Under the pieces are notes generated by a model. It searched no databases and was not told where the DNA came from. It worked only from the letters and a program-made list of their open reading frames with translations. The position numbers were made by a program, and so were the translations under genes. DNA of 64,000 nucleotides, from contig OZ224045.1 of the NCBI GenBank assembly GCA_963665325.3, positions 1,696,001 to 1,760,000 on the forward strand, in the 5' to 3' direction. Source of the stretch: Alphaproteobacteria bacterium (GTDB lineage Bacteria > Pseudomonadota > Alphaproteobacteria > Bin95). Of the stretch, positions 1 to 64,000 are shown one piece after another. How positions within the stretch are numbered: position 1 is the first letter of the stretch; every line of letters begins with the position of its first letter.

Positions 1-392
1 ACCTCGTCCGCCCCCATCATCTCGTCGATGGGCGCGAACAGATCCTTCAGCCCCGGCCCCCAGTCGTCCTTGTAGTTGATGAGGTCTGGGTCGGCATCGC
101 CCGCGACCTTGATCGCGAGGATCTTCTCCAGAAGGTTGCGGAAGGGAATGAATTCGAACTCGACCTCTATCCCGGTCAGGTCGGTGAACTCCTGGACCCT
201 CGCTTCGTGGCCTTCGTATTGGCCGGCCACCGGGGCGAGATAGGTCAGCTTTGTCCCGGCATAGGGCTTGCCCGGCTTGAGGCCATAGGGCAGCGCGTCA
301 GCGGCGTTCGCAAGGGTCACGCCGCAGACCAGTCCGGCCGCAACCGCGCCGGTCACAAGTGTGCCGATCAGCGTCCTTCGAGTTGTCTGCAT
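1..392 (-). CDS. Carbohydrate-type ABC transporter substrate-binding protein, N-terminal part (runs off window), Tat-like signal
   Basis: Manual translation from ATG at 392 (GGAGG RBS upstream): MQTTRRTLIGTLVTGAVAAG...EFTDLTGIEVEFEFIPF..., twin-arginine signal and SBP_bac_1-like motif; divergent from a MalK-type ATPase. Confidence 0.8.
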   Translation of the reverse strand, partial: MQTTRRTLIGTLVTGAVAAGLVCGVTLANAADALPYGLKPGKPYAGTKLTYLAPVAGQYEGHEARVQEFTDLTGIEVEFEFIPFRNLLEKILAIKVAGDADPDLINYKDDWGPGLKDLFAPIDEMMGADE

Positions 393-546
393 GGTTTCCT
401 CCGACAGATGTTGTTCCGACAACCGGACGGGGTTTCCAGACCCAACTCTACCCGGCTCATAAAGGCGATCCTCTATTGGAAAGCCTTCGGCCCGGATGCC
501 GCTTGGGTCTAAGTTGCACAATTGAACTCAAGGCCGCTAGCTTTTT

Positions 547-562
547 TTGCATGCGTATGCAA
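547..562. promoter_or_regulatory. Candidate LacI-family operator TTGCATGCGTATGCAA
   Basis: 16-bp near-perfect palindrome with central CG in the divergent promoter region; LacI gene at 2778 in the same operon. Confidence 0.65.
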
Positions 563-639
563 TTTTCTTTGCGCTCGGGGCTTGCCCGGCACTGTCGCGG
601 CGGCTACCGAACGGTCGCGGCAGGGAACCGGAGGGCGGG

Positions 640-1719
640 ATGGCGACGATCTCGTTGCGCAGTCTGACCAAGCGATGGGGGGATGTCGTCGCGGTCGACA
701 ACCAGTCCCTGGAGATCGCGGACACCGAGTTCCTGGTTCTGCTGGGACCGTCCGGATGCGGCAAGACCACGACGATGCGGATGATCGCCGGGCTAGAGGA
801 TCCGACCCAGGGCGAGGTGTGGATCGGTGACCGCATGGTCAATGAGGCTCTGCCGAAGGACCGGGACATCGCCATGGTGTTCCAGAATTACGGCCTCTAC
901 CCGCACATGACCGTGTTCGGGAACATCGCCTATCCCCTGAAGGTCCGGCGCACACCGGGGGCGGAGATCCGTGAGCGCGTCGGCGCGGCGGCAGAGAAGG
1001 TGCAGCTCGGCAACCTGCTCCAGCGCAAACCCCGCGAGCTCTCGGGCGGTCAGCGCCAGCGTGTCGCGCTCGCCAGGGCCATCGTGCGCCGCCCGCAGGC
1101 CTTTCTGATGGACGAGCCCCTGTCGAATCTGGACGCCAAGCTTCGGGTCACCATGCGGGCCGAGTTGAAACATCTCAGCCACGAACTCCAGATCACCACG
1201 GTCTATGTCACCCACGACCAGATCGAGGCGATGACGCTTGCCGACCGTGTTGCGATCATGAACGAGGGGCGAATCCAGCAGCTCGGGCCGCCGGACGAGA
1301 TATACAACGAACCGAGGAACCTCTTCGTCGCCGGGTTCATCGGCTCGCCGGCGATGAACCTGCTTGAGGGCGAGGTCGCCGATAACCGGTTCCGGGTCAG
1401 CGGCACGGCGGTCGCGCCCGTCGCCGGGCCTCCGCGTGGCGGTCTCGTGCTCGGCGTGCGGCCCGAGGATCTGAAACTGACAGCGGCGGGCGAAGGCGAT
1501 TTCGATGCGCCGGTTTACGCCTCCGAGCTTACCGGCGAGAGTGTGCTGGTGACGCTGGAGGTAGGCGGGAACCGGATCGCCGCCAAGGCGGACCGCCAAG
1601 TACGGCACAGTATCGGTGAATGTGTCGGCATCGAGGTCGACGCCTCGCGAATCTATCTGTTCGATTCCGCCAGCGGCGAACGTGTGCCGTCGGCGCCGCG
1701 CGACCCGCAAGGAGACTAG
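640..1719 (+). CDS. Sugar ABC transporter ATP-binding protein (MalK/UgpC family)
   Basis: Walker A GPSGCGKTT, LSGGQRQR, DEPLSNLD, C-terminal TOBE region; start MATISL after GGAGG. Confidence 0.95.
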   Translation: MATISLRSLTKRWGDVVAVDNQSLEIADTEFLVLLGPSGCGKTTTMRMIAGLEDPTQGEVWIGDRMVNEALPKDRDIAMVFQNYGLYPHMTVFGNIAYPLKVRRTPGAEIRERVGAAAEKVQLGNLLQRKPRELSGGQRQRVALARAIVRRPQAFLMDEPLSNLDAKLRVTMRAELKHLSHELQITTVYVTHDQIEAMTLADRVAIMNEGRIQQLGPPDEIYNEPRNLFVAGFIGSPAMNLLEGEVADNRFRVSGTAVAPVAGPPRGGLVLGVRPEDLKLTAAGEGDFDAPVYASELTGESVLVTLEVGGNRIAAKADRQVRHSIGECVGIEVDASRIYLFDSASGERVPSAPRDPQGD

Positions 1720-1722
1720 CTG

Positions 1723-2745
1723 GTGACTTCCTGGACCCAGAACGCGATGGAAAGCAGGCTCGTTCGCTACGACGATCTCGTCCCCTGCGAGGCCGCCTTC
1801 CTCGATTCCCGCACCCCCGGCTCCGACAAGAAGGAGAATTTCTGCATCATCGGTCCGGGCGTTGCCGAGAACCCCGGGCAGTATGTGCACATCGCCGAGC
1901 CGCACGGCTTCAACATCGGCGGCGCGCGCCAGCCCGGCGGCTGCGTCAACTCCCAGCATTCCCACACAACCGCGGAGGTCTTCGTCGTCCATAGCGGACA
2001 TTGGCGTATCCTGTTCGGTCCCGACAGGGAGGACGGCCATCTCGACGCCGGGCCGGGGGACGTTGTGTCCATCCCGGTGCACATGTTCCGAGGCTTCGAA
2101 AAGCTCGACGAGGGGCTGGGGTTTCTCTGGGTCGTGCTCGGCAGTGACGATCCCGGTCAGGTCGCCTGGGCGCCCGAGGTATTTGCGCGCGCCGAACGGA
2201 CGGGGCTTCGCCTGCTCAAGGGCGGCGAGCTGATCGAGGTCGCCGAAGGCGAGAGCCTCCCGCCCGGCGCCGAACCCGAGGAGCCGCCTTCGCCGGCCCA
2301 GTTGGCCGCCTGGGCGACGCCGCCGATGGCGGAGATGAAAAGGGGCCTCTGCCGCGGTTGCAACATGGCTGCCAATCCCGCCTCCCGTCTCGCGGGCGAG
2401 GGCATCGAGGAATGCGGGGTCCTCAATCTGGTCGATACCGCCGACGGGTTCCCGGCAGGCCCGATCGGGGGCGGGTGGCCGCATGGGTTCGCCCTGCGCC
2501 AACTGCGGATGACGAGTGGCGCGCGCATTCCCCTGCATACCCGCTTCGAGCCCGAGGTGGTCTTCGTACATGACGGCGAGCTCAGCGTTTCCTGGCCGGA
2601 AGGCGAGGTGGTCATGCGACGGGGCGACACGATGTCGGTACCGGTGGGCATTCCCCGCAGCTTCCGAAACAGCGGGCCGGAACGCGCCGTCGCCTATGTC
2701 GTGCGCGGCAGCGACAATCCGGGCGCGCCTCGGTTCGAACAATAG
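1723..2745 (+). CDS. Bicupin (two cupin domains)
   Basis: HSHTTAEVFVVHSG...GDVVSIPVHMFRGF and LHTRFEPEVVFVHDG...GDTMSVPVGIPRSF cupin motifs. Confidence 0.85.
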   Translation: MTSWTQNAMESRLVRYDDLVPCEAAFLDSRTPGSDKKENFCIIGPGVAENPGQYVHIAEPHGFNIGGARQPGGCVNSQHSHTTAEVFVVHSGHWRILFGPDREDGHLDAGPGDVVSIPVHMFRGFEKLDEGLGFLWVVLGSDDPGQVAWAPEVFARAERTGLRLLKGGELIEVAEGESLPPGAEPEEPPSPAQLAAWATPPMAEMKRGLCRGCNMAANPASRLAGEGIEECGVLNLVDTADGFPAGPIGGGWPHGFALRQLRMTSGARIPLHTRFEPEVVFVHDGELSVSWPEGEVVMRRGDTMSVPVGIPRSFRNSGPERAVAYVVRGSDNPGAPRFEQ

Positions 2746-2777
2746 CCGGCTGCGCGCTGCCTGGGCGGAGGACGGGG

Positions 2778-3890
2778 ATGTCCGCTGGCGAAGACGGGAC
2801 ACCCCGCCCGGAAGGCGGGCCTGCGGCGACCGCTCGGCATGCGGTGACTGCGGAGGAAGTCGCGCGCCGGGCCGGTGTCTCCCAGTCGGCCGTCTCGAGG
2901 GCCTTTACACCGGGCGCAAGCGTCGCGCCCAAGACGCGCGAGAAGGTTCTCGCGGCGGCGCGGGAGCTGGGCTACCGCCCGAACGCAATGGCGCGGTCGT
3001 TGATTACTAACCGCTCGCGCATCATCGGCGTCGTGATGGCCTATCTCGACAACATGATCTATCCCGACGTTCTCGAGAAACTGGCCGCCAGCCTGCAGCA
3101 GCGCGGATACCAGATGCTGCTGTTCACCGGGTTCAAGGACCGCCATTCCGACCCGATCTTCGAGCAGGTCATGCAGTACCGGGTCGACGGGCTCCTGCTC
3201 GCATCCACGACGCTCTCCTCGGACCTGTCCGACGAATGCACCGCGGCCGGCGTGCCGGTGGTCATGTTCAACCGCATGACCGAGCACCCGCTATGCTCCA
3301 GCGTGACCAGTGACAACCGCAAGGGCGGACGACAGATCGCCGAGTTCCTGGTCGCCGGCGGTCACCGCCGCTTCGCCTATATCGCGGGCGCGGCGACCTC
3401 CTCGACCAACCGGGACCGCGAGGCCGGTTTTCGCGAGGGGTTGCTGCAGCACGGAATTGCGCAGATCGGCTATGCCGAGGGCAATCTCGAACTGGCGGAT
3501 ACCCGGGCCGCCGCGCGCGGCCTGTTCGCAGCAGACGAGCCGCCCGATGCGGTTTTCGTCGGCAGCGATCACATGGCGCTCGCCGTCATGGAGGTCGCCA
3601 GGCACGAGTTTGGGCTGCGTGTCCCGGAGGACGTGTCCATTGTCGGCTACGACGATGTCGGGGCAGCGGACTGGCCGAGCTTTTCGCTCACCTCGTTCAC
3701 GCTGCCGGTGGCGCCGATGATCGACGCGGCGGTCGAGCTGATGATGGAGCAGATCGAGAGTTCGTCGATCCTCTCCCACCACCGGGTGGTGCCGGGCCGC
3801 CTGGCGGTGCGAGGCAGTGCGCGTCTGCCGGGGGAGCCGGTCCGCGACCGGGACGGAACGCTCATATGGGCGCCCGCCGGGATCGAGTGA
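2778..3890 (+). CDS. LacI family transcriptional regulator
   Basis: VTAEEVARRAGVSQSAVSRAF HTH, YRPNAMARSL hinge, periplasmic-binding-like C-terminal domain. Confidence 0.95.
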   Translation: MSAGEDGTPRPEGGPAATARHAVTAEEVARRAGVSQSAVSRAFTPGASVAPKTREKVLAAARELGYRPNAMARSLITNRSRIIGVVMAYLDNMIYPDVLEKLAASLQQRGYQMLLFTGFKDRHSDPIFEQVMQYRVDGLLLASTTLSSDLSDECTAAGVPVVMFNRMTEHPLCSSVTSDNRKGGRQIAEFLVAGGHRRFAYIAGAATSSTNRDREAGFREGLLQHGIAQIGYAEGNLELADTRAAARGLFAADEPPDAVFVGSDHMALAVMEVARHEFGLRVPEDVSIVGYDDVGAADWPSFSLTSFTLPVAPMIDAAVELMMEQIESSSILSHHRVVPGRLAVRGSARLPGEPVRDRDGTLIWAPAGIE

Positions 3891-3922
3891 CCTAACGGGA
3901 CAAGTCGGACAAGGGAAGCAGC

Positions 3923-5062
3923 ATGTTCAACACCGACCATATTCAGACGACTCATGTCGGCAGCCTTCCGAGGCGCGACGACGTTGCCGCCGGGCTGTTC
4001 GCGCGCGAGCGCGGCGAGGACTTCGATCCGGCCGCATTTCGAGCCTGCCTGGACGATGCGGTGGATGCCATCGTTGCGCGGCAGCGCGTCGTCGGTATTG
4101 ATTTGCCCTCCGACGGCGAGCTCGGCAAGATCTCCTACGCCACCTATATCAAGGACCGCCTGACCGGCTTCGACGGGGACAGCCCGCGACGGCCGCCCGC
4201 GGACCTCGCCGATTTCCCCGACTATCTGAAGAAGCTCGCGGCGAGCGGCGGCACGCCGACCTACCGGAGTCCCCGGTGTGTCGGGCCGATCGCGGTGAAG
4301 GACCTGGGCCCTCTGGACGAAGACATCGCCAGGTTCCGCAGCGCGCTCGAAAAGACGGGCTTCTCGGGCGGTTTCATGAATTCTGCCTCGCCCGGCGTCA
4401 TCGCCCAGTTCCAGCCGTCCGATTTCCACCCGGATCACGAATCCTATGTACGGGATCTCGGCGCCGCGATGCGTACCGAATACGAGGCGATCGCGGCGGC
4501 AGGCCTGACGCTTCAGATCGACGCGCCGGATCTCGCCCTCGGCCGGCATGTCCTGTTTGCGCAATTGGACGATGAAGCGTTCCTGAGGATCGCGGAAATG
4601 CATGTCGAGGTGATCAATGAGGCGCTGACCGACGTTCCGCGCGAGCAGGTCCGGCTGCATATCTGCTGGGGAAATTACGAGGGACCCCATACCCACGACA
4701 TCGCGATGGAGAAGGTGCTTCCCGTGCTCCTCAAGGTGAAGGCGGGAGGCCTGCTGTTCGAGACCGCGAACCCCCGCCACGGCCATGAATGGCGGGCCTG
4801 GCGGGACGCCGACCTGCCCGACGATCTGGTGCTCATCCCCGGTGTGATCGACAGCACCACCAACTATGTCGAGCACCCGCGCAACGTCGCTGACCGTATC
4901 CTGCGCTTCGCCGACATCGTCGGGCGGGAGCGGGTGATCGCCGGAACCGATTGCGGGTTCTCGACGTTTGCGGGATACGGCGTGGTGGACCAGGAAATCG
5001 TTTTCGCAAAACTCCGGGCACTAGCCGAGGGCGCGGCGATCGCAAGCGAAGAGTTGTTCTGA
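3923..5062 (+). CDS. Core cobalamin-independent methionine synthase II family protein (epoxyalkane:CoM transferase-like)
   Basis: TTHVGSLPR, DGE, LHICWGNYEGPH (Zn ligands H/C), GTDCGF; single barrel only (379 aa). Confidence 0.9.
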   Translation: MFNTDHIQTTHVGSLPRRDDVAAGLFARERGEDFDPAAFRACLDDAVDAIVARQRVVGIDLPSDGELGKISYATYIKDRLTGFDGDSPRRPPADLADFPDYLKKLAASGGTPTYRSPRCVGPIAVKDLGPLDEDIARFRSALEKTGFSGGFMNSASPGVIAQFQPSDFHPDHESYVRDLGAAMRTEYEAIAAAGLTLQIDAPDLALGRHVLFAQLDDEAFLRIAEMHVEVINEALTDVPREQVRLHICWGNYEGPHTHDIAMEKVLPVLLKVKAGGLLFETANPRHGHEWRAWRDADLPDDLVLIPGVIDSTTNYVEHPRNVADRILRFADIVGRERVIAGTDCGFSTFAGYGVVDQEIVFAKLRALAEGAAIASEELF

Positions 5063-5188
5063 CCGCGCCGATGGTCGCTTCGGCGTGCGGACCGCCGATC
5101 CGATAACAGATATTTTTCCGCCGGCGCCGCCCAGCACGTTCGATCCGGCGATGGAAGTCGGCCAATCGAGCCCAGGAATGGATTTACG

Positions 5189-6292
5189 TCACGCCTTCTC
5201 GCACACCAGGTAAATGTGGACATAGTCCATGGCGTGGCCCTTGGGGCTTTGCCGGACCCGGTCTTCGTAACTGTCGTAGAACTGGTCGACGATCGCCTGC
5301 TTTTCCGCCGCCGGTCGGGCCGGCGAAAGGCCGGCCACGAAGGTGTGCTCGCTCCACGACCGCAGGGTCGGGATATAGTCGACGGCAAACCTGCCGGCAT
5401 CGCCGCGGTCGGCGAAATCCCGTTCATAGGGGCAGCGAACGACCCGGGTCTCGACATGCTTCAGCCGCAGCCCGGCCCGGAACACAGGATTTCGTTCGTC
5501 TGTCAGCGGCGCGCAGAACTGATCGACGGTGCGGTAGCACTGGGCGAAATTGGTGTTGCGATATTCGTCGAGCGTTATCGTTCCCTCGTCCGCCAGCTCG
5601 CGCCACAATTCGCTGAAGGTATCGAACATGCTGACGCCGCCGGTATTGCCCAGATAGCGGCCTTCCTCGTCGATCCCGAAGTTGAACAGCGTCAGGTGAC
5701 CGCCGGGCACGAGTTCCCGCGCCCGCAGGAGCAACATGTCTTCCCAGTCCCGCGCGCCCTGCGCTTCGTAGGCCTCGCGCACCGTGCCGGACGCGCCGAC
5801 CATATGGACGTGATCGGGAATTTCGCAGGGTTTCTCGCTGATATAGTGCGAGGCCGTGGCCGAGAATCCGAGATGCAGGCTATCGGGCGGGAACATGCTC
5901 TTGTGAAAGGAGGTGCCGCTGGCGAAGACATAGAGATCCGGAATATCGAGCAACGCGCTTTCCAGATCGGTCAGGCCGTGGACGTTCTGGAACAGCTGGC
6001 TGAAATCGTTGCGCGGAAGGTCTGTATAGACCAACTGGATCGGGTGGCCGGGCGCGCGCCGACGCAAGGCGCTCAGGACCTTGCCGATCATTTCCATCGA
6101 GGTGCCGCCGTCGGCGCAGCCCATGTCCGCCACCGTGATCGGTCGGCCGTCCTCCGGGACAGGCACCGCGTTTGCAGCCTCCAGGACCATCGGCGTCGCA
6201 TTGTCGATGACATCCTTCGCGCCGGCGGTGGACCTGGAATAGTAGCCGGCGCCCTTCATGGCGACGTCGCGGATGCTGGAGGTGCTGGTCAT
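5189..6292 (-). CDS. SAM-dependent carboxyl methyltransferase (SABATH / Methyltransf_7 family)
   Basis: ADMGCADGGTS, YTDLPRNDFSQLF, SGTSFHKSMFPPDSLHLGFSATASHYIS, DWEDMLLLRARELVPGG are SABATH signature motifs; exact start uncertain. Confidence 0.9.
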   Translation of the reverse strand: MTSTSSIRDVAMKGAGYYSRSTAGAKDVIDNATPMVLEAANAVPVPEDGRPITVADMGCADGGTSMEMIGKVLSALRRRAPGHPIQLVYTDLPRNDFSQLFQNVHGLTDLESALLDIPDLYVFASGTSFHKSMFPPDSLHLGFSATASHYISEKPCEIPDHVHMVGASGTVREAYEAQGARDWEDMLLLRARELVPGGHLTLFNFGIDEEGRYLGNTGGVSMFDTFSELWRELADEGTITLDEYRNTNFAQCYRTVDQFCAPLTDERNPVFRAGLRLKHVETRVVRCPYERDFADRGDAGRFAVDYIPTLRSWSEHTFVAGLSPARPAAEKQAIVDQFYDSYEDRVRQSPKGHAMDYVHIYLVCEKA

Positions 6293-6544
6293 TCGCAATT
6301 GCCCGATCGTCGGAATAGCCGTTGGATGAACCGTTGAATGGCGGGTCAGGCTGCCAGCCCGCGCACTTTCTCGACGATGACGAGATCAACCCCGATTGGC
6401 AACGCCGCGGCCCGGGCCCGCGCCTGCGAACACTGCGCGCGGGAAGGCCGAAAATGCGTCACAATACGCAATATGGCGCCGGTCCGTCGCATTGGCCTAG
6501 TCGGTGCCCGCTCACCAGTCGCCGGACGCCCCTGGCAGGACAAC

Positions 6545-8578
6545 ATGCAAGATTCGATACCCACTTTCCGTGTCGGTGTAGATGTCGGGGGAACCTTTAC
6601 GGATGCCGTTGCCTATGACGACGAAACCCGGTCGGTTCGCTACGCCAAGGTACCCTCGACACCCGGAGATCCGGCCGAGGCGGTAATAGCCGCCCTCGAC
6701 GCCCTCGACATCGGAAGCTCCGATATCGACCGGTTCGTGCATGGCATCACCATCGGCACCAACGCGATCCTCGAAGGCAAGGGCGCGGAGGTCTGGATGC
6801 TGGTCACGCGCGGATTCCGGGACGTGCTTGAGATTGCGCGAACCAATCGCGCCACCCTTTACGACATCACGACCCTGAAGCCGCCGCCCATCGTTCCGCG
6901 CAAACGCACCGTCGAAATCGATGAGAGGATCATGTTCGACGGCTCGGTGCTGGCGCCGCTGGATGAGGACCGGGTCCAGGACGCGATCGACCGCTTGTCC
7001 CTGGGGCCGGACGCTGCCGTGGTCGTGTGCTTCCTACACAGCTACGCCTTTCCCGATCACGAGCGCTGGGTTGCTGCGCTGCTCCGGGAAACGCATCGGC
7101 ATGTATTCGTGTGCACATCTTCCGACGTGCTGCCGCAGTTCCGCGAATATGAGCGTTTCAATACAGCCGCGCTGAACGCCTATATCGGCCCGTTGATGAA
7201 CCGTTATCTGACAGACCTCGAAGACCGCCTGCGGGACCGAGGCTATGGCCGCAACGTCTTCATCATGACGTCGAACGGCGGGGTCTCTACTGCCGGGCGG
7301 GCGCGGCGGTTGCCGATAGCCACGGTCCTTTCCGGTCCTGCCGGCGGCGTGGCAGCAACCCTGCATCTCGGGTCCCGAAGCGGAGTTCGCAATCTGATCA
7401 CCTGTGACATGGGCGGGACCAGTACCGATGTCTGCCTGATCTCGGACCTGCAGGTGCCCGTGACTAATGAGCAGACGATCGGGCCCTATGCAAATCGCAC
7501 GCCCCAGATCGAAATCAACGCAGTCGGAGCCGGCGGCGGCAGCATAGCCTGGCTCGATGCCGGAGATATCCTGATGGTGGGGCCCCAAAGCGCCGGCGCG
7601 GTACCGGGTCCTGCCTGCTACGGACAGGGTGGAACCGATGCGACCGTGACGGACGCCAATCTGGTGCTGAACCGTCTGAAGTCCGGGTCCCGGCTGGCCG
7701 GCCACATCGCGCTCGACCGCGACCGCGCGCTTGCTGCGATGGCGCCGGTGATGGCAAAGCTCGGTCTGGAGGCGGATGCACTGGCCGAGGGAATCGTCCG
7801 CATTGCGGTCGCCCGCATGGTCAGCGCGATCAAGCAGATCTCCATCGCCAAGGGTTTCGATCCGCGCGATTTCGTTCTCTGCTCCTATGGCGGCGCGGGG
7901 CCCATGCATGCGGCGATCATTGCCGACGAAATGGATATCTCGCGTGTTGTCCTGCCACGCGGTCCCGGCAATTTCGCCGCACTCGGCTCGCTCATCTCGG
8001 ATATCCGCCAGGACCATGTGCTGACAAGAACGCTGCAACCCGCCCGCGTCGGCTTTGCCGAAGTGGACCGTGTGTTCCGGGGCATGGAAGATGAAGGCCG
8101 GGCGCAATTGCAGGCCGAAGGCGTCGCGGCGGAAAACATCGTCGTCAGACGGTCGCTCGGCATGCGCTATCTGGGCCAGTCCTGGGAACTCGACGTGGAT
8201 ATCCCGGACGATGTGCAGAGCGCGGAGGCAATCGACGCAGCCTTCCATGCCGTACACGACCGGCGCTTCGGCCACCGCAGCGCCGGCGCAACCGAGATCG
8301 TTACCTTCCGGATCGCCGCAATCGGCCGCGTTGCGCCTCTTGCATTGCCGACACTGACCGGCGGCGGCGATCCAGCTGCTGCTATCGTCGAACGTCGCAG
8401 CGTCTATTTCGACGGCGCCTTTCGGGATACGCCGGTCTTCGACCGGGACCGCATACCGCCTGAGGCGGCGATCGAAGGTCCTGCGATCATCGAGGAAGCG
8501 GGCGCGACGACTGTGTTGCCGCCGGCCTGGCGCGGATACGCGAACGTGCATGGCGATCTCATGCTCGAACGGAGATAG
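6545..8578 (+). CDS. hyuA: Hydantoinase/oxoprolinase family protein A subunit (N-methylhydantoinase A-like)
   Basis: GVDVGGTFTD, DMGGTSTD, GAGGGSIA, GPQSAGAVPGPACYG; start MQDSIP after AGGA. Confidence 0.92.
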   Translation: MQDSIPTFRVGVDVGGTFTDAVAYDDETRSVRYAKVPSTPGDPAEAVIAALDALDIGSSDIDRFVHGITIGTNAILEGKGAEVWMLVTRGFRDVLEIARTNRATLYDITTLKPPPIVPRKRTVEIDERIMFDGSVLAPLDEDRVQDAIDRLSLGPDAAVVVCFLHSYAFPDHERWVAALLRETHRHVFVCTSSDVLPQFREYERFNTAALNAYIGPLMNRYLTDLEDRLRDRGYGRNVFIMTSNGGVSTAGRARRLPIATVLSGPAGGVAATLHLGSRSGVRNLITCDMGGTSTDVCLISDLQVPVTNEQTIGPYANRTPQIEINAVGAGGGSIAWLDAGDILMVGPQSAGAVPGPACYGQGGTDATVTDANLVLNRLKSGSRLAGHIALDRDRALAAMAPVMAKLGLEADALAEGIVRIAVARMVSAIKQISIAKGFDPRDFVLCSYGGAGPMHAAIIADEMDISRVVLPRGPGNFAALGSLISDIRQDHVLTRTLQPARVGFAEVDRVFRGMEDEGRAQLQAEGVAAENIVVRRSLGMRYLGQSWELDVDIPDDVQSAEAIDAAFHAVHDRRFGHRSAGATEIVTFRIAAIGRVAPLALPTLTGGGDPAAAIVERRSVYFDGAFRDTPVFDRDRIPPEAAIEGPAIIEEAGATTVLPPAWRGYANVHGDLMLERR

Positions 8579-8581
8579 AAG

Positions 8582-10636
8582 ATGGCAGCATCGGGCGTCG
8601 ATCCAATTACCCTGGAAGTCGTGACCGAAGGGCTGATCGCGATCGTGAGGGAAATGCGGGCGACCATCATCCGGGCGTCCTATTCGTCCGTGATCCATGA
8701 GTTCGACGACTTCTCCTGTGCGCTCTTCGATGCGGACGGCCAAATGGTGGCGCAGTCGTGGGACCATCCGGGCCATGTCCTGCCTTTGCCATGGGGTGTG
8801 GGCTGTGCGCTCGAGGACTTTCGGGACGACCTGAAGCCCGGCGATGCGGTGCTGTTGAACGATCCCTATCGCGGCGGCACCCATCTCAACGATGTCACAC
8901 TGCTCTTTCCGGTGTTCGATGACAGCGGAGCCCTGATGGTCTTTCCGGCGGTCCGGGCCCACTGGGTCGATGTCGGCGGCATGGTGCCGGGCAGCTATTC
9001 GGGTCTTTCGACCAATATCTACCAGGAAGGCGTGCGGATTCCGCCGATCAAGATCGTCGAGGAAGGGCGGGTCAATCGCGCCGCGATGACGCTGCTGATG
9101 GCGAACATGCGGGTACCGGAGGAACGTGAAGGCGACCTCAATGCCTCTTTCGGAGCGTGCAGGATCGCCGAACAGCGCATCCGGCGGCTTTACGCCAAGT
9201 ATGGCGGCGACTGTGTGAAAGATTGCATCGGGACCCATCTCGACCGCACCGAACGACGCCTGCGTGAGCGGATTGCCGAACTGCCGGACGGTGACTACTG
9301 CTATGAGGACTATCTGGAATACTTCAATGAGGGCCGCCTCGACCCGGTGTTGATGCGTCTCAGGCTGACGGTATCGGGCGACCGGATGATCGCGGATTTC
9401 GCGGGCACCAACCCGCAGGTTCCGGGGGTGGTGAACTCGTCCCTCGCGGTTACCGGCGCCGGCGTTTTCGTGGCGATAAAGGCGACGCTCGACCCTGGCG
9501 GGGCGGTCAACCAGGGCGCCTTCAGGCCTATCGAGCTGCGCGCGCCGGAGGCGTCCATCGCCGATGTTCGCCACGACGCGCCGGCGGGCGCTCACGGCGA
9601 GGTTCGCAAACGCGCCGTCTCGGTCACGCTGGGCGCCCTGTCGCAGATCGTCCCGGACCGGGTCTCGGGGGATCTCTGCGGCACCTCGTTTCCCAATGCC
9701 ATCGGCGGGTTCAACAAGAGGCGAGACCGGCAATATGTCTATTACGAGGCCCCGGCCGGCGGGAACGGGGGATTCCTGCAGCATGACGGCCCGAGCGCCA
9801 TGGTTAACGTCGACTTCGGCAACCTGCCCTCGGTGCAGACCGCCGAGTCCATCGAAAACGAGATGCCGCTGCTGGTAGAGCGTTGCGAGCTGCGCACCGA
9901 TTCCGGAGGGCCGGGCGCCAGCCGCGGCGGGCTCGGCATGCGCCGCGAGGTGCGCCTGCTGGATGACGAGGGCAGTTACTCGGTGCTCAGCGACCGGGCC
10001 GTGATTCCTCCCTTCGGCGTCCTCGGTGGCGGCAGCGCGGCACCCTACATCGTCTCGGTGGTCCGCGACGGCGTGGAAACCGGTTTCTCTACACCGGGCA
10101 AGGTAACGGGCCATGCGATTCGCCGCGATGACACCGTGGTCATGCGTTCGGCCGGGGGCGGCGGTTACGGTGACCCACTGACCCGCAATCCGGTTTCGGT
10201 TCGCCGGGACGTCTCCGAGGGCCTCGTCAGCCGGACCTGTGCAGCCGATGTTTACGGGGTCGTGCTCGACGATGACGGGGAGGTCGACACCGCGGCAAGC
10301 GATGCCGCGCGAGAGGCGCTCGCGGCGGCCCGCTACCGGGCCCGGGTTGTGGCCGACGATGCCCACGATCCCTATGTCGGTATCAGGGGACGGCGCCGGA
10401 CGGTTCGGTTGTCGCCGGCGATGGCGGCCCGGATCGGGGTCGCCAACGACGATCTGACCGAGCTGATGGGCGCCAACCCGGCGCCGCTTCGCGCCTGGGT
10501 CGCGGTCGATGCCGACCATGTCGAGGACACCGTCATGCTCGATCCGTTCGGCCGCAAGGCGCTCGGCGTCGATCATGGCGACACGGTGGTCCTGAGGGCT
10601 GTGCCCACGCCCGAGGTCCCCGGAGGGCTTGCCTGA
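8582..10636 (+). CDS. hyuB: Hydantoinase B/oxoprolinase family protein with C-terminal extension
   Basis: DPITLEV, NDPYRGGTHLND, HWVDVGG, EGVRIPP, SAGGGGYGDP; 3 bp after hyuA. Confidence 0.92.
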   Translation: MAASGVDPITLEVVTEGLIAIVREMRATIIRASYSSVIHEFDDFSCALFDADGQMVAQSWDHPGHVLPLPWGVGCALEDFRDDLKPGDAVLLNDPYRGGTHLNDVTLLFPVFDDSGALMVFPAVRAHWVDVGGMVPGSYSGLSTNIYQEGVRIPPIKIVEEGRVNRAAMTLLMANMRVPEEREGDLNASFGACRIAEQRIRRLYAKYGGDCVKDCIGTHLDRTERRLRERIAELPDGDYCYEDYLEYFNEGRLDPVLMRLRLTVSGDRMIADFAGTNPQVPGVVNSSLAVTGAGVFVAIKATLDPGGAVNQGAFRPIELRAPEASIADVRHDAPAGAHGEVRKRAVSVTLGALSQIVPDRVSGDLCGTSFPNAIGGFNKRRDRQYVYYEAPAGGNGGFLQHDGPSAMVNVDFGNLPSVQTAESIENEMPLLVERCELRTDSGGPGASRGGLGMRREVRLLDDEGSYSVLSDRAVIPPFGVLGGGSAAPYIVSVVRDGVETGFSTPGKVTGHAIRRDDTVVMRSAGGGGYGDPLTRNPVSVRRDVSEGLVSRTCAADVYGVVLDDDGEVDTAASDAAREALAAARYRARVVADDAHDPYVGIRGRRRTVRLSPAMAARIGVANDDLTELMGANPAPLRAWVAVDADHVEDTVMLDPFGRKALGVDHGDTVVLRAVPTPEVPGGLA

Positions 10637-10659
10637 TACCGGCGGTCGTCGATCGGAAC

Positions 10660-10716
10660 CGATGGCGGCCGGGACGGCGCGGCCGGGCTGCGGGACCTCC
10701 GGCGAGATGTCATGAG
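10660..10716. repeat. Dispersed non-coding repeat element, copy 1 left part (split by IS110)
   Basis: GGCGCGGCCGGGCTGCGGGACCTCCGGCGAGATGTCATGAG aligns with GGCGTCGCCGGGCGACGATGACCCCTCGGAATTGTCATGAA at ~49657-49698. Confidence 0.7.
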
Positions 10717-10799
10717 CACCCACCCGCGCGGGGCGTGGGCCCTGTCGCGCAAGTAACGGGGCCTTGTGGCCTTGGCGGCGGTGTTGTGATTTGAGGTCG

Positions 10800-10975
10800 G
10801 TCTGGGGAATGGAGGCCGGAGAATCACTGGTGTGCATGTAGCGCCCGTTCATGAGCTTGGCCCGAACCACGATCGGCTTCTGTCACTGATGGCGCGGTTC
10901 GCCGCGACCTCGTTCGAGAGATTGGGCATTGTTGCGTGGTTCTTCCCCGTCCGCACCGGCACACAAAATGGGGAC
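10800..10975 (+). ncRNA. Candidate IS110 bridge RNA in the upstream non-coding end
   Basis: About 260-bp non-coding end 5' of the transposase; GCGCC/GGCGC stem enclosing TCATGAG (target match), GCGG-TTCG-CCGC hairpin, TCGAGAGA (donor-end match); boundaries approximate. Confidence 0.55.
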
Positions 10976-10979
10976 CAGC

Positions 10980-12356
10980 ATGGCGCGCAAGACCGGGAAG
11001 AGGCAGCGGTTGAGGGTTGTGAACCCGGATTGCGCCGGGATCGACATCGGTAAGGACCGTCACTTCGTGGCCGTCGATCCGGCGCGCACTTCGGACCCGG
11101 TCCGGGCGTTCGGCGGCTTCACCTGCGATCTGCGGGCGATGGCGGACTGGCTTTCGTCGTGCGGCGTGACGAAGGTGGCGATGGAGTCGACCTCGGTTTA
11201 CTGGATCCCGGTCTACGAGGTGCTGGAACGCGCCGGCTTCGAGGTGCTCCTGGTGCCCCCGCGGATGACGAAGCAGATTGCCGGTCGCAAGAGCGACGTG
11301 CTCGATTGCCAGTGGATCTGGCAGCTTCTGTCCTACGGGTTGCTGCGGGGCGCCTTCCGTCCTGGCGATGCGGTCTGCCCGCTTCGCTCCTATGTGCGCC
11401 AGATGAAGCGCCTGACTGAAGACCGCTCGCGCTGCGTGCAGCACATGCAGAAGGCGCTGACCGAGATGAATGTCCGGCTGGACTCGGCGATCGCCGACAT
11501 CACGGGGCAGACCGGCATGAAGATCCTGCGGGCGATCGTCGACGGCGAACGCGACCCGCAGCGCCTGGCATCGTTCCGGCACCGGCGGATCAAGGCCAGC
11601 GCGGACACAATCGCCGCGAGCCTGGAAGGCACCTGGCGCGAGGAGCATCTCTTCGCCCTGGAGCAGGCCGTGCAGCGCTATGACTTCCTCGACCGGCAGA
11701 TCGAGGACTGCGAGGCGCGGATCGCGGAGCAGATCGACGATCTGACGCCACCGGACGGGCCGGGCGGCGGTGACGCATCCCACGAAACACTCCGCGCGGT
11801 CGGCCCCATGACCGACAAGGCGTTGACCGTGGCCCTGACCGCCATGATGGGCACCGACCTGACCGCGATCCCGACCATCGGTCCCGGAACCGCTCTGACG
11901 ATCGCTTCCGAGATCGGCCCGGACTTCTCCGCCTTCCCTTCCGCCCAACACTTCTGCTCCTGGCTGGGGGTGGCGCCGGGCACCAGGATCAGCGGCGGCA
12001 AGCCTTTGCCGGGCCGGACGCACAAGGTGGTCAACCCGGTCGGACAGGCCCTGCGCATGGCAGCCATGTCGGCACGAAGGAGCCAGACCTTCATCGGCGC
12101 CAAACATCGCGCCCGGCTCGCCCGAAAGGACACTCCCGTCGCGATAACCGCGACCGCCCGCGAACTGGCTTGCCTGATCTATCTGATAGTGACGCGGGGT
12201 GAGCAATATGTCGAAAAAGGCATGCAAGCCTACGAAAAACGGCGCATCGACCGTTCCCTCGCCAACCTGCGGCGCAAGGCTCGAACCCTCGGCTACCAAC
12301 TGATCCACCCCGCCCAGGACATGCAAGCGCCCGATGGTGATAGGGCCATGGCGTGA
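10980..12356 (+). CDS. IS110 family transposase/recombinase (DEDD RuvC-like plus Tnp_20)
   Basis: GIDIGKDRH, AMESTSVYW, RKSDVLDCQW, SWLGVAPGTRISGGK. Confidence 0.95.
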   Translation: MARKTGKRQRLRVVNPDCAGIDIGKDRHFVAVDPARTSDPVRAFGGFTCDLRAMADWLSSCGVTKVAMESTSVYWIPVYEVLERAGFEVLLVPPRMTKQIAGRKSDVLDCQWIWQLLSYGLLRGAFRPGDAVCPLRSYVRQMKRLTEDRSRCVQHMQKALTEMNVRLDSAIADITGQTGMKILRAIVDGERDPQRLASFRHRRIKASADTIAASLEGTWREEHLFALEQAVQRYDFLDRQIEDCEARIAEQIDDLTPPDGPGGGDASHETLRAVGPMTDKALTVALTAMMGTDLTAIPTIGPGTALTIASEIGPDFSAFPSAQHFCSWLGVAPGTRISGGKPLPGRTHKVVNPVGQALRMAAMSARRSQTFIGAKHRARLARKDTPVAITATARELACLIYLIVTRGEQYVEKGMQAYEKRRIDRSLANLRRKARTLGYQLIHPAQDMQAPDGDRAMA

Positions 12357-12376
12357 GCGTTAGTTACTCGAGAGAG

Positions 12377-12825
12377 ATGTCATGTTCTGTCATGATCGGC
12401 ATGCGCAGGGCACATGTGCTGCGGTGTGTTTCGGCATAAGGCAGCCCTCCCCGCGCTCGTCGCCCGGGCCTCGCGGCTCTTGCGTCTGTCTGCATCCGGC
12501 CCATCGTGCCCTCATTCCGTTTCGTTCCCTTTCGTTCCAATCTTCCTTCCGCCGGCGCCGCTGCGGTGGAACCCCAATTCGCGCGTATCGCATGTGCGCG
12601 GGCGCGCATGTCGGCGCCGGCGCGGTTCGCGCGCCTGATTGCGCCTGCGCGCGAAGCAAACGCAAGGCGCACGTCTCCCGTGGGTTTCAAGAGGTTTTTT
12701 TCGCGCCGGCGCCGACGCAGAAGGCATGGCGGCCTCCGGATGCCGCCTCCTTCCCTATCATTCTAGCATGGAAATTTCTGGGTCAAGCAGTTTTGGGAAA
12801 TATTACCGGATTTTCTTGAACCATG
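12377..12825. repeat. Dispersed non-coding repeat element, copy 1 right part
   Basis: TGTCATG at 12378 and 12388; TTCGCGCGTATCGC at 12578; 31-bp core 12614-12644 identical to 50008-50038; GGTCAAGC and TTTCTTG blocks shared with copy 2. Confidence 0.85.
12760..12786 (-). promoter_or_regulatory. Putative sigma70 promoter inside repeat copy 1 (TTGACC-N12-TGc-TAGAAT)
   Basis: Reverse complement reads cTTGACCcagaaatttccaTGcTAGAAT; same geometry in copy 2. Confidence 0.55.
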
Positions 12826-12871
12826 CCCCGGTTCCGATCCACGACCGCTGGCATGACCTCTCCGTGCGGCG

Positions 12872-13636
12872 TCAGAGCGTTGCGCGCGACAGGCCGCCAT
12901 CGACAGCCAGCGTCGTGCCGGTGATGTAACGGCCGCGCGGGGAGGTCAGGAACGCCACGGCGGCGGCAACCTCTTCGGCGTCGCCCAGGCGGCCGAGAGG
13001 AATATCGCGGATCAGCTCGTTCATCTCGTCCGCCGACTGTTCGGCGACCAGGCGTAGTCTGGGCGTGTCGATCAGGCCCGGCGCGAGGGTGTTAATCGTG
13101 ATTTCCGGCGCGAGTTCGCGCGACAGGGTCTTGGCCAGACCGATAACGCCGGCCCAGGTGGCGACGGAGAGTCCGAAACCGGCTATCGGCTGAATCGCCG
13201 ACAATGCCGTTATGTTCACGATGCTGCCGGCGCCGCGTGCCTTCATGTGTGGAACGGCCGCCCGGATGCACCGGACCACGCTCATCAGGTTGCGGTCCAC
13301 GGCACGGCGCCAGGCATCGTCATCGAGTTCCGTGAAGAATCCCAGCGGCGGCGCGCCGTCGTTGTTGACCAGGATGTCCAGGCCGCCGAAATGCGCGACC
13401 GCCTCGCCGACGATCCGCTCGCAGTCTTCGGCCCGGCGGATGTCGCCCTGTATGGCGAGAAGCTCGCCGCCCGTGGTCCGCGCTATGTCTTCGTAGGCGG
13501 CGCCGAGCGCCGGTTCGCGCCGGGCTGAAATCGCGACCCGCGCTCCTTCATCGGCAAGTGTCCTGGCGATCGCGAACCCGATGCCCTGGCTCGCTCCGTT
13601 GACGATGGCGACCTTGCCTTCGAGCCCGAGGTCCAC
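12872..13636 (-). CDS. SDR family oxidoreductase
   Basis: NGASQGIG Rossmann motif, LVNNDG, PGLIDT, GRYITGTTLAVDGG; canonical YxxxK replaced (SVATW). Confidence 0.9.
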   Translation of the reverse strand: MDLGLEGKVAIVNGASQGIGFAIARTLADEGARVAISARREPALGAAYEDIARTTGGELLAIQGDIRRAEDCERIVGEAVAHFGGLDILVNNDGAPPLGFFTELDDDAWRRAVDRNLMSVVRCIRAAVPHMKARGAGSIVNITALSAIQPIAGFGLSVATWAGVIGLAKTLSRELAPEITINTLAPGLIDTPRLRLVAEQSADEMNELIRDIPLGRLGDAEEVAAAVAFLTSPRGRYITGTTLAVDGGLSRATL

Positions 13637-13637
13637 G

Positions 13638-14495
13638 TCAATGTCCGAACATGGCGAGGAAATTTTCGGCGTTGCGGTAATTCACCTTTTCCATCACCTC
13701 GTCGGAAAAGCCCAACCCGCGCCAGTCGGCGATCAGGCGTTCATAGCTCAGCAACGGGTAGTCCGCACCGAACATGACCCGGTCCTTGAGGCGCCGGGGA
13801 ATCTCGTACTTCAGGTCTTCGGAATAGTAGCGGGGCGACCAGCCATGCAATTCGTACCAGACATTGGCCATGTGGATGAGGACGGCGATCATTTCCGTTT
13901 GCCACGGCCAGGCTGGACGGCCCGCGAGAATTTTCAGGTCCGGATACCGGGCCGCCACATGGTCCAGATGGCGGGGATGGCAGTGATCGAGCAAAATCCC
14001 GTTGCCGCCGGGAAAGCCGGAACCCAGACCGGTCGTGCCAACGAACACGAGCGCCGGGACGTTGGCTTCGATACACAGGCCATAGAAGGGATCGTAGGCA
14101 GGATCGCTCGCCGGCACGCCGCCGGAACCTGAGACCGCCAGACCCACGAAACCGTTGCCGTCGGCAATGCAGCGCTCGAATTCGCGCCGCGCTTCCGCTC
14201 CGCTCTCGGGCTGGAAATGGAACCAGTTGCCGATAATCGCGTCCGAAAACCGCCGCTGCGTATCGAAGGCATAGTCGTGTAGCTCGCGAGCCTCCGGGAC
14301 GGGCACAAACTTGGTGAAGCCGAAATCGAGCACGACCCGGACCCCGGCCTGCCGGAAGTCTTCGGCCATTTCCTCTTCGGTCGCGTAACCCGGCTCGGAG
14401 CGCCAGGTGTGTCCCTGTTTTGCCAGCTCGGCCTCGGTCTGCAGGACATAGCCGCGCCGCGTCTTCCAGTGGGAATGCATGTCGATGTAGCGCAT
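13638..14495 (-). CDS. Amidohydrolase_2 family protein
   Basis: IDMHSH metal motif, AWPWQTE, VMFGADYP. Confidence 0.88.
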   Translation of the reverse strand: MRYIDMHSHWKTRRGYVLQTEAELAKQGHTWRSEPGYATEEEMAEDFRQAGVRVVLDFGFTKFVPVPEARELHDYAFDTQRRFSDAIIGNWFHFQPESGAEARREFERCIADGNGFVGLAVSGSGGVPASDPAYDPFYGLCIEANVPALVFVGTTGLGSGFPGGNGILLDHCHPRHLDHVAARYPDLKILAGRPAWPWQTEMIAVLIHMANVWYELHGWSPRYYSEDLKYEIPRRLKDRVMFGADYPLLSYERLIADWRGLGFSDEVMEKVNYRNAENFLAMFGH

Positions 14496-14530
14496 CGGGA
14501 TGTCCTCGATTCGGGGCGGCGGCGGCGATT

Positions 14531-16174
14531 TCAGCGCTCGCCGTCCGCCAGGCGGCTGCGGGCCATGTCGGCAAGCGGCTGCTTCTGCACCTTGCCGGTC
14601 GGCGTTCTCGGGAGGTCGTCGTAGATCTGCAGGTATTCCGGCAGCTTGTAGGTCGCGATCTTGCCTCTCAGGAATTCGATCAACGCCTCGAATGTTACGG
14701 TCTCGCCGGTCCGCGGCACGATGCAGGCGCAGACGCGCTCTCCAAGCCGGGGATCGGGAACGCCGACAATCGCAGCGTCGAGGATGCCCGGATGCTGGTA
14801 GAGCACTTCCTCGATCTCCCGGGGATAGATGTTCGCGCCGCCCCGTATGAGCATTTCCTTCGTGCGCCCCACGATCTGCAGATTGCCCATGGCGTCGAAG
14901 CAGCCCTGGTCGCCCGTGTGAAACCAGCCATCGGCGGTAAAGCTTTCGCCATTGGCCGCGGGATTGTTGTAGTAGCCGACGGTGACCGACGGGCCCGCGG
15001 TCAGGATCTCTCCGACGCCGCCGGCCGGAACATCCGAACCGTCCTCACCCACCACCCGGATGTCCATCTCCGGCACCGGCCGGCCCACGGTGCCGCAAAC
15101 CTCGGCCGGATCGTCGGTCAACAGGGTATGAGCCTGGGTGCCGCATTCGAGCATGCCGTACATTTCAAGCAAATGGCCGGGCATGCGGGCTTCCACTTCC
15201 CGGATAACCTCTATGGGACAGGAGGCGCCGCCCGTCATGACCACCTGCAGGCTGGCGAGGTCGTAGCTTTCGAAATCCGGCGCATTCAGCATTGCGACCA
15301 GATGGGCCGGCGCGCAGCAGAAATGCGTTACCCGCTCGCCGGCGATCAGCGCCAGCGCCTCGTCGGCCCTGAAGATATCCTGAAGAATGACGCGGCAACC
15401 GGCGTCGATTGCCTGCAGAACATTGAACAGGCCCCAGTTCAAACCGACCGGGAGAAATACCAGCAGCACGCTATCGGCCCCGATGCGCTGGCCGCGGTTC
15501 AGGAATTTCAGGGCGCAGTTGGTCGTGTTGTGAGTATGGAGCACCGCTTTCGGATTTCCCGTGGTGCCGGAGGTGAAGGCCGTCCGCGCCAATTGGTCGG
15601 CGGCGGGTCGGCGGGCGCCCAGAGCGCCTGCCGGCAATTCCGGATCGTCGTCGGCTTGGAGGAAGGCGCGAAGGTCGAAATATCCCTCCGGCACACCGTC
15701 GCCGACCACCATGACATGTTCCAGATGCGGCAGCTTCGCGCGGAGCGGTTCGATCATGGGGAGATAGTCGAAGTCCCGGTGGCGATTCGGAACGACCAGC
15801 GCCGACGCCTCGGTAAAGCCCAGGATGAATTCGACCTCGCGACTGCGGAAGTCGCTGTGGTACTGGCAGAAGGGTATGCCCGCCAGCATCGCGGCATTCA
15901 CGGCGATGGCGAACTCGTTCCAGTTGGGCAACTGGACCGCAATCACATCGTCGGATGTGAGCCCCATCGCCACGAGCCGGGCGGCCAGCCGCTGCACCTG
16001 CCGGAGATAGGTGCGATAGTCGAGCCTGCCGCACCTGTCCTGCAGCGCAAGCCGTTCGGGCGCGCCGCCGGCCGCAGCTTCCAGCCAGTCATTGCTGGTC
16101 GTCTCCCTCCAGTATCCGGCTTCGCGGTACTCCGCCATGCGGGAGGCCGGAATGTACGGCTCGTCAATGCGCAC
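14531..16174 (-). CDS. AMP-binding acyl-CoA ligase (cyclohexanecarboxylate-CoA ligase-like)
   Basis: FTSGTTGNPK, YGMLE, FHTGD, GRTKEMLIRGG, PTGKVQK. Confidence 0.92.
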   Translation of the reverse strand: MRIDEPYIPASRMAEYREAGYWRETTSNDWLEAAAGGAPERLALQDRCGRLDYRTYLRQVQRLAARLVAMGLTSDDVIAVQLPNWNEFAIAVNAAMLAGIPFCQYHSDFRSREVEFILGFTEASALVVPNRHRDFDYLPMIEPLRAKLPHLEHVMVVGDGVPEGYFDLRAFLQADDDPELPAGALGARRPAADQLARTAFTSGTTGNPKAVLHTHNTTNCALKFLNRGQRIGADSVLLVFLPVGLNWGLFNVLQAIDAGCRVILQDIFRADEALALIAGERVTHFCCAPAHLVAMLNAPDFESYDLASLQVVMTGGASCPIEVIREVEARMPGHLLEMYGMLECGTQAHTLLTDDPAEVCGTVGRPVPEMDIRVVGEDGSDVPAGGVGEILTAGPSVTVGYYNNPAANGESFTADGWFHTGDQGCFDAMGNLQIVGRTKEMLIRGGANIYPREIEEVLYQHPGILDAAIVGVPDPRLGERVCACIVPRTGETVTFEALIEFLRGKIATYKLPEYLQIYDDLPRTPTGKVQKQPLADMARSRLADGER

Positions 16175-16180
16175 CGGATC

Positions 16181-17827
16181 TCACCTCGCTGCGGCAGCCG
16201 GGGTTTGCCCCGCGCGCCTGCCGGCGACTTCGGCGGCGAGACGGTGGCGCTGCAACTTGCCTGTCGGCGTGAAGGGCAGCGCTTCGAATATCTCGAGAGC
16301 TTCGGGCAGCTTGTATGTCGCGACCTTGCCGTCCAGCAGCGCGGTCATTTCTTCCAGTGTCACGGTGTGCCCCCGGCGCGGCACGACGCACAGACAGTTG
16401 CGCTCGCCGAGCCTGGGGTCGGGCATGCCGATTACCGCGGCATGCAGGACCTTGGGGCTGGCATAGAGAATCTCCTCGATTTCGCGGGGATGGAATTTCT
16501 TGCCGCCGCGATTGACGAGCTCCTTGCTGCGGCCCGAGATAACGAGGTTGCCGTTGCTGTCCACATGGCCGATATCGCCTGTCCGGAACCAGCCATCGGC
16601 AGTGAAGGCGGCGGCATTGGCGGCCTGGTTGTTGTGGTAGCCGAGATGGATCGACGGTCCGCGGCCCGCAATTTCCCCCGTTTCGCCGGGCGCAACATCC
16701 CGGTCGGCATCGTCGAGGATACGCAGGCCGAGGCCGGTGGCCAGCCGGCCGACCGTGCCGCTGACGGCTTCGGGATCGTCGTCCGGGCGCGTGTAGCTGT
16801 GAAAGCCTGACTCCAGCATGCCGTAAAGCTCAATGAAATCGCCAGGCATCCTGGCCCGGTATTCCCGAATTGTATCCACCGGACACGAAGCTCCGCCGCT
16901 CACCACCTGCCGCAGGGAGGAGAGGTCGGTCCGGTCCAGCTCCGGGGCATTGAGGAGTTCGATGATCGCGGCCGGGGCCGTGGGAATGTTCGTTACCCCT
17001 TCCGACTCGATGAGTGCCAGGGCCCCGGCTGCGGAAAACCGGTCCAGCAGCACGGCGCGGGCGCCCGCGATCACGGTCTGCAACAATGCGAGATAGCCCC
17101 AGTTCAGGCCGAGCGGCAGGTAGAGCAGCAACACGTCCTCCGCGCCGACCCCGAGGTCGAGGTTCTGAATACGCGCTGCCGACAATGTCGTCTCATGGCT
17201 GTGGATCACCGCTTTCGGATTGCCGGTGGTGCCGGAGGTAAAGGCCATCCGGAAAATCTCGTCGGGCTCCATGGTTTCCGGCACGAGGCCTGCCGCAGAC
17301 GCGCGCCCTGCGATTGCATCCGCAAGCGAAACCGTGTCAGCCCCGACCGCCGCGTCGGTGCAGGCGACAAGGCGGAGCATGGGGAGAGACGGGCGCAGTT
17401 CGCGGATCATCTGCACATGGTCGAAGCCGCGAAAGCGGCCCGGGCAAATGAAGGCCGCGCTTTGAGAGAATTCGAGTATGAAGGCGAGTTCCCGCGCGCG
17501 AAAATCGGTGCTCACCTGGACGGCAACGGCGCCGAGGCGTTCGACGGCGAAGAAGGCGCAGGCGAAATCTATCCAGTTGGGAAGCTGGATGGTGACGACA
17601 TCCCGGCGCGCGATTCCGCGGGCCTGCAGAATTGCGGCCACGGCGTCGATGCGCTCGGCCAGTTCCCGGTATGTGACGCGCTGGCGACCGTCACACAGCG
17701 CCTCGCGTTCCGGATGCTGGCGGGCCCGGCGGGTCAGGATGTCGTGGAAGGTTTCGCCTTGCCAGAACCCGGCATCGCGGTAGGTCCGTACCATCTCGCC
17801 GGTCAGACGTGTTTCGAAGGCGACCAT
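16181..17827 (-). CDS. AMP-binding acyl-CoA ligase (paralog of neighbour)
   Basis: FTSGTTGNPK, YGMLE, FRTGD, GRSKELVNRGG, PTGKLQR; start MVAFETRL assumed. Confidence 0.92.
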   Translation of the reverse strand: MVAFETRLTGEMVRTYRDAGFWQGETFHDILTRRARQHPEREALCDGRQRVTYRELAERIDAVAAILQARGIARRDVVTIQLPNWIDFACAFFAVERLGAVAVQVSTDFRARELAFILEFSQSAAFICPGRFRGFDHVQMIRELRPSLPMLRLVACTDAAVGADTVSLADAIAGRASAAGLVPETMEPDEIFRMAFTSGTTGNPKAVIHSHETTLSAARIQNLDLGVGAEDVLLLYLPLGLNWGYLALLQTVIAGARAVLLDRFSAAGALALIESEGVTNIPTAPAAIIELLNAPELDRTDLSSLRQVVSGGASCPVDTIREYRARMPGDFIELYGMLESGFHSYTRPDDDPEAVSGTVGRLATGLGLRILDDADRDVAPGETGEIAGRGPSIHLGYHNNQAANAAAFTADGWFRTGDIGHVDSNGNLVISGRSKELVNRGGKKFHPREIEEILYASPKVLHAAVIGMPDPRLGERNCLCVVPRRGHTVTLEEMTALLDGKVATYKLPEALEIFEALPFTPTGKLQRHRLAAEVAGRRAGQTPAAAAR

Positions 17828-18020
17828 CTGCACCCTGGGGCAATTCATGCGCAGGTCCGCCAGCTTGGACGAAGTGCCTCCGGCCCACAAGGCGAACGGC
17901 TGGCGTTAGCGCCCGAATATGGACAGTTGCTTTTGTCTCGTGCCGGGCACAACAATGGCGTGATCGGAAAGCCTTGGCGCCCTGGGCCGGGGCACCGGAC
18001 ATACTGAACGGGAGAGGACT

Positions 18021-19241
18021 ATGCACCGAAAGAAGCTTCTGCAAATTTCGACGGTCCTGGCATTGGCGATGGGCTTGGGCGGTGCGGCACAGGCGGCCGA
18101 TCCGATCAAGATCGGCTATGTCGGCGGTATCTCTGGCCCATGCGGCGGGCTTACTCATTCGGCCGTCAAGGCGATGAAGATCGCGCTGGAGGAAATCAAC
18201 GCGGCCGGCGGCGCGGCAGGCCGCCAGATCGAGGTGGTCTGGCGCGATTCCAAGACCAAGCCGGACGAAGGCGCCAAGCAGACGCGCGACCTTATCCTTA
18301 CCGAAAAGGTCGATGTCCTGACCGGGGTCTGCTCAAGCTCGGTGTTCATGGCAATCAACCCGATATCGAAGCAATACGGCGTCCCGCTGGTAAGCGCGAT
18401 CAGCGGCACCCACAAGGCCACCGTCGATTTCGGCCATCCGTTCGTCTTCCAGACCCAGCCCCATACCCTCATGGAGGGCAAGGCGCTTGCGGAATATGCG
18501 GCGCGTCAGGACTGGAACAACATCGTCACCATGGGCCTCGATTACGAATGGGGGCGGACCACAGTCAAGGTTTTCACCGAGGAACTGGCGAAGCTCAAGC
18601 CCGAGGTGAAAATCTCGACGCAGCTCTGGCCGCGTTTCGGCGAAACCAACCTGACCTCCTACATCACCGCGGCATTGGCCGAAGAGCCCGACGCGATCAT
18701 GGGAGTCCTGTTCGGCAGCGGCACCAACAGCCTGATCAAGCAGGGCAGGTCTTACGGGCTGCTGGAACGGACCGAACTGCTGACCTTCCTCAGCACCGAA
18801 AGCTACATGGCTCTCGGCAAGGATATCCCGGACGGCGTGCATGGTTGGGCCCGCGGGCCGTTCTACGCGTTGGACAGCGACAGGGCGAAAGCCTTTATCG
18901 CGAAGTACCGCAAGGCACATGGCGGCGAGTATCCGAACGACTGGGGCATGCTTGCCTACGATGCGATGCACATCATCGCCGGCGGCATCGACGCGGCGGG
19001 CGGAGCCGAGCCGGAGAAATTCCGCCAGGCGCTCGGCTCGACGACGTTCGACACCATGCGCGGACCGCTGAAGATGCGGATGATCGACAACACCTTCAAC
19101 GCGCCGAGCTATCTGGGCGTGACGATGATGTCCGATGCCTATCCGTTTCCGACCATGTCGAACGTGACCGTGATTCCGGGCGACATCACCCTGCCGTCGG
19201 AAGATACGGTAAAGGCGCTGCGAGCGGCGGCGGCCAAGTAA
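18021..19241 (+). CDS. Branched-chain/aromatic acid ABC transporter substrate-binding protein (LivK-like)
   Basis: Signal peptide AAQA, IKIG, EEINAAGG, Peripla_BP_6-like pattern. Confidence 0.92.
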   Translation: MHRKKLLQISTVLALAMGLGGAAQAADPIKIGYVGGISGPCGGLTHSAVKAMKIALEEINAAGGAAGRQIEVVWRDSKTKPDEGAKQTRDLILTEKVDVLTGVCSSSVFMAINPISKQYGVPLVSAISGTHKATVDFGHPFVFQTQPHTLMEGKALAEYAARQDWNNIVTMGLDYEWGRTTVKVFTEELAKLKPEVKISTQLWPRFGETNLTSYITAALAEEPDAIMGVLFGSGTNSLIKQGRSYGLLERTELLTFLSTESYMALGKDIPDGVHGWARGPFYALDSDRAKAFIAKYRKAHGGEYPNDWGMLAYDAMHIIAGGIDAAGGAEPEKFRQALGSTTFDTMRGPLKMRMIDNTFNAPSYLGVTMMSDAYPFPTMSNVTVIPGDITLPSEDTVKALRAAAAK

Positions 19242-19328
19242 CGGGCGGGCGGTCGCGGACCGCTCTTCAGGAGTCCTCCCCCGCAATTGCGGGGCGAGGG
19301 CGTCCCGCGCCGTCACGGAAATCGAGCG

Positions 19329-20192
19329 ATGCTACTCGTGCAAATCCTGCAGGGCGTCATGGAGGGGATATTCCTCTTCCTGATTGCATCCGGCCTGACC
19401 CTGATTTTCGGCGTATCGCGGATCGTCAATTTCGCCCACGGCTCGTTCTACATGGTCGGCGCCTTCCTGACCTACCAGATATATCCATGGATTGCCGAGG
19501 GCACGGCCCTCGGTTTTTTTGTGACTATCGTGATCTGCGGGTTGCTGGTGGCCGCGCTGGGCTTGCTGTTCGAGGTTTTTCTGCTGCGCCGCGTCTATCA
19601 CGCCGAGGAACTGATGCAGCTGGTGCTTACCCTGGCTGCGGTGTTGATAATCCGCGACGTCACCAAGTTCATTTGGGGTCTCGATGACGTATCGGTCTCG
19701 CTGCCGGACGCCCTGTCCGGGGCGGCGGTGATCGGCGGCACCTATCTGCCGACCTATCAACTGGTCATGGTGGGCGTGGGCATGGTGGTGCTGGCGGCGG
19801 TGTGGAGTTTCCTCAAATTCACCCATGCCGGGATCATTCTGCGGGCCGCGACCGACGACCGTGGCATGGTCGCGCTACTCGGCACCAACCAGGCCCATGT
19901 CTTTACCTCGGTTTTCGCCATCGGCTGTTTCCTGGCCGGGATCGCCGGCGGTTTCGCCGCCGCCTTCGAGAGCATCAACTATCTGCTCGACACGCGGGTC
20001 ATTGTGCTTGCTTTTATCGTGGTCGTGATCGGCGGGCTCGGTAACTTTTACGGCGCCCTCTATGCCGCGCTTGCGGTCGGTATCCTGAAGGCGCTCGGCC
20101 TCTTGTTCGCGCCGCGATTGTCGATGGTGATCATTTTCCTGCTTATGGCGGCGGTGCTGCTCATCCGGTCCCTGCGCAGAACGACGGAGTGA
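19329..20192 (+). CDS. Liv-type ABC permease (LivH-like)
   Basis: GLTLIFGVSRIVNFAHG; VVIGGLG. Confidence 0.92.
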   Translation: MLLVQILQGVMEGIFLFLIASGLTLIFGVSRIVNFAHGSFYMVGAFLTYQIYPWIAEGTALGFFVTIVICGLLVAALGLLFEVFLLRRVYHAEELMQLVLTLAAVLIIRDVTKFIWGLDDVSVSLPDALSGAAVIGGTYLPTYQLVMVGVGMVVLAAVWSFLKFTHAGIILRAATDDRGMVALLGTNQAHVFTSVFAIGCFLAGIAGGFAAAFESINYLLDTRVIVLAFIVVVIGGLGNFYGALYAALAVGILKALGLLFAPRLSMVIIFLLMAAVLLIRSLRRTTE

Positions 20193-21181
20193 TCATGGCG
20201 CGAGACGAAGGGACCCCCACTGAATCCGGATCGGCGCTGCAAGGCCGGGACGCCTATTCGATCAACTGGCGCCTGGTCGCGGCCGTGGTCCTGTTGCAGG
20301 CCATCCTGCTGGTGGTTTCGCCGCCCCTGCTGGTCTTTGCGCTGATCGAGGTGATGATTTTCGCCCTCTACGCCAGCGCTCTCAACCTGCTGCTGAGTTT
20401 CAGCGGCATGGTGTCCTTCGGACATGCCGTGTATTTCGGCCTCGGCGCCTACGGTCTGGCTCTGTCCATCACTCATTTCGATTTCCCGATCGCGCTCGGC
20501 ATCGTCGCCGGACCGCTGGTCGCCGCATTCTTCGGTCTGATCTATGGAATCCTCTGCGTCCAGCTGACGGCAATCTATGCGGCGATGCTTACGCTGGCAT
20601 GCGCCGAGGTGACGTACGCGGTCGTCTTTCAATGGTTCGACGTGACCGGCGGCGATTCGGGCATCTCCGGCCATGTCCCGACCATGCTCGGGCTCGCGCC
20701 CTATCAGTTCGGCCTTGTGGTCCTGTGCGTGGTTACAGTGGCGATCCTGATGCTGTGGCGCGTCGTATATTCCCCGCTCGGCCTCACCATACGGGCCGTC
20801 GGCCAGAACCCGGCCCGCGCCGCCGCCCTCGGGCACGGGCGAAAATCGATACAGTTGATCGCCTTTGTCATCTCAGCATTTTTCTCCGGTGTTGCCGGCA
20901 CACTGTTCGGAATTTTCCACGGCAATGTCTTTCCGGACTATGTCGGTGTCCTGTTCACCGTCGACGGCCTGTTGATGGTGGTGCTCGGGGGCCTCTACAG
21001 CTTCGGCGCCGGCATTTACGGGGCCATCATCTACAAGCTTCTCGACAACCTTGCGGCCCATTACTTCCAGTACTGGCAGCTTGTTGTCGGGGTCATCATC
21101 GTTGTCGTCGTGCTCGTTTCCCCGAGCGGCATTGCCGGTCTGGTCCGGCGCATCGTCGACCGGTTCGAACGGCGGCCGTGA
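20189..21181 (+). CDS. Liv-type ABC permease (LivM-like)
   Basis: GMVSFGHAVYFGLGAY, AMLTLA, TGGDSG. Confidence 0.92.
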   Translation: MIMARDEGTPTESGSALQGRDAYSINWRLVAAVVLLQAILLVVSPPLLVFALIEVMIFALYASALNLLLSFSGMVSFGHAVYFGLGAYGLALSITHFDFPIALGIVAGPLVAAFFGLIYGILCVQLTAIYAAMLTLACAEVTYAVVFQWFDVTGGDSGISGHVPTMLGLAPYQFGLVVLCVVTVAILMLWRVVYSPLGLTIRAVGQNPARAAALGHGRKSIQLIAFVISAFFSGVAGTLFGIFHGNVFPDYVGVLFTVDGLLMVVLGGLYSFGAGIYGAIIYKLLDNLAAHYFQYWQLVVGVIIVVVVLVSPSGIAGLVRRIVDRFERRP

Positions 21182-21942
21182 CCGTGAACGCTATATCGCA
21201 GCCGGCCCTCAAGGTGCGTGGCCTGCACAAGGAATTCGGCCGGTTCGTCGCCCTGGACAGTGTCGATCTCACTGTCGCCGATGGAGAGATCCGCGCCATT
21301 ATCGGTCCCAACGGCGCCGGCAAGACCACATTGATCAATGTACTCAGCGGCCAGATAGTCGCGGATCGCGGCAGTGTCGAAATCGCCGGCCGCAGGCTCA
21401 GCCGCCAGCATCCACACCAGGTGGCGAAACTCGGTGTGGGCCGCACTTACCAGATATCGAGCACCCTGCGGCGCATGACTGTTTTCGATAACATGCTCTG
21501 CGCGCACAATGCCGTGTCGGGCAACTGGTTCAGCCTGCGGGCCGGCCGATTGCGGGCGATGGAAGACGCGGTGCTTGCCGATCTGAAGACCATTGAGCTC
21601 GACGGACTCGCCAACCAGGTGGTTGACGATATTTCGCACGGCGACCGCAAGCGGCTGGAGTTCGGCATGGTGCTGGCAACCCGGCCGAAAGTGTTGCTGC
21701 TCGACGAACCGACCGCCGGGATGGGACTGCGCGAGCGCCATGAACTGATCGATCTGGTGCTGGCGGTCACGCGCGAACGGCGGCTGACGCTGGTGTTCGT
21801 CGAACACGATATCGACGTTGTCTTCAAGGCGGCGGAGTCGATCACGGTGATGGCGCTCGGAGGCGTCTTCGCAGAAGGGAAGCCGGACGAGATCGCCGCC
21901 AATTCGGCGGTTCAGGACATTTACCTCGGCGGGAACGCCTGA
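21178..21942 (+). CDS. Liv-type ABC ATP-binding protein (LivG-like)
   Basis: GPNGAGKTT, LLDEPTAG, EHD; GTG start overlapping the upstream stop. Confidence 0.92.
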   Translation: MTVNAISQPALKVRGLHKEFGRFVALDSVDLTVADGEIRAIIGPNGAGKTTLINVLSGQIVADRGSVEIAGRRLSRQHPHQVAKLGVGRTYQISSTLRRMTVFDNMLCAHNAVSGNWFSLRAGRLRAMEDAVLADLKTIELDGLANQVVDDISHGDRKRLEFGMVLATRPKVLLLDEPTAGMGLRERHELIDLVLAVTRERRLTLVFVEHDIDVVFKAAESITVMALGGVFAEGKPDEIAANSAVQDIYLGGNA

Positions 21943-22649
21943 TGTTGACCCTCGAAGGCGTGACCGCGGCTTACGGGCAGAGCCAGGCGCTCCACGGTAT
22001 CGACCTCGAGGTGAGCGAAGGCGAAGTCGTGTGCATGGTGGGCCGCAATGGCGCCGGCAAGACCAGCACGATGCGCTGCATCGTACATGACCTGATTCGG
22101 GTAATCGGCGGATCCGTTCGTTTCAAGGGCGACGATATCGCCGGCCTCCAACCGCATCTGATCGCCCGCAAGGGCATTGGCTATGTCCCGGAGGATCGCC
22201 GGGTCTTCGCCAGCCTGACGGTGGCAGAAAACCTGAAAGTGCCGCGTTCGCATACCGCAAACGGCGGTTACTGGAACATCGAGCGGGTGACGGAACTGTT
22301 TCCGCAACTCGGGGAATTCCACTCCCGGCTTGCCGGAAACCTCAGCGGCGGCCAGCAGCAGATGCTGAGCATCGCGCGCTCCCTGCTGACCAACCCGCAG
22401 CTGCTCCTCCTCGACGAACCGCATGAAGGCCTGGCGCCGATCGTTGCGCGAGATGTGATCGCGGCGGTCAATACGCTTAAGTCATTGGGCGTATCGATGC
22501 TGATATCGGAGCAGCAACTGCACCTGGTGCACGAAACCGCCGACCGTATCTACATTATCGACCGCGGCCGCATGGTGTTTACCGGCACCATGGAAGAGTT
22601 CGAGCGCGACCCCGAAATCGCCCGGCGCTATCTCATGGTGGTGCAGTAG
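21942..22649 (+). CDS. Liv-type ABC ATP-binding protein (LivF-like)
   Basis: GRNGAGKTS, YVPEDRRVF, LSGGQQQML. Confidence 0.93.
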   Translation: MLTLEGVTAAYGQSQALHGIDLEVSEGEVVCMVGRNGAGKTSTMRCIVHDLIRVIGGSVRFKGDDIAGLQPHLIARKGIGYVPEDRRVFASLTVAENLKVPRSHTANGGYWNIERVTELFPQLGEFHSRLAGNLSGGQQQMLSIARSLLTNPQLLLLDEPHEGLAPIVARDVIAAVNTLKSLGVSMLISEQQLHLVHETADRIYIIDRGRMVFTGTMEEFERDPEIARRYLMVVQ

Positions 22650-22717
22650 AGAGCGTCCCCGATCCGTTCGATGAACGACTTGCACCAACGGATGCGTCCA
22701 CGGATGCTCCAGAGGGT

Positions 22718-23392
22718 TCAATCCAGAGTGGTTCGGTCGACTTCAGCAGTGGAGTTGGAACGCGCGTCGGGCCCGAAAAATGCGTCGTGCCATATCCGGG
22801 TCACGATCCTCGCGGCGTCATCGACGGAGACCGGGTGCTCGTTCAGCTGTTCCTCCTGCGAGAACCAGACATAGGCGCATTGCTCCACCATTGCAGCCAT
22901 GGCTTCGGCAACGAGACGGGCCGGAACGCCGTCTATCGTTTCAACACCGAACTTCGCCTTGAGGGCGCCGGCAAACCGATCGACATGGCGGTCCCGCATC
23001 GCCCACCAGACGCTGCGAAATCGCTTGTCAACCGTGGACGCCTCGATCAGGGCGCGCATCACGTCCCGATTTTCGCTGTAAAGCGAAAGATAGCCGCGGT
23101 TGGCTTCGAGCAAGGCCCCCCTGGGGTCGGTCGCCAGTTGTTTGTTCGGCGCCCGGCTCGCTTCGAACAAGGCCTCGTGAATGCCCTCGATCAAGGCCCT
23201 GAACAGGTCCTCCTTGTTGCGGAAATACCGGTAGAGAGCGCCGAGCGATACCCCGGCCTCGTCGGCAACGTCGATCATCTTGAGGGTGACATACCCGTTG
23301 CGGGCCAGCACTTTTCGGCCACTGGCCAAGAGGCGGCTGCGTGTACGCCGGCCTTTGGGTGTCGTCGGGAATTGGATCGTCTGCTCAGCCAT
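22718..23392 (-). CDS. TetR/AcrR family transcriptional regulator
   Basis: TPKGRRTRSRLL...VADEAGVSLGALYRYFRNKEDLF HTH; start MAEQ assumed. Confidence 0.92.
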   Translation of the reverse strand: MAEQTIQFPTTPKGRRTRSRLLASGRKVLARNGYVTLKMIDVADEAGVSLGALYRYFRNKEDLFRALIEGIHEALFEASRAPNKQLATDPRGALLEANRGYLSLYSENRDVMRALIEASTVDKRFRSVWWAMRDRHVDRFAGALKAKFGVETIDGVPARLVAEAMAAMVEQCAYVWFSQEEQLNEHPVSVDDAARIVTRIWHDAFFGPDARSNSTAEVDRTTLD

Positions 23393-23547
23393 TCCGTCGA
23401 TCTCCACCCGCTTCGGGCACCACCGAGTCACGCTCTCGATCGATCGCCGACCAACCTCCGGATGGTGCCGCGGCCGCTCCCGGGTGGTCCCTTGAAACCT
23501 GCTTTCGATCATGCCCAGACAGGTGGAAAAAGCAACACGGTCATTAA

Positions 23548-23567
23548 AAAAAGCGATATCGTTTCTT
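23548..23567. promoter_or_regulatory. Candidate TetR operator (AAGCGATATCGTTT-centred imperfect palindrome)
   Basis: AT-rich palindrome between the divergent tetR and CoA-ligase operon. Confidence 0.5.
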
Positions 23568-23655
23568 GAATTCGGGCCGAAGCGGCTTTACCTTGGACAC
23601 CGGCGGCGATGGCTCCGGATATGCGGTCGGACCGCGCTGACGACGGGAGCGGCAG

Positions 23656-25329
23656 ATGAGCGAGTTTCGTCCCGGAGATCCGGAAGGTTCGCAATCCTCG
23701 CGAGCAGCGTTTCCGGATACCGGCGACGCCAGGCGCGCCGAACGCGAACACCATTACCGTGCTATGGGGTGGTGGCCGGACGACTGCTTGCTCGACCGCT
23801 ATGCATCTACTGTTCAGCGCCTCGAAAGCCGCCTCGCTGTCACCGATGCGACCGGTCGGAAGCTTAGCCACGGCATGCTGTGGTGCGAGGCCGGGCGCCT
23901 CGCCGAGAAGCTGGAAGAGGGCGGCGTCGGTCGCGGCGACATCGTGATCCTTCTTCTGCCGAACGTCGTAGATACACAGATCGCGTTCGTCGCATTGCTG
24001 CGTCTCGGCGCCATACCCGCAAGTTTGCCGACCCGCACCGATACCGAGACCGTTGCCTACGCTGCCCGACTGACGGGGGCACGGGCGCTGGTTTCACTGG
24101 AGCGACACGGCACCGCGCAGCTGGGAGACATCGCCCGGGAAGCCGCTTCGACCTGCGGGCATGGCCTGGGCGTTTTCCTGTTCGACGAGTCCGGCGGGAC
24201 GTGGAGGATGGCGCCGACAGGTCAAAGAACGTCCCTGCCGGCAAGCGCGGCCGATCTCGCGCACATCATGTTCACGTCGAGCACGACCGGCCGGCCCAAA
24301 GCCGTCATGCACAGCGACAACACCCTCACGGCGCTAAATATCGGGTTCGCGGAGCGCTTCTCGCTCGGCCCGGACACGCCGATCTTTCTCGCCTCTCCCC
24401 TCGGACACAGCATAGGCGCCGTCCACGGTACCCGATTGTCGCTACACACCGGCGCGCCGCTCGTTCTGCAGGATATCTGGAATCCCGAGCGGGCGCTCGA
24501 AACGATCGAGGCGTTCGGTTGCGCCTTCACCGTTGCGGCGACGCCGTTTCTGAAGGATCTGGTCGACGCAAGCTGGCCGCGCCCGACGCCGAAGCTGGCG
24601 CCGCTGCGCTCATTTCTGTGCGGTGGCGCCCAGGTGCCCCCGTCACTGATGGAGGCCGCGCAGGCTGGGTTTCCCAACACGTTTGTTACGGTCCTCTGGG
24701 GCATGACCGAGGGTGGGCTCGTCACTTGCGTGCGCGAAAGCCCTCGCGAAAAACTTATGAACACCGCCGGTTTCGGCTTGCCGGGCCTCGAGCTGCGTTG
24801 CCTCTCCACCGCGGGTGACATTTTGCCCGCGGGTGAGGAGGGAGAGCTGGTCATGCGGGGACCGGGCGTCTTCACGGGCTATTTCGGCCAGCAGGACCTC
24901 TACGAATCCGAGATTGCGGACGACGGGTTCTTTCGCACCGGCGATCTCGCGCGGATCGACGCGGACGGATATGTGCACATCACCGGCAGGCTGAAGGACC
25001 TGATCATTCGCGGCGGCGTCAACATCTCGCCGGCGCCGATCGAGAATGCGCTCGCGGACCATCCGGGCGTAAACGCCGTGGCTGTTATCGGCCATCCCGA
25101 CGAGCGGTTGGGCGAACGCATCTGCGCCGTGGTGCTGCCCGACGGCGAGGCCCCGAGCCTCGAAGACCTCATCGCCCACGCGCAGGCACGGCGCTTGCCG
25201 AAACATCACTGCCCCGAGGTGCTGCGCATCGTCGACAGCATGCCGATGACGCCGGCAGGAAAGATCCGCAAGGCCGACCTCCGCGCTGTCGCGGCTGGCG
25301 ACGGCGCCGGATCGGGAGAACCAGCATGA
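23656..25329 (+). CDS. AMP-binding acyl-CoA ligase (cyclohexanecarboxylate-CoA ligase-like)
   Basis: FTSSTTGRPK, WGMTE, FRTGD, GRLKDLIIRGG, PAGKIRK. Confidence 0.92.
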   Translation: MSEFRPGDPEGSQSSRAAFPDTGDARRAEREHHYRAMGWWPDDCLLDRYASTVQRLESRLAVTDATGRKLSHGMLWCEAGRLAEKLEEGGVGRGDIVILLLPNVVDTQIAFVALLRLGAIPASLPTRTDTETVAYAARLTGARALVSLERHGTAQLGDIAREAASTCGHGLGVFLFDESGGTWRMAPTGQRTSLPASAADLAHIMFTSSTTGRPKAVMHSDNTLTALNIGFAERFSLGPDTPIFLASPLGHSIGAVHGTRLSLHTGAPLVLQDIWNPERALETIEAFGCAFTVAATPFLKDLVDASWPRPTPKLAPLRSFLCGGAQVPPSLMEAAQAGFPNTFVTVLWGMTEGGLVTCVRESPREKLMNTAGFGLPGLELRCLSTAGDILPAGEEGELVMRGPGVFTGYFGQQDLYESEIADDGFFRTGDLARIDADGYVHITGRLKDLIIRGGVNISPAPIENALADHPGVNAVAVIGHPDERLGERICAVVLPDGEAPSLEDLIAHAQARRLPKHHCPEVLRIVDSMPMTPAGKIRKADLRAVAAGDGAGSGEPA

Positions 25330-26117
25330 GGGTCCGGCTCGCCGATATAGACGTCGGCTACACGCGCATGGGCGAGGGGCCGCCGGCGGTCATGGTCCAC
25401 GGCCTTGCGGAGGACCGGAGCAGCTGGGCGGATGTCCAGCGCCGGCTGAGCGACTTCACGACCTACGCATACGACCTTCGCGGCCATGGCGAGACCGACC
25501 TGGGCGAGGCCGAGGGCACGCTGGAACAGCTGGGCGGAGACCTCATCGCCTTCCTCGAGGCACTGACGGGTCCCGCCGACTGCATCGGCTACTCGCTCGG
25601 GGGCACGGTGGTGCTCTGGGTGGCGGCCAGGCGGCCCGACCTGGTGACCAGGGCTACGGTCGCCGGTACCTCGACCGTTGTCGGACGGCGCGCTGCGGGG
25701 TTCTTCCATGACCGCATCGAGACGCTCCAGAGCGATTTCCCTACCTTTGCCGGCCTGCTCAAGGAGGATACGCGCCAACAGCTCGCCGTCGCCGGCGACC
25801 AACTTGAAGAAGTTGCAGCCCGACGCCTCAAGGCGGTCGGCACCGGGGGTGGCTACATAAACGCCGCCCGCGCGATGGCGAAACTCAACGAGGAGCCGCT
25901 CACCCAAATGCTGCTAGGCATAACCTGCCCGGTCCATGTGATCGGCGGCGAGGCCGACGCGTTCTGTCCGCGCAAGGCGGCGGACATCATGATGGCCGCT
26001 CTGCGCCGCGGCACCTATCGCGAGGTCGCGCGGGCCGGGCATCTGATGAGCGTCGACCGGCCCGACGCCTATGCACAGGCCATTCGCAACGCACTCGAGA
26101 GCAGCGCCCGATGGTGA
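25326..26117 (+). CDS. Alpha/beta hydrolase (enol-lactonase PcaD-like)
   Basis: VHG, YDLRGHG, nucleophile GYSLGG, AGHL. Confidence 0.88.
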   Translation: MRVRLADIDVGYTRMGEGPPAVMVHGLAEDRSSWADVQRRLSDFTTYAYDLRGHGETDLGEAEGTLEQLGGDLIAFLEALTGPADCIGYSLGGTVVLWVAARRPDLVTRATVAGTSTVVGRRAAGFFHDRIETLQSDFPTFAGLLKEDTRQQLAVAGDQLEEVAARRLKAVGTGGGYINAARAMAKLNEEPLTQMLLGITCPVHVIGGEADAFCPRKAADIMMAALRRGTYREVARAGHLMSVDRPDAYAQAIRNALESSARW

Positions 26118-27115
26118 AGCGGTTCGGAATTTCCAGGGGAGTCAGCCCGCGCGAGACGTTCGGCCGAGTCGGGGAGATTGCGAAGAAGGCCGAGGAACTC
26201 GGCTTCGAAGCGCTCTGGTTCATCGATCACCAGCTCGGCATGAAAGACGTCTATGCGGCGATGAACGTTTCGGCGATGGCGACCGGGTCGATCGGGATCG
26301 GTTGCGCGGTCACCAACCTCCGAACGCGTCATCCCACGGTCACCGCCAACGCCACGACAGCGCTCGACGAGCTCTCGGACGGGCGGGCTCTATTGGGCCT
26401 CGGCGCGGGTTGGGTCGCCGTCCATTCCATCGGAGAGAAGCCGAACAGGATCGCCGAACTTCGGGAGGGCATCGAGCTGTTTCGCAGGCTGTTCGCGGGC
26501 GACGAGGTCGATTTTTCCGGCGCCAGGGGGCGGCTCGCCATGGCGCGCCGGAAGATCCCGATCTATCTCGCCGTCTCGCAGCCCCGCATGCTCGAACTTG
26601 CGGGCGAAATTTGCGACGGCGCCATCCTGATGGGAGCGGCGGACCCGGACTTTTGCAACTGGCAGATCGAACATATCTACCGGGGTCTTCGAAAGGCCGG
26701 GCGCAGGCGTGAGGATATCGTCATCGATCTCGTCGTCACGATGAGCATCGACGAGGATACCGAACAAGCCATCGGCGACGTCCGCGCATGGGCGACCAGC
26801 CAGGCCGCGACCTTCGCGGCCTGGAAGGCGATGCCGCCGGGTTGGGAACGCTTTCGACCTGAATTCAAGGCCGCCGAGGATGCCTACCACTTCGAAGAGC
26901 ACCTGTCGCTGCGCGCCGCCCATAAGGAGATCGTAAGCGAGGAGTTCGTGCGCTCGGTAACGATTTCCGGCAATCGGGATCATTGCCTCGACCGGCTGCT
27001 CGAACTCTCGGCCGTCGACATCGACCGCATCAGCTTCGCCCTGCTCTCCAGAGGCCGTCTGCGCCGGCTGGAAGAACTCGGCAAGCATGTGATCCCCCGG
27101 CTCAAGGCGAATTAA
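26111..27115 (+). CDS. LLM class flavin-dependent oxidoreductase (Mer-like)
   Basis: AEELGFEALW, AVTNLRTRHPTVTA, LDELSDGRALLGLGAG. Confidence 0.9.
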   Translation: MVKRFGISRGVSPRETFGRVGEIAKKAEELGFEALWFIDHQLGMKDVYAAMNVSAMATGSIGIGCAVTNLRTRHPTVTANATTALDELSDGRALLGLGAGWVAVHSIGEKPNRIAELREGIELFRRLFAGDEVDFSGARGRLAMARRKIPIYLAVSQPRMLELAGEICDGAILMGAADPDFCNWQIEHIYRGLRKAGRRREDIVIDLVVTMSIDEDTEQAIGDVRAWATSQAATFAAWKAMPPGWERFRPEFKAAEDAYHFEEHLSLRAAHKEIVSEEFVRSVTISGNRDHCLDRLLELSAVDIDRISFALLSRGRLRRLEELGKHVIPRLKAN

Positions 27116-27130
27116 GCGGAGGCGAACGAG

Positions 27131-27910
27131 GTGCCGGCGCGAAACGAACAGGACGGAGAGCGCCCGGTGGCGCTCGTCACCGCAGCGGCCGGCGCCGGTA
27201 TCGGCGCCGCAATTGCGCGCCGGCTCGCCGCCGACGGCTACGACGTGGTGATCACCGACGCCCATGAACGCCGTTGCGGCGAGTTCGCCAGGCAACTGGC
27301 CGAGGAACACGGCAGGGAGTTCCTGTCGATGCCGCTCGATGTGACCGATTTCGGCGCGGTGGATGCCGTCACCCGCGCCGTCGCGGACCAGCGCGGCCGG
27401 ATTGACGCCCTCGTCAACAATGCAGGGTGGAGCAGGATCGAGCCGGTTGCCGAGATGATGCCCGACACCTGGCTGCGCTGCCTGGATGTCGACCTGAACG
27501 GCACGTTTTACACCATGCGTTGCGTGCTCCCGCACATGATTGCGCGAGGTTCGGGGGCCATCGTCAACATCTCGTCGATTGCGGCCTGGGAAACGACGAC
27601 CGAGCATGGCGCCGCCTATTCCGCGGCCAAGGCGGGGGTCCTGGCCCTCACGCGGGTCGCCGCCGCCGAGAACGGCCGGCATGGAATCCGCGTGAATGCT
27701 GTGGCACCCGGGCTGATCTACAACGACTTCCTGCGCCGGATCTACCCCGACGAGTTCTTCGACGGCTACGGGGAAACCCGATCTCTGGTCGGCCGCATCG
27801 GACAACCCCGGGACATAGCCGATCTAGTTGCCTTCCTGATCGACGAGCGAGCGGGATACATCACGGGAGAGGTGTACGGGATCAGCGGAGGCGTGGCTCC
27901 GAATGCCTGA
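27131..27910 (+). CDS. SDR family oxidoreductase
   Basis: TAAAGAGIG, LVNNAG, YSAAK. Confidence 0.92.
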   Translation: MPARNEQDGERPVALVTAAAGAGIGAAIARRLAADGYDVVITDAHERRCGEFARQLAEEHGREFLSMPLDVTDFGAVDAVTRAVADQRGRIDALVNNAGWSRIEPVAEMMPDTWLRCLDVDLNGTFYTMRCVLPHMIARGSGAIVNISSIAAWETTTEHGAAYSAAKAGVLALTRVAAAENGRHGIRVNAVAPGLIYNDFLRRIYPDEFFDGYGETRSLVGRIGQPRDIADLVAFLIDERAGYITGEVYGISGGVAPNA

Positions 27911-29318
27911 TCGAAGCAACGAAAGCCCGATCACCTGGCCGATCGCTTCCCTGGTCGAGGCCTACCGGCGGGGCCGGTTGTCGCCGGTCGAGGTGGCGAA
28001 TGAGGCGCTCGCGCGGATCGATCGGCTGAATCCGTCGCTTCATGCCTATCTCGTCCGCTTCGACGATCTTGCGCGCCGCCAGGCGCGCGAAGCCGAGGCC
28101 GCCTACCAGGCCGATCGGGCGCTGCCGCTGAGCGGCGTACCGATCTCGATCAAGGACACCTACCCGCTTGCCGGGGCCGTGACGACCTTCGGTTCGGTCG
28201 TGCACCGCGATAACATCGCACGGCGGGACAGCGGGCTCGTTCGCAGGCTGAGAGCTGCGGGCGCCGTGTTCACCGGCAAGACCAACACCGCCGAATTCGG
28301 CCAGTCGGCGACGTGCGACAACCGTCTCGGCCCGGAGGCCGGCAACCCGTGGGATACCACGCGCACGCCGGGCGGTTCGAGCGGGGGCGCGGCGGTTTCG
28401 GTCGCGGCGGGGCTTGCCAGCATTGCGCTGGCCTCCGACGGCGGTGGGTCGATCCGCATTCCGGCATCGTTCACCGGATTGTTCGGCTTCAAACCCACCC
28501 ATGGCCTTTGCCCCGACGAAGGCGGCTTGCAGGCAATGTCGGATTTCGTTTGCCCGGGGCCCCTGGCGCGGAGCGCCTCCGATGCGCGTACGTTCCTGAG
28601 TGCGCTTCTCGGGCGACGGTTAAGCCGCGCCAGCGCGGGAGGAGGGTTGCGCATTGCCTGGTGCCCGCGCCCCGAGGGACGCCCTGTCGATCCGGGCGTC
28701 GCGGCGACCGTCCAGGCCGCCGTCGCGAGTCTCGAGGCGTTGGGCCACAAGGTCGTCGAGACCGCATTGCCCTTCGAAGGATGGAACGAGGCGTTCGGGC
28801 CGCTTGTCCTCGCCGAGGAACATCGCGAGCGCGGCGACCTGCTCCAACGGTTCCCGGATGCGCTTAGCGACTATGTACGCAGGTCACTGACGGCGGCGCG
28901 GACGCTCACCGCTGACGACATTGCGGCCGGCCGTACGGCGCACCGCAATTATCGCGCCCATATTGCCACGCTGTTCGAGGCCTGGGACGCGATCGCGACA
29001 CCGGCTACAGCTGTCACCGCCTTTCCCTCCGGCAAGCGGCCGAAGCGGATCGCCGGTTGCGAGGTCGACCGGCTTTGGGGCGCATTTCCCTTCGCGGTGC
29101 CGTTCAATGTCTCCGGCAATCCCGCCATATCTCTACCGTGCGGGCTCGCCGGCGGACTGCCCGTGGGTCTGCAGCTCGTCATGCCGTTGAACGACGATGA
29201 GAGACTCCTCGATCTTGCTGAAGACGTGGAAGAGACCGTCGCATTCGACCGGGGCCCGATGGACGATCCGGCGCCGCGGCTGGCGGCCGCGGCAGCTTCG
29301 CTCGAGCCGCACCAATGA
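27903..29318 (+). CDS. Amidase signature family protein
   Basis: GVPISIKD, GGSSGG, SDGGGSIRIPAS. Confidence 0.93.
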   Translation: MPDRSNESPITWPIASLVEAYRRGRLSPVEVANEALARIDRLNPSLHAYLVRFDDLARRQAREAEAAYQADRALPLSGVPISIKDTYPLAGAVTTFGSVVHRDNIARRDSGLVRRLRAAGAVFTGKTNTAEFGQSATCDNRLGPEAGNPWDTTRTPGGSSGGAAVSVAAGLASIALASDGGGSIRIPASFTGLFGFKPTHGLCPDEGGLQAMSDFVCPGPLARSASDARTFLSALLGRRLSRASAGGGLRIAWCPRPEGRPVDPGVAATVQAAVASLEALGHKVVETALPFEGWNEAFGPLVLAEEHRERGDLLQRFPDALSDYVRRSLTAARTLTADDIAAGRTAHRNYRAHIATLFEAWDAIATPATAVTAFPSGKRPKRIAGCEVDRLWGAFPFAVPFNVSGNPAISLPCGLAGGLPVGLQLVMPLNDDERLLDLAEDVEETVAFDRGPMDDPAPRLAAAAASLEPHQ

Positions 29319-29473
29319 CGAACGGGAGGGATCCGATGAAATGATATCGCCGAAGTCATGATGCCGCGTCTCCGGACAACGGGTTCGGACCGGTCGCCAT
29401 GGTGGCGCGGCTCTCGAGGAAGTCGTCCAACAAGCGAGTATCTAGCCAGATTCTGGTTCATCGGGAGGAGAAG

Positions 29474-30694
29474 ATGAGAACTTCCAAGGCGTTTCTATCG
29501 ACGACCGGCGCCGCCGCCGCGGTCGCGGCCAGTGTCGCGTTTGGGCCCATGCCCGCCGCGGCGGAGACCATTCGCATCGGCGACATCAACTCTTACACGA
29601 GGCTGCCGGCCCACACGGTTCCCTACCGGCAGGGCGCAATACTTGCGATTGAGGAATTCAACGGCTCGGGCGGCGTACTCGGGCGCCAGCTCGAGTTCGT
29701 ATCGCACGACGATCAGGGAAAACCGGGCGAGGCGGTCAAGGTTGCCGAGCGGCTCTTCGCCCGCGACAAGGTGGCCCTGATCTCGGGCTCCCTGTTCAGC
29801 CATGTCGGGTTGGCGCTCACGGCCTACGCCAAGAAGAGCAAGCGATTGTACATCGCGGCTGAGCCGCTGGCCGACGCCCTGGTCTGGGCCCAGGGCAACC
29901 GCTACACCTTCCGGCTGCGCCCTTCCACGTACATGCAGGCGGCCATGCTTGCTGCCGAGGTCGCGAAGGTCGAGAAAGCCAAGCGCTGGGCAACCATCGC
30001 GCCCAACTACGCCTACGGCAAGGATGCCGTCGCAGCGTTCCAGAGGGTGTTGACGCAGCTGCGACCGGATGTGGAGTTCGTCGGTTCGCAATGGCCGGCG
30101 CTCTTCAAGATTGACGCCGGTGCCGAGGTCGAGGCGCTCAAGCGCCTGGAGCCGGACGCGATCTACAATGTCACCTTCGGGGGCGATCTCGCCAAGTTCG
30201 CGCGCGAGGGCAAGTTGCGCGGCCTCTTCGAGGGGCGGCTGATGGTCGGATTGCTGACCGGCGAGCCCGAATACATCGATCCCCTCAAGGACGAAGCGCC
30301 GGAGGGTTGGCTGGTTACCGGTTACCCCTGGTACGACATCGAGACTCCGGAGCACAAGGCGTTCGTGGCCGCGTACCAAAAGCGTTGGGACGACTATCCG
30401 CGGATTGGCTCGGTCGTCGGCTACAACACGATGCTGGCCATCAAGGCAATGCTCGAACGGGCGGGCTCGACCGACACGGAGAAAATGGTTGATGCCATGG
30501 AAGGGCTGAACTTCGAAGCCCCGACAGGACCGATCACGTTTCGGGCGATCGACCATCAAGCGACAATGGGAGCCTATGTCGGCTGGACCAAGCTGCGCGA
30601 CGGCAAGGGCGTCATGGTCGACTGGAAGTACCTCGACGGCGCGGACTACCTGCCGTCGGATGATGAAGTCCGGAAACTGCGCGGCGGACAATGA
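29474..30694 (+). CDS. Liv-type ABC substrate-binding protein
   Basis: Signal peptide, IRIGDINSY, NRYTFRLRPSTYMQ; GGAGGAG RBS. Confidence 0.92.
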   Translation: MRTSKAFLSTTGAAAAVAASVAFGPMPAAAETIRIGDINSYTRLPAHTVPYRQGAILAIEEFNGSGGVLGRQLEFVSHDDQGKPGEAVKVAERLFARDKVALISGSLFSHVGLALTAYAKKSKRLYIAAEPLADALVWAQGNRYTFRLRPSTYMQAAMLAAEVAKVEKAKRWATIAPNYAYGKDAVAAFQRVLTQLRPDVEFVGSQWPALFKIDAGAEVEALKRLEPDAIYNVTFGGDLAKFAREGKLRGLFEGRLMVGLLTGEPEYIDPLKDEAPEGWLVTGYPWYDIETPEHKAFVAAYQKRWDDYPRIGSVVGYNTMLAIKAMLERAGSTDTEKMVDAMEGLNFEAPTGPITFRAIDHQATMGAYVGWTKLRDGKGVMVDWKYLDGADYLPSDDEVRKLRGGQ

Positions 30695-30777
30695 ACCGGC
30701 GCACGATCGGGGGCCGGCCAGCCGGCCCCTGACGCCGGTGTCGGTAAACAAGGCGGTCTGAGCGAGAGAACCGGAGC

Positions 30778-32718
30778 GTGGCGGATTTCATTGTCAGCTT
30801 ACTGACGGGGTTGTCCAGCGCCGCCGCTATGTTCCTGGTCGCTTCGGGGTTGTCGATCATCTTCGGGGTGACCCGGATCGTGAACTTCGCCCACGGTTCG
30901 TTCTACATGCTGGGCGCCTATATTGGATACACGCTGGTCCAGGCGATCGGCTCCACGGCGATCGGCTTTTGGGCTGCCGTCCTGATTGCCGCCGTCGCCG
31001 TCGGCCTGATCGGCGTTGCCATGGAGATCCTGCTGCTTCGCCGGATCTACAGGGCGCCGGAACTCTTTCAGTTGATCGCGACTTTCGGGGTCATCCTGGT
31101 TATCCAGGACGTGGCGCTGTGGGTCTGGGGATCGGAGGATCTCGTCGGTCCGCAGGCTCCCGGTCTCAAAGGCGCGGCAAACATCCTCGGCAAGCCGATT
31201 CCCGAATACGACCTGGCCCTGATCGCGATATCGCCATTGGTGCTGATCGGCTTGTGGGCGCTGTTCAAACTGACCCGCTGGGGCACGCTGGTGCGGGCCG
31301 CAACGCAAGACCGGCAGATGGTGGCGGCGCTGGGAGTCAATCAGCGCTGGCTGTTCACCGGCGTCCTGTTTCTCGGCTCCGCTCTCGCCGGGCTGGGCGG
31401 GGCCGTTCAGATCCCCAAGGGCGGCGCCGACCTGCTGATGGACTTCAATATCCTTGCCGCCGCATTCGTCGTGGTCGTGGTGGGCGGCATGGGCAGCATT
31501 TTCGGAGCCTTCTGGGCCGCGGTGCTGTTCGGCATCCTCCAGACCTTCGGCATCCAGATACTGCCGAACTCCACGCTGGTGCTGATGTTCCTGGTCATGG
31601 CGGTGGTCCTGATCTTCCGGCCGTGGGGGCTGCTCGGCATGCCGGAGACATTGGGTCAGGCGCCCCCTGGCCCACCGGAGCAGCCGTTGCGTCCGGCCTT
31701 GCCGCGGATACGTGTATTGGCAGGCACGGCAACCGCGTTGCTCCTCGCGCTCCCGATCGTACACCTCGTCTTCCCCGAGGTGGTCGGCACTTTCACCCTG
31801 GTCCTGGTGATCGAGATCATGGTGTTTGTGCTGTTCGCCGCGGCGCTGCATTTCATCATGGGACCGGGCGGGATGGTCAGCTTCGGCCACGCCGCATATT
31901 TCGGCGGCGGCGCGTATGCGGCCGCGCTCCTGGTTAAGTTTGCAGACGCGCCGTTCGAGCTCGCGTTCTGGGCCGCGCCGGTCGGCGCAGCGCTGCTTGC
32001 CTTCCTGTTCGGCTGGTTTTGCGTTCGTCTGAGCGGTGTCTACTTCGCGATGTTGACCCTCGCCTTCGCGCAGATAGCGTGGGCGTTCGTGTTCCAGGAT
32101 ATGCCGGGCAGCGTGCTCAAGATCTTCGGGATCGCGGACGAGTTCGGCACGCCGCTCAAGATAACCGGGGGTGACGACGGCCTGAACGACATCTGGCCGT
32201 CCGGATGGGCGAGTGCGCGTGTTTCCTACTACTACATTACCGTGGGGCTCTGTATCGCCGCGCTCTGGATCATGCGGCGATTCCTGTATGCGCCGTTTGG
32301 CTACACCTTGCGCGCCGGGCGTGACTCGCCGTTGCGGGCCGCCGCGATCGGGATCGATCTCACGCACCATCGTTGGCTGGCCTTTGCACTCTCCGGCGCG
32401 TTTGCGGGCCTTGCCGGCGCCTTGTTCCTGTTTTCGAAGGGCAGCGTCTTCCCGACTACGCTGGAAATCGCGCGCTCCTTCGACGCCTTGTTGATGGTGC
32501 TCCTCGGCGGCGTGCAGTCGCTGTTCGGCCCGATCTTCGGCGCTGCCGCCCTGACCTGGCTCAACGATCTCTTTAGCGTCCTTAGCTACTGGCGGTTCCT
32601 GCTCGGAGTGACCATTATCGCCTTGGTGCTCCTGCTTCCCCAGGGGATCGTCGGTTTCGCCGGCACGCGGGTCGGGCGGCGGCTCGGGCTGGCGCAGCCG
32701 GAGGAAGTCGCGTCATGA
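30778..32718 (+). CDS. Fused LivH-LivM ABC permease
   Basis: N-terminal GVTRIVNFAHG and C-terminal GMVSFGHAAYFG in one 646-aa ORF. Confidence 0.9.
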   Translation: MADFIVSLLTGLSSAAAMFLVASGLSIIFGVTRIVNFAHGSFYMLGAYIGYTLVQAIGSTAIGFWAAVLIAAVAVGLIGVAMEILLLRRIYRAPELFQLIATFGVILVIQDVALWVWGSEDLVGPQAPGLKGAANILGKPIPEYDLALIAISPLVLIGLWALFKLTRWGTLVRAATQDRQMVAALGVNQRWLFTGVLFLGSALAGLGGAVQIPKGGADLLMDFNILAAAFVVVVVGGMGSIFGAFWAAVLFGILQTFGIQILPNSTLVLMFLVMAVVLIFRPWGLLGMPETLGQAPPGPPEQPLRPALPRIRVLAGTATALLLALPIVHLVFPEVVGTFTLVLVIEIMVFVLFAAALHFIMGPGGMVSFGHAAYFGGGAYAAALLVKFADAPFELAFWAAPVGAALLAFLFGWFCVRLSGVYFAMLTLAFAQIAWAFVFQDMPGSVLKIFGIADEFGTPLKITGGDDGLNDIWPSGWASARVSYYYITVGLCIAALWIMRRFLYAPFGYTLRAGRDSPLRAAAIGIDLTHHRWLAFALSGAFAGLAGALFLFSKGSVFPTTLEIARSFDALLMVLLGGVQSLFGPIFGAAALTWLNDLFSVLSYWRFLLGVTIIALVLLLPQGIVGFAGTRVGRRLGLAQPEEVAS

Positions 32719-33503
32719 GCGCGGCACAGGACGGGCGCACTCCGGTGCTGGAGGTGGAGTCGCTGAGCAAGTCGTTCGGCGGGGTGCGGGCGGTGGAGCG
32801 GGTCTCGTTCACGCTTTCGTCGAGCGAACTCCTGGCCCTGATCGGACCCAACGGTGCCGGCAAGACGACCTGCTTCAACATGGTGAACGGCCAGCTCCGG
32901 CCCGATGCCGGCTCGGTGCGGCTCAACGGTCGAAACATTCTGGGTCTGCCGCCCCGGTCAATCTGGCGGCTCGGCGTCGGGCGGACTTTCCAGATCACCG
33001 CAACCTTCGCGTCGATGACCGTGCGCGAAAATGTGCAAATGGTGCTGGTCAGCCACCATCGCCGATCGCGGGCATTGTGGCGTCCGGCGAAGGACCGCTA
33101 CATCGAAGAGGCGATGGCGTTGCTGGAACGCGTCGGTATGCACCACCAATACGACAGGGCCTGCGGGGTGCTGGCCTATGGCGACCTCAAGCGGGTCGAG
33201 CTTGCGATTGCACTGGCCAACGAACCCAAACTGCTGCTCATGGACGAGCCGACCGCGGGTATGGCGCCCAGGGAGCGCATGGAGTTGATGCAGCTCACCG
33301 CGGAGATCGTCCACGAACGGGACATCGCCGTTCTCTTCACCGAACACGACATGGACGTGGTCTTCGCCCACGCCGACCGGATCATGGTGCTGGATCGGGG
33401 ACAGCTTATCTCCCAGGGCCCGCCGATGGCGGTGCGCTCGGACCGGAAAGTCCAGGAGATCTATCTGGGCGGCAGCGCCGTGCATGGCGCCGAAATCCCA
33501 TGA
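32715..33503 (+). CDS. Liv-type ABC ATP-binding protein (LivG-like)
   Basis: GPNGAGKTT, GRTFQ, DEPTAG. Confidence 0.93.
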   Translation: MSAAQDGRTPVLEVESLSKSFGGVRAVERVSFTLSSSELLALIGPNGAGKTTCFNMVNGQLRPDAGSVRLNGRNILGLPPRSIWRLGVGRTFQITATFASMTVRENVQMVLVSHHRRSRALWRPAKDRYIEEAMALLERVGMHHQYDRACGVLAYGDLKRVELAIALANEPKLLLMDEPTAGMAPRERMELMQLTAEIVHERDIAVLFTEHDMDVVFAHADRIMVLDRGQLISQGPPMAVRSDRKVQEIYLGGSAVHGAEIP

Positions 33504-34225
33504 TCGCGGCACCCGGCGCCCCGGTCCTCGCATTGACCGGTGTCGACACCTTCTACGGTCGCGCGCAAATCCTGTCCGGGGTTTCGCTCGAGGTTCGTCG
33601 TGGTGAGGTCGTGGCGCTGCTCGGCCGCAACGGCGCGGGTAAATCGACGACGATCAAGTCGATCATCGGCCTCGTTCGGCCCGCGAAGGGCGAGATCTCC
33701 TTCGAGGGCGAGTCGATACAGGGATTGGAACCGTTCCAGATCAGCCGCCTCGGGCTTGGATATGTACCCGAGGACCGACGGGTGTTTACCGGCCTGACCG
33801 TCGCCGAGAACCTTGAGGTCGGTCGCCAGCCCCGACGCGAGAATGCGCCGGAATGGACCCACGAGAAGCTCTTCGCCTTGTTTCCCAACCTCGCGGCGAT
33901 GAACGACCGGCTCGGCGGCCTGATGAGTGGAGGGGAACAGCAGATGCTGACCATCGCGCGCACGTTGATGGGCAACCCGTCGACCATGCTGCTCGACGAG
34001 CCCTCCGAGGGCCTCGCGCCCGTCATAGTTGAACAGGTGGCGAAGACCATCCTCGATCTGAAGGAGCAGGGCCTGTCGATTCTGCTCTCCGAACAGAACC
34101 TGCATTTGTCGACGCTCGTTTCGGACCGCGCCTACATCATCGAAAAGGGCCGCATCCGCTACGAGGGTTCGATGACGGAGCTCGCGGAGGACGAGGAGAT
34201 CCGCGGCGCCTACCTCATGGTCTGA
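33500..34225 (+). CDS. Liv-type ABC ATP-binding protein (LivF-like)
   Basis: GRNGAGKST, SGGEQQML, DEPSEG; ATGA overlap. Confidence 0.93.
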   Translation: MIAAPGAPVLALTGVDTFYGRAQILSGVSLEVRRGEVVALLGRNGAGKSTTIKSIIGLVRPAKGEISFEGESIQGLEPFQISRLGLGYVPEDRRVFTGLTVAENLEVGRQPRRENAPEWTHEKLFALFPNLAAMNDRLGGLMSGGEQQMLTIARTLMGNPSTMLLDEPSEGLAPVIVEQVAKTILDLKEQGLSILLSEQNLHLSTLVSDRAYIIEKGRIRYEGSMTELAEDEEIRGAYLMV

Positions 34226-34379
34226 AAGACGCAAACCGACGCCTCGACGGCAGCAAATAAAGGAATATAATACTATCTCCGGTTTCAGGCTTAGAGCCTG
34301 ATCCAAAAAGAGTTGAGCGGTTTCCAGGGATTGTGATTCTGTCCGGTTGTGAAGGCAAGGCCCGCCGTCGAGCGGTTCG

Positions 34380-34821
34380 CGAACCTCCGGAAAACCGAGC
34401 CCCGTGTCCGGTGCGACCGCTGCGCATCTCGTCGCCGGCGAGCCAGAAGCGGGCATATTTGCGGAGCGCCTCCTTGCGGCTCATGTCGCCCAACTCGGCG
34501 GACTCGTGGTTGACGTCGAACGGGTCGAAGCGCGGGTCGTGATTGACGTCGAGTTCGAGGATGAAGCGCGAGGCGGCATCGACGCTGCAGCAAGAAGTCA
34601 TCTCGACCGTGCGCCGCTGGACCTTGCTCGGCCAGTTGATCATGAGCGACTGGGAGTCGATGGCGATGTCCATGTGTGCCGGCAGGCGCCGCTCGCCGGT
34701 CAGGAAGGCGCGCGTGACGGCGCCGTTCAACTCGTAGCAGCGCCGATGGATGAAGTCGACGATCCTGTAATAGTCCTTGTAGTTATTGAGCTTCGCCCCC
34801 TCCACCGTATGGCGCATGGGG
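34380..34821 (-). pseudogene. Internal fragment of a probable transposase-like protein, truncated by IS3
   Basis: Coding-like frame YYRIVDFIH...IAIDSQSLMINW...SVDAASRFIL...KYARFWL with an RNase-H-like strand pattern; no start, abuts the IS3 left end. Confidence 0.45.
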
Positions 34822-34874
34822 TGAGCCGCCCCGGGTTTCCCGGAGGCTCCGTCTTGTGAGAAGGAGGAGCCATT

Positions 34875-35200
34875 ATGGGAAGGCATTTGACACGTTATCC
34901 GGCGGAGGTTCGCGAGCGGGCTGTCCGGCTGGTTTTCAAGCATAGGGGCGAGTATGGCTCGCAGTGGGAGGCGATGTGTTCGATCGTGGCGAAGTTCGGC
35001 TGCACGGCCGAGACGCTACGGCGGTGGGTTCGCCAGGCTGAACGAGACAGCGGCGCCAGGCTGGCATGACCAGCGATGATCGTGAGCGGGTCAAGGCGCT
35101 GGAACGCGAGGTTCGCGAGCTGCGCCAGGCTAACGAGATTCTGCGCAAGGCCAGCGCCTATTTTGCCCAGGCGGAGCTCGACCGCCCACTCAAGCGATGA
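34875..35200 (+). pseudogene. IS3 OrfA with 1-bp frameshift
   Basis: YPAEVRERAVRLV...[12 protein letters not shown] ends at 35069; continuation [40 protein letters not shown] is in another frame. Confidence 0.8.
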
Positions 35201-35685
35201 TCGCCTTCATCGACGAGCATCGCGATACCTATGGGGTCGAGCCGATCTGCAAGGTTCTGCTGATCGCCCCGTCCACGTACCGGCTTCATGCCGGCAGACA
35301 GCGCGATCCGTCGCTGCTGCCGGATCGTGCCCGGCGTGATCTGGTACTGATGGCGGAGATCGAGCGCGTCTTCGAGACGAACTACTCGGTCTATGGCGCC
35401 CGCAAGACCTGGCGCCAGCTACGGCGCGAAGGCCTGGACGTTGCCCGCTGCACCGTCGAGCGGCTGATGCGCAATCTCGGCCTTGCCGGGGCGATCAGGG
35501 GCAAGCCGGTGAAGACCACGGTCGGCGACAAGGGAGCGGCGTGCCCGCTCGACAAGGTGAACCGGCAGTTCCGGGCACCCGGGCCCAATCGTCTGTGGGT
35601 GGCGGACTTCACCTATGTCGCGACCTGGGCCGGGTTCGTCTATGTGGCCTTCGTGATTGGAGTGGGCCCTTTGGGTCGGACAGTA

Positions 35686-36481
35686 TCATGCGGCATTTTT
35701 GACAGGGTAGCGGGACTGTTTCTCCTCGAAGCGTTTTGGGGCTGAGATATCCGAGCGCGGAGTGCAGGCGCCTGTTGTTGTAGCTGTCGATGAAGCGCGG
35801 CAGTTGCTGTGCGACGTCTTCGGCGGTCTCGAAGGCCATGGGATAGACGCCCTCGACCTTCAGGGTTTTCATGAAGCTTTCCATCATGGCGTTGTCGTAG
35901 GGGTTGGCGCGTCGTCCCATCGAGCCTTTCAGCCCGTGCTTGTAGAGCCGTGTCCGGTAGGCGTGAGCGGCGTATTGCGAGCCCCTGTCGGAGTGGTGGA
36001 TGCAGCCGCGCGGCGGGTTGCGGTTGCCGATCGCCTTGTCCAGCGCCGCGAGCGTGAGCCTGGCATCGATCCGTTCGCCGAGCGCATAGCCGACAATGCG
36101 GCGCGACCAGGCGTCCATGATCGCGGCCAGATAGACGAAGCCGCCGAGGATGGCGATGTAGGTCAGGTCGGCGACCCAGAGCCGGTTCGGGCCCTCGACC
36201 TCGCAGTCCCCGGACCGGTCCGGGAAGATCGGCTCGTCGTGGTCGCTGTCCGTCGTGGCGACAAAGCGGCGCCTGCGCGGCGGCTGCAAGGCGTGTTCGC
36301 GCATCAGCCGCTTGACCTTCTTGTGGTTGACGGTCCAGCCCCGGTGCCGAAGTTCCGCCTGCATGCGCCGCCAGCCATAGGCCTCGAACTCGTCCTTGAT
36401 CGCGTGCATTGCCTCGACCAGGGCGGTGTCGTCGACCGGGCTCTGCGGCTCGCGGTAGTAGCTGGAGCGCGCGATCCCCAT
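35686..36481 (-). CDS. Nested IS3 OrfB transposase (possible +1 frameshift in last ~20 codons)
   Basis: WVADLTYI, HHSDRGSQY, DNAMMESF, RLHSALGYLSP. Confidence 0.85.
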
Positions 36482-36831
36482 CAGCCGGCATCCTTCGGCG
36501 ATGGACAGGCCTCGGGGCCGGCGATCACGGACATGGGCGCGCGTCTCGCCTGCCGTCCTTGCCGCAGAGCCCCCTTTAGGAACTCCAGCTCCGCGGCCTG
36601 CTTGCCGACCAGCCGTTCAAGCGTCGCGATCCGGGCTTCATACTCCCGAAGCGTGTCCGCCGCCTCGGCCTCCTCGTCGAAGGCGCCCACCTCGTATTTC
36701 TCCAACCACATCCGGATCAGAGTGCGTGACAGGTCGTGACGGCGGGCCAGACCGTAAAATGTCTCACCTGCCAGATACTCCTCAACGACCTGGCGCTTGA
36801 AGGCCATGCTGTGTGTGCGGTGCTTCCTCAT
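36481..36831 (-). CDS. Nested IS3 OrfA
   Basis: MRKHRTHSMAFKRQVVEEY HTH, IATLERLVGKQAAELEFLK zipper. Confidence 0.85.
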   Translation of the reverse strand: MRKHRTHSMAFKRQVVEEYLAGETFYGLARRHDLSRTLIRMWLEKYEVGAFDEEAEAADTLREYEARIATLERLVGKQAAELEFLKGALRQGRQARRAPMSVIAGPEACPSPKDAG

Positions 36832-37439
36832 GGGCTGTGATCCTTCCAATGCCCGCGCACCTGTCAATTGCATGCAACCAAACTGTCCGAACCCAGGGGC
36901 CCACTCCATGATCGATGCCTTCGCACGCCGGATCGTCGGATGGCGGGTGAGCCGCACGGCCCATGCAATCTTCGTTCTGGATGCCCTGGAACAGGCGATA
37001 CATGCCCGGAAGCCCGCTAGGGGATCGGGCCTCGTGCATCACAGCGACCGCGGCGTCCAATACCTGTCGATCAAATACTCCGAGCGCCTGGCCGAAGCCG
37101 GGATCGATCCTTCGGTCGGCAGTGTCGGCGACAGTTACGACAACGCGTTGGCCGAAACGATCAACGGCCTCTACAAGGCCGAGGTGGTCCACCGGCACGG
37201 CCCGTGGAGATCGTTCGAGGCCGTCGAATACGCCACCCTCGAATGGGTGGACTGGTTCAATAATCGCTGCCTGCTCGGCCCCATCGGTAACATCCCGCCC
37301 GCTGAGGCCGAAGCAAATTACTATGCTGCCAGCGAGAACCTCGATATGGCTGCATGACTCAAACCAAACTGCCTCCGGGAAACCCGGGGCGGTTCACAAT
37401 CCTTGGGAATCCCCTCCATGAGTCTCAACCCTCAGCCGC

Positions 37440-37620
37440 TGGTATTACGGCGGAATGCCACCGAGCCGTCCGAATACGCCCCGTGAAACTGGTAGCTATT
37501 CTTCGACAGGTCGATCCCGATGATGCTAACCTCCTTCATTGGATGCCTCCTTCCCATTGGGGGTTTCAACAACACCATGGCACATCGCGATGCCGTCGGA
37601 TTGAGGCGCCCACCCTATCG
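37440..37620 (-). pseudogene. 5' remnant of an IS110 (IS1111-like) element
   Basis: GGAGG RBS then ATG at 37539: MKEVSIIGIDLSKNSYQFHG...DGSVAFRR; upstream GACGGCATC...TGTGCCA left-end-like motif. Confidence 0.75.
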
Positions 37621-37695
37621 GGGGCCAGTCCCGGGCGGCGAACGGGCCCGGCCTCACATAACCCGATGATTCCAGAACCGCACAGGAGCCAGCTT

Positions 37696-39252
37696 GTGAT
37701 CCTCTATCGAAACCGTTGGACGGCCGGCATCGCCGCGCTCGCCCTGTTTGCAGCGGCCGCGTTGACGGCCTGCGGCGGAGGCGGGGGCGGCGGCAGCGCT
37801 CCGGTCCAGACGTCCTCCGGCGGCATGACGGAGATGCCGAACCCCACCACCGCCCTGTTCACCGCGGCGCAGGATGCGGAAACCGCTGCCACCACCGCCG
37901 CCGGGACGGCGACGGACGCCGTCTCGGACGCCATTGCCTATTCCGGCAGGCTCGGGATCGTCGAGGTCGAGGGCGACTCCGGGACGGCGATGGAGAATGC
38001 CCGGAAGGTCCTGCAGGCCCGGGACGATGCCGCGCAGGCGGTCACGGATATCGAGATGGTGCTGAAGGACGTTCGGGACGCCCTGATGGAAGCGAACGAT
38101 CTCGACGCGAACACCCCGGAGAGGCAGAACCTCATCGACGCGCTCGAAGACGCGATCGTGCTTGTGGAGATGCAGCTCACGACCGCGAAGGAGGCCCGCG
38201 ACGACATCGACCTCGAAAATGCCGTCGCGGCCGTCGCCGGCATGGACCCGAACAACCCCAGGACGCCGGAGGACGTAGCGGAGGAGGTCGCGAACGCCAT
38301 CGACGCGGCCATAGACGAGGTCGCAAGCATCCGTGACGGCAGTCACCCCATCCTTGCGGAAGCGGGAGTCGACCAGGTGCTGGCGGCGATTGAGCACCGG
38401 CGGGGCCATAGCTGGGCGGAGATTGTCGGCCGGGCCAATCTGGTGTCGGAGCGGGTCGGCGCGAGCAATGCGCGGGTGCAGCTGGCCCCGATCGCCGGGC
38501 TCGCCGCAAGCGATGTCCACGCCGTGGACCTGCGCGACCCCGGAACCTACACCGACGGGCAGGAAATCGCCGGCAGCAGCCATGACGGGATTCCGGGCTC
38601 GGCCTTCTGCCTGGGCGACGACTGCGCGGTGGAGAGCGGCCTGCTCGTCGGAAGCTGGTATTTCACCCCGGACCATGCCGGGGAGACCTATGTCAAGCCG
38701 GCGGGCGCGGCGGACTATGTCGAGGAAACCCTGTATGCCCGCTTCGGCTACTGGCTCGAGGTGGACACCGGGACCGGCGCCGTCATCGTCCACACCTTTG
38801 CCGCCAAGGGCGATCCATCGACCCTCAGCCAGGCCGGAAACGGCGTGACCGATGCGAGCCAGACCCTGGAGGGCATGGCGGACTATTCCGGCACGGCGAT
38901 TGGCATCTCCGTCTTCGAGACCCACATCGGCGGCAGGCTGGAGAGCACCTCGTCCGGCCCCTTCACCGCCACTGTCGAGCTGACGGCGACATTCGGCAAC
39001 AACCCGACGGTCGGGGGCGAGATCGACAAGTTCCGGGGAAGCGCGGTCGATCCGCTCTGGACCGTCACGCTCGTGGACAAGCCGCTGAACCAGGCCCAGG
39101 CCGGCAACACGGAAGGCGGCGCCGCCGCGGGCGCCTGGACCACCGGGACCTACGGCGAGACCGCCCAGCGCCCGGCAGGCATATTCGGGCGCTTCAACGC
39201 CCACATGTCGAACGGCCACGCCGCCGGCGCCTTCGCCACCCGGAAGAAGTAG
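37696..39252 (+). CDS. Surface lipoprotein with C-terminal TbpB/HupA-like beta-barrel
   Basis: Lipobox LTAC then poly-G linker, helical Ala/Asp/Glu-rich region, YSGTAIG...FTATVELTATF...GRFNAHMSNGHAAGAFATRK; AGGAG before GTG 37696. Confidence 0.75.
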   Translation: MILYRNRWTAGIAALALFAAAALTACGGGGGGGSAPVQTSSGGMTEMPNPTTALFTAAQDAETAATTAAGTATDAVSDAIAYSGRLGIVEVEGDSGTAMENARKVLQARDDAAQAVTDIEMVLKDVRDALMEANDLDANTPERQNLIDALEDAIVLVEMQLTTAKEARDDIDLENAVAAVAGMDPNNPRTPEDVAEEVANAIDAAIDEVASIRDGSHPILAEAGVDQVLAAIEHRRGHSWAEIVGRANLVSERVGASNARVQLAPIAGLAASDVHAVDLRDPGTYTDGQEIAGSSHDGIPGSAFCLGDDCAVESGLLVGSWYFTPDHAGETYVKPAGAADYVEETLYARFGYWLEVDTGTGAVIVHTFAAKGDPSTLSQAGNGVTDASQTLEGMADYSGTAIGISVFETHIGGRLESTSSGPFTATVELTATFGNNPTVGGEIDKFRGSAVDPLWTVTLVDKPLNQAQAGNTEGGAAAGAWTTGTYGETAQRPAGIFGRFNAHMSNGHAAGAFATRKK

Positions 39253-39270
39253 GGACTTAGGCGATCGGTT

Positions 39271-39307
39271 GACGCAAGCGGATGCCTACTTGTGTATCCG
39301 CTTCGTC
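39271..39307 (+). terminator. Stem-loop downstream of the lipoprotein gene
   Basis: GACG-AAGCGGAT...ATCCGCTT-CGTC inverted repeat; no clear U-tract. Confidence 0.4.
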
Positions 39308-39409
39308 CCGCGATGATGTGCCTATGGTCGAAAGCGTGCGTAATTCGGCGTGGCAGGCACCGCATGCCCGGCAATGCAGGGAGCTTGAGGCTCGAGACAT
39401 TTCCGGACA

Positions 39410-39745
39410 GAAAGAGCCGCGTAAGTTCGACGGCATCTTTGTGCTGCGCACCAACGCCGGCATGACGCCGCTCAATACCGTGCTCCGGGACAGGTAGCTG
39501 CTCACGGTCGAGGACCTGTTCCGCCGTGCGAAGGCCCAGATGCGCACCCGGCCGATCTATCACCCCTGCGATGCGGCGATCCGCGGCCACGTCTTCTGCT
39601 CCTTCCTCGCCCTCGTCCTCCAGAAGGAACTGGCCGACCGTTGCCGCGCTGCCGGCGTCATCGTCGAATGGGACGACCTGATCCGCGATCTCGACCGTCT
39701 GCAATAGGCCGCCATCGAGAAGGACGGCAAGCGCGTCACCACCCG
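39410..39745 (+). pseudogene. IS1634-family transposase C-terminal remnant
   Basis: KFDGIFVLRTN...*LLTVEDLFRRAK...RPIYH...IRGHVFCSFLALVLQKEL...DLDRLQ* with two in-frame stops. Confidence 0.85.
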
Positions 39746-40600
39746 CTCCCACCCTGCTGTTGCCCCGCCCGCCGCTTCTCCAGTGCCAGAATCAGGGCCT
39801 GGGCGAACATCATGCGGGCGGCCCAAGGTTCGAACTTGCTTTCGGGAGAGGCGGGTATCGCCATGAAGAGGCTGGAAACGCCGGCAAGGGGGTGGTCGAT
39901 CCTGTGCGCGAAGGCGAGTACCGGGACCTTTCGCGCCTGTGCCGCCGCCGCGACCCGAACAGCCGAATCATCATCGTCCGAAAAACAGATGGTCAGCAGC
40001 AGGTCGTCAGCGCCCAGGGCCGAGACGGTCCGCAGTGCCGAATCTGCGGGCGAGACGATCCGGTGGCAGCGGCGACCGAGCTGGGTCAGGCCGTCGAACA
40101 GGCCGGCGGCGACCCAGGAAGCCGGGCGGTATCCGACGACATGGATGGATCTGGCGCCGTCCAGCATTTCGACCGCCCGGTGCAGGGAGGCCGCATCGAC
40201 ATTTCGCTTCAACTCTTCGATAGCGAGGATCGATGAGTCCGCGATCTCGTTCAACATCGCGCCGCACTCCTGTGCGGCTCCCGGCTCGGCCGTTCCGGAC
40301 ACATTAGCGCTGCTGGGATCGAGCCCGGCTCGGACTTGCACTTAAGCTCAGAAGGGAGAGCAGTCGTTCCCGGACCAAAAAAGAACGATATGTCGGGGGA
40401 GGAGCGCCCCGAACTATGCCGAATCGACAGAAGGCCGCTGGCAGATGCGTCCGGCAACCGGGAAAGCAGGCACGAGCTCGCAACAAATCGAAATGCCGGG
40501 GATGAGGCGAACGGGATTGGTGTTTCGTTTCCAATCCGGCGACCGCAGCCCGATGAAGCGGATCGACACGGCGCAGCGCGATTCCGGTCCGCCACGGTCC
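39736..40600 (-). pseudogene. RpiR-family regulator, SIS domain intact, HTH degenerate or frameshifted
   Basis: ORF 39736-40341 resembles the SIS part of 40842-41711; upstream frame retains decayed LHRA...SPH...CRFG similarity. Confidence 0.6.
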
Positions 40601-40841
40601 GGCAAAGCCGGTAGGAGGTTGACATAACTGGAGTTTCCGTCGGGTCTTCCGTGTTCCGTACTGTGAGACACCGAGTCTTCCTTTCGACGTTATTGAACAC
40701 CATAATCGAAAAAATATTCCAATATCAATCACAAATAAGAATATTGAATCTTTTCCTCTTGGCTCAGGCCGTAGAAAATTGTTTCATCTTGTGCCATCAA
40801 GCCGCTGTAGGGCTCCGGGCAATGTTGCGTTGGAGAAGAGT

Positions 40842-41711
40842 ATGGCGAGTACAGAGCTGCCGTGGGACTATCCTCGGCTGCACAGAGCCTTCTTGGATCG
40901 GTTTGAGACGCTCAGCCCGCACCTGAAGCGGATTGCCCGCTATGCCCTGTCGGATCCCAGCCGGTTTGCGTTGCAAACCGTGGCGGAGATTTCGCGAGGC
41001 TGCAGCGTACAGCCTTCCACCGTCGTCCGGTTCGCCAAGACGTTCGGCTATTCGGGCTTCTCCGACATGCAGAATGTCTTCCGTTTGCGCCTGATCGAAG
41101 GTTCCGAGTCCTATCGGGAGCAGGTTCACGAGCATCGCGGCAGGCTCGAAACTGTCACCGGTGACGACCCGGCGGCAATCCTGGGCGAATTCGCGAGCGC
41201 TTCCGTCCTGGCGGTCGAGCGCTTGAAGGAAACCCTCGACGCGGACATGTTGCAGGAGGCGGCCGCAATGATGAACGCGGCGACTGCCATTTATGTCGTC
41301 GGGCAGCAGCGCGCGCTTCCGGTCACGTCTTGTCTGGCATATTGGCTGATCGAGTCCGAATGCCGATGCCATATGCTGGACCCGGCCGTCGGCCTCCTGA
41401 CCCGCCAGATCGGAACGATTGCCACCGACGAACTGTTGGTCGTAATCGGTCTCGACGAGTCGCCCGATGAGGTTCTGGACGCAGTCTCCGAGGCGCATGA
41501 CCGCGGAGTCCCCGTGCTCGCCATCACCGATTCCGAGGTGAATCGGCTTGCTCGCGACTCCACGCTCTGTTTTGTGCTGCGCGACGCCGACGTGCACCGA
41601 ATTGCCCCCCTGGCTCCCCATATCGTCCTTGTTCAGTCCCTGGTTATTGCGCTCGATGCCCTGCGATACGGGCAGCGGTCGGGTGTCGTGCAGCGAGAGG
41701 CGGTTGGATGA
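40842..41711 (+). CDS. MurR/RpiR family transcriptional regulator (IolR-like)
   Basis: LSPHLKRIARY...VQPSTVVRFAKTFGYSGFSDMQ HTH; SIS domain VLAITDS. Confidence 0.92.
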   Translation: MASTELPWDYPRLHRAFLDRFETLSPHLKRIARYALSDPSRFALQTVAEISRGCSVQPSTVVRFAKTFGYSGFSDMQNVFRLRLIEGSESYREQVHEHRGRLETVTGDDPAAILGEFASASVLAVERLKETLDADMLQEAAAMMNAATAIYVVGQQRALPVTSCLAYWLIESECRCHMLDPAVGLLTRQIGTIATDELLVVIGLDESPDEVLDAVSEAHDRGVPVLAITDSEVNRLARDSTLCFVLRDADVHRIAPLAPHIVLVQSLVIALDALRYGQRSGVVQREAVG

Positions 41712-41937
41712 TCTCGTAGCTGCGGGCGTCTTTGCTTTCCCGGCCGATGCATTTGCCGATGCATCCTTCCTCGCAGTTGGGTCCGACGATACGAACGGCG
41801 CAGGGCGCGCGCATTCGACCAAGTTCGCGTACCGTCCTGTAACGGGAAGTCAAAATGCTTTTTTTGAGAAATTGGATGCAAGAAAAGCATAGCTGTTGCC
41901 AGGCCGGGTCATTATCCGCCCCATTTCCTATCTTCGT

Positions 41938-42897
41938 CTATAGGCCGGTGCCGTAGTAGTCCCGGTACCAGGCGGCGAAGCGGGGCAGCCCCTCGTCGAT
42001 CGCGATCCGGGGGGCGTAGCCGAAGTGCCGTTCCGCTTCCCCGATGTCGGCGCAGGTTTCGAGCACGTCTCCCGGCTGCATCGGCTGGAGGTCGAGGCGC
42101 GCCCGCGTGCCGAGGGCCGATTCGAGCGTGCGTATGAACCGCATCAGGGGCTCGGCGCGGCCGTTGCCGATATTGTAGATCCGGTGGCCGTCCCCGGTCC
42201 GGTCGAGCGCGCCGAGTGTGCCGGCGACCGCATCCTCGACGAAAGTGAAATCCCGGGAGAGCCGGCCTTCGTTGAAGACCCGGATCGGATCGCCGGCGAG
42301 CATTGCCCGCGCAAACAGGGTCGGCGCCATGTCGGGCCGGCCCCAGGGTCCGTAAACCGTGAAATAGCGGAGCCCCGTCGCACGAAAGCCGTAGAGATGC
42401 GCATAGCACTCCGTCATCAGCTCGTCGCTTCGCTTGGTGGCCGCGTATAGCGACCGCGGCCGGTCGGCCGTCGCATCGACGGCGAGCGGACCGGAGCCGG
42501 CGTCTCCATAGACCGAGGACGAGCTCGCATAGACGAAATGCGAGACTTCCCGCCGCCGCGCCAGTTCCAGCAGGTTCAGATGGCCTGAGATGTTGGCCCG
42601 GATATAGGCGCGCGGATTTTCCAGCGAATAGCGTACGCCGGCCTGGGCGGCGAGGTGCAGGATCCGGTCCACACCTTCGAGCGGCAGCCGGTCCATCGCC
42701 TCGTCGTCGGCGATGTCGGCGCGCGTGAAGGTGAAACCGGACAGGCCGTTCAGGCGGGCCAGCCGGGCGCGCTTCAGCACCGGATCGTAATAGCCGTCGA
42801 GATTGTCGACCCCGATCACGGCTTCGCCGCGGGCAAGCAGGGCGGCGGCGGTGTGCATGCCGATGAAGCCGGCGACGCCGGTGACGAGAATGCTCAT
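41938..42897 (-). CDS. NAD-dependent epimerase (UDP-glucuronate 4-epimerase-like)
   Basis: TGVAGFIG, HLAAQAGVRYSLENP, YAATK, FTVYGPWGRPDMA. Confidence 0.93.
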   Translation of the reverse strand: MSILVTGVAGFIGMHTAAALLARGEAVIGVDNLDGYYDPVLKRARLARLNGLSGFTFTRADIADDEAMDRLPLEGVDRILHLAAQAGVRYSLENPRAYIRANISGHLNLLELARRREVSHFVYASSSSVYGDAGSGPLAVDATADRPRSLYAATKRSDELMTECYAHLYGFRATGLRYFTVYGPWGRPDMAPTLFARAMLAGDPIRVFNEGRLSRDFTFVEDAVAGTLGALDRTGDGHRIYNIGNGRAEPLMRFIRTLESALGTRARLDLQPMQPGDVLETCADIGEAERHFGYAPRIAIDEGLPRFAAWYRDYYGTGL

Positions 42898-43040
42898 GGA
42901 TGGGCGGTTCGCGTTGCGGAGGCCCTGTCACCATAGTCGAGGCGGTCGGGCGTTCAATCTCGGAGGCGCGCGCTAGCCTCGACCCGGCCCTGCGGGGGCG
43001 CTATACCCCGGCGCTTGCTCGTCCGGCCCGGAGGGCCACC

Positions 43041-44627
43041 ATGAACGACAACCGCCTCTACCTTTTCGACACGACGCTTCGCGACGGCGCCCAGACCCAG
43101 GGCGTCGACTTCAATATCGCGGACAAGGCCGCCATCGCGCGCGACCTCGACGCGCTCGGTATCGACTATGTCGAGGGCGGTTGGCCCGGCGCCAATCCGA
43201 CGGACGACGGCTTCTTCGCGGACCCGCCGGCGCTCTCCCGCGCCCGCCTGACGGCTTTCGGCATGACGCGCCGGGCCGGCCGGTCGGCGGCCAACGACCC
43301 CGGTCTCGCAGTTACGCTGCGCTCCTGCGTCGATACGATCTGCCTGGTCGGCAAGTCGGACGCGCGGCATGCGGAGCAGGCCCTCGGTGTTTCGCTCGAC
43401 GAAAACCTGGCGATGATCCGCGATTCCATCGCCGAAATCGTCCGGCGCAACAAGGAGGCCCTGTTCGACGCGGAGCATTTCTTCGACGGCTACAAGGCCA
43501 ATCCCGACTATGCGCTCAAGGTGCTGGAGACGGCGCTGGATGCGGGCGCGCGTTGGGTCGTCCTCTGCGATACCAATGGCGGCACGCTCCCCCACGAAGT
43601 CGAGGATGCGGTCGCCACCGCGGCGCAGGTCGTACCGGGCGCCCGGCTCGGCATCCATACGCACAACGACACCGGCAATGCCGTCGCCAACACGCTGGCG
43701 GCGGTGCGAGCCGGCGCGCGTCAGGTGCAAGGGACGCTGAACGGCCTTGGCGAGCGTTGCGGCAATGCCGACCTCGTGGCCCTGCTACCCACGCTCACCC
43801 TCAAGATGGGCTTCGAGACCGGGGTTCCGGCGGACGGGCTGGTTCGTCTCACACAGGTCTCAAGGGCGTTCGACGAACGGCTCAACCGTCCTTCGAACCG
43901 CCACGCTCCCTATGTCGGCGTTTCGGCATTCGCGCACAAGGCGGGCCTGCACGTCTCGGCGGTGGAGAAGGACCCGGGCTTCTACGAGCACATTGCGCCG
44001 GAGGCGGTTGGCAACAAACGCCAGATCCTAGTTTCGGACCAGTCGGGCCGCGCGAACATCCTCGCGCGGTTCCGGGAGATCGGGCTCGATGTGGATCGGG
44101 ACGACCCGCGCGTCGCTCGCCTTGTCGATCTGGTGAAGGAGCGAGAGTTCCAGGGCTATGCGTATGACGGCGCGGTGGCGAGTTTCGAGCTGCTGGCGCG
44201 CCGGATGCTCCAGACCGTGCCGGACTACTGGTCGCTCGACAGCTTTCGCGTCACCGACGAGCGGCGCTTCAACGCGAGGCGCGAGCTGGTGACCATGTCG
44301 GAGGCGGTGGTGAAGCTCTCCGTCGACGGACGCCGGTCCATGCAGGTGGCGGAAGGCAACGGGCCGGTGAACGCGCTCGACGCTGCGCTCCGCCTTGCGC
44401 TGTTGCCGGATTATGCCTGCCTCGAAGGCGTGCGGCTGACAGACTACCGGGTGCGTATCCTCACGCCGGGCGACGGCACGGCGGCCGTCACGCGGGTGCT
44501 CATCGAGAGCACCGACGAAACCGGCGCCCGCTGGACGACCGTCGGCGTTTCCGGGAACATCATCAATGCGTCCTACGAGGCGCTGAACGACAGCCTGACC
44601 TACAAGCTGCTCAACGCGGAACCGTGA
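43041..44627 (+). CDS. cimA: Citramalate synthase
   Basis: DTTLRDGAQ, EGGWPGANP, DAEHFFDGYK, HKAGLH, AEGNGPVNALD. Confidence 0.93.
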   Translation: MNDNRLYLFDTTLRDGAQTQGVDFNIADKAAIARDLDALGIDYVEGGWPGANPTDDGFFADPPALSRARLTAFGMTRRAGRSAANDPGLAVTLRSCVDTICLVGKSDARHAEQALGVSLDENLAMIRDSIAEIVRRNKEALFDAEHFFDGYKANPDYALKVLETALDAGARWVVLCDTNGGTLPHEVEDAVATAAQVVPGARLGIHTHNDTGNAVANTLAAVRAGARQVQGTLNGLGERCGNADLVALLPTLTLKMGFETGVPADGLVRLTQVSRAFDERLNRPSNRHAPYVGVSAFAHKAGLHVSAVEKDPGFYEHIAPEAVGNKRQILVSDQSGRANILARFREIGLDVDRDDPRVARLVDLVKEREFQGYAYDGAVASFELLARRMLQTVPDYWSLDSFRVTDERRFNARRELVTMSEAVVKLSVDGRRSMQVAEGNGPVNALDAALRLALLPDYACLEGVRLTDYRVRILTPGDGTAAVTRVLIESTDETGARWTTVGVSGNIINASYEALNDSLTYKLLNAEP

Positions 44628-45340
44628 GCCGCCCGCCCGCCATCGTGCTGGTGCGCCCGCAACTCGGCGAGAATATCGGCATGGCGGCGCGCGCCATGGC
44701 GAATTGCGGCCTGGACGAACTCCGGATCGTGGCCCCGCGCGACGGATGGCCGAACCCGGCGGCCCGCGCGGCGGCAGCCGGAGGCGATGCCGTGATCGAC
44801 AGCGCGCGCGTCTTCGACACCGCGGCGGAAGCGGCTGCCGACCTGCAACTCGTGCTGGCGACGACGGCGCGGCGGCGCGACGTCGAGAAGCCCGTCCACG
44901 GCCCCCGCGAGGCGGCCCGGCTTTTGCGGGATTCGGGCGCGCGGACGGGCGTGATGTTCGGGCCGGAGCGCAGCGGCCTCGACAATGACGAGGTGGGCCT
45001 CGCGGCTGCCGTCGTCGAGGCGCCGCTCAACCCGGACTTCCCCTCGCTCAATCTCGCCCAGGCGGTGCTCCTGATGGCCTGGGAGTGGCGCATGGCCGGC
45101 CCGCCATCTGAAGCGCCGGTCCCGAGCGAGCTTGCCGCGGCCGAAGCCTTCGAGGGCTTCTGGCGCCATCTGGACGGCGCGCTTGACGCCGCCGGCTACT
45201 ATCGCGAACCGAAGCTCAAGCCCACCGTCCAGCGCAACCTGCGCGCCATCTTCGCCCGCGCCGGCCTCACCGACCAGGAAGTCCGCACCCTCCGCGGCGT
45301 CGTCGCGCGGCTGGTTTCGGGAAGTCGAAACAAGGACTAG
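44624..45340 (+). CDS. trmJ: tRNA (Cm32/Um32) methyltransferase, SPOUT family
   Basis: PQLGENIGMAARAMAN, FGPERSGL, SLNLAQAV. Confidence 0.9.
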   Translation: MSRPPAIVLVRPQLGENIGMAARAMANCGLDELRIVAPRDGWPNPAARAAAAGGDAVIDSARVFDTAAEAAADLQLVLATTARRRDVEKPVHGPREAARLLRDSGARTGVMFGPERSGLDNDEVGLAAAVVEAPLNPDFPSLNLAQAVLLMAWEWRMAGPPSEAPVPSELAAAEAFEGFWRHLDGALDAAGYYREPKLKPTVQRNLRAIFARAGLTDQEVRTLRGVVARLVSGSRNKD

Positions 45341-45353
45341 CGGCTTCCTCCCC

Positions 45354-46268
45354 TCATTCCAGCCCCATGAGGCTGCGGGCGAAATCGCGGGGGTCGAACG
45401 GATGGAGGTCGTCTTCGCCTTCGCCGACGCCGACCGCGTGGACCGGAAGGCCGATGTTCTCTGCCAGCGCCACCACCACGCCGCCTCTGGCCGAGCCGTC
45501 GAGCTTGGTCACCACCAGCCCGGTCACCTCCGCCATGTCGCGAAAGGCCCGGACCTGGCTCAGCGCGTTCTGGCCGGTGGTGGCGTCCAGCGTCAATACG
45601 GTGTCGTGCGGCGCGTCCGCGTCCTGCTTGGCGATTACGCGGGCGATCTTGGAGAGCTCGTCCATCAGGTTGGCCTTGTTGTGCAGCCGCCCGGCCGTGT
45701 CGATCAGCAGGATGTCGGTCCCGTCCCGGATCGCCTGTCCGTGGGCGTCGAAGACGAGACCGGCCGCATCGGCCCCGGTCGGCCGGGCCACGACCGGCGC
45801 GCCGACCCGCTCGCCCCATAGCTGCAATTGCTCCACTGCCGCCGCGCGGAAGGTGTCGCCCGCCGCCAGCAGCACGGACCGCCCCTCGGCGCGGAAGGCG
45901 TGAGCGAGCTTGCCGATCGTCGTCGTCTTGCCGGTGCCGTTGACGCCCACGACCAGGATGACATGCGGCTTGCGCGCCGGGTCGGCGAGCAGTGGGCGCG
46001 CCACCGGCTCCAGCATGCCCGCGATCTCGTCGGCCAGCACGCCGCGCACTTCCTCGCTCGACACTTCCTTGCCGAAGCGTGCGCTCGCGAGGCCGGACGC
46101 GAGCCGCGCGGCGGTGGCCGGCCCGAGGTCGGCCATGATGAGCAGGTCTTCCAGCTCTTCCAGGGCCTCATCGTCCAGCCGGCGCCGGTTGAAGATGCCC
46201 GCAATCCCGTCCGCGAGGCGGTCGGAGGATCGCGACAGCCCCTGTTTCAGGCGCTGAAGCCAGCTCAC
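45354..46268 (-). CDS. ftsY: Signal recognition particle receptor
   Basis: GVNGTGKTTT, DTFRAAA, DTAGRL, TKLDG; GTG start VSWLQRL. Confidence 0.96.
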   Translation of the reverse strand: MSWLQRLKQGLSRSSDRLADGIAGIFNRRRLDDEALEELEDLLIMADLGPATAARLASGLASARFGKEVSSEEVRGVLADEIAGMLEPVARPLLADPARKPHVILVVGVNGTGKTTTIGKLAHAFRAEGRSVLLAAGDTFRAAAVEQLQLWGERVGAPVVARPTGADAAGLVFDAHGQAIRDGTDILLIDTAGRLHNKANLMDELSKIARVIAKQDADAPHDTVLTLDATTGQNALSQVRAFRDMAEVTGLVVTKLDGSARGGVVVALAENIGLPVHAVGVGEGEDDLHPFDPRDFARSLMGLE

Positions 46269-47509
46269 GCCGCGAGCACCTCCGCGACCAGCCTTCCCGC
46301 CTCGACCCCGCGGACACGCACCTTCCGGACCGAACCCGGGTGCGCCGCCCCCTGAAGCGCGGCGGGTGCGAACTGCTCCGTTCGCCCGACGCCTTCGCGC
46401 TCGACGGCAACGCGCTCCGTGCGGCCGACCCGGCTCTCGAGGAAGCGCCCGGCCGCCGCCTCGCCGGCGGCCCTGAGCCTGCGGGCGCGTTCCTTGCGCA
46501 GGGGAGGCGCTACCTGCGGCATCCGCGCGGCCGGCGTGCCCCGGCGCGGCGAATAGGGGAAGACGTGCAGCCAGGTGAGCGAGCAGGCTTCCACCAGTTC
46601 GAGGCTGCCGGCGAACATCGTCTCGGTCTCGGTCGGGAAGCCGGCGATCAGGTCCGCCCCGAACGCTATCTCCGGCCGCAGCGCCCGAAGTTCCCGGCAC
46701 AGCGAGACGACATCGGCCGCCAGGTGGCGCCGCTTCATCCGCTTCAGCACCATGTCGTCGCCCGCCTGCACGGAAAGATGCAGATGCGGCATCAGCCGGG
46801 GCTCCTCGGCCAGCAGCCGGAAAAGTTCCTCGTCAATGGCGGCGGGATCGACGGAGGAGAGGCGCAACCGGCCCAGCTCCGGCACCTGCGCCAGCAGGCG
46901 GCGGACCATCTGTCCGAGCCGGGGCGCGCCCGGTAGATCCGCACCCCAGGACGCGATGTCGACGCCGGTCAGCACGATCTCCACGGCGCCCGCTTCGAGA
47001 AGCCGGCGGACCTGCGCCACGATTTCGCCGAGCGGCACGCTGCGGCTGGGTCCGCGCCCGTAGGGGATGATGCAGAAGGTGCAGCGGTGGTCGCAGCCCT
47101 GCTGGACCTGCACGAAGGCGCGGGCCCGGCCCTGGAACCCGTCGAGCAGGTGCGTGGCCGTCTCGCGCACGCTCATGATGTCGTTCACCAGCGCCGGCGG
47201 CGTGTCCGGCTTCCAGACGTCGGCGGTCAGCTTCTCGGCATTGCCGACGACCCGGTCCACCTCCTCCATGGCGAGCCAGCGCTCCGGCGCGACCTGCGCG
47301 GCGCAGCCGGTGACTACGATCTGTGCGCCGGGGCGTTCCCGCCGGGCCTTGCGGATTGCCTGCCGCGCCTGCCGCTCGGCCTCCGCCGTGACCGCGCAGG
47401 TGTTGAAGACCACGGCGTCCGAAAGTCCGGCTTCGGCCGTCAGCCGGCGCATGACCTCGGACTCCCAGGCGTTGAGACGGCAGCCGAAGGTGACGATCTC
47501 GGCGGTCAT
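46265..47509 (-). CDS. mtaB: tRNA t6A37 methylthiotransferase
   Basis: TFGCRLN, NTCAVT, CDHRCTFC radical SAM motif. Confidence 0.94.
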   Translation of the reverse strand: MTAEIVTFGCRLNAWESEVMRRLTAEAGLSDAVVFNTCAVTAEAERQARQAIRKARRERPGAQIVVTGCAAQVAPERWLAMEEVDRVVGNAEKLTADVWKPDTPPALVNDIMSVRETATHLLDGFQGRARAFVQVQQGCDHRCTFCIIPYGRGPSRSVPLGEIVAQVRRLLEAGAVEIVLTGVDIASWGADLPGAPRLGQMVRRLLAQVPELGRLRLSSVDPAAIDEELFRLLAEEPRLMPHLHLSVQAGDDMVLKRMKRRHLAADVVSLCRELRALRPEIAFGADLIAGFPTETETMFAGSLELVEACSLTWLHVFPYSPRRGTPAARMPQVAPPLRKERARRLRAAGEAAAGRFLESRVGRTERVAVEREGVGRTEQFAPAALQGAAHPGSVRKVRVRGVEAGRLVAEVLAA

Positions 47510-48345
47510 GGCGCCGCCTCCGGCACATGCGCCTCCAGTTCGCCCCGGAAGCTCACTTCGGCCGGCCCGGTCATCAGCAGATGGTCGTCGCTCTCGCACC
47601 ATTCGATGTCCAGCCGGCCGCCGTCGAGGCGCACCTCCATCCGCCGCTCACCGAGGCCCCGCCGGAAAGCCGCAGCGGCAGCGGCACAGGCCCCGGTGCC
47701 GCAGGCGCGGGTGATGCCGACGCCGCGCTCCCAGACGCGCAGCCGCATTGCGCCCCGTCCTTCCATCGAAGCCACGCCGACGTTGGCGCGCTCCGGGAAG
47801 GTAGGATCGTGCTCGACCCGCGGCCCCCAGCTTTCGAGGTCCACCGCCTCGGCGTCCTCCACGAAAAATGTGGCGTGCGGATTGCCGACATTCGTCGCCA
47901 CTGGCGCGGACAGCGGGCCAAAGGCCAGATCCAGGCAGAGCGTGTCCACCGGGGCGGCGAGCGGAATCTCGTCCCAGGCAAGCCGCGCCAGTCCCATATC
48001 GACCCGCACGAGCCCCGCCTCCACGCGTTCCGCCAGAAGCGTTCCCGCGACGGTCTCAACCGCAGCCTCGGCGCGCCCGCGCTCGTCGAACAGGAGCGCC
48101 GCCACGCAGCGCGTGCCGTTTCCGCAGGCCTCGACCTCGCCGCCGTCGGCATTACGAATCTCCATGAAGACATCGCCGTCGTGCACCGGCGGGCGCAGCA
48201 CCATGAATTGGTCGCAGCCGACGCCCGTGCGCCGGTCCGCCACGCGGCGGTAGCCTTCCTCCGGCCAGTCGAGCGGCCGGGCGCGCGCGTCCAGCACGAC
48301 GAAATCGTTGCCGAGTCCGTGCATCTTGACGAACGGAATGCCCAT
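47506..48345 (-). CDS. dapF: Diaminopimelate epimerase
   Basis: KMHGLGNDF, ACGNGTRC, GNPH, ERGVGITRACGTG. Confidence 0.96.
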   Translation of the reverse strand: MGIPFVKMHGLGNDFVVLDARARPLDWPEEGYRRVADRRTGVGCDQFMVLRPPVHDGDVFMEIRNADGGEVEACGNGTRCVAALLFDERGRAEAAVETVAGTLLAERVEAGLVRVDMGLARLAWDEIPLAAPVDTLCLDLAFGPLSAPVATNVGNPHATFFVEDAEAVDLESWGPRVEHDPTFPERANVGVASMEGRGAMRLRVWERGVGITRACGTGACAAAAAAFRRGLGERRMEVRLDGGRLDIEWCESDDHLLMTGPAEVSFRGELEAHVPEAAP

Positions 48346-48505
48346 GACCTGCTCGAGACCTCCCAATGCCGCTCCCGGCAGCGGCGGGGCCTTATCTAGG
48401 GCCGAAGCCCGCCCTCCGCAATGGCGGCGCCCGCCCGGATTGTCCGGCCCGAGCCAGGCGGTTAGGATTGCTGTCATTGAAGACGCAGCATAGAAGGCAG
48501 GTAAG

Positions 48506-48742
48506 ATGGCCCAACTCACCGTAAGGAAGCTGAGCGAGGAAGTCGTCAGCGCCCTGAAGCGGCGTGCAGCGGCTAACGGGCGATCTGCCGAGGCTGAGCA
48601 CCGGGCGATTCTGCGTGAAACGCTGGTTAGAACCGAGGAAGAATTTGCCGCGCGCGCAGCCGCACTGCGGCGGCGGCTTCGCTCGTCGGTTGATAGCAGC
48701 GTCTCGATACGGGCGGACCGGGACCGGGAAAGCATGGCGTGA
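48506..48742 (+). CDS. FitA-like ribbon-helix-helix antitoxin
   Basis: MAQLTVRKL...LKRRAAANGRSAEAEHRAIL. Confidence 0.9.
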   Translation: MAQLTVRKLSEEVVSALKRRAAANGRSAEAEHRAILRETLVRTEEEFAARAAALRRRLRSSVDSSVSIRADRDRESMA

Positions 48743-49179
48743 CCGGTTATGTCGTCGATGCCAGCGTCGCGGTGAAATGGCTGGTCGAGGAAGTGCTTTC
48801 CGACGAGGCAGCCCGCCTTCTGGACGATGACTCGACGCTTGTCGTGCCGCCGCTTCTGTTCGCGGAGGCCGCCAATGCGCTCTGGGCCATGCGCCGGCGC
48901 GGCGACATCGCGGCGGCCGACCTTGCGGAGGCAGTCGAGACCTTGCGGGCAGCTCCGGTTTCGATGCCCCTGTCGATGCCGGACCTCACAGCGGCGGCAA
49001 CGCGGTTGGCGAGCGACCTGGACCACCCGGTTTACGACTGCTTCTACCTCGCGCTCGCGGTTCATACGCAATATCCGGTCGTGACCGCCGACACGCGCTT
49101 TCACGACAAGGTGCGCAAGCATCCCTACCTTTCGGACCGAATCCTGCACCTCGCAGACATGGCGGCGAGCGAAGCGTAG
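48739..49179 (+). CDS. vapC: VapC/PIN-domain toxin
   Basis: VVDASVAVKW, E.ANAL, YDCFYLALA, VTAD; GTGA overlap with the antitoxin. Confidence 0.9.
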   Translation: MTGYVVDASVAVKWLVEEVLSDEAARLLDDDSTLVVPPLLFAEAANALWAMRRRGDIAAADLAEAVETLRAAPVSMPLSMPDLTAAATRLASDLDHPVYDCFYLALAVHTQYPVVTADTRFHDKVRKHPYLSDRILHLADMAASEA

Positions 49180-49293
49180 CGGTGGTCCCGGCGAACGAGG
49201 CGCGCCTTGACGGGTCCGCGGCCGGCCCATAGGACTCGTCGCAACGAATGCGGCGCCGTCCGGACAATCCGCGAGGCGCAGGGAGTTGGACCG

Positions 49294-49623
49294 ATGACAG
49301 ATCCCGACGCGAGACCCTATGTCATCGAGCGCCGCGAGACGGTGGCCCGGACCGACACGCTGCGCGTCGGCATCCTGACGCTTGCCGAGGGACAGGAAGT
49401 GCCCTGGCACTATCACAGCGAGGTCACCGACACCTTCTACTGCCTGGAAGGCGTGCTCTCGGTGGAAACCCGCGCGCCCAGGGCGCAGTACCTGCTGAAG
49501 GCCGGCGAGAGCTGTGCCGTGCCGGAGATGACCGCACACCGGGTCACGGGACAGGACGGCGGCCGCGCCCGCTTCCTGATCGTGCAGGGTATCGGCACCT
49601 ACGACTTCTGCCCCGTCGGCTGA
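49294..49623 (+). CDS. Cupin domain protein
   Basis: VPWHYHSEVTDTFYCLEG, PEMTAHRV. Confidence 0.85.
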   Translation: MTDPDARPYVIERRETVARTDTLRVGILTLAEGQEVPWHYHSEVTDTFYCLEGVLSVETRAPRAQYLLKAGESCAVPEMTAHRVTGQDGGRARFLIVQGIGTYDFCPVG

Positions 49624-49649
49624 GCGGCGTTTTTTTTCCGGCGAACTTC

Positions 49650-50205
49650 CCGGAAAGGCGTCGCCGGGCGACGATGACCCCCTCGGAATTGTCATGAAAT
49701 GTCATGAGATGTCATGGTCGGGCGCGGGTTGCCCGTCGTCAGGCCGGCCCGCCTTGGGGCGTCCGCGGCATTGCCGGAAGCTGCCGAAGCGGTGGCAGAC
49801 GGCCTTCTGCCGGGCGGAGAGAGAGGGTTCGTGTGCGGCGGTCGCTTCAGGCATGGGCGGCGGCTCTTTCGTTCATTTTATGTTCTCTCGGCGATCCGAT
49901 GCGGTGCCGGACTGCGCCTGGCCAGGGGACGGGGTTGGCGGACAGCACGACCCCGCGGGAAGCGACCCTGTTTCGCGCGTATCGCGTGCGGGTGCGGGCG
50001 CGCGTTAGCGCCGGCGCGGTTCGCGCGCCTGATTGCGCGCGCGAGGCAGAGGGCGCACTTCGCCTGTGCGTTGAATCAGGGTCGTTTCGCGCCGGGTCGG
50101 CACGGGCGGGAAGCGGCCCGCGGATGCCCCTTCCCTCGGACCCATCATACCACACCTATTCTCAGGTCAAGCCCGATTCGAGAATTATTGCCTAATTTCT
50201 TGGAA
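49650..50205. repeat. Dispersed non-coding repeat element, copy 2 (uninterrupted)
   Basis: TGTCATG at 49690, 49700, 49710; TTCGCGCGTATCGC at ~49972; 31-bp core 50008-50038; hairpin 50108-50135; GGTCAAGC at 50165. Confidence 0.85.
50144..50170 (-). promoter_or_regulatory. Putative sigma70 promoter inside repeat copy 2 (TTGACC-N12-TGg-TATGAT)
   Basis: Reverse complement reads cTTGACCtgagaataggtgTGgTATGAT. Confidence 0.55.
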
Positions 50206-50221
50206 GCCCCGGCCGCCCCAC

Positions 50222-50269
50222 CGCCGCCGGTTCTATGTCAGCCAGCGGGCAGCGCGCGTCACGCTCGAT
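50222..50269 (-). pseudogene. N-terminal remnant of a HepT/DUF86 toxin
   Basis: Frame overlapping the MNT stop reads (I)ERDARCPLADIEPAA, like typical DUF86 starts; ATC in place of ATG. Confidence 0.5.
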
Positions 50270-50567
50270 AGACGAGTTCGCGCGACCTGTTTATCGACGC
50301 GCGCAGATAGGGGTTTCGAACCGCTCGGAGTTCGACCGAAACGACGCGACGGTCGAGCGCATTGCTCAAGGCATCCCCGAGATCGAAATATCGGTCCAGC
50401 GTCCGGCGGGCGGCCGGGCCAACTTCAACGAGGAAATCGGCGTCGCACGCCTCGGGATCGAAATCCCCGCCGCGTGCCGCCGAGCCGAACACCTCCAGCC
50501 GCGCCACATCGCAGCGCCGGCACAGCGCGGCCAGTTCCTCCCGCTTGTCGGCGATTGCGGCGTGCAT
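50259..50567 (-). CDS. Minimal nucleotidyltransferase (MntA-like antitoxin)
   Basis: LEVFGSAARG.DFDPEACDADFLV (GS-x-DxD motif). Confidence 0.88.
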   Translation of the reverse strand: MHAAIADKREELAALCRRCDVARLEVFGSAARGGDFDPEACDADFLVEVGPAARRTLDRYFDLGDALSNALDRRVVSVELRAVRNPYLRASINRSRELVYRA

Positions 50568-50594
50568 GTCAGCACGCGCCCGCGTTTGCGCGCC

Positions 50595-51461
50595 CTAGCT
50601 CGGCCGGTCGCCCTCGATCTGGATGCGGCGCATGTCGCGGCGGTGGCCGGCATAGTCGTTGATGGCGGCGTGCTTGAGGCAGCGATTGTCCCACAGCGTC
50701 AGCGAGCCCGGCTCCCAGGAGACGCGGCAGGTCAGTTCCACGCGCTCGCCGACGGCGTAGAGATAGTCGAGCAGCGGCGTACTCTCCGCCTCCGTCATGC
50801 CCTCGAAGCGGATGGTGTAGGCGCGGTTGACGAAGAGACCCTTGCGGCCGGTCTCGGGATGGGTGCGCACCACCGGATGCAGGCACTCGGTCGGCCTCCA
50901 GGCGTCGTCCTCGCGGTTCCTGGTCGAGCGGAGCGCATTGAAGTTCGTCGCCGGCCCGGCGACGCGGGTGTCGTTGTGCACCGCGCGCATGCCGGACAGC
51001 GTGGACTTCATGCCGTCCGACAGCATGTCCCATGCGCCCTGTTGGTCCGCGAACAGCGTGTCGCCGCCCGCCGGCGGCACTTCGAGGGCATAGAGCGCGG
51101 AGCCGAGCGGCGGTTTCTCCAGGCAGGTGGTGTCGGTGTGCCAGTTCTCGCCGACCGCCGCCTTGTCGTCCGGCTCCTTGCGGATCGCGATGACCTCCGG
51201 ATACTTGCCCTCCGCGATCAGGTTCGGATGCACGATCAGCGGGCCGAAGCGAAGGCCGAACGTCATCAGCGATTCCTCGTCCAGCTCCTGGTCCCGGAAG
51301 CACAGCACCTTGTGGCGGAGGAAGGTCTCGCGCACCGCCGCAAAGCCTTCGTCGTCGAGCGCCGCGAGATCGACGCCGCGAACCTCGGCCCCGCAGGACC
51401 CGGAAAGCGGCCTCACCTGCATGTTCGCCAATCCCTGAACTCCATCCGGCATGTCACGCAT
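50595..51461 (-). CDS. TauD/TfdA family alpha-ketoglutarate dioxygenase
   Basis: WHTD, GGDTLF, HPVVRTHPETGRK, WDNRCLKH. Confidence 0.94.
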   Translation of the reverse strand: MRDMPDGVQGLANMQVRPLSGSCGAEVRGVDLAALDDEGFAAVRETFLRHKVLCFRDQELDEESLMTFGLRFGPLIVHPNLIAEGKYPEVIAIRKEPDDKAAVGENWHTDTTCLEKPPLGSALYALEVPPAGGDTLFADQQGAWDMLSDGMKSTLSGMRAVHNDTRVAGPATNFNALRSTRNREDDAWRPTECLHPVVRTHPETGRKGLFVNRAYTIRFEGMTEAESTPLLDYLYAVGERVELTCRVSWEPGSLTLWDNRCLKHAAINDYAGHRRDMRRIQIEGDRPS

Positions 51462-52842
51462 CCTCCGTCTCGCAGCGAAGATACCACGGCGTCTTCCCCG
51501 GCTCGCGCCGGCTGCGGCGGGCGGGTTTCGGGGCCGGCGCCGCCTTCGGCTTGGGCGGGGTCTTGGCCTCCGTCTTCGCTTCGGCCTTTGCCTCCGTCTT
51601 CGCTTCGGCCTTTGCCTCCGTCTTCGCTTCCGGTGCGGCGCTTGCCTTGGGTTTCGCTTTCGCCCCGGTCTTCGGCGCAGGCGCCTCGTCTTTCTTCGCC
51701 GCCGCCCGGCGGGCCGGCCGCTTGGGCGCGGGTTCCGCCGCGATGTCCGCGGCGGCGGGCGCGGTCCGGAAGCTGTCCAGCGCGTCGAGGTCGAAAGAGA
51801 AACCGAGGCCCGGCCGGTCGGGAATCCGGGCCCGGCCGTCGTCGAATTCGATCCGTTCGCTGAACAGCCGGGCCGACCAGGGCATGTATTCCAGCAGGTC
51901 GCAGTTCCCGAGCGCGCCGCAAAGCTGCAGCGACGGCTCGGAATAGAGGTGCGGCGAGACCGGCAGGTCCCAGGCCTGCGCCATGTGGCCGACGCGCATG
52001 AACTCGGTGATGCCGCCGACGCGCCCGAGGTCCGGCATCAGCACGTCCGCCGCCCTCGCTTCGATCAGCGGGCGGAAGCCATATCGGGTGTATTCCGTCT
52101 CGCCGGTGGCGATGGGCGTGTCGAGCGCGGCGGCGAGCGCGGCATGGCCGGCGACATCGTATGCCGGCACCGGCTCCTCGAACCAGTCGAGGTTCACCGC
52201 CTCCAGCGCGCGGCCGAGCCTGAGCGCGTGCCGGACATCGAGGCTCTGGTTTGCGTCCGCCATCAGCCGGATGTCGGGGCCGATGGCGTCGCGAATCGCC
52301 TCGGCGCGCTCCACATCCTCCTGCCAGCGCGGCTTGCCGAGCCGCATCTTCATGGCGCGGAAGCCCTGCTTGAGAAAGCTTTTCGCCTCGGCGACCAGCT
52401 CGTCCTCGGAGCGCGAGAGCCAGAGCCCGCCGCTGTGATAGGCCGGCACGGCGTCGCGGCAGGAGCCGAGCAGACGGTGGACCGGCTGACCGAGCGCCTT
52501 GCCGCGTGCATCCCAGAGCGCCATGTCGAGCGCCGAGAGCGCGAACAGCGGCACGCCCTTGTGGCCGACGAAGTTCACCTCGGTCCACAGCTTGTGCCAG
52601 ATGCCCTCGACCCGGTGCGCGTCCTCGCCGATGAGCGACGAGCCGAGGACGGCAACCATCGCCTCCAGCGGCGCCAGATGCCTTGCCGGGAGCGAGAACA
52701 GGTGGCCCTCGCCGGTGACCTCCGCGTCGGTATCGACGAAGACCAGCACATAGCCGATCGAACGGATATCGTGGATCGCGGTGATGACGGGCTCCTCCAG
52801 CGGCACGTCCACCGTCATCGTACGAATACCGGTTATCTTCAT
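51454..52842 (-). CDS. Mandelate racemase/muconate lactonizing enzyme family protein with low-complexity C-terminal tail
   Basis: SALDMALWD, KMR, MADANQ, WFEEP, ATGETE, SPH; then A/E/K/P-rich tail. Confidence 0.9.
   Translation of the reverse strand: MKITGIRTMTVDVPLEEPVITAIHDIRSIGYVLVFVDTDAEVTGEGHLFSLPARHLAPLEAMVAVLGSSLIGEDAHRVEGIWHKLWTEVNFVGHKGVPLFALSALDMALWDARGKALGQPVHRLLGSCRDAVPAYHSGGLWLSRSEDELVAEAKSFLKQGFRAMKMRLGKPRWQEDVERAEAIRDAIGPDIRLMADANQSLDVRHALRLGRALEAVNLDWFEEPVPAYDVAGHAALAAALDTPIATGETEYTRYGFRPLIEARAADVLMPDLGRVGGITEFMRVGHMAQAWDLPVSPHLYSEPSLQLCGALGNCDLLEYMPWSARLFSERIEFDDGRARIPDRPGLGFSFDLDALDSFRTAPAAADIAAEPAPKRPARRAAAKKDEAPAPKTGAKAKPKASAAPEAKTEAKAEAKTEAKAEAKTEAKTPPKPKAAPAPKPARRSRREPGKTPWYLRCETEDA
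51566..51630. repeat. 24-bp tandem repeat (2.7 copies) encoding KAEAKTEA
   Basis: GCCTCCGTCTTCGCTTCGGCCTTT at 51566 and 51590, partial at 51614. Confidence 0.9.
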
Positions 52843-52987
52843 CCCTGCCTTTCACCTCCAGAATGTCGGCCCCCCAAGGCCGTTTCCCCAAGGCAGCCTA
52901 ACTTGACAGGGCGGGGGAGGGGAAGCGGCAGCGGCCCGCACTTGTTTTCCTTGCATATCGCTTATCGATATACGATATAGAGCGGCC

Positions 52988-53266
52988 ATGATCCGGAGCT
53001 TTCGTTGCAAGGATACCGAGCGGCTTGCCAATGGCTACAGGGTACGGCGTTTCATCGCTTTCGAGCGGTTTGCCCAGCGCAAGCTCGCTCAACTGGACGC
53101 CGCTGCAACACTCGACTTCCTGCGTGTGCCGCCGGGAAACCGGCTTGAGGCGTTGTGGGGCGACCGTGCGGGCTTCTACAGCATACGGATCAACAATCAG
53201 TGGCGGCTTTGTTTCCGCTTTGCGGACAGCAATGCCTTCGATGCGGAAATCGTCGATTACCACTGA
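52988..53266 (+). CDS. higB: HigB-family (RelE/ParE) toxin
   Basis: MIRSFRCKDTE, PPGNRLEAL, YSIRINNQWRLCF, EIVDYH. Confidence 0.93.
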   Translation: MIRSFRCKDTERLANGYRVRRFIAFERFAQRKLAQLDAAATLDFLRVPPGNRLEALWGDRAGFYSIRINNQWRLCFRFADSNAFDAEIVDYH

Positions 53267-53291
53267 GAGCGCTTGAAGGAGGGCCTGCCTT

Positions 53292-53585
53292 ATGACCGCA
53301 CTGGACCCCATCCACCCCGGCGAGGTCTTGAAGCATGACTTCATGGAGCCTTTCGCGCTGTCCTCGGCGGCTCTGGCCAGGGCAATCGGCGTCACGCCGG
53401 CGCGGATAAACGAGATCCTGCGCGGACGCCGGGGCCTGACGGCGGATACGGCGCTGCGCCTCGCCCGCTATTTCGGCACCGACGCCCAGAGCTGGATGAA
53501 CCTCCAGGACCGCTATGAACTCGCGGTCGCAGCGCAGAAGGGGGCGGCGGCGCTGCGGGCCATCCGGCCGCGGGAGATGGTGTAA
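53292..53585 (+). CDS. higA: HigA-family antitoxin (HTH)
   Basis: PIHPGEVL, TADTALRLARYFGT, WMNLQ. Confidence 0.93.
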   Translation: MTALDPIHPGEVLKHDFMEPFALSSAALARAIGVTPARINEILRGRRGLTADTALRLARYFGTDAQSWMNLQDRYELAVAAQKGAAALRAIRPREMV

Positions 53586-53664
53586 GGCCCGGTTTCGCGA
53601 TTACGGGGCATCCAGATCGAAAACGGGAATTTCCATCGCGCGTGCGGTGGCGGTTCGAGGTAGA

Positions 53665-53961
53665 TCACCGCGCGCTTCTGTCGGCGTCCAGATCGTCGAG
53701 GAGTTCAGCCAGAGACATGACGGGAGGCGGCCGCGGCGGCGGCTTCCCCCTGTTGACGCCAAGGGGCGGCGTCAGCCAGCCCTTGCGCACGGCGTCGGCC
53801 AGAAATGCATCGGCGAGAACTGGGCTCCGGTTCTCCCTCGGCGGGCCGAGTTCCGCAACCACCCGGTCGCGGTCGGTCACCAGAACCGTCTCGCCGGATG
53901 CCGCCAGGCGCACATATTCGCTCAACCGACTGTTCAGCGCCTTGATGCCTACCGATCTCAT
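53665..53961 (-). CDS. Phd/YefM-family antitoxin (orphan)
   Basis: MRSVGIKALNSRLSEYVRLAASGETVLVTDRDRVVAEL. Confidence 0.88.
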   Translation of the reverse strand: MRSVGIKALNSRLSEYVRLAASGETVLVTDRDRVVAELGPPRENRSPVLADAFLADAVRKGWLTPPLGVNRGKPPPRPPPVMSLAELLDDLDADRSAR

Positions 53962-54011
53962 GATCGCCGTGGTGGCAACCGGTAGCGACCTTGTCAATCG
54001 CCCTGACGATT

Positions 54012-54875
54012 TCAGCGGTCCGAAGAGTCCCGGGCAGCGGGTTCGACGGGAATGTTGTCGATCAGCCTTGCGCGGCCGAGATGGGCGGCGGCGAGCAGGC
54101 GGGCGGGGCGGTCAAGTCGCTGCATGGGCGCCAGGTCTTCGGCATCGCGAAGCTCGACATAATCGACAGCATCGAAACTGGCTGCGGCGATCTCCGCGGC
54201 GGCGTCGGCGAGGCAACCCGTGTCCTCGCCGTTCCGCAAGCGCCCGGCGGCGGCGGCGAGCGCGCGGTGCAGCGCCGGGGCGCGCGCGCGTTCGTCGGGA
54301 CTGAGCATGGCGTTGCGGGAGGAGAGCGCGAGGCCGTCCGGGTCGCGCACCGTCGGGCAGCCGACGATTTCGACCGGCAGGTCGAGGTCGCGGACCATGC
54401 GGCGGATCGTGGCGAGCTGCTGGTAGTCCTTCTCGCCGAAGAAGGCGAAGTCCGCCCCGGTCTGGATCAGCAGCTTGGAGACGACGGTCGCCACGCCGTC
54501 GAAATGCCCCGGCCGGTCCGCGCCGCAAAGCCCGTCGGTGATGCCGGAGACGGACACATTCGTGGCGAATCCGGCCGGATACATGACCTCCGGCGGCGGC
54601 GCGAACAGGAGGTCGATGCCGTAGGGGGCGAGCTTCTCGCGGTCGTTGTTCTCGGTGCGGGGATAGCGCGCAAGGTCCGCCGCGTCGTTGAACTGCTTCG
54701 GGTTGACGAACAGCGTGACGATGCTGCGGTCGGCGCGCTCCCGGCTTGCGGCGGCTAGGCTCAGATGGCCCGCATGGAGCGCGCCCATGGTGGGCACGAC
54801 GCCGATGCTGCAGCCGGCCCGGCGCCAGGCGCGCACGAAGCGGCGAAGATCCTGCACGGTGCGGGCGGTCAGCAT
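54012..54875 (-). CDS. panC: Pantoate-beta-alanine ligase
   Basis: [45 protein letters not shown]. Confidence 0.97.
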
Positions 54876-54940
54876 CGTGCGGGAACATTCCCCAAAGCGT
54901 CTGGTCCGGCAAGCGGGGATATGGGAGTCTCGCCGCCATC

Positions 54941-56122
54941 ATGGAACCGCGACCCGTCGTCCGGCTCCTGCCGGGCCGGCAGAAGCGCCTCCGCGCAGGG
55001 CATCCCTGGGCCTATGCCAATGAAATCGCGATGTCGGCCGAGGCGCGCGCCCTGCCGCCGGGAACGCTGGTGCGGCTGGAGAGCGCCGACGGGCAGGCGC
55101 TCGGCACGGCAATGTTCAACCCCCGTGCGCTTGCGGCCGTGCGCCGCCTCGATGCCGATCCCGGGCGGGAGATTGACGCGGGCTGGCTGGCGGGGCGGCT
55201 GAAGGCGGCGCTGGCGCTAAGGAAGCGGCTCGGTGTCGCGCCCTGGTGCCGGGTCGCGCATGCGGAGGCGGACGGGCTGCCGGGGCTGATCGTCGATCTC
55301 GTCGGCGGCGTGGCGGTGGCGCAACTCAACAGCGCGGGCATGGCGCGGCTGGAAGCGCCGCTGGTCGAAGCCATACGCGAGGCGTTGCAACCGGAGGCGC
55401 TGATCTTCCGCAATGACAGCGCCCAGCGCGGCCTGGAGGGGCTGGAGACGGAGAACCGGCTGGTTTTCGGCGAGGTTTCCGGACCGATCGATCTGGTCGA
55501 GGGCGACTGCCGTTTCCTCTGCGACCCGCTCGGCGGGCAGAAGACCGGCTGGTTCTACGACCAGCGCGACAACCGCGCCTTCGCGGCGAGCCTCGCGGAC
55601 GGCGCGCGGGTGCTGGACCTCTACGCCTATCTCGGCGGATTCGGCATCAGGGCGGCGCTGGCCGGCGCGCGCGAGGCCGTGCTGGTGGACCGCTCCCGGC
55701 CCGCGCTGGAGCTTGCCGCCAGCGCCGCCGGGCTGAACGGCGTCGGCGAGCGGGTCCGCACCGAGCGGGCCGATGTCTTCGCCTTCCTGGAAGCGGCGGG
55801 TTCCGAACGCTTCGGCCTCGTGATCGCCGACCCGCCGGCCTTCGTGCGCTCGCGCAAGGATCTGGGCGCGGGCCTGCGCGGCTACCGCAAGCTCGCCCGG
55901 CTCGCCGCGGGGCTGGTGGCGCCGGGCGGGTTCCTGCTGGCGGCCTCCTGCTCACACAATGTCACCGCGGAGGCCTTTGCGCTGGAGGTCGCGCGTGGCC
56001 TCGGGCAGGCGGGACGCACGGGCCGCGTGCTGCGGATGGCCGGGGCCGCGCCCGACCATCCGGTGCATCCCATGCTGCCGGAGTCGGCTTATCTCAAGGC
56101 GATGGTATTGCAGCTCGACTGA
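54941..56122 (+). CDS. rlmI: 23S rRNA m5C1962 methyltransferase-like
   Basis: GHPW PUA start, EADGLPG, GQKTGWFYDQR, DPPAF, SCS. Confidence 0.88.
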   Translation: MEPRPVVRLLPGRQKRLRAGHPWAYANEIAMSAEARALPPGTLVRLESADGQALGTAMFNPRALAAVRRLDADPGREIDAGWLAGRLKAALALRKRLGVAPWCRVAHAEADGLPGLIVDLVGGVAVAQLNSAGMARLEAPLVEAIREALQPEALIFRNDSAQRGLEGLETENRLVFGEVSGPIDLVEGDCRFLCDPLGGQKTGWFYDQRDNRAFAASLADGARVLDLYAYLGGFGIRAALAGAREAVLVDRSRPALELAASAAGLNGVGERVRTERADVFAFLEAAGSERFGLVIADPPAFVRSRKDLGAGLRGYRKLARLAAGLVAPGGFLLAASCSHNVTAEAFALEVARGLGQAGRTGRVLRMAGAAPDHPVHPMLPESAYLKAMVLQLD

Positions 56123-56128
56123 GGCCGA

Positions 56129-56728
56129 TCAGTCCAGAATCTCGAAATGCGCCTCGGTCGGCTCGCGCCCCACGCCGTTGATCGGCAGGATGTCCTGCGG
56201 GCAGGCGGAGAAGGCGACGACGACATCGAGATTGGCCTCGAACAGCACAAAATCGTTCGGTTTCGTGACAGGCGCGGCGAAGGCGAGGGCGCCGCCTTCG
56301 TCCCACGGAATGTTCATGAAGAGGTTGAGCGGGGAGGGCGTCTCCGGCGGTGTCAGGCCGAGCTCGTAAAGGCCGGCCGCCAGATTATCCGTGCAATTGT
56401 CGTGATATTCGGTGCAGCCGAGCAGGCCGTAGCGGTAGTCGTCGCAGGCCGCCATCAGCGTGTCGTGGACGCCGGGCGACGTGTCCTCGACGAGTGTGAG
56501 GATCGGCCGGCGGCGGTTGCTGTAGAACGCGTCGCCGACTTCGGGGCGCATTTTCGTCAAGGTCGCGCGGGTGTGCTCCATCGACATGAACTCGCGCAGG
56601 TCGTGCCGCGCGAAGGCCCAGGTGTCCACGACCTGCTCGCCGTGTGTGTTGACGACCCTCACCTTCTGCCCTTTGCGCGCGAACGCCGCCTTGCCGCTCC
56701 GCGCGGGAATCGTCCGAAGCCCCGACAT
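56129..56728 (-). CDS. Urea carboxylase-associated family protein (DUF1989)
   Basis: GEQVVDTW, HDTLMAACD, HDNCTDN, PLNLFMN, SACPQD. Confidence 0.9.
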   Translation of the reverse strand: MSGLRTIPARSGKAAFARKGQKVRVVNTHGEQVVDTWAFARHDLREFMSMEHTRATLTKMRPEVGDAFYSNRRRPILTLVEDTSPGVHDTLMAACDDYRYGLLGCTEYHDNCTDNLAAGLYELGLTPPETPSPLNLFMNIPWDEGGALAFAAPVTKPNDFVLFEANLDVVVAFSACPQDILPINGVGREPTEAHFEILD

Positions 56729-56880
56729 GACGCGCCTCCCAAACTGGCCGGAACGGCCAAGATGAAACGCGCGGCCGGGCGCGGTCAAGACGCCTCTCTG
56801 GCAAGGTGCGGGCTTTCGCAGCGTTGACCGGAAGCGGCGGTCGTGGCGTATTGCGCCCGATGCCGCACGGGGAGGCGCCC

Positions 56881-57930
56881 ATGCCCAGGGACCGTGAAAC
56901 CGATCTGCCGCGCTATGCCGCGCCGGCGCGGCCGCTCGGGGCCTATCCGCGGCTGCGCGCACGGCGCAACCGCCGAGCGGGTTGGACGCGCGCCTTGGTC
57001 GCCGAGAGCCGGCTGGGCCCGCAGGACTTCATCTGGCCGCTGTTCGTCGTGGACGGCGAAGGCGTGTCGCAGCCCGTGCCCTCCATGCCGGGCGTCTGCC
57101 GCTGGTCGGTCGAACTGCTGGTCGAGCGCGTCCGGGAAGCGCGGGACGCCGGCATTCCGGCCGTTGCGCTCTTCCCCTATGTCGATCCCGCGCTCAAGAC
57201 GCATGACGGTGAGCATGCGCTCGATCCGGAGAACATAGTCTGCCGGGCGATCCGGGCGGTGAAGGCGGCCGTGCCGGAGATGGGCGTGGTCTGCGATGTG
57301 GCGCTCGACCCGTTCACCACTCACGGCCAGGACGGCATCGTGCGCGACGGGCAGATCCTGAACGACGAGACCGTGCATGTGCTCTGCGAGCAGGCGCGGG
57401 TGCAGGTCGAGGCCGGCTGCGACGTGATCGCGCCTTCGGACATGATGGACGGGCGGGTCGGCGCCATCCGCGACACGCTGGATGCGGCGGGCCATGAGGA
57501 CGCCTCGATCCTCGCCTATTCGGCGAAATACGCCTCGGCCTTCTACGGGCCCTTCCGCGATGCGGTCGGCTCCGCCGGCGCGCTCGGGGCGGCCGACAAG
57601 AAGACCTACCAGATGGACCCGGCGAACACGGAGGAGGCTTTGCGTGAAATCGCGGCCGACCTCGCCGAGGGCGCCGACATGGTGATGGTCAAGCCGGGCC
57701 TGCCCTATCTGGATGTCATCCGCCGGGTAAAGGAGCGCTTCGGCGTGCCGACGGTCGCCTACAATGTCTCCGGCGAATATTCGATGCTCAAGGCCGCGGG
57801 CGAACGGGGCTGGCTCGACTACGACCTCGTGCTGCTGGAAAGCCTGATGGCCTTCAAGCGCGCCGGCGCCGACGCCATCCTCACCTACGCCGCCATGGAG
57901 GCCTGCGAGCTTCTGGCGGACAAAAAGTAA
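56881..57930 (+). CDS. hemB: Porphobilinogen synthase (Asp-rich, Zn-independent type)
   Basis: DVALDPFTTHGQDG, SDMMDGR, YSAKYASAFYGPFRDA, MVKP. Confidence 0.97.
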   Translation: MPRDRETDLPRYAAPARPLGAYPRLRARRNRRAGWTRALVAESRLGPQDFIWPLFVVDGEGVSQPVPSMPGVCRWSVELLVERVREARDAGIPAVALFPYVDPALKTHDGEHALDPENIVCRAIRAVKAAVPEMGVVCDVALDPFTTHGQDGIVRDGQILNDETVHVLCEQARVQVEAGCDVIAPSDMMDGRVGAIRDTLDAAGHEDASILAYSAKYASAFYGPFRDAVGSAGALGAADKKTYQMDPANTEEALREIAADLAEGADMVMVKPGLPYLDVIRRVKERFGVPTVAYNVSGEYSMLKAAGERGWLDYDLVLLESLMAFKRAGADAILTYAAMEACELLADKK

Positions 57931-58140
57931 GCGGAAGTGATGTCAATTCTTCCAGAGAGATCATCGCTCAGGCGCGAGCGGACTCCGGGTTGAGTGTGGA
58001 CAAAGCGATGAAGCTGGCTGTGGAGAAAACAAGATATTTCCATGAGGAAAGGTAGGCACCATTGCCGAACTTAGAGAAAGTATTAACAAGTCGAATCGCA
58101 TGAAATTTTGTGAAACAAGCAAGGAGATACTGATAAGCTT

Positions 58141-58560
58141 ATGGGGCTTATAACCGCAGTCCGCCAAGACGATATCGTCCGCATCTCAGCACTCATCGAA
58201 TCCGGTGCCGATGTTAACCATGCTGCCCCTAGATCGGGCTACACACCGCTCATGTGGTCAAAGTCTGCTGTGGTCACGAGAACACTGATCGATGCTGGGG
58301 CGGATGTTCACGCCCGAGACATGCAAGGCCATACGCCATTGATGTGGGTAATCTCGAAACATAACGTACCGGATCAGGCGGCTCAGATCGCCAAGGAGTT
58401 GATTGACGCCGGAGCGGATGTCAATGCAAAGGATAACAAAGGAATGTGTCCTTTGGATTGGGCACGGAACCACCGAAACCGACTGCGTAACTTGCCTGTT
58501 GTACGTATCGCTGAGAAGCTTGTCGTTACCGTAGAAGCCGCAAAACGCGCTATCGAGTAG
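58141..58560 (+). CDS. Ankyrin-repeat protein
   Basis: GADVN...GYTPL, GADVHARD..GHTPL, GADVNAKD..GMCPL; visibly lower GC than the flanks. Confidence 0.88.
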   Translation: MGLITAVRQDDIVRISALIESGADVNHAAPRSGYTPLMWSKSAVVTRTLIDAGADVHARDMQGHTPLMWVISKHNVPDQAAQIAKELIDAGADVNAKDNKGMCPLDWARNHRNRLRNLPVVRIAEKLVVTVEAAKRAIE

Positions 58561-58680
58561 CATAGGCTTCCCGGTACACAGGGAACGACCTGCGATCTCA
58601 CCGAATACCAGATTTGTTCAGACCTTCCGTCAACAGTCACAGATCAGAACCGATATGCACAGATAGGGTAAGTCCCTCCC

Positions 58681-58716
58681 GTCATCCCGGACGACGTGTC
58701 GGCGCGATCCGGGACC
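58681..58716. repeat. Alphaproteobacterial REP-like palindrome
   Basis: GTCATCCCGGAC...GATCCGGGACC stem-loop. Confidence 0.5.
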
Positions 58717-58780
58717 TTTCTCAGCGACGTTGTCTCTTGCTCCACGGAGCCCATGATCATAGCTTGGGGCGACGAGTTTG

Positions 58781-58885
58781 TCAGGGAAAGAATTTGAGCG
58801 CTACCATCAATCCGGCGAGGGCCGCCGCAACCGCATAAAGCTTGTTCGACAACCGGGCTTCCAGACCGGCAAGCGTAGCCGTCAT
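58781..58885 (-). CDS. Small coiled-coil/TM peptide, possibly a DUF1640-like remnant
   Basis: MTATLAGLEARLSNKLYAVAAALAGLMVALKFFP. Confidence 0.35.
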   Translation of the reverse strand: MTATLAGLEARLSNKLYAVAAALAGLMVALKFFP

Positions 58886-58946
58886 ATCAAGCCGACTTGC
58901 CGGTTCCCCGTTCGCTGCGACAGCGTCTCCCGTCACATCGCAGCCC

Positions 58947-59264
58947 TCAGGGGTGCGGGCCCCAGGGGGCGGCGAGGAGGAGCTGGTTCTGCTGCGTCAT
59001 GATGAGCGGCCGGATCTTGCTCCCGAAGGTCTTGAACGCCTCGTCGGCATAGAGTGTGGCCCAGTGCCGGCGGCGGTCGGCGTCGTCGTCGAATTTCCAG
59101 AGATGAATGAGCTGGTTCAGCGCGCCGGCATCCGACTGGAAATAGCCGACAAGCTTGTCCTTGTGCGGCTCCAGCGCTGGCCAGCCATAGTTGGCATAGG
59201 CCTCGACCGCCTCGGCCATCTTGCCGACATAGAGCGTGTAGGTGCGCAGTTCATACAGGGCCAT
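58947..59264 (-). CDS. NIPSNAP family protein
   Basis: LYELRTYTL, GALNQLIHLW. Confidence 0.92.
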   Translation of the reverse strand: MALYELRTYTLYVGKMAEAVEAYANYGWPALEPHKDKLVGYFQSDAGALNQLIHLWKFDDDADRRRHWATLYADEAFKTFGSKIRPLIMTQQNQLLLAAPWGPHP

Positions 59265-59295
59265 TCTCGTTTTCCTCTCCTTGTCCCGTCCAGTG

Positions 59296-60180
59296 TCAGT
59301 TGCCGACGACCTTCACGTCGGCATTGCGCTCCACTGTGTGGATCAGCGCGTTCACGTCCTCGGCGCCGCCATGCTCGTTCACGGCCTGCTGGAACAGGTT
59401 GCGCGCCACATTAGCCATGAACATCGGCGCGCCGCTGTCCACGCCGAGCTGCGTCGCGAGGCGCACGTCCTTCAGCATGAGCTCCAGCGCGAAGTTCGAC
59501 TTTCCGGAGCCATCCCCCAGCCGCGGAAGGGTGAACTCCGTCGTGTAGCTGCGCGCGGAGCCCTTGTGCAGCACCTCCGCGCAGGCGGCGAGGCTGAGGC
59601 CGTTCTTCACCCCCATCGCCACCGCTTCGAAGGTGGCTGCGCGCACGCTGGCGGCGATGACATTGTTCACGAGCTTCATCGCATGGCCCGCGCCCACACC
59701 GCCGCAATGGAAGACATTGGGGCTGACCGCCTCGAAGGTGGCGCGCATGCGGGCGAACTGCGCCTCCGTGCCGCCGGCCATGATTGCGATGGTGCCGGCA
59801 TGCGCACCGTGGGGGCCGCCGGAGACCGGCGCGTCGATCAGCTCCAGCCCGCGTTCCGCCAGCTCCGCCGCCATGGCGCGCGTCGCGTTCGGGTCGCCGG
59901 TCGTCTGGTCCACGATGATACCGCCCGGCGCCATGCCGGCCGCTAGTCCGCCCTCGCCGAAAATGGCTTCGCGAACTTCGTTCGAGGTCGGCAGGCAGAG
60001 CAGCACCGCATCGCAGGCCTGCCCGAGCGCTTCAAGGCTCTGCGCCGGCTGTGCACCTGCCTCCGCCATGTCCTGCACGACTTCCGGCCTGAGGTCGAAA
60101 GCCCTGAGCTTGCGGCTCAGAAGCAGCCGCCGCGCCAGCGCGCCGCCCATATTGCCGAGGCCGACATATCCGAGTTCCAT
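59296..60180 (-). CDS. NAD(P)-dependent oxidoreductase, 3-hydroxyisobutyrate dehydrogenase family
   Basis: GYVGLGNMG, DAPVSGG, KLVNN, LMLKD. Confidence 0.93.
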   Translation of the reverse strand: MELGYVGLGNMGGALARRLLLSRKLRAFDLRPEVVQDMAEAGAQPAQSLEALGQACDAVLLCLPTSNEVREAIFGEGGLAAGMAPGGIIVDQTTGDPNATRAMAAELAERGLELIDAPVSGGPHGAHAGTIAIMAGGTEAQFARMRATFEAVSPNVFHCGGVGAGHAMKLVNNVIAASVRAATFEAVAMGVKNGLSLAACAEVLHKGSARSYTTEFTLPRLGDGSGKSNFALELMLKDVRLATQLGVDSGAPMFMANVARNLFQQAVNEHGGAEDVNALIHTVERNADVKVVGN

Positions 60181-60266
60181 CGAACGCATTCCCTCTCTTC
60201 CGCGATGCCCCTGTGCGAAGAGGATAATGCACGAATCGCTACAGCGGAATCGACTGCCGGCCGGGA

Positions 60267-62900
60267 TTACCAGCGCAGGCCGGCTCGGAAGGCGAACCCA
60301 AAGCCTTGTGCACGTCGGCCGTGCCTCGTTCCCTCAATGGCGAAGGAGGCTCCCGGCCTGCCAATGATCCGCCAGCCGATGCGGAACCCGGCAGCGGCCC
60401 GCCGTCGAAGCGAGACCCCCGCATAAGGAGAATGGACGACGCGGTCGCCTGGCGCTGTCCAGCCATAACCGAGCTCGGCATCCAACCTCGCCGCCGGGCG
60501 CGTGGCCGTCCTCCCGGCGGCGCCTGGCGCATCCAGGAGTCGCAGGCTCGGCCCCTCCGGGCTTGGACCGGCACCCCAGGCAGGCGCGACGGCCAGCTTG
60601 AAGCCGCGCCCCTTCGTCTCCGGGTCCAGGCGCAGAGACCCGGAAGCGGCCCATTCTTCGAACCCGGTGTCGCGATGCAGCGCGAGGCTCCGTACCTGTC
60701 CGCGCGCCGTCAGGCCCAGCCTGCGGTCGCTGTAGCGGGCCCCTGCGGACCACTCGACGCCGGCGCCGTTGTCCGCATCGCCCGTGTCATGGCGCAGCCC
60801 TGCGGACATGGACAGGGCGAAGGCGCGCCCCTCGTCAAGCGGGAAATGATTGACGGCGGCGAGAGCCAGACGCAGACGATTCACATCGGCATCCGTTCCT
60901 GCGAGGTCTGCCGTCCCGGAGGAGGCAATACCCATGAAGAGCGCATCCGAGCGCAGTGCGAGTTCGAGACCCTCTCCTTCGCCTGCCGCAGTCAGCGTCC
61001 TGCGTGCACCGAAAGCGCCCATCCGCATGGCGATCGGGGCGCGGCGACGAACGCCCGTCTCGCGTTCGGTCACTACGGTATGGCCGCGTCCGTAGCCAAG
61101 CATTCCCCAAGCCGACAGGCTGTCATCCCGGCCCAGGAGGACATAAGGGTGGACGGCGGTGAGACGGCTCTTCAGGCTGCCCTTGCAACCGGCGCCGAAG
61201 CAGTCCTTGCCCGCGTCATAGGAACCCTCGCCCATGCTGTGGGCCAGTGCAAAGCCGATCTGCGCGCTCCGCCAGTCGCCGTCCATGCCGACGGCGAAGC
61301 TGCGCATACGCCCGTCCAGCGACACAGGGCCCTCCCGGCCCTCGAAGCGGGCGACCGTGCCGCGGCCCCACGCGGTCCCCATGGTTCCGGCCTCCGCGCA
61401 GACCTTGCCACACGCCGCCAGGGGCAGGGAAAGAGCGCTCCGTTCCAGCAGGGCGAAGGGCGATTCACCGGTCTGGACAGACATGGAAGCAGGGAGGCCG
61501 CCAAGCCTTGCATTCGGACTGGGCGGCTGGCGGCGGAGCCGGTCGTCCACGGCTTCCATTGCATGGCCTGCCGCAGCCCGTCCGAACCGCGCGAGCCAGG
61601 GCCGCAGGACATGGGCCTCGAGGCCGCCGGCCGCCACCAGCGAGGACTCGTCATCGACGATGACGAGGGCAACATCGTTCGGCGGCAACACATCGTCTGA
61701 TGGACCGGCGATGGTCCCGGAGACCGTCACTTCGATCCGGGCCGGGCCTTTCTCCTCATTGTCCACCGCGCGAATCGAAACATTGCCCGTGCTCCGGGTA
61801 GCGCCCGCTTCGAAACGCAGCGTTCGGCTCGTGCTGACGACGAAATCGCCCGTTTGTCCGGGGGAAACGGGCCTCGCCGATACATTGACCTCAAAGGCGG
61901 AGTTCGGGGCCCTGGCAAGCCTTGCCGTCACTTGGCTCACACCGCCGTTTTCGTCGACAGGATTGGGCGTCAACGCGAGTTCAATACGGGGCGGCGTCCG
62001 GTTCTCCAGCGTGATGCCGATCAGGCGGCAGGCGACATTGCCGCCAAGGTCCCGGAGCGCCCCGTGGCCCGGATCGATATCGCCGTTGCTGTCCGTCGGC
62101 GGCTGGTACCAGGCCCTAAACGCCTGACCGTGCTCCACAGGTTCTGCCAGAAGGATCTGTACCTTCTTCGGATTCCGGGTCGTTTCGTCCTGCTCGAAAC
62201 CGATGAGGACGCGCTTCGACCGGGGATAAGAAGCGCGCGCGCCCACCGCCCTCAGCCGGAAATGCACGGCAGCCGGCGCATTGCCGGTCTGCAGTTCGCG
62301 ATCGAAGACCAGTTCGACCCGGTCGCTGTTCACCCAGCTGCCGCCATCGAGGTCCGCCACGGGCCGCATGCCGTCATGGCAGTGGCCCGCACTTGCCTCG
62401 TCATCCTCGATGAAGAGCTTGACGGGGTCCGGCGGCACCACGCCGGATCCGTCGACGACCCGCCCGCGAATCGACAGCTCCGCCCTGCCGCCGACGAGAT
62501 ATCTGTCCTGGCTCTCGTTCGCGAACCAGACGACGCCGCTGTTTTCAACGGCGTTGATCGTGACCTTTTTCGAGGCATCGCCGGGATCGAACTCGAGCGT
62601 CAGCCGTGAGCCGGAAGCGCCATCGGCAAATTCGGCGCGGTGCGACGGCCCGCCACCCAGATGATCCGGTTCCGTCAGTTCAATCTCCAACTGAAATCTC
62701 GATGCCGAAGGCGGCGAAACCGCAACCGTCAGGACTGTCGAACCGCTTTCTCCGACCGCATCCGGCGACAACGAAAATGTCACCGTCGGCTGCGTCTGCG
62801 CCCTAGTGTCCGAGACGAACCCCGACGTGACTGAAAGGAAAAGGACAGCAACATTGATACATCGAAACAGGAGCCAGGGCCAAGTAACCGAACAAAGCAT
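60267..62900 (-). CDS. Autotransporter-like outer membrane protein with Calx-beta/SwmB-like passenger
   Basis: Signal peptide; V.E.GG...VTA...V.IVDDE Ig/Calx-like repeats; WLARFGR linker; beta-barrel ending in W. Confidence 0.8.
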   Translation of the reverse strand: MLCSVTWPWLLFRCINVAVLFLSVTSGFVSDTRAQTQPTVTFSLSPDAVGESGSTVLTVAVSPPSASRFQLEIELTEPDHLGGGPSHRAEFADGASGSRLTLEFDPGDASKKVTINAVENSGVVWFANESQDRYLVGGRAELSIRGRVVDGSGVVPPDPVKLFIEDDEASAGHCHDGMRPVADLDGGSWVNSDRVELVFDRELQTGNAPAAVHFRLRAVGARASYPRSKRVLIGFEQDETTRNPKKVQILLAEPVEHGQAFRAWYQPPTDSNGDIDPGHGALRDLGGNVACRLIGITLENRTPPRIELALTPNPVDENGGVSQVTARLARAPNSAFEVNVSARPVSPGQTGDFVVSTSRTLRFEAGATRSTGNVSIRAVDNEEKGPARIEVTVSGTIAGPSDDVLPPNDVALVIVDDESSLVAAGGLEAHVLRPWLARFGRAAAGHAMEAVDDRLRRQPPSPNARLGGLPASMSVQTGESPFALLERSALSLPLAACGKVCAEAGTMGTAWGRGTVARFEGREGPVSLDGRMRSFAVGMDGDWRSAQIGFALAHSMGEGSYDAGKDCFGAGCKGSLKSRLTAVHPYVLLGRDDSLSAWGMLGYGRGHTVVTERETGVRRRAPIAMRMGAFGARRTLTAAGEGEGLELALRSDALFMGIASSGTADLAGTDADVNRLRLALAAVNHFPLDEGRAFALSMSAGLRHDTGDADNGAGVEWSAGARYSDRRLGLTARGQVRSLALHRDTGFEEWAASGSLRLDPETKGRGFKLAVAPAWGAGPSPEGPSLRLLDAPGAAGRTATRPAARLDAELGYGWTAPGDRVVHSPYAGVSLRRRAAAGFRIGWRIIGRPGASFAIEGTRHGRRAQGFGFAFRAGLRW

Positions 62901-63257
62901 AATTTCCGTATCTCCGGACTACCTGTCCGGATTTTCGAAATCAATTGCCGGCGAACCGGAAGTGACCAAACGCCTCCCGCGATTCGGCGACTACTGAGGG
63001 ATTAATTCACTCATGAACGAGCAATAACAATTGCCAAGAAAAAGATTATATATGACAAAAATGTATAGGAGGTCGGGTGAACTCTTGTAGAGTTTGTCTC
63101 AGATGAATTTCATTGTTTTCACGGATTGACAGACTCAATGCATTTCCAGAATCGATGCGCATCGATAAGTTTGCATATAGCGAAAATACGGCATCCGTCA
63201 TGGATGCAAGCACCTTCATCCAGGGCGAAGGACGAACGGGAAAGGCCTCCCCGGTCT

Positions 63258-64000
63258 TCAGCGCTTCTTCGGCAGGTCGAGGCGGACAGCGAGTTCCTTC
63301 AGCCGGGCGGCCTCGATCGGGGCGGGCGCGCCCATCATCAGGTCCTGGCCCTGCTGGTTCATCGGGAACGCGATCACCTCGCGGATATTGGGCTCGTCGG
63401 CGAGCAGCATGACGATGCGGTCGATCCCGGGGGCCGAGCCGCCATGCGGGGGCGCGCCGAATTTCAGCGCCGAGAGCATGCCGCCGAAGCGCGCCTCGAC
63501 CACTTCGGGCCCGTATCCGGCGATCTCGAACGCCTTGTACATGATGGCCGGGTCGTGGTTGCGGATGGCGCCGGAGGAGAGCTCTACACCGTTGCACACG
63601 ATGTCGTACTGGAACGCCTTGATCTCCAGCGGGTCCATGCTTTCCAGCGCCTCCAGCCCGCCCTGCGGCATGGAGAAGGGGTTGTGGCTGAAACCGACCC
63701 GCCCCGTGGCCACGTCCTGCTCATACATCGGGAAATCGACAATCCAGCAGAAGCGGAAGGCGCCTTTCTCCAGCAGGTCGAGGTCCTCGCCGAGCTTGGT
63801 GCGCGCCGCGCCGGCAAGCTCGGCCGCCTTCTCCGGCTTGTCCGCGGCGAAGAACACTGCGTCGCCGGGTCCCGCGCCTGTGGTCTCGCGCAGAGCCGCA
63901 ACGCGCCCCTCGTCCAGAAACCGGGAGATGGGCCCGCGCGCGCCGTTCTCGTCGAGCGTGACATAGGCAAGGCCGCCCGCGCCCTGCGCCTTTGCCCAGT
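63258..64000 (-). CDS. aspS: Aspartate-tRNA ligase, C-terminal part (runs off window)
   Basis: [50 protein letters not shown]. Confidence 0.97.

Follow-up and report, generated by a model that had tools for sequence, protein, structure and literature searches.

The IS110-family element described here lies inside an array of the heptamer TGTCATG, and its DEDD/Tnp recombinase is very probably directed by a bridge RNA to the word TCATG-AG-AT, which is found at junctions of such arrays. Positions refer to the window, the whole stretch of 64,000 nucleotides that was analysed. Two further intact copies serve for comparison, one elsewhere in the same genome (C1:1919216-1920874, called the second copy) and one, L031, in another MAG, with a transposase that is 98% identical. 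The features at the insertion site and at its empty counterpart are as follows.

10708..10716, + strand: left target half (TGTCATG at 10708-10714, AG core at 10715-10716), matching the left flank at the second copy and L031
10717..12374, + strand: IS110-family element, 1658 bp including the right-hand AG core at 12373-12374, delimited by multi-copy alignment and by the skip in a contig of run X6
12375..12376, + strand: extra AG unit between the right end of the element and the right flank, missing in the second copy and L031
12377..12394, + strand: right target half, an A plus heptamers at 12378-12384 and 12388-12394
49690..49716, + strand: unoccupied array of three heptamers (word at 49702-49710, AG core at 49707-49708)

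The element starts with CACCC from 10717, straight after the AG of 10715-10716. At the other side its right end (CTCGAGAG, 12367-12374) is followed by the extra AG and then by the A at 12377, the insertion splitting TGTCATG-AG^A-TGTCATG. Removal of 10717-12376 (1660 bp) in silico gives TGTCATGAGATGTCATG and regains the 10-bp period, and a 17-mer identical to this restored target stands uncut at 49700-49716. The pattern TGTCATGNNNTGTCATG has three matches in the window against 0.00 expected (100 shuffles). The first-pass annotation had proposed that an IS110 element sits precisely within the TGTCATG array, that excision brings back the period and the target of an empty copy, and that the window holds both a filled and an empty target. 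All of this is borne out by the junctions (10716 and 12376-12377), by the uncut 17-mer and by an empty allele in run X6 (see below). It had also placed the ends at 10717 and 12376; the left one holds, but the canonical right end, from alignment with the second copy and L031, is 12374, which makes the element 2 bp shorter and leaves the restored target unchanged. As GAG is common to both junctions, the cut can be placed only to within 3 nt. AG is present at both junctions in all three intact copies.

The two copies in the genome are 100% identical over positions 1-1659, and the element measures 1658 bp in each. Rather than lying in unrelated targets, a point on which the earlier proposal depended, the three intact copies with the same guide (window, second copy, L031) share one junction, flanked by TGTCATGAG at the left side and by ATGTCATG at the right. 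What may be a remnant of a left end, at C1:97172, is also within an array. In a metagenome contig of run X6, position 10713 is joined to 12374 with 1660 bases skipped and three ambiguous letters, exactly as predicted for an unoccupied form of the filled locus. Since 1660 bp and not 1658 are missing from this empty allele, the extra AG is part of the insertion; an origin of this AG from the target was considered for the window copy, and the same skip argues against it. In run X3 a contig lacks 1670 bases, with 11 ambiguous letters, and represents a two-heptamer allele of the filled locus. This allele, and the occurrence of AGATGTCATG on both sides of the window copy (10705-10714 and 12375-12384), would suit a reading of the flanking heptamers as a target-site duplication, made by the element or brought with it. 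Such a duplication is already contradicted and keeps hardly any probability: the flanking 10-mers differ from each other in the second copy and in L031, the X6 allele has both units while lacking exactly 1660 bp, congeners free of the element have 100-300 array junctions per genome, and the left guide described below needs ...TCATGAG, which is missing from the two-heptamer allele. The 134 records matched in the plasmid collection are all 60-80% identical and none has a query coverage of 80% or more, hence no close relative is among them, and the circle-junction joint was not seen in four contig sets, although contigs rarely show one.

10980..12356, + strand: transposase gene, 458 aa, identified by Pfam, NCBIfam and alignment with the IS621 structure

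The transposase has an N-terminal DEDD (RuvC-like) domain (PF01548, 78 bits against a cut-off of 29) and a C-terminal Tnp domain (PF02371, 52.8 bits against 21.3), and scores 282 bits with the NCBIfam model NF033542, ‘IS110 family RNA-guided transposase’ (cut-off 140). The structure 8wt6 (IS621) matches it with an E value of 1.4e-5. The catalytic residues of IS621, numbered D11, E60, D102 and D105 in the available sections of PMC11208158, are aligned with the GID aspartate, the MEST glutamate and both aspartates of KSDVLD, and the S of RISGG aligns with the YES-GS serine of IS621, which is S241 after a 2-residue chain offset. With these domains, the conserved serine, an AG core at both ends and neither terminal inverted repeats nor a target duplication, the element is, as judged from sequence, a member of the IS110 family. 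Its left end is 263 nt long and its right end 18 nt (12357-12374), or 20 nt with the extra AG. The only subterminal inverted repeats detected by eye are AGTAAC (~10752-10757) and GTTACT (12363-12368), 6 bp long and at unequal distances from the ends.

The left end carries the predicted RNA and its guides.

10717..10979, + strand: non-coding left end, 263 nt, encoding the predicted bridge RNA
10800..10951, + strand: bridge-RNA core, with a fold supported by covariation
10800-10806 with 10945-10951, + strand: outer stem of the bridge-RNA core
10814-10817 with 10859-10862, + strand: target-loop stem (inner hairpin 10828-10847)
10821..10825, + strand: right target guide GAAUC, on the 5' side of the target loop (alignment columns 127-131)
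10849..10855, + strand: left target guide UCAUGAG, on the 3' side of the target loop, in the same sense as the TCATG flank plus AG (columns 158-164)
10864-10871 with 10935-10942, + strand: donor-loop stem (inner hairpin 10891-10909)
10914..10920, + strand: left donor guide UCGAGAG, in the same sense as the right end of the element (12368-12374)

The fold was derived from an alignment of the left ends of 22 relatives (element types). Pairing is possible in 97.2% of 721 cells, compared with 41-51% when the partners are slid, and eight pairs show compensatory changes (35 cells). Conserved G-U pairs agree with the + strand, and a contig from the RNA library of a relative, spanning 10763-10943, is a weak hint in the same direction. 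Folded as a single sequence, the left end is not more stable than its shuffles (z = +0.71), an Rfam search of it gave no match, and a scan of 10600-11050 for sigma-70-like promoters found 0 sites.

Variation in the loops follows the flanks. An unbiased mutual-information scan (22 types, with right-flank data for 18) assigns left-flank positions -7 to -3 to the consecutive columns 158-162, in the same sense and with an identity of 0.82-0.91. The right flank is matched in antiparallel sense, position +1 with column 130 (78% complementary) and +2 with column 129 (89%), with weaker signals at +3/+4. In the window element, C10825 pairs with the G of the core, and U10824 and A10823 pair with right-flank positions +1 and +2 (AT), only three contiguous bases in all. 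All five non-core positions of the left guide match in 47 of 64 instances (mean 4.53, compared with 1.39 over 1265 mismatched pairings), while the right guide reaches a mean contiguous pairing of 2.94 (n=47) against 1.62 for mismatched type pairs (n=940); the relatives are kin, and these covariation counts overstate their independence. Relatives carry different guides and sit in correspondingly different sites, as in G009, where all seven copies, which have the guide UCUGGAG, lie next to flanks resembling TCTGGAG or TCCGGAG, with AACC after them. From these matches the guide-specified target is about 9 bp, read as TCATG-AG-AT or TCATGAGAT, and RNA guidance is supported by the covariation between left-end loop and flanks across the 22 element types.

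If the protein itself chose the site, or if a host factor on the arrays did, the left-end matches would be by-products of shared ancestry. A bound protein is indeed suggested by the heptamers, which are exactly conserved and phased at 10 bp, but across types with unrelated targets the loop and the flanks change together, in register and base for base, and members of the family are RNA-guided by experiment (PMC11208160, PMC11187229, in the excerpts available), and we consider this explanation very improbable. Guidance by the left-end RNA remains the preferred account, and it may extend to the donor. The donor-guide variants TCAAGAG, TCGGGAG and TTGAGAG each agree with the right end of their own type, with G/A and CG/TG covarying; this comparison is partly circular, since right ends were located via the guide, although in seven multi-copy types the end is also set by the divergence of copies. 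A right donor guide was not found by the mutual-information scan or by inspection. Three candidates for it were discarded: GUGGUUC forms one side of the donor-loop stem; the donor loop's 5' strand, considered by analogy with the target loop, hardly varies while positions 1-4 of the left end do; and a match to GUGACGGC in G009 falls in a stretch that is conserved in types with other left ends.

In the mechanism that we propose, a bridge RNA of ~150-190 nt, encoded in the left end, most likely directs the recombinase. The left guide (10849-10855) and the right guide (10823-10825) of the target loop would together specify TCATG-AG-AT, while UCGAGAG (10914-10920) in the donor loop would read the element's own right end. 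The AG core of a circular donor junction would then recombine with the AG core of the target, placing the element between two heptamers with no duplication and with AG left at both junctions. It is presumed, by analogy with IS621, that the RNA is transcribed, that the intermediate is circular and that the chemistry is alike. At the unoccupied array, insertion is predicted after 49708.

12377..12871, + strand: dispersed intergenic repeat body with the array at its head (conserved core ~12578-12754)

The arrays stand at the head of a mosaic, dispersed repeat of ~480 nt with 75 BLAST hits genome-wide (at least 70 copies); a relative at C5:314683-314202 is 84% identical over 482 nt. A repeat body also follows the unoccupied array (49690-49716), with a long imperfect palindrome at 49948-50099. 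The insertion site is a junction of direct heptamer repeats and has no palindrome, the palindrome of the repeat body being ~200-250 bp away. The target repeat is presumably comparable to mosaic intergenic repeats of the BIME/REP or RIME type: it too is dispersed, strictly intergenic and composed of several modules, with a long imperfect palindrome in its body, but its head module is a direct array of an exact heptamer with a 10-bp period. Rfam gave nothing above threshold for the repeat body (the nearest was a snoRNA hit of 11.3 bits, against a gathering score of 38), and a literature search with the 17-mer found no published description of the heptamer array. There are 86 arrays in the genome, none of them within gene calls, which are crude (ORF/GC3) and cover 49% of the genome, too little for functional conclusions from the orientation of the genes that flank the arrays. 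The array is exact, has a 10-bp period and is conserved genus-wide. It pre-exists the element, because five congeners (G001, G003, G006, G008 and G016) have 112-319 array hits each, and the IS is matched in none of them. That every known copy is located in an array does not follow from the guides alone.

The 9-bp word arises wherever an AGA spacer separates two TGTCATG heptamers, and within the arrays only these rare AGA-spacer junctions contain it. Ten free TCATGAGAT words occur in the genome, where ~8.4 are expected by base composition, five of them in arrays and five outside. The first-pass annotation held that this element specifically parasitises the repeat family; the known copies do sit in arrays, but a preference beyond the word is unproven, half of the free words lying elsewhere. 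The element might recognise the word alone, with arrays simply supplying about half of the available words and being no specific host. Counting free and occupied words, 7 of 12 are in arrays, which gives two random hits a probability of ~0.32 of both falling in arrays, and selection against insertions in coding sequence may produce the same array-only picture. However, arrays contain each of the three intact insertions in the two genomes, as well as the possible left-end remnant, and relatives occupy the repeats of their own hosts, with all seven G009 copies at a palindrome of the GGTTCTC...GAGAACC type. Targeting by the word alone is a minority reading, though one to be taken seriously.

The following comparisons draw on the excerpts available of the sources cited. 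With IS621 (Durrant 2024; Hiraizumi 2024) the element shares a DEDD + Tnp recombinase with aligned catalytic residues, a long non-coding left end upstream of the gene and a short right end, separate internal-loop modules for target and donor, two in all, left guides that have the sense of the top strand and include the core, and a 2-nt core at both junctions with no duplication and a repeat as target. In contrast, the protein has 458 aa against a chain of 328 residues and very little sequence identity to that of IS621 (E 1.4e-5); the core is AG, not CT; the non-core left guide has 5 nt instead of 7; and just the left donor guide is recognised. The guide order is also reversed, the top-strand complement preceding the loop hairpin and the bottom-strand match following it, whereas IS621 has its LTG at 50-58 and RTG at 77-80 (PMC11208158). 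The IS110 group is distinguished by a long left and a short right end and a non-coding region upstream (PMC11208160, PMC11187229). This end layout, that of IS621 and ISEc21, is present here, but the left-guide-5' order of that group is absent; ISEc21 likewise has the non-coding region upstream of the transposase and the opposite guide order (PMC11187229). ISEc21 and elements of the IS1111 type (ISEc11, ISPa11, ISKpn4; seekRNA, Siddiquee 2024) also have specific targets that are naturally reprogrammed among relatives. IS1111 elements have the same guide order as this one, with the top-strand complement 5' and the bottom-strand match 3', but differ in having a downstream non-coding region and subterminal inverted repeats of 7-17 bp, neither of which is seen here, the repeats being judged by eye (PMC11187229). 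The protein length of 458 aa is in keeping with the long ‘IS110 proper’ subgroup (395-455 aa), described as little examined (PMC11187229). All copies of ISPpu9/ISPpu10, REP-targeting IS110 elements, are likewise in one intergenic host repeat (Tobes & Pareja 2006; see also PMC1525189 and PMC12288879), but their targets are palindromic REPs or stem-loops and not a junction of direct, 10-bp-phased heptamers; ISPpu10 reportedly uses the stem-loop of the target as a second determinant.

Overall, the element is a clean natural example of a known RNA-guided mechanism and not a new type of system. It offers a compact natural test bed for bridge-RNA targeting, with a filled and an identical empty site in one 64-kb window, a second filled site elsewhere in the genome and, in public data, the filled locus of the window in its empty form. 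It also indicates that IS110 elements exploit repeats beyond palindromic REPs, and that close relatives in one genus have adapted a common RNA scaffold to several kinds of host repeat. The arrays are of interest in themselves as uncharacterised, genus-wide repeats, and a DNA-binding factor is suggested because the heptamers are exact, helically phased and conserved throughout the genus.

More tentatively, and with the balance of probability against it, the long (~450 aa) IS110 clade may have a bridge-RNA layout unlike either characterised archetype, combining an upstream RNA, the guide order of IS1111 elements, in both loops as far as visible, and an AG core. The reversed guide order with an upstream non-coding region may already be described; if not, it would widen the design space of programmable recombinases. 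On such a layout the AG core would equal CT on the other strand, and in a CT-core frame the cassette of gene and RNA would be inverted relative to IS621, with the long guide right-hand. The (AG)1-12 tracts at right junctions, and head-to-tail tandem copies, might then be footprints of register-slipped or donor-donor recombination. (AG)n is present in 10 of 47 related right junctions and is frequent in this clade.

In the window (C1:1696001-1760000), the source genome (G000; five contigs, 5.58 Mb, ~67% G+C) carries an IS110-family element at an exact position within a TGTCATG array, as the first-pass annotation had proposed.

Junctions of the element in the window
10708-10716, + strand: left target half, TGTCATG then AG
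10717, + strand: element start, first bases CACCC
12367-12374, + strand: element right end, CTCGAGAG
12375-12376, + strand: extra AG beyond the element, followed by A and by heptamers at 12378 and 12388

In silico excision of 10717-12376 restores TGTCATGAGATGTCATG at the 10-bp period. The same 17-mer stands uncut at 49700-49716, and the window does hold both a filled (10708-12394) and an empty target. Three sites in the window fit the heptamer-pair pattern (0.00 from 100 shuffles). Empty alleles were sought in 4 of 24 public sequencing runs with the stretch (X1, X3, X6 and X15), all as contig sets, and the predicted excision product was found: a 998-nt contig of X6 spans 10400-10713 and resumes at 12374, with 1660 bases absent and 3 ambiguous letters. 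A 4389-nt contig of X3 lacks 1670 bases (11 ambiguous letters) and represents an allele one heptamer shorter, so unit number differs among strains. At 10708-10714/12378-12394 there are three heptamers in X6 and two in X3, the IS target word being present only in the three-unit allele. Overall, the interpretation as an IS110 insertion into a repeat array is supported, and the case is chiefly valuable as a natural filled/empty pair and for indicating a guide layout that may be distinct.

In its canonical form the element measures 1658 bp, including the right-hand core (AG). Its sole long ORF with family matches (10980-12356, 458 aa) encodes a protein with domains PF01548 and PF02371, scoring 282 bits against NF033542 (‘IS110 family RNA-guided transposase’; cut-off 140). 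Alignment to the IS621 structure 8wt6 is weak (E 1.4e-5), with four acidic residues and a serine in register; residue numbers for the IS621 catalytic positions follow PMC11208158. The non-coding ends measure 263 nt (left) and 18 nt (right), and a long left and short right end is the IS110-group layout described in PMC11208160.

Related elements were gathered from 17 genomes of the genus (G000 included), nine of which gave IS matches (E <= 0.001); those in G000, G002, G007, G009 and G013 were judged strong and long. Combined with a protein-based scan of genome contigs (75 loci retained), this gave 72 distinct instances with 24 left-end types, 22 of which were aligned, the two omitted being near-duplicates of loci L053 and L095. 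Across types the left end is well conserved outside two short hypervariable blocks. The flanks were scanned, without bias, for mutual information with every column from 100 to 270. The best partners of left-flank positions -7 to -3 were columns 158, 159, 160, 161 and 162 in order, read in the same sense (identity 0.82-0.91). Those of right-flank +1 and +2 were columns 130 and 129, complementary in 78% and 89% (18 types with data); column 128 ranked third for +3 and column 127 second for +4. Columns 163-164 are invariantly AG, and 131 is invariantly C, facing the core G.

Covarying columns as they occur in this element
10849-10855, + strand: left target guide, UCAUGAG
10821-10825, + strand: right target guide, GAAUC

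All five non-core bases of the left guide fit in 47 of 64 left flanks, seven tandem-junction instances being excluded (mean 4.53 vs 1.39 for 1265 other-type pairings). Contiguous pairing of the right guide averages 2.94 (n=47) vs 1.62 (n=940), and is 3 (G, A, T) for the window element. The instances in these statistics are kin and hence no independent trials. The G009 element (89% DNA identity) has the guide UCUGGAG, and all seven of its copies are flanked by ...TCTGGAG, TCCGGAG or TATGGAG / AACC...; this is natural retargeting. Congeneric genomes carry sister elements adapted to other host repeats.

Targets of sister elements
L005, L011, L015, L018, L020, L021, L022: G009 target repeat, a GGTTCTC..GAGAACC-type palindrome, 7/7 copies
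L003: G002 target, ...ACATATGACAG = TGTCATATG motif, entered in reverse orientation

RNAalifold on the alignment predicted an outer stem with a target-loop and a donor-loop module. In the five retained helices (33 pairs), 97.2% of 721 cells are paired vs 41-51% with partners slid; double changes affect eight pairs (35 cells), and the covariation score was matched by none of 500 shuffles. Conserved G-U pairs (e.g. columns 134:156, 21/22) are consistent with the + strand. A single-sequence fold of the left end had no extra stability over shuffles (z = +0.71). The donor-loop UCGAGAG (10914-10920) equals the right end at 12368-12374, and each variant of it likewise agrees with the right end of its own element; this is partly circular, right ends having been located by guide sequence, and in seven multi-copy types the right end was set independently by copy divergence. 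No right donor guide was found, nor a sigma-70-like promoter in 10600-11050. In the RNA library X15, a 198-nt contig from a close relative spans 10763-10943 and has a word depth of 137.6; the rest of the pieces on the element have depth 3.8-30.6, bar one 68-nt piece (12176-12243) at 418. As contigs reveal neither level nor ends nor strand, the 198-nt contig hints only weakly at transcription of the left end. The 68-nt piece, the top contig in depth, lies in the transposase gene, towards its 3' end, with adaptor on both sides, and could represent a small RNA or else an artefact.

The guide-specified target is thus about 9 bp, TCATG-AG-AT, a word that within arrays is found only at AGA-spacer junctions (spacers are mostly AAA, AAG or TTT). 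The site is common to all three intact copies that carry these guides. The second copy in G000 is identical (C1:1919216-1920874, opposite strand), with flanks ...GTGTCATGAG / element / ATGTCATGATCC...; its array has two heptamers, the junction is the same, and the extra AG is absent. In another MAG, the element at L031 (98% protein identity) lies between units four and five of a five-unit array, at TGTCATGAG / ATGTCATG. Free copies of the word number 10 in G000, vs ~8.4 expected by composition: five in heptamer arrays (including window 49702-49710; one array is degenerate) and five in unrelated sequence. Hence, of the claim that the IS parasitises the repeat family, residence in arrays stands, while a preference for arrays beyond the 9-bp word is undemonstrated. 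At C1:97172 (minus strand of G000), TGTCATGAG is followed by 17-19 nt matching the left end at 15/17 and then by repeat body. This would be explained by a solo left end remaining from an earlier insertion at this junction, or by a natural variant of the repeat that looks like the left end.

RNA guidance, a shared core and repeat targeting are already established for IS110 elements (PMC11208160; also the ISPpu10 preprint, PMC1525189 and PMC12288879), with ISPa11 targeting REP and ISKpn4 and ISPst6 attC (PMC11187229); the present element is a well-documented addition. Unlike IS621, it has an AG core and a direct-repeat junction rather than a palindrome as target. Its guide order (right guide 5', left guide 3') is the reverse of that in IS621, whose left guide, at 50-58, comes before the right one, at 77-80 (PMC11208158), an order shared by ISEc21 (PMC11187229). 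IS1111 seekRNAs have the present order, but their non-coding region lies downstream (PMC11187229). The AG core reads CT on the opposite strand, so an equivalent view would have the cassette of gene and RNA inverted relative to the recombination frame. No upstream-region element with this guide order appeared in the literature searched, although Fig. 6d, Extended Data Fig. 10c and the supplements of PMC11208160 may draw one; the layout is possibly distinct from known ones.

The target arrays number 86 in G000, each made up of two to four exact heptamers with a 10-bp period, and none lies inside gene calls (crude calls, covering 49% of the genome). They head a mosaic repeat of ~480 nt, whose body (75 BLAST hits) includes a long imperfect palindrome. 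Heptamer-pair hits number at least 100 in 13 of 17 congeneric genomes (G000 counted), the reversed-pattern control giving 0 in all. Arrays are present and an IS match absent in G001, G003, G006, G008 and G016, so the arrays are older than the element. Rfam gave no family at threshold for the repeat, and a literature text search for the 17-mer TGTCATGAAATGTCATG no match. Exact heptamers at helical phasing suggest that a protein may bind them. Within the repeat body, the palindrome makes up the conserved core (window 12578-12754 and 49948-50099; arms of 27 nt at 85% and 23 nt at 74%), with at least 70 genomic copies, each preceded by a heptamer array of matching orientation. Another short repeat, GGGGCCCACTCCA, lies upstream of the array at ~20 listed loci (e.g. 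G000:C1:97343, C3:936581, C4:737699).

Two junction variants occur among the related insertions. In 10 of 47, (AG)n of 1-12 units separates the right end (...AGAG) from the true right flank; its length varies between same-type copies within one genome, and the right guide fits the flank after trimming (e.g. L104). Core-repeat slippage, in recombination or in replication, could be the source. In head-to-tail tandems, the right end plus AG directly abuts the next left end, so the chromosome contains a circle-type junction; L052 has such a junction too, with one additional AG.

Junction variants
(AG)n tracts: window 12375-12376; L037, L038, L040, L088, L090, L092, L094, L095, L104
Tandem copies: L053, L054, L057, L059, L061, L063, L064, L065, L071, L073 (OZ253557.1); L048 (CBDETS010000007.1)

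Follow-up and report, generated by a model that had tools for sequence, protein, structure and literature searches.

The stretch of DNA analyzed here (the window, 64,000 nucleotides) harbors an IS110-family insertion sequence at 10717-12374 (+). Its transposase matches the Pfam profiles DEDD_Tnp_IS110 (PF01548, E 8.7e-22) and Transposase_20 (PF02371, E 5.3e-14) and scores 282 bits against the NCBIfam model NF033542, "IS110 family RNA-guided transposase", which has a cut-off of 140. The layout of the IS110 group is also present, with 263 nt of non-coding sequence 5' of the start codon and 18 nt 3' of the stop codon. The only structurally solved relative of this transposase is that of IS621. As bridge RNAs are predicted in 85.7% of IS110-group elements, with diverse structures, in the accessible portion of a survey of the group (PMC11208160), a bridge RNA is to be expected here.

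The junctions were set by comparing the two copies of the element in the genome with paralogous empty sites, and both ends were aligned with those of relatives. The second copy (L002) is 99.7% identical and has the same terminal bases; both copies begin directly 3' of ...TGTCATGAG and terminate in ...TTACTCGAGAG, followed by ATGTCATG, and AG is present at both junctions of the element. The three paralogous empty sites are runs of the heptad TGTCATG with 10-bp spacing, which places the element between two heptads, in the context TCATG-AG/A-TGTCATG (the slash marks the insertion point). Genome-wide, the pattern TGTCATG-N3-TGTCATG has 119 matches, compared with 0 for the reversed control. The heptads form a dispersed intergenic repeat with two to four TGTCATG units at 10-bp spacing, and ~120 nt of conserved sequence lies 3' of them in many copies. 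Parts of this repeat are found in the window at 10706-10716, 12377-12396 and 49690-49716. At one further locus, L004 (G000:C1, ~97,150-97,200), the left junction and ~20 nt of the left end are fused to sequence whose usual place is ~100 nt rightward of the target repeat; it looks like the remnant of a copy that was lost or deleted.

Table 1 Features assigned to the insertion sequence, its predicted bridge RNA and the target repeat, by position in the window.
Feature	Positions	Strand	Basis or remark
Left target half-site and core, TCATG+AG	10710-10716	+	Adjoins the left end of the element; from sequence
Insertion sequence	10717-12374	+	Left end 263 nt, transposase gene, right end 18 nt; the AG core is the last two bases
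Subterminal inverted repeat, left-end arm AGTAAC	10752-10757	+	Partner GTTACT, 12363-12368
Probable bridge RNA, approximate extent	10763-10956	+	5' limit from RNA-library contig; 3' limit from end of closing helix
Closing helix, 5' strand	10799-10806	+	Pairs with 10945-10952; 89.9% paired, 21 sequences
Helix P0, 5' strand GAGG	10811-10815	+	Pairs with 10908-10912 (CCUC), around the target-binding part; 93.3% paired
Hairpin P-a (UGGUGUGC-loop-GCGCCCG)	10827-10847	+	89.8% paired; U:A in 19, U:G in 2
Assigned left target guide TCATGAG (5 variable nt and AG core)	10849-10855	+	Equals left flank; covariation
Hairpin P-b, distal stem-loop (CCGA/TCGG)	10860-10877	+	97.1% paired; conserved, without compensatory change
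Conserved 3' strand of target-binding part, UUCUGUCACUGAUGG	10878-10892	+	Kept in families with unrelated right flanks; a right target guide would be expected here, none detected
Hairpin P-c (CGCGG-UUCG-CCGCG)	10893-10906	+	100% paired; one pair GC 13, AU 4, GU 4
Assigned left donor guide TCGAGAG (5 nt and AG core)	10914-10920	+	Identical to right end of the element
Candidate right donor guide GUGGUUCUU	10936-10944	+	Complementary to AG core and left-end +4 to +7 (CCAC)
Closing helix, 3' strand CCCCGUCC	10945-10952	+	Scored fold
Transposase gene, 458 aa	10980-12356	+	Pfam and NCBIfam profile matches
Subterminal inverted repeat, right-end arm GTTACT	12363-12368	+	Arms covary
Left donor half-site and core, TCGAG+AG	12368-12374	+	Right end of the element
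Extra AG unit, right junction	12375-12376	+	Second genomic copy lacks it
Right flank, rest of the TGTCATG heptads of the target repeat	12377-12396	+	Sequence; empty-site comparison
Unoccupied target-repeat copy	49690-49716	+	TCATGAG, then A, at 49702-49709

Relatives of the element were taken from 75 of at least 507 loci (protein identity 61-98%), and the 5' non-coding ends of cluster representatives were aligned. With the two copies in the genome, these loci made up a guide test set of 77, of which 9 had no locatable left end and 68 were scored; addition of a metagenome element, L090, gave 69 loci with 61 distinct sites. L090 was the one new complete element from a metagenome scan with a conserved 16-mer, which returned 120 stretches, 7 of them with the downstream motif, the rest being chance matches. 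Among 401 sampled genomes of the class, 5, the window's own included, had matches at E up to 1e-60, too few for any family to be added. The comparison covers about 20 independent families, many of the loci coming from the same few genomes.

An earlier note on this DNA, made from its letters, had proposed a bridge RNA in the 5' non-coding end, in which TCATGAG at 10849-10855 is identical to the left target plus core. The same heptamer does stand at 10710-10716, and it covaries with the left flank in the relatives. In these, the block at 10849-55 consists of five hypervariable bases and an invariant AG, set between invariant flanks on either side and at a fixed distance (136-141 nt, 156 in one family). 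Compared with the 7 nt to the left of the element over the 61 distinct sites, the block matched exactly at 49, with one mismatch at 8, with two at 3 and with six at 1 (L031). Blocks equal to their left flanks include CCCATAG, TGTTAAG, ATGACAG, ATACAAG, TTACCAG, ATAAGAG, CTTGAAG and TTGTCAG. Over the 17 different target guides, 79 of the 85 variable positions match, compared with a permuted mean of 27.6, and 79 was reached by 0 of 100,000 permutations. An unbiased scan of all RNA columns against all flank positions revealed a single diagonal, that of the target guide versus the left flank, with identity in 18-19 of 19 rows at each of the five variable positions. Several natural guide mismatches, at L043, L066, L078 and in the donor guide of L060, are wobble-compatible (G or U versus T or G of the bottom strand). 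Having the same sense as the top strand, the target guide would base-pair with the target's bottom strand. The hypervariable linker at 10818-10824 tracked neither target nor donor in an alignment judged by eye.

Two related families, L055 and L020, have the guides ATGACAG and ATGGTAG and left flanks that read (TG)TCATGACAG. From these sequences, both families appear to target the same heptad repeat as the element in the window, in another register.

The second block in the earlier note, TCGAGAGA at 10914-10921, is identical to the right end at 12368-12375 as had been stated, and TCGAGAG within it covaries with the right end in relatives. Donor guide and right end were concordant at 66 of 77 loci, over five variants (TCAAGAG, TCGAGAG, TCGGGAG, TTGAGAG and ATGAAAG). 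The non-concordant loci are L060 and L061, with a one-base difference, L045, which is a pattern-matching artefact, and 8 in which one side is missing. AG closes all 17 target guides and all five donor guides; the AG core, which had been remarked on as unlike the CT of IS621, thus recurs in every relative, in both guides and at both junctions. The covariation of both blocks with their matching DNA sites bears out the proposed order, target guide then donor guide as in IS621, and it is what had been suggested as a check across IS110 homologs: both left guides track their sites. From these comparisons, we take 10849-55 and 10914-20 to be the left target guide and the left donor guide of a bridge RNA.

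The fold of the RNA was examined with 21 aligned representatives and a hand-built structure, which was then scored. In this structure 93.3% of cells are paired, compared with 42-49% after a shift of the partners by one to three columns, and the covariation score is 0.135 versus 0.094 for shuffles (0 of 500), with compensatory changes at three pairs. A long-range closing helix encloses both guide regions, and its compensatory pairs are distributed as GC 6, CG 5 and UA 4 in one case and CG 12, UA 5 and UG 3 in the other. In 5' to 3' order, the closing helix is followed by P0, the variable linker, P-a, the target guide, P-b, the conserved 3' strand, P-c and the return strand of P0; then come the donor guide and, ~15 nt on, the candidate right donor guide, before the closing helix returns with its 3' strand. 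Helix P0 is almost invariant and hence gives no covariation signal.

The hairpins of the earlier note fared differently from its outer stem. The inner CCGA/TCGG hairpin (10862-65 and 10873-76) and the GCGG-TTCG-CCGC hairpin (10894-10905) are both present and recur in relatives as P-b (97.1% paired) and P-c (100% paired). An outer stem of GCGCC (10841) and GGCGC (10891) can form 5 of 5 pairs here; in the relatives its center pair is unpaired in 18 of 21 and there is no excess over shuffles. We rejected it as a conserved fold, as its strands (10841-45/10891-95) belong to hairpins P-a and P-c. A hairpin picked by eye at the start of the left end (first 45 nt) was also rejected; RNAalifold gives it five pairs, none of them compensatory. 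As a single sequence, 10717-10985 folds no more stably than shuffles (z = +0.27), and an Rfam scan of 10500-12700 with E up to 1 gave no family match.

RNA data containing a small share of the element were found in eleven library rows from three studies, of which four runs were compared. In a size-fractionated metatranscriptome, a 198-nt contig covers 10763-10943 at a depth of 137.6, with adapter letters immediately 5' of 10763, while in the same run the coding region is covered by pieces at depths of 20-30. This contig is an assembled sequence from a relative, with 6 bases different and 1 gap over 181 nt, and the library may contain DNA; such contigs do not establish the ends or strand of a transcript, or that it came from RNA. 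A second run of the same study holds a contig of a related family over 10707-10924, and runs X2 and X3 hold low-depth pieces of the coding region, with the non-coding end uncovered, which speaks neither for nor against expression. The two contigs are a weak hint that the bridge-RNA region is expressed. In 10600-11050, neither a sigma-70-like promoter nor a terminator was seen. Separately, two runs of one size-fractionated metatranscriptome contain a 68-nt piece at 12176-12243, in the 3' part of the transposase gene, at a depth of ~400 and with adapters at both of its ends; the piece shows no special fold on either strand.

The right-hand guides gave a different picture. The earlier note had seen no exact reverse-complement right guides, and our analysis concurs, as we found no right target guide either and a weak candidate for the right donor guide. 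In column by position scans over ~20 families, there was no complementarity diagonal between the RNA and the right flank beyond the core. A match that had been noted between TTCTGTCA (10878-10885) and the right flank at 12385-12392 exists as a pair of strings; it is in the same sense, lies 9 nt past the junction and is missing from the right flanks of L002 and L007, which have the same guides. Because families whose right flanks are unrelated conserve the RNA segment UUCUGUCACUGAUGG, this match is coincidental. For the donor, the best antiparallel diagonal is GUGGUUCUU, in which the rows complementary out of 20 are 17 for core A, 20 for core G, 1 at +1, 9 at +2, 11 at +3, 15 at +4, 16 at +5, 12 at +6 and 14 at +7. 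Both sides of this pairing are conserved, so that covariation is no test of it; GUGGUUCUU (10936-44) is probably the right donor guide, and we list it as a candidate. Handshake-guide positions 3' of the candidate right guides showed no covariation, and an invariant C follows the donor candidate.

Right flanks differ widely among copies that share one RNA. In the TTGGAAG family these flanks read CCGGG, TAGCT, GGGCG and CGGGA; right flanks likewise differ within the ATAAGAG and AAAGTAG families. Three copies, L060, L031 and L036, sit within the guide DNA of another copy, immediately 3' of its guide 7-mer. In the TGTTAAG family, 14 of 26 copies adjoin the left end of another copy with AG alone in between, and a second transposase frame was present in the fetched flank of 11 of these 14. 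The differing right flanks under one RNA and the nested and tandem insertions suggest that the target may be recognized by its left half-site alone, mainly or only the left 5 nt and AG, with the right flank unread past the core. We hold this proposal tentatively, at somewhat under even chances.

A more doubtful account keeps the same bridge RNA and adds a short right target guide, for example CU at 10880-81 or 10886-87 with one to three neighboring bases. The natural right target guide of IS621 comprises 4 nt including the core, according to the accessible portion of PMC11208158, and a guide of that length would be hard to see with ~20 families. CU occurs at three places in the 3' strand and is core-complementary in 14-20 of 20 rows, and, checked by hand, 6 of 7 positions of the GGCUUCU of the copy in the window can pair with AGATGTC. 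All 26 copies of the TGTTAAG family have C as the first right-flank base, and a guide made up of the core, or of the core and one further base, may exist; position +1 of the right flank varies, however, within three other families with one RNA each. The right flanks in tandem and nested insertions are moreover quite unlike one another, and the scans gave no diagonal past the core.

The head-to-tail tandem loci are L023, L024, L019, L028-L030, L033, L035, L037, L039-L041, L048 and L050. Extra AG units are a further feature of the right junctions: 55 of 73 loci lack them, 13 carry one to four and 5 carry nine to sixteen. Loci with AG runs are L013, L014, L016, L064, L066-L068 and L070-L072, and in the window the run occupies 12373-12376. 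One right flank is common to three loci, yet the number of AG units is 10, 12 and 16. The donor end itself already reads AGAG, and both slippage in replication and slips of the recombination register are conceivable sources of the runs.

The two ends of the element also share a subterminal inverted repeat of 6-8 bp, the right arm of which adjoins the donor half-site while the left arm lies ~35-36 nt into the left end. The arms covary between families (GTTAC/GTAAC, TTTTAC/GTAAAA and GTTCC/GGAAC), with 113 matched positions compared with a permuted mean of 96.6, a value reached by 0 of 20,000 permutations. The left-end arm stops 6 nt short of the 5' edge of the RNA contig. The inverted repeat may act as a protein site or a promoter element, or it may be an IS1111-like repeat.

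The segment from 10763 to ~10956 is very probably the bridge-RNA gene of this IS110-family insertion sequence, and target choice may rest mainly or only on the left 5 nt and AG. The proposal of the earlier note that the 5' non-coding end holds a bridge RNA is supported by covariation over ~20 families and by the family membership of the transposase. It is very improbable that the region is instead only a translational leader with transposase binding sites, the 7-mers being DNA motifs read by the protein. Such a leader could draw on the covarying DNA inverted repeat at the two ends and on the ability of CCCC at 10945-48 to pair with the ribosome-binding GGGGA at 10970-74, but 17 different 5-nt words would then have had to co-evolve with the protein next to flanking RNA that stayed constant. 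The compensatory helix changes favor an RNA, several of the natural mismatches are wobble-compatible, and by its score the transposase is an equivalog of the RNA-guided family. A reading of the guide matches as chance, or as junction sequence left in the left end by an old nested insertion, can point to the shortness of the 7-mers, to their counts in the window (TCATGAG 8 vs 6.85 expected) and to the nested insertions that do occur in the clade, but it is for practical purposes refuted by a block at fixed distance between invariant flanks that in 17 families follows the target (0 of 100,000 permutations). Window counts alone show no enrichment of either 7-mer (TCGAGAG 10 vs 12.29 expected), and the chance of finding either in a 263-nt end was estimated from window rates at ~1-3%.

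The segment UCCCC at 10944-10948 has two possible partners, the GGGG of the closing helix (10803-06) and the ribosome-binding GGGGA (10970-10974), and pairing of CCCC (10945-48) with GGGGA (10970-74) appears in the single-sequence fold. With two alternative partners for this segment, the bridge RNA might fold at the expense of transposase translation, or the reverse.

On the bridge-RNA reading, the element shares much with IS621 of E. coli as described in the accessible portions of PMC11208160 and PMC11208158. In both, a transposase with DEDD and Tnp domains is accompanied by a guide RNA in a long left end, the target part precedes the donor part, and the left guides include the core and have the sense of the top strand. 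Both also use one core dinucleotide for target and donor, have a distal stem-loop 3' of the left target guide and target a repeat element. The two systems differ in other respects. The transposase has 458 aa here compared with 326-328 in IS621, and only the C-terminal domains align (E 1.4e-5). By the same accounts, the core is AG here and CT there, and the left guides have 7 nt here and 8-9 there; a right target guide was not detected here and no junction promoter is visible. The IS621 RNA carries its target-binding and donor-binding parts as two sequential loops, in that order (PMC11208158), whereas one closing helix here holds the target part and both donor guide positions. In the fold of the present RNA, the target part comprises three hairpins within P0, two of them extra relative to IS621. 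Particular to this clade are its AG core, left guides of 7 nt, the helix around both guide regions, the AG runs, the covarying inverted repeat and, apparently, the lack of a right target guide.

The IS1111 group is reportedly served by a seekRNA, described by Siddiquee et al. in 2024, that guides a DEDD transposase in elements with long subterminal inverted repeats. In that group the RNA lies in the right end, according to the accessible portion of PMC11208160, whereas here it lies in the left end. The present element has a subterminal inverted repeat as well, covarying and of 6-8 bp, with one arm ~35 nt inside the left end. ISPpu9 and ISPpu10 of Pseudomonas putida likewise use a dispersed, multi-copy intergenic repeat as target; as far as the available text of PMC12288879 and 10.64898/2026.03.19.712850 goes, that target is a palindromic REP, while here it is a run of TGTCATG heptads with 119 pattern matches. 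Two preprints (10.64898/2026.08.31.748434; 10.64898/2026.08.14.744561) describe, in their accessible parts, half-match recombination of IS110 elements, duplication of whole elements in tandem and matches to the left donor only at repeat boundaries. In the present clade, nested copies and tandem copies with AG alone in between are frequent. Half-matching is treated in those parts as an off-target or excision mode in elements of the IS621 type that have full guides, whereas here the left half may be all of the target that the natural RNA specifies. In the second preprint, as accessible, insertion regenerates no target, whereas in this clade the junction between left target and left end may remain one. 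Four conserved 10-mers of the RNA were absent from the searchable text of the PMC11208160 supplements, a partial text, and the clade may still be part of that survey. We found no paper joining IS110, bridge RNA and a dinucleotide repeat.

If the element works as IS621 does (Durrant 2024; Hiraizumi 2024), both guides, which are in top-strand sense, would anneal to bottom strands, those of the target and the circular donor junction, and an RNA-held tetramer of the transposase would exchange strands at the AG core. Were targeting indeed left-only, the junction between left target and left end would stay a target after insertion, which would give rise to head-to-tail arrays. The insertion of copies into the guide-coding DNA of one another would likewise be accounted for, as would the AG runs of up to 16 units at the right junction, possibly through slips of the recombination register.

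Bridge RNAs are programmable recombination tools, and mechanistic work on them has been done almost entirely on IS621 and its close relatives. A distant and larger transposase (458 aa), with assigned left guides, an AG core and another RNA topology, provides a natural test of which parts of the four-guide scheme are essential, and the element offers a natural setting for the half-match reactions that were lately reported as off-target behavior. For genome annotation, the bridge RNA explains both the non-coding end of the element and its insertion preference.

Follow-up and report, generated by a model that had tools for sequence, protein, structure and literature searches.

A probable gene-less member of a dispersed cassette family with phased CATGACA repeats and a small-terminase-like partner gene in an alphaproteobacterial genome

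The DNA considered here, a 64,000-nucleotide stretch from an Alphaproteobacteria bacterium (hereafter the window), contains a noncoding region of about 0.55 kb (positions 49650 to 50205) which raises a simple question: what is this element, and what might it do? A sequence-only reading of the window had described this region and a second, interrupted one as two copies of an element sharing an ordered set of motifs, and had suggested either a structured noncoding RNA (ncRNA) or a nonautonomous mobile or origin-like element with iteron-type sites. Much of that architecture was borne out. Three TGTCATG units with a 10-bp period start at 49690, 49700, and 49710 in the first copy (copy 1) and at 10708, 12378, and 12388 in the second (copy 2), the 31-bp core is exactly identical at 12614-12644 and 50008-50038, and the alternating block TTCGCGCGTATCGC is present in both copies, its place in copy 1 (49972-49985) being one base off from that given earlier. 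Both copies do lie between convergent genes. The element is not, as had been thought, present twice: a blastn search of its own genome (G000; 5.58 Mb in five contigs, 67% G+C) identified 71 loci, distributed over four contigs or replicons, that match the right-hand 250 bp of the element.

Among these 71 loci, 69 could be aligned and 66 carried a core anchor; exact copies of the 31-mer number 38 in the genome. The shared unit, which in the window is read on the minus strand, consists of four parts in a constant order, namely, a promoter-like head, a GC-rich leader harboring the 31-mer, a variable cargo, and CATGACA units (TGTCATG on the plus strand) placed 10 bp apart. In the aligned copies, the head is AT-rich and comprises TTGACC, a 15-nt spacer, and a TG-n-TAGAAT-like hexamer, followed in order by a hairpin (GGAAGCGGC...GCCGCTTCC), the GC-rich leader with the core, a CGCGCG-ATA-CGCGCG palindrome, a final GC hairpin, and GAAC-rich repeats. 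At least two phased CATGACA units were found 135 to 1150 nt downstream on the same strand in 62 of the 66 anchored copies, with three or more units in 54 of the 66, and the leader precedes 58 of the 71 three-unit arrays of the genome. The genome contains 104 occurrences of the pattern CATGAC-N4-CATGAC, where composition predicts 0.3.

The cargo situated between leader and array differs from copy to copy. Five copies harbor an open reading frame (ORF) of 326 amino acids (aa), the only ORF of a full unit of approximately 1.45 kb, while the cargo of most copies contains short ORFs only, whose third-position G+C content is too low for credible genes. Cargo ORFs run into the array and end at the TGA that it supplies. 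A second type of cargo, encountered in several copies, is an ORF of 150 to 187 aa with the start MTATDPRP and a high third-position G+C content (L021:823-1386, minus strand; also at G000:C3:952948 and C1:399310), for which no Pfam or PHROG match was obtained. One cassette carries an isochorismatase-family gene as cargo (L012:1837-2475, plus strand; Pfam E value of 4.4e-28), and in several others a hairpin unit of approximately 40 bp (GCCGCCATCTGCAATGTTCGCCGCGTTCGGCGCGGCGGCG-like) is repeated in tandem between leader and array (G000:C3:1198836, C4:746634, C4:243237, and C1:860422).

The 326-aa ORF matches Pfam family Terminase_2 (PF03592) across residues 11 to 80 with an E value of 2.4e-12 and 48.1 bits against a cutoff of 26.1, as well as PHROG terminase small subunit families and, by sequence, the PDB entries 4zc3 (E value of 0.0025), 2cmp, and 3zqp. 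In a structure model built on 32 relatives, residues 11 to 60 alone are predicted with confidence (pLDDT of approximately 90), and moderate confidence extends to about residue 106. The top four PDB fold matches of this model are all SF6/SPP1 small terminases, none of them reaching an E value of 0.001; the fold match to 4zc3 has a TM score of 0.82 and an rmsd of 0.8 over 50 columns. With regard to the central helical oligomerization core and ring assembly of small terminases, helices 52-90 and 93-106 are modeled with a pLDDT of 70 to 75, and the match of the model to full-length 3zqq is weak (E value of 0.064, TM score of 0.39). The C-terminal two thirds of the protein form a long acidic/basic portion that is mostly predicted at low confidence. 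The 326-aa ORF is predicted to specify an N-terminal helix-turn-helix DNA-binding domain of the Terminase_2/G1P type. The five copies of this ORF, located on C1, C3, and C5, account for all Terminase_2 matches of the genome, and the Pfam and PHROG searches, in which Terminase_2 was the sole domain matched, revealed no catalytic or transposase domain in the protein. The earlier statement that no known family could be recognized still holds for the complete element but not for the full-length gene, which is a recognizable relative of Terminase_2.

Comparison with the five full-length copies (L002, L003, L004, L006, and L007) by blastn, together with the family alignment, delimits copy 1 to 49676-50199 on the minus strand. 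The match falls into two blocks separated by an internal deletion of 850 bp: block 50199-49743 corresponds to the head, the leader, and the first 35 codons of the full-length form, and block 49727-49676 corresponds to the final 26 nt of the 326-aa ORF and the array. Because 850 bp are missing between these blocks, the 50-aa ORF that spans 49702-49854 on the minus strand is interpreted as a remnant. Its initial 35 or so codons share homology with the beginning of the terminase-like ORF, a frameshift or deletion follows, and its TGA stop falls within the array. The left part of the element (49690-49960) is common to just five to eight copies in the blastn search of the genome, since it represents the remnant of one type of cargo.

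Read from its head, copy 1 starts with an AT-rich, family-conserved, promoter-like stretch at 50144-50199 (minus strand), in which TTGACC (50170-50165) and the -10-like hexamer (50149-50144) of a TG-n-TATGAT motif are separated by a 15-nt spacer. A GGGAAG...CTTCCC hairpin lies directly downstream of this hexamer, at 50108-50135 (minus strand), and displays A-U to G-C exchanges in some family copies. The invariant 31-mer with its GGCGCG/CGCGCC hairpin (50008-50038) and a family-conserved CGCGCG-TAT-CGCG palindrome block, which includes TTCGCGCGTATCGC (49972-49986), follow. The array of TTCGTTC type reported earlier corresponds to GTTC-type repeats, which at 49871-49885 read GAAC-N7-GAAC on the minus strand (GTTCATTTTATGTTC on the plus strand), approximately 20 nt upstream of the remnant ATG, and the tail array of three CATGACA units occupies 49690-49716 (minus strand). 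The neighboring genes, which converge on the cassette, encode a cupin (49207-49623, plus strand) and a nucleotidyltransferase (50259-50567, minus strand). Upstream of the cupin gene, at 48506-49179, two short overlapping ORFs of 78 and 146 aa look, by eye, like an antitoxin/PIN-toxin pair. We conclude with high confidence, from these alignments, that copy 1 is a decayed, gene-less, internally deleted member of the cassette family. The suggestion of a nonautonomous mobile element is upheld in that copy 1 is an internal-deletion derivative of a gene-bearing form and that orthologous sites free of the cassette exist at three loci (see below).

The GAAC-N7-GAAC motif corresponds to the alphaproteobacterial LexA box consensus. 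It is present at the equivalent position in four of the five full-length copies and only 119 times genome-wide, and the promoter of the genome's own lexA gene carries GAACTAATGTAGAAC between its promoter hexamers. By its exact 7-nt spacing and promoter-proximal position, the direct repeat at 49871-49885 fits a putative LexA box.

Copy 2 consists of a main part at 12376-12826 (minus strand), comprising the head, the leader with the core 31-mer at 12614-12644, a short cargo, and the array units at 12378 and 12388, and of a distal part at 10683-10716 (minus strand) with the final CATGACA unit (10708-10714) and the tail that follows, as established from the sequence, the family alignment, and the orthologue in the related genome G011. 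It is positioned between convergent ORFs at 8582-10636 (plus strand) and 12872-13636 (minus strand). The joining of its two parts across 10716/12377 had been correctly proposed, the gap being filled by an IS110-family element (10717-12375, plus strand) whose ORF (10980-12356) matches the Pfam families DEDD_Tnp_IS110 and Transposase_20. The orthologous cassette of G011 is uninterrupted, and the flanks of the insertion abut there with a 3-nt overlap. Both genomic copies of the element, the second being at G000:C1:1919188-1920883, separate two units of an array, the site being CATGACAT-CT-CATGACA with AG (CT on the opposite strand) at either junction. Array spacers with the sequence ATCT number just five in the genome; the IS110 element occupies two of them and leaves three free, one of the latter being the CATGACATCTCATGACA target in the array of copy 1 (49700-49716, minus strand), as identified by comparison with the occupied sites. 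The splitting element has the DEDD recombinase and Transposase_20 domains, the sequence-specific target, and the short core at its junctions that characterize the IS110 family. A bridge-RNA guide was sought in its left end and was not accepted, as a 7-mer (TCATGAG) and an 8-mer were the only matches to the flanks, approximately what chance would give by a rough estimate. Copy 2 is also bordered, in inverted orientation, by another dispersed repeat, approximately 55 bp long, that ends in GGTTCCGATC.AC..CCGCCGGTAT (10639-10660, minus strand, and 12830-12851, plus strand); this repeat has 15 hits in the genome, often right after stop codons. The 22- to 24-bp inverted pair around copy 2 was, therefore, rejected as a terminal inverted repeat, as it belongs to this 15-hit repeat and flanks both sides of this cassette copy only.

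The distribution of the cassettes among related genomes is indicative of past mobility. Of 16 further genomes from the genus, 14 contain the core, which was absent from 8 genomes representing two additional genera within the family and from 16 genomes of other families. At three loci, related species possess an orthologous site without the cassette. The copy 2 site corresponds to 27 nt between two stop codons in G006 and to 218 bp of another repeat in G016; at locus L018, two genes that abut in seven genomes are separated by a cassette, directly upstream of the second gene, in G000, G006, G007, and G011; and at locus L014, G012 has 76 bp where the cassette bearer has 570. At the L018 site, G008, G010, and G016 contain only REP-like hairpins (CCGTCATGCCCGGA...TCCGGGCATGACGG; L018:1780-1830 and relatives L044-L046), which adjoin the cassette in G000. 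For copy 1, no clean empty site was found in the genomes of the genus because synteny is broken: an array follows the cupin gene in six genomes, the downstream gene is different in three, and the locus is altogether different in two, while the G006 flank was not found in other loci. Contigs of the DNA runs X5, X8, X11, and X12 pile up on the core, their joints being those of other family members, and none displayed an empty-site joint for the copy 1 locus.

As regards their ends, no inverted termini are common to the aligned copies, and short direct repeats were seen at two junctions, a 6-bp GGGCCG at L018 and an imperfect GGCGGC-type repeat at L014; they are not consistent, and the flanks are 82 to 94% identical between species. 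Examination of empty sites and target duplications, as the earlier reading had advised, yielded the former at three loci and, for the latter, these two inconsistent repeats. A transposon-like nature would account for several of these observations: few full-length and many internally deleted copies that keep both ends, presence or absence at orthologous sites, the direct repeats at two junctions, and multiple copies in several genera. The terminase-like protein would then be just a site-recognition or architectural subunit, acting on phased direct repeats in the manner of Xis or Cox, and a host or element recombinase would move the cassettes. We regard this explanation as unlikely, if a serious contender, given that the sole inverted pair noted (that of copy 2) is a separate repeat, that the 326-aa protein lacks a catalytic domain by Pfam and PHROGs (its C-terminal two thirds being mostly a low-confidence prediction), and that no recombinase is tied to the cassette family.

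A further reading, in which the cassettes serve their hosts, has to be considered in the light of the sequence constraint, the orientation, and the promoter evidence. Across five orthologous pairs from four loci (G000 versus G011 or G016), 20 of 380 family-invariant positions (columns at least 90% conserved) had changed, compared with 101 of 897 positions in variable columns (less than 70% conserved), corresponding to an odds ratio of 0.44 (P = 5e-4), a result that comes from a small sample and that gene conversion could mimic. The conserved blocks therefore still seem to matter in resident copies, where they appear to be under constraint. The nearest downstream gene, in ORF sets filtered by GC1>GC2 as array ATGs open spurious long ORFs, is co-directional at 40 of 61 loci, convergent at 20, and absent at one, so that the convergent setting, which had been taken as a feature of the element, is that of a minority to which both window copies belong. 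The head itself is promoter-like by sequence. Under a promoter scan that calls spacers of 16 to 18 nt, the head of copy 1, with its 15-nt spacer, is not called; 7 of 66 copies pass at 16 to 18 nt, and 34 of 66 pass at 15 to 18 nt. The terminal hairpin and promoter described previously are confirmed as regards the GGGAAG...CTTCCC hairpin and the AT-rich, promoter-like end but not as regards a promoter call in copy 1. Contigs from RNA runs X15-X18 map to flanking genes of cupin and dioxygenase type, one contig reaching 49703, and leave the leader and head of copy 1 uncovered.

It is conceivable from these data that the cassettes are host regulatory modules, with head and leader representing a portable promoter that drives the downstream gene and the array representing an operator for a terminase-derived, SOS-induced factor with a regulon of approximately 60 sites. 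The excess of co-directional over convergent downstream genes (40 against 20 of 61), the location of the L018 cassette directly before the second of two genes which adjoin each other in seven genomes, the halved rate of change at family-conserved positions, and the retention of array sequence and spacers across genera are all in line with such a role. However, the downstream gene is convergent for both window copies and for one third of the family, so that these copies can drive nothing useful, the head is promoter-like by sequence only and goes uncalled in copy 1, and neighboring genes are mutually unrelated in the cases inspected. Overall, we judge the regulatory reading to be distinctly improbable.

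The proposal of a structured ncRNA family, whose conserved blocks would be helices and loops of a small RNA transcribed from the head promoter, draws on the promoter-like head in front of conserved hairpins and on the very stable folds of single copies, which are to be expected anyway at 67% G+C. No Rfam match was obtained for the element, even at E values up to 10. RNAalifold, applied to 60 copies, returned an energy of -15.69 kcal/mol, to which covariation contributes a term of -0.32, and 14 pairs, none of which (0/14) is compensatory. Four hairpins set by hand fared better on cell-based measures, with 83.1% paired cells compared with 80.7% in shuffles and 46 compared with 24.9 cells changed on both sides; none of 500 shuffles reached either value, and slid controls were exceeded as well. 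In terms of pairs changed on both sides, a measure robust to relatedness, the same hairpins scored 11 against 10.0 in the control, with 176 of 500 shuffles reaching 11, and G-U and A-C mismatches showed no strand bias (83 versus 90). An RNA helix formed at long range by the two GCGCCGGCGC palindromes was also considered and discarded, as one palindrome varies or is missing while that of the invariant core stays without a matching change. In view of the missing Rfam match, compensatory pairs, and strand bias, the ncRNA reading is weak, and it is further opposed by distant relatives that keep gene and array and are devoid of the leader; we consider it highly improbable.

An even smaller probability, close to nil, is assigned to an origin-like or plasmid-derived element in which the phased repeats would be iterons for a replication initiator. 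Three direct repeats that recur every 10 bp beside an AT-rich stretch do resemble iteron origins, but nothing beyond the phased repeats points that way: some 70 chromosomal copies are spread over four replicons, no Rep-type gene is found in any cargo, and the AT-rich stretch lies 300 to 1400 bp from the repeats.

The association of gene and array extends beyond the genus. When one genome per species was scanned, several copies of the terminase-like gene were found per genome; the records concerned bear the titles uncultured Alphaproteobacteria or Rhodospirillaceae, and some of them derive from sponges. In relatives with 44 to 57% protein identity, the ORF ends in CATGACA or CCTGACA units with a 10-bp period; in distant relatives, the TGA stop is located in the second array unit and further units follow. 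These distant relatives possess a compact promoter (with a CTATAT-type -10 sequence), a GAAC-N7-GAAC box, and a ribosome-binding site directly before the ORF, and they lack the long leader and the 31-mer. Box, gene, and array being shared by distant relatives, the pairing of a LexA-type box and a terminase-like gene with a phased array is therefore old and conserved; the leader with its 31-mer is, by the same comparison, a genus-specific addition. Four distant genomes hold 44, 35, 55, and 43 three-unit arrays, compared with none for the reversed pattern, and only two to three terminase-like genes each; arrays always outnumber terminase-like genes. In one of the more distant genomes (G042, from another genus), a LexA-like GAAC-N7-GAAC box of the GAACATTATATGAAC type precedes, inside a 600-nt upstream range, 6 of the 11 gene-less arrays examined (those at L176, L178, L180, L181, L182, and L185), at a distance of 220 to 480 nt, and the arrays are often paired, 100 to 300 bp apart.

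No large terminase, portal, or capsid gene was found beside the five copies of the 326-aa ORF. The sole Terminase_6N match of the genome (C1:484011-484640) is far from every cassette, in a Mu-like head module (L087; G000:C1:482511-486140) which encodes a Gp27-like protein, the only large terminase of the genome (Terminase_6N/6C), and Portal_Mu. Neither a TerL_ATPase nor an HK97 capsid match was detected in the genome, and its single portal match is below the cutoff; no gene-transfer-agent cluster is therefore in sight, and a resident gene-transfer agent was dismissed as a helper on these grounds. With one large terminase, within the Mu-like module, and no gene-transfer agent, the helper would therefore be that prophage or an incoming phage.

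Packaging-initiation (pac) sites of phages consist of repeated, helically phased motifs located next to or over the small terminase gene, and we propose that the cassettes may function in a comparable way. The intact 326-aa genes would be controlled by LexA, and the few intact copies would produce the terminase-like protein, likely after DNA damage. This protein may bind the CATGACA array and, while bound, may recruit the large terminase of a helper phage in a pac-like role, by which cassettes and neighboring DNA would be carried between cells. Copy 1 would make no protein and would persist as a passive site keeping head and array. We see an even chance that copy 1 is such a deleted, gene-less cassette whose repeats are a predicted site for the terminase-like protein, likely marking DNA for packaging or mobilization after DNA damage. 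The mechanism in itself, from array binding to packaging mark, is put forward tentatively, its probability being clearly below even. The more far-reaching version, in which the dispersed arrays and a LexA-controlled small-terminase-like protein form genome-wide pac-like packaging-initiation sites, the 1.4-kb unit being a "terminase-only" hitchhiker with gene-less derivatives that would make any helper phage carry them together with adjacent chromosomal DNA, is possible though doubtful. Packaging alone does not explain the spread to approximately 70 sites within one genome, and the leader with the 31-mer has no role in the proposed scheme. The best reading is that of a DNA-level, once-mobile cassette rather than an ncRNA or an origin, for which the mechanism is one that we infer; the transposon-like element and the domesticated promoter or operator module are its main rivals, and the ncRNA and origin readings are unlikely.

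Should the protein bind the arrays, a mobile or gene-transfer system would consist of one phage packaging gene together with its site, and the tens of gene-less sites per genome would persist across several genera of uncultured Alphaproteobacteria. Phage-dependent "hitcher" elements would then extend far below the size of known satellites, and the large class of intergenic repeats that lack an explanation in these genomes would gain a testable one. The pac-like reading, if true, would make the cassette the smallest phage-dependent mobile element known and would represent a new gene-transfer route in sponge-associated Alphaproteobacteria. Read more modestly, as a new MITE-like family or as a regulator of terminase origin with some 60 operators, the system would also constitute a new use of the small-terminase DNA-binding domain. 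The IS110 element, whose insertions are confined to one variant of the array spacer, provides a natural example of one mobile element specializing on another.

In its build, the cassette corresponds to no mobile element or RNA family described so far and lacks what defines an insertion sequence (IS) or MITE, a phage satellite, an Rfam RNA, or an iteron origin; the titles and abstract openings returned by a full-text literature search contained no description of such cassettes. Like MITEs, the cassettes include few full-length and many deleted copies that keep both ends, are intergenic, and are present or absent at orthologous sites, but, unlike these IS derivatives, they show no terminal inverted repeats among the aligned copies, no consistent target duplication, and no transposase domain. 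Modular interspersed repeats such as BOX and Correia elements are a further point of comparison, as are the "putative mobile promoters" (PMC3575422). The cassettes resemble these in being dispersed and intergenic and in having a promoter-like part, here with a 2:1 bias toward facing the downstream gene, and differ from them in their tie to a protein gene, their cross-genus phased heptamer array, and their LexA-type box.

Phage satellites such as SaPI/PICI and the PLE of Vibrio cholerae (preprint 10.1101/2024.04.22.590561) carry their own small terminase and pac site. The cassettes are comparable to SaPI, PICI, and PLE in possessing a gene of the terminase-small-subunit type outside a phage with a candidate recognition site nearby, and SOS-type induction is plausible. 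In contrast to satellites (PICI, PLE, and P4-like), a cassette of approximately 1.45 kb has one ORF and no integrase, replication, capsid-remodeling, or regulatory genes, and cassettes occur in tens per genome, most of them gene-less. Another close counterpart is the SPP1/SF6-like small terminase G1P with its pac site (Terminase_2; PDB 4zc3, 2cmp, and 3zqp/3zqq). Compared with G1P, the cassettes have no adjacent large terminase, portal, or capsid gene, their protein has long acidic/basic C-terminal two thirds, a LexA-type box precedes the gene, and each genome contains five gene copies alongside approximately 60 orphan arrays. The two systems nevertheless have in common the same N-terminal helix-turn-helix domain, by sequence and predicted fold, and, in the cassettes as at pac, a gene that lies beside or over repeated, helically phased DNA motifs.
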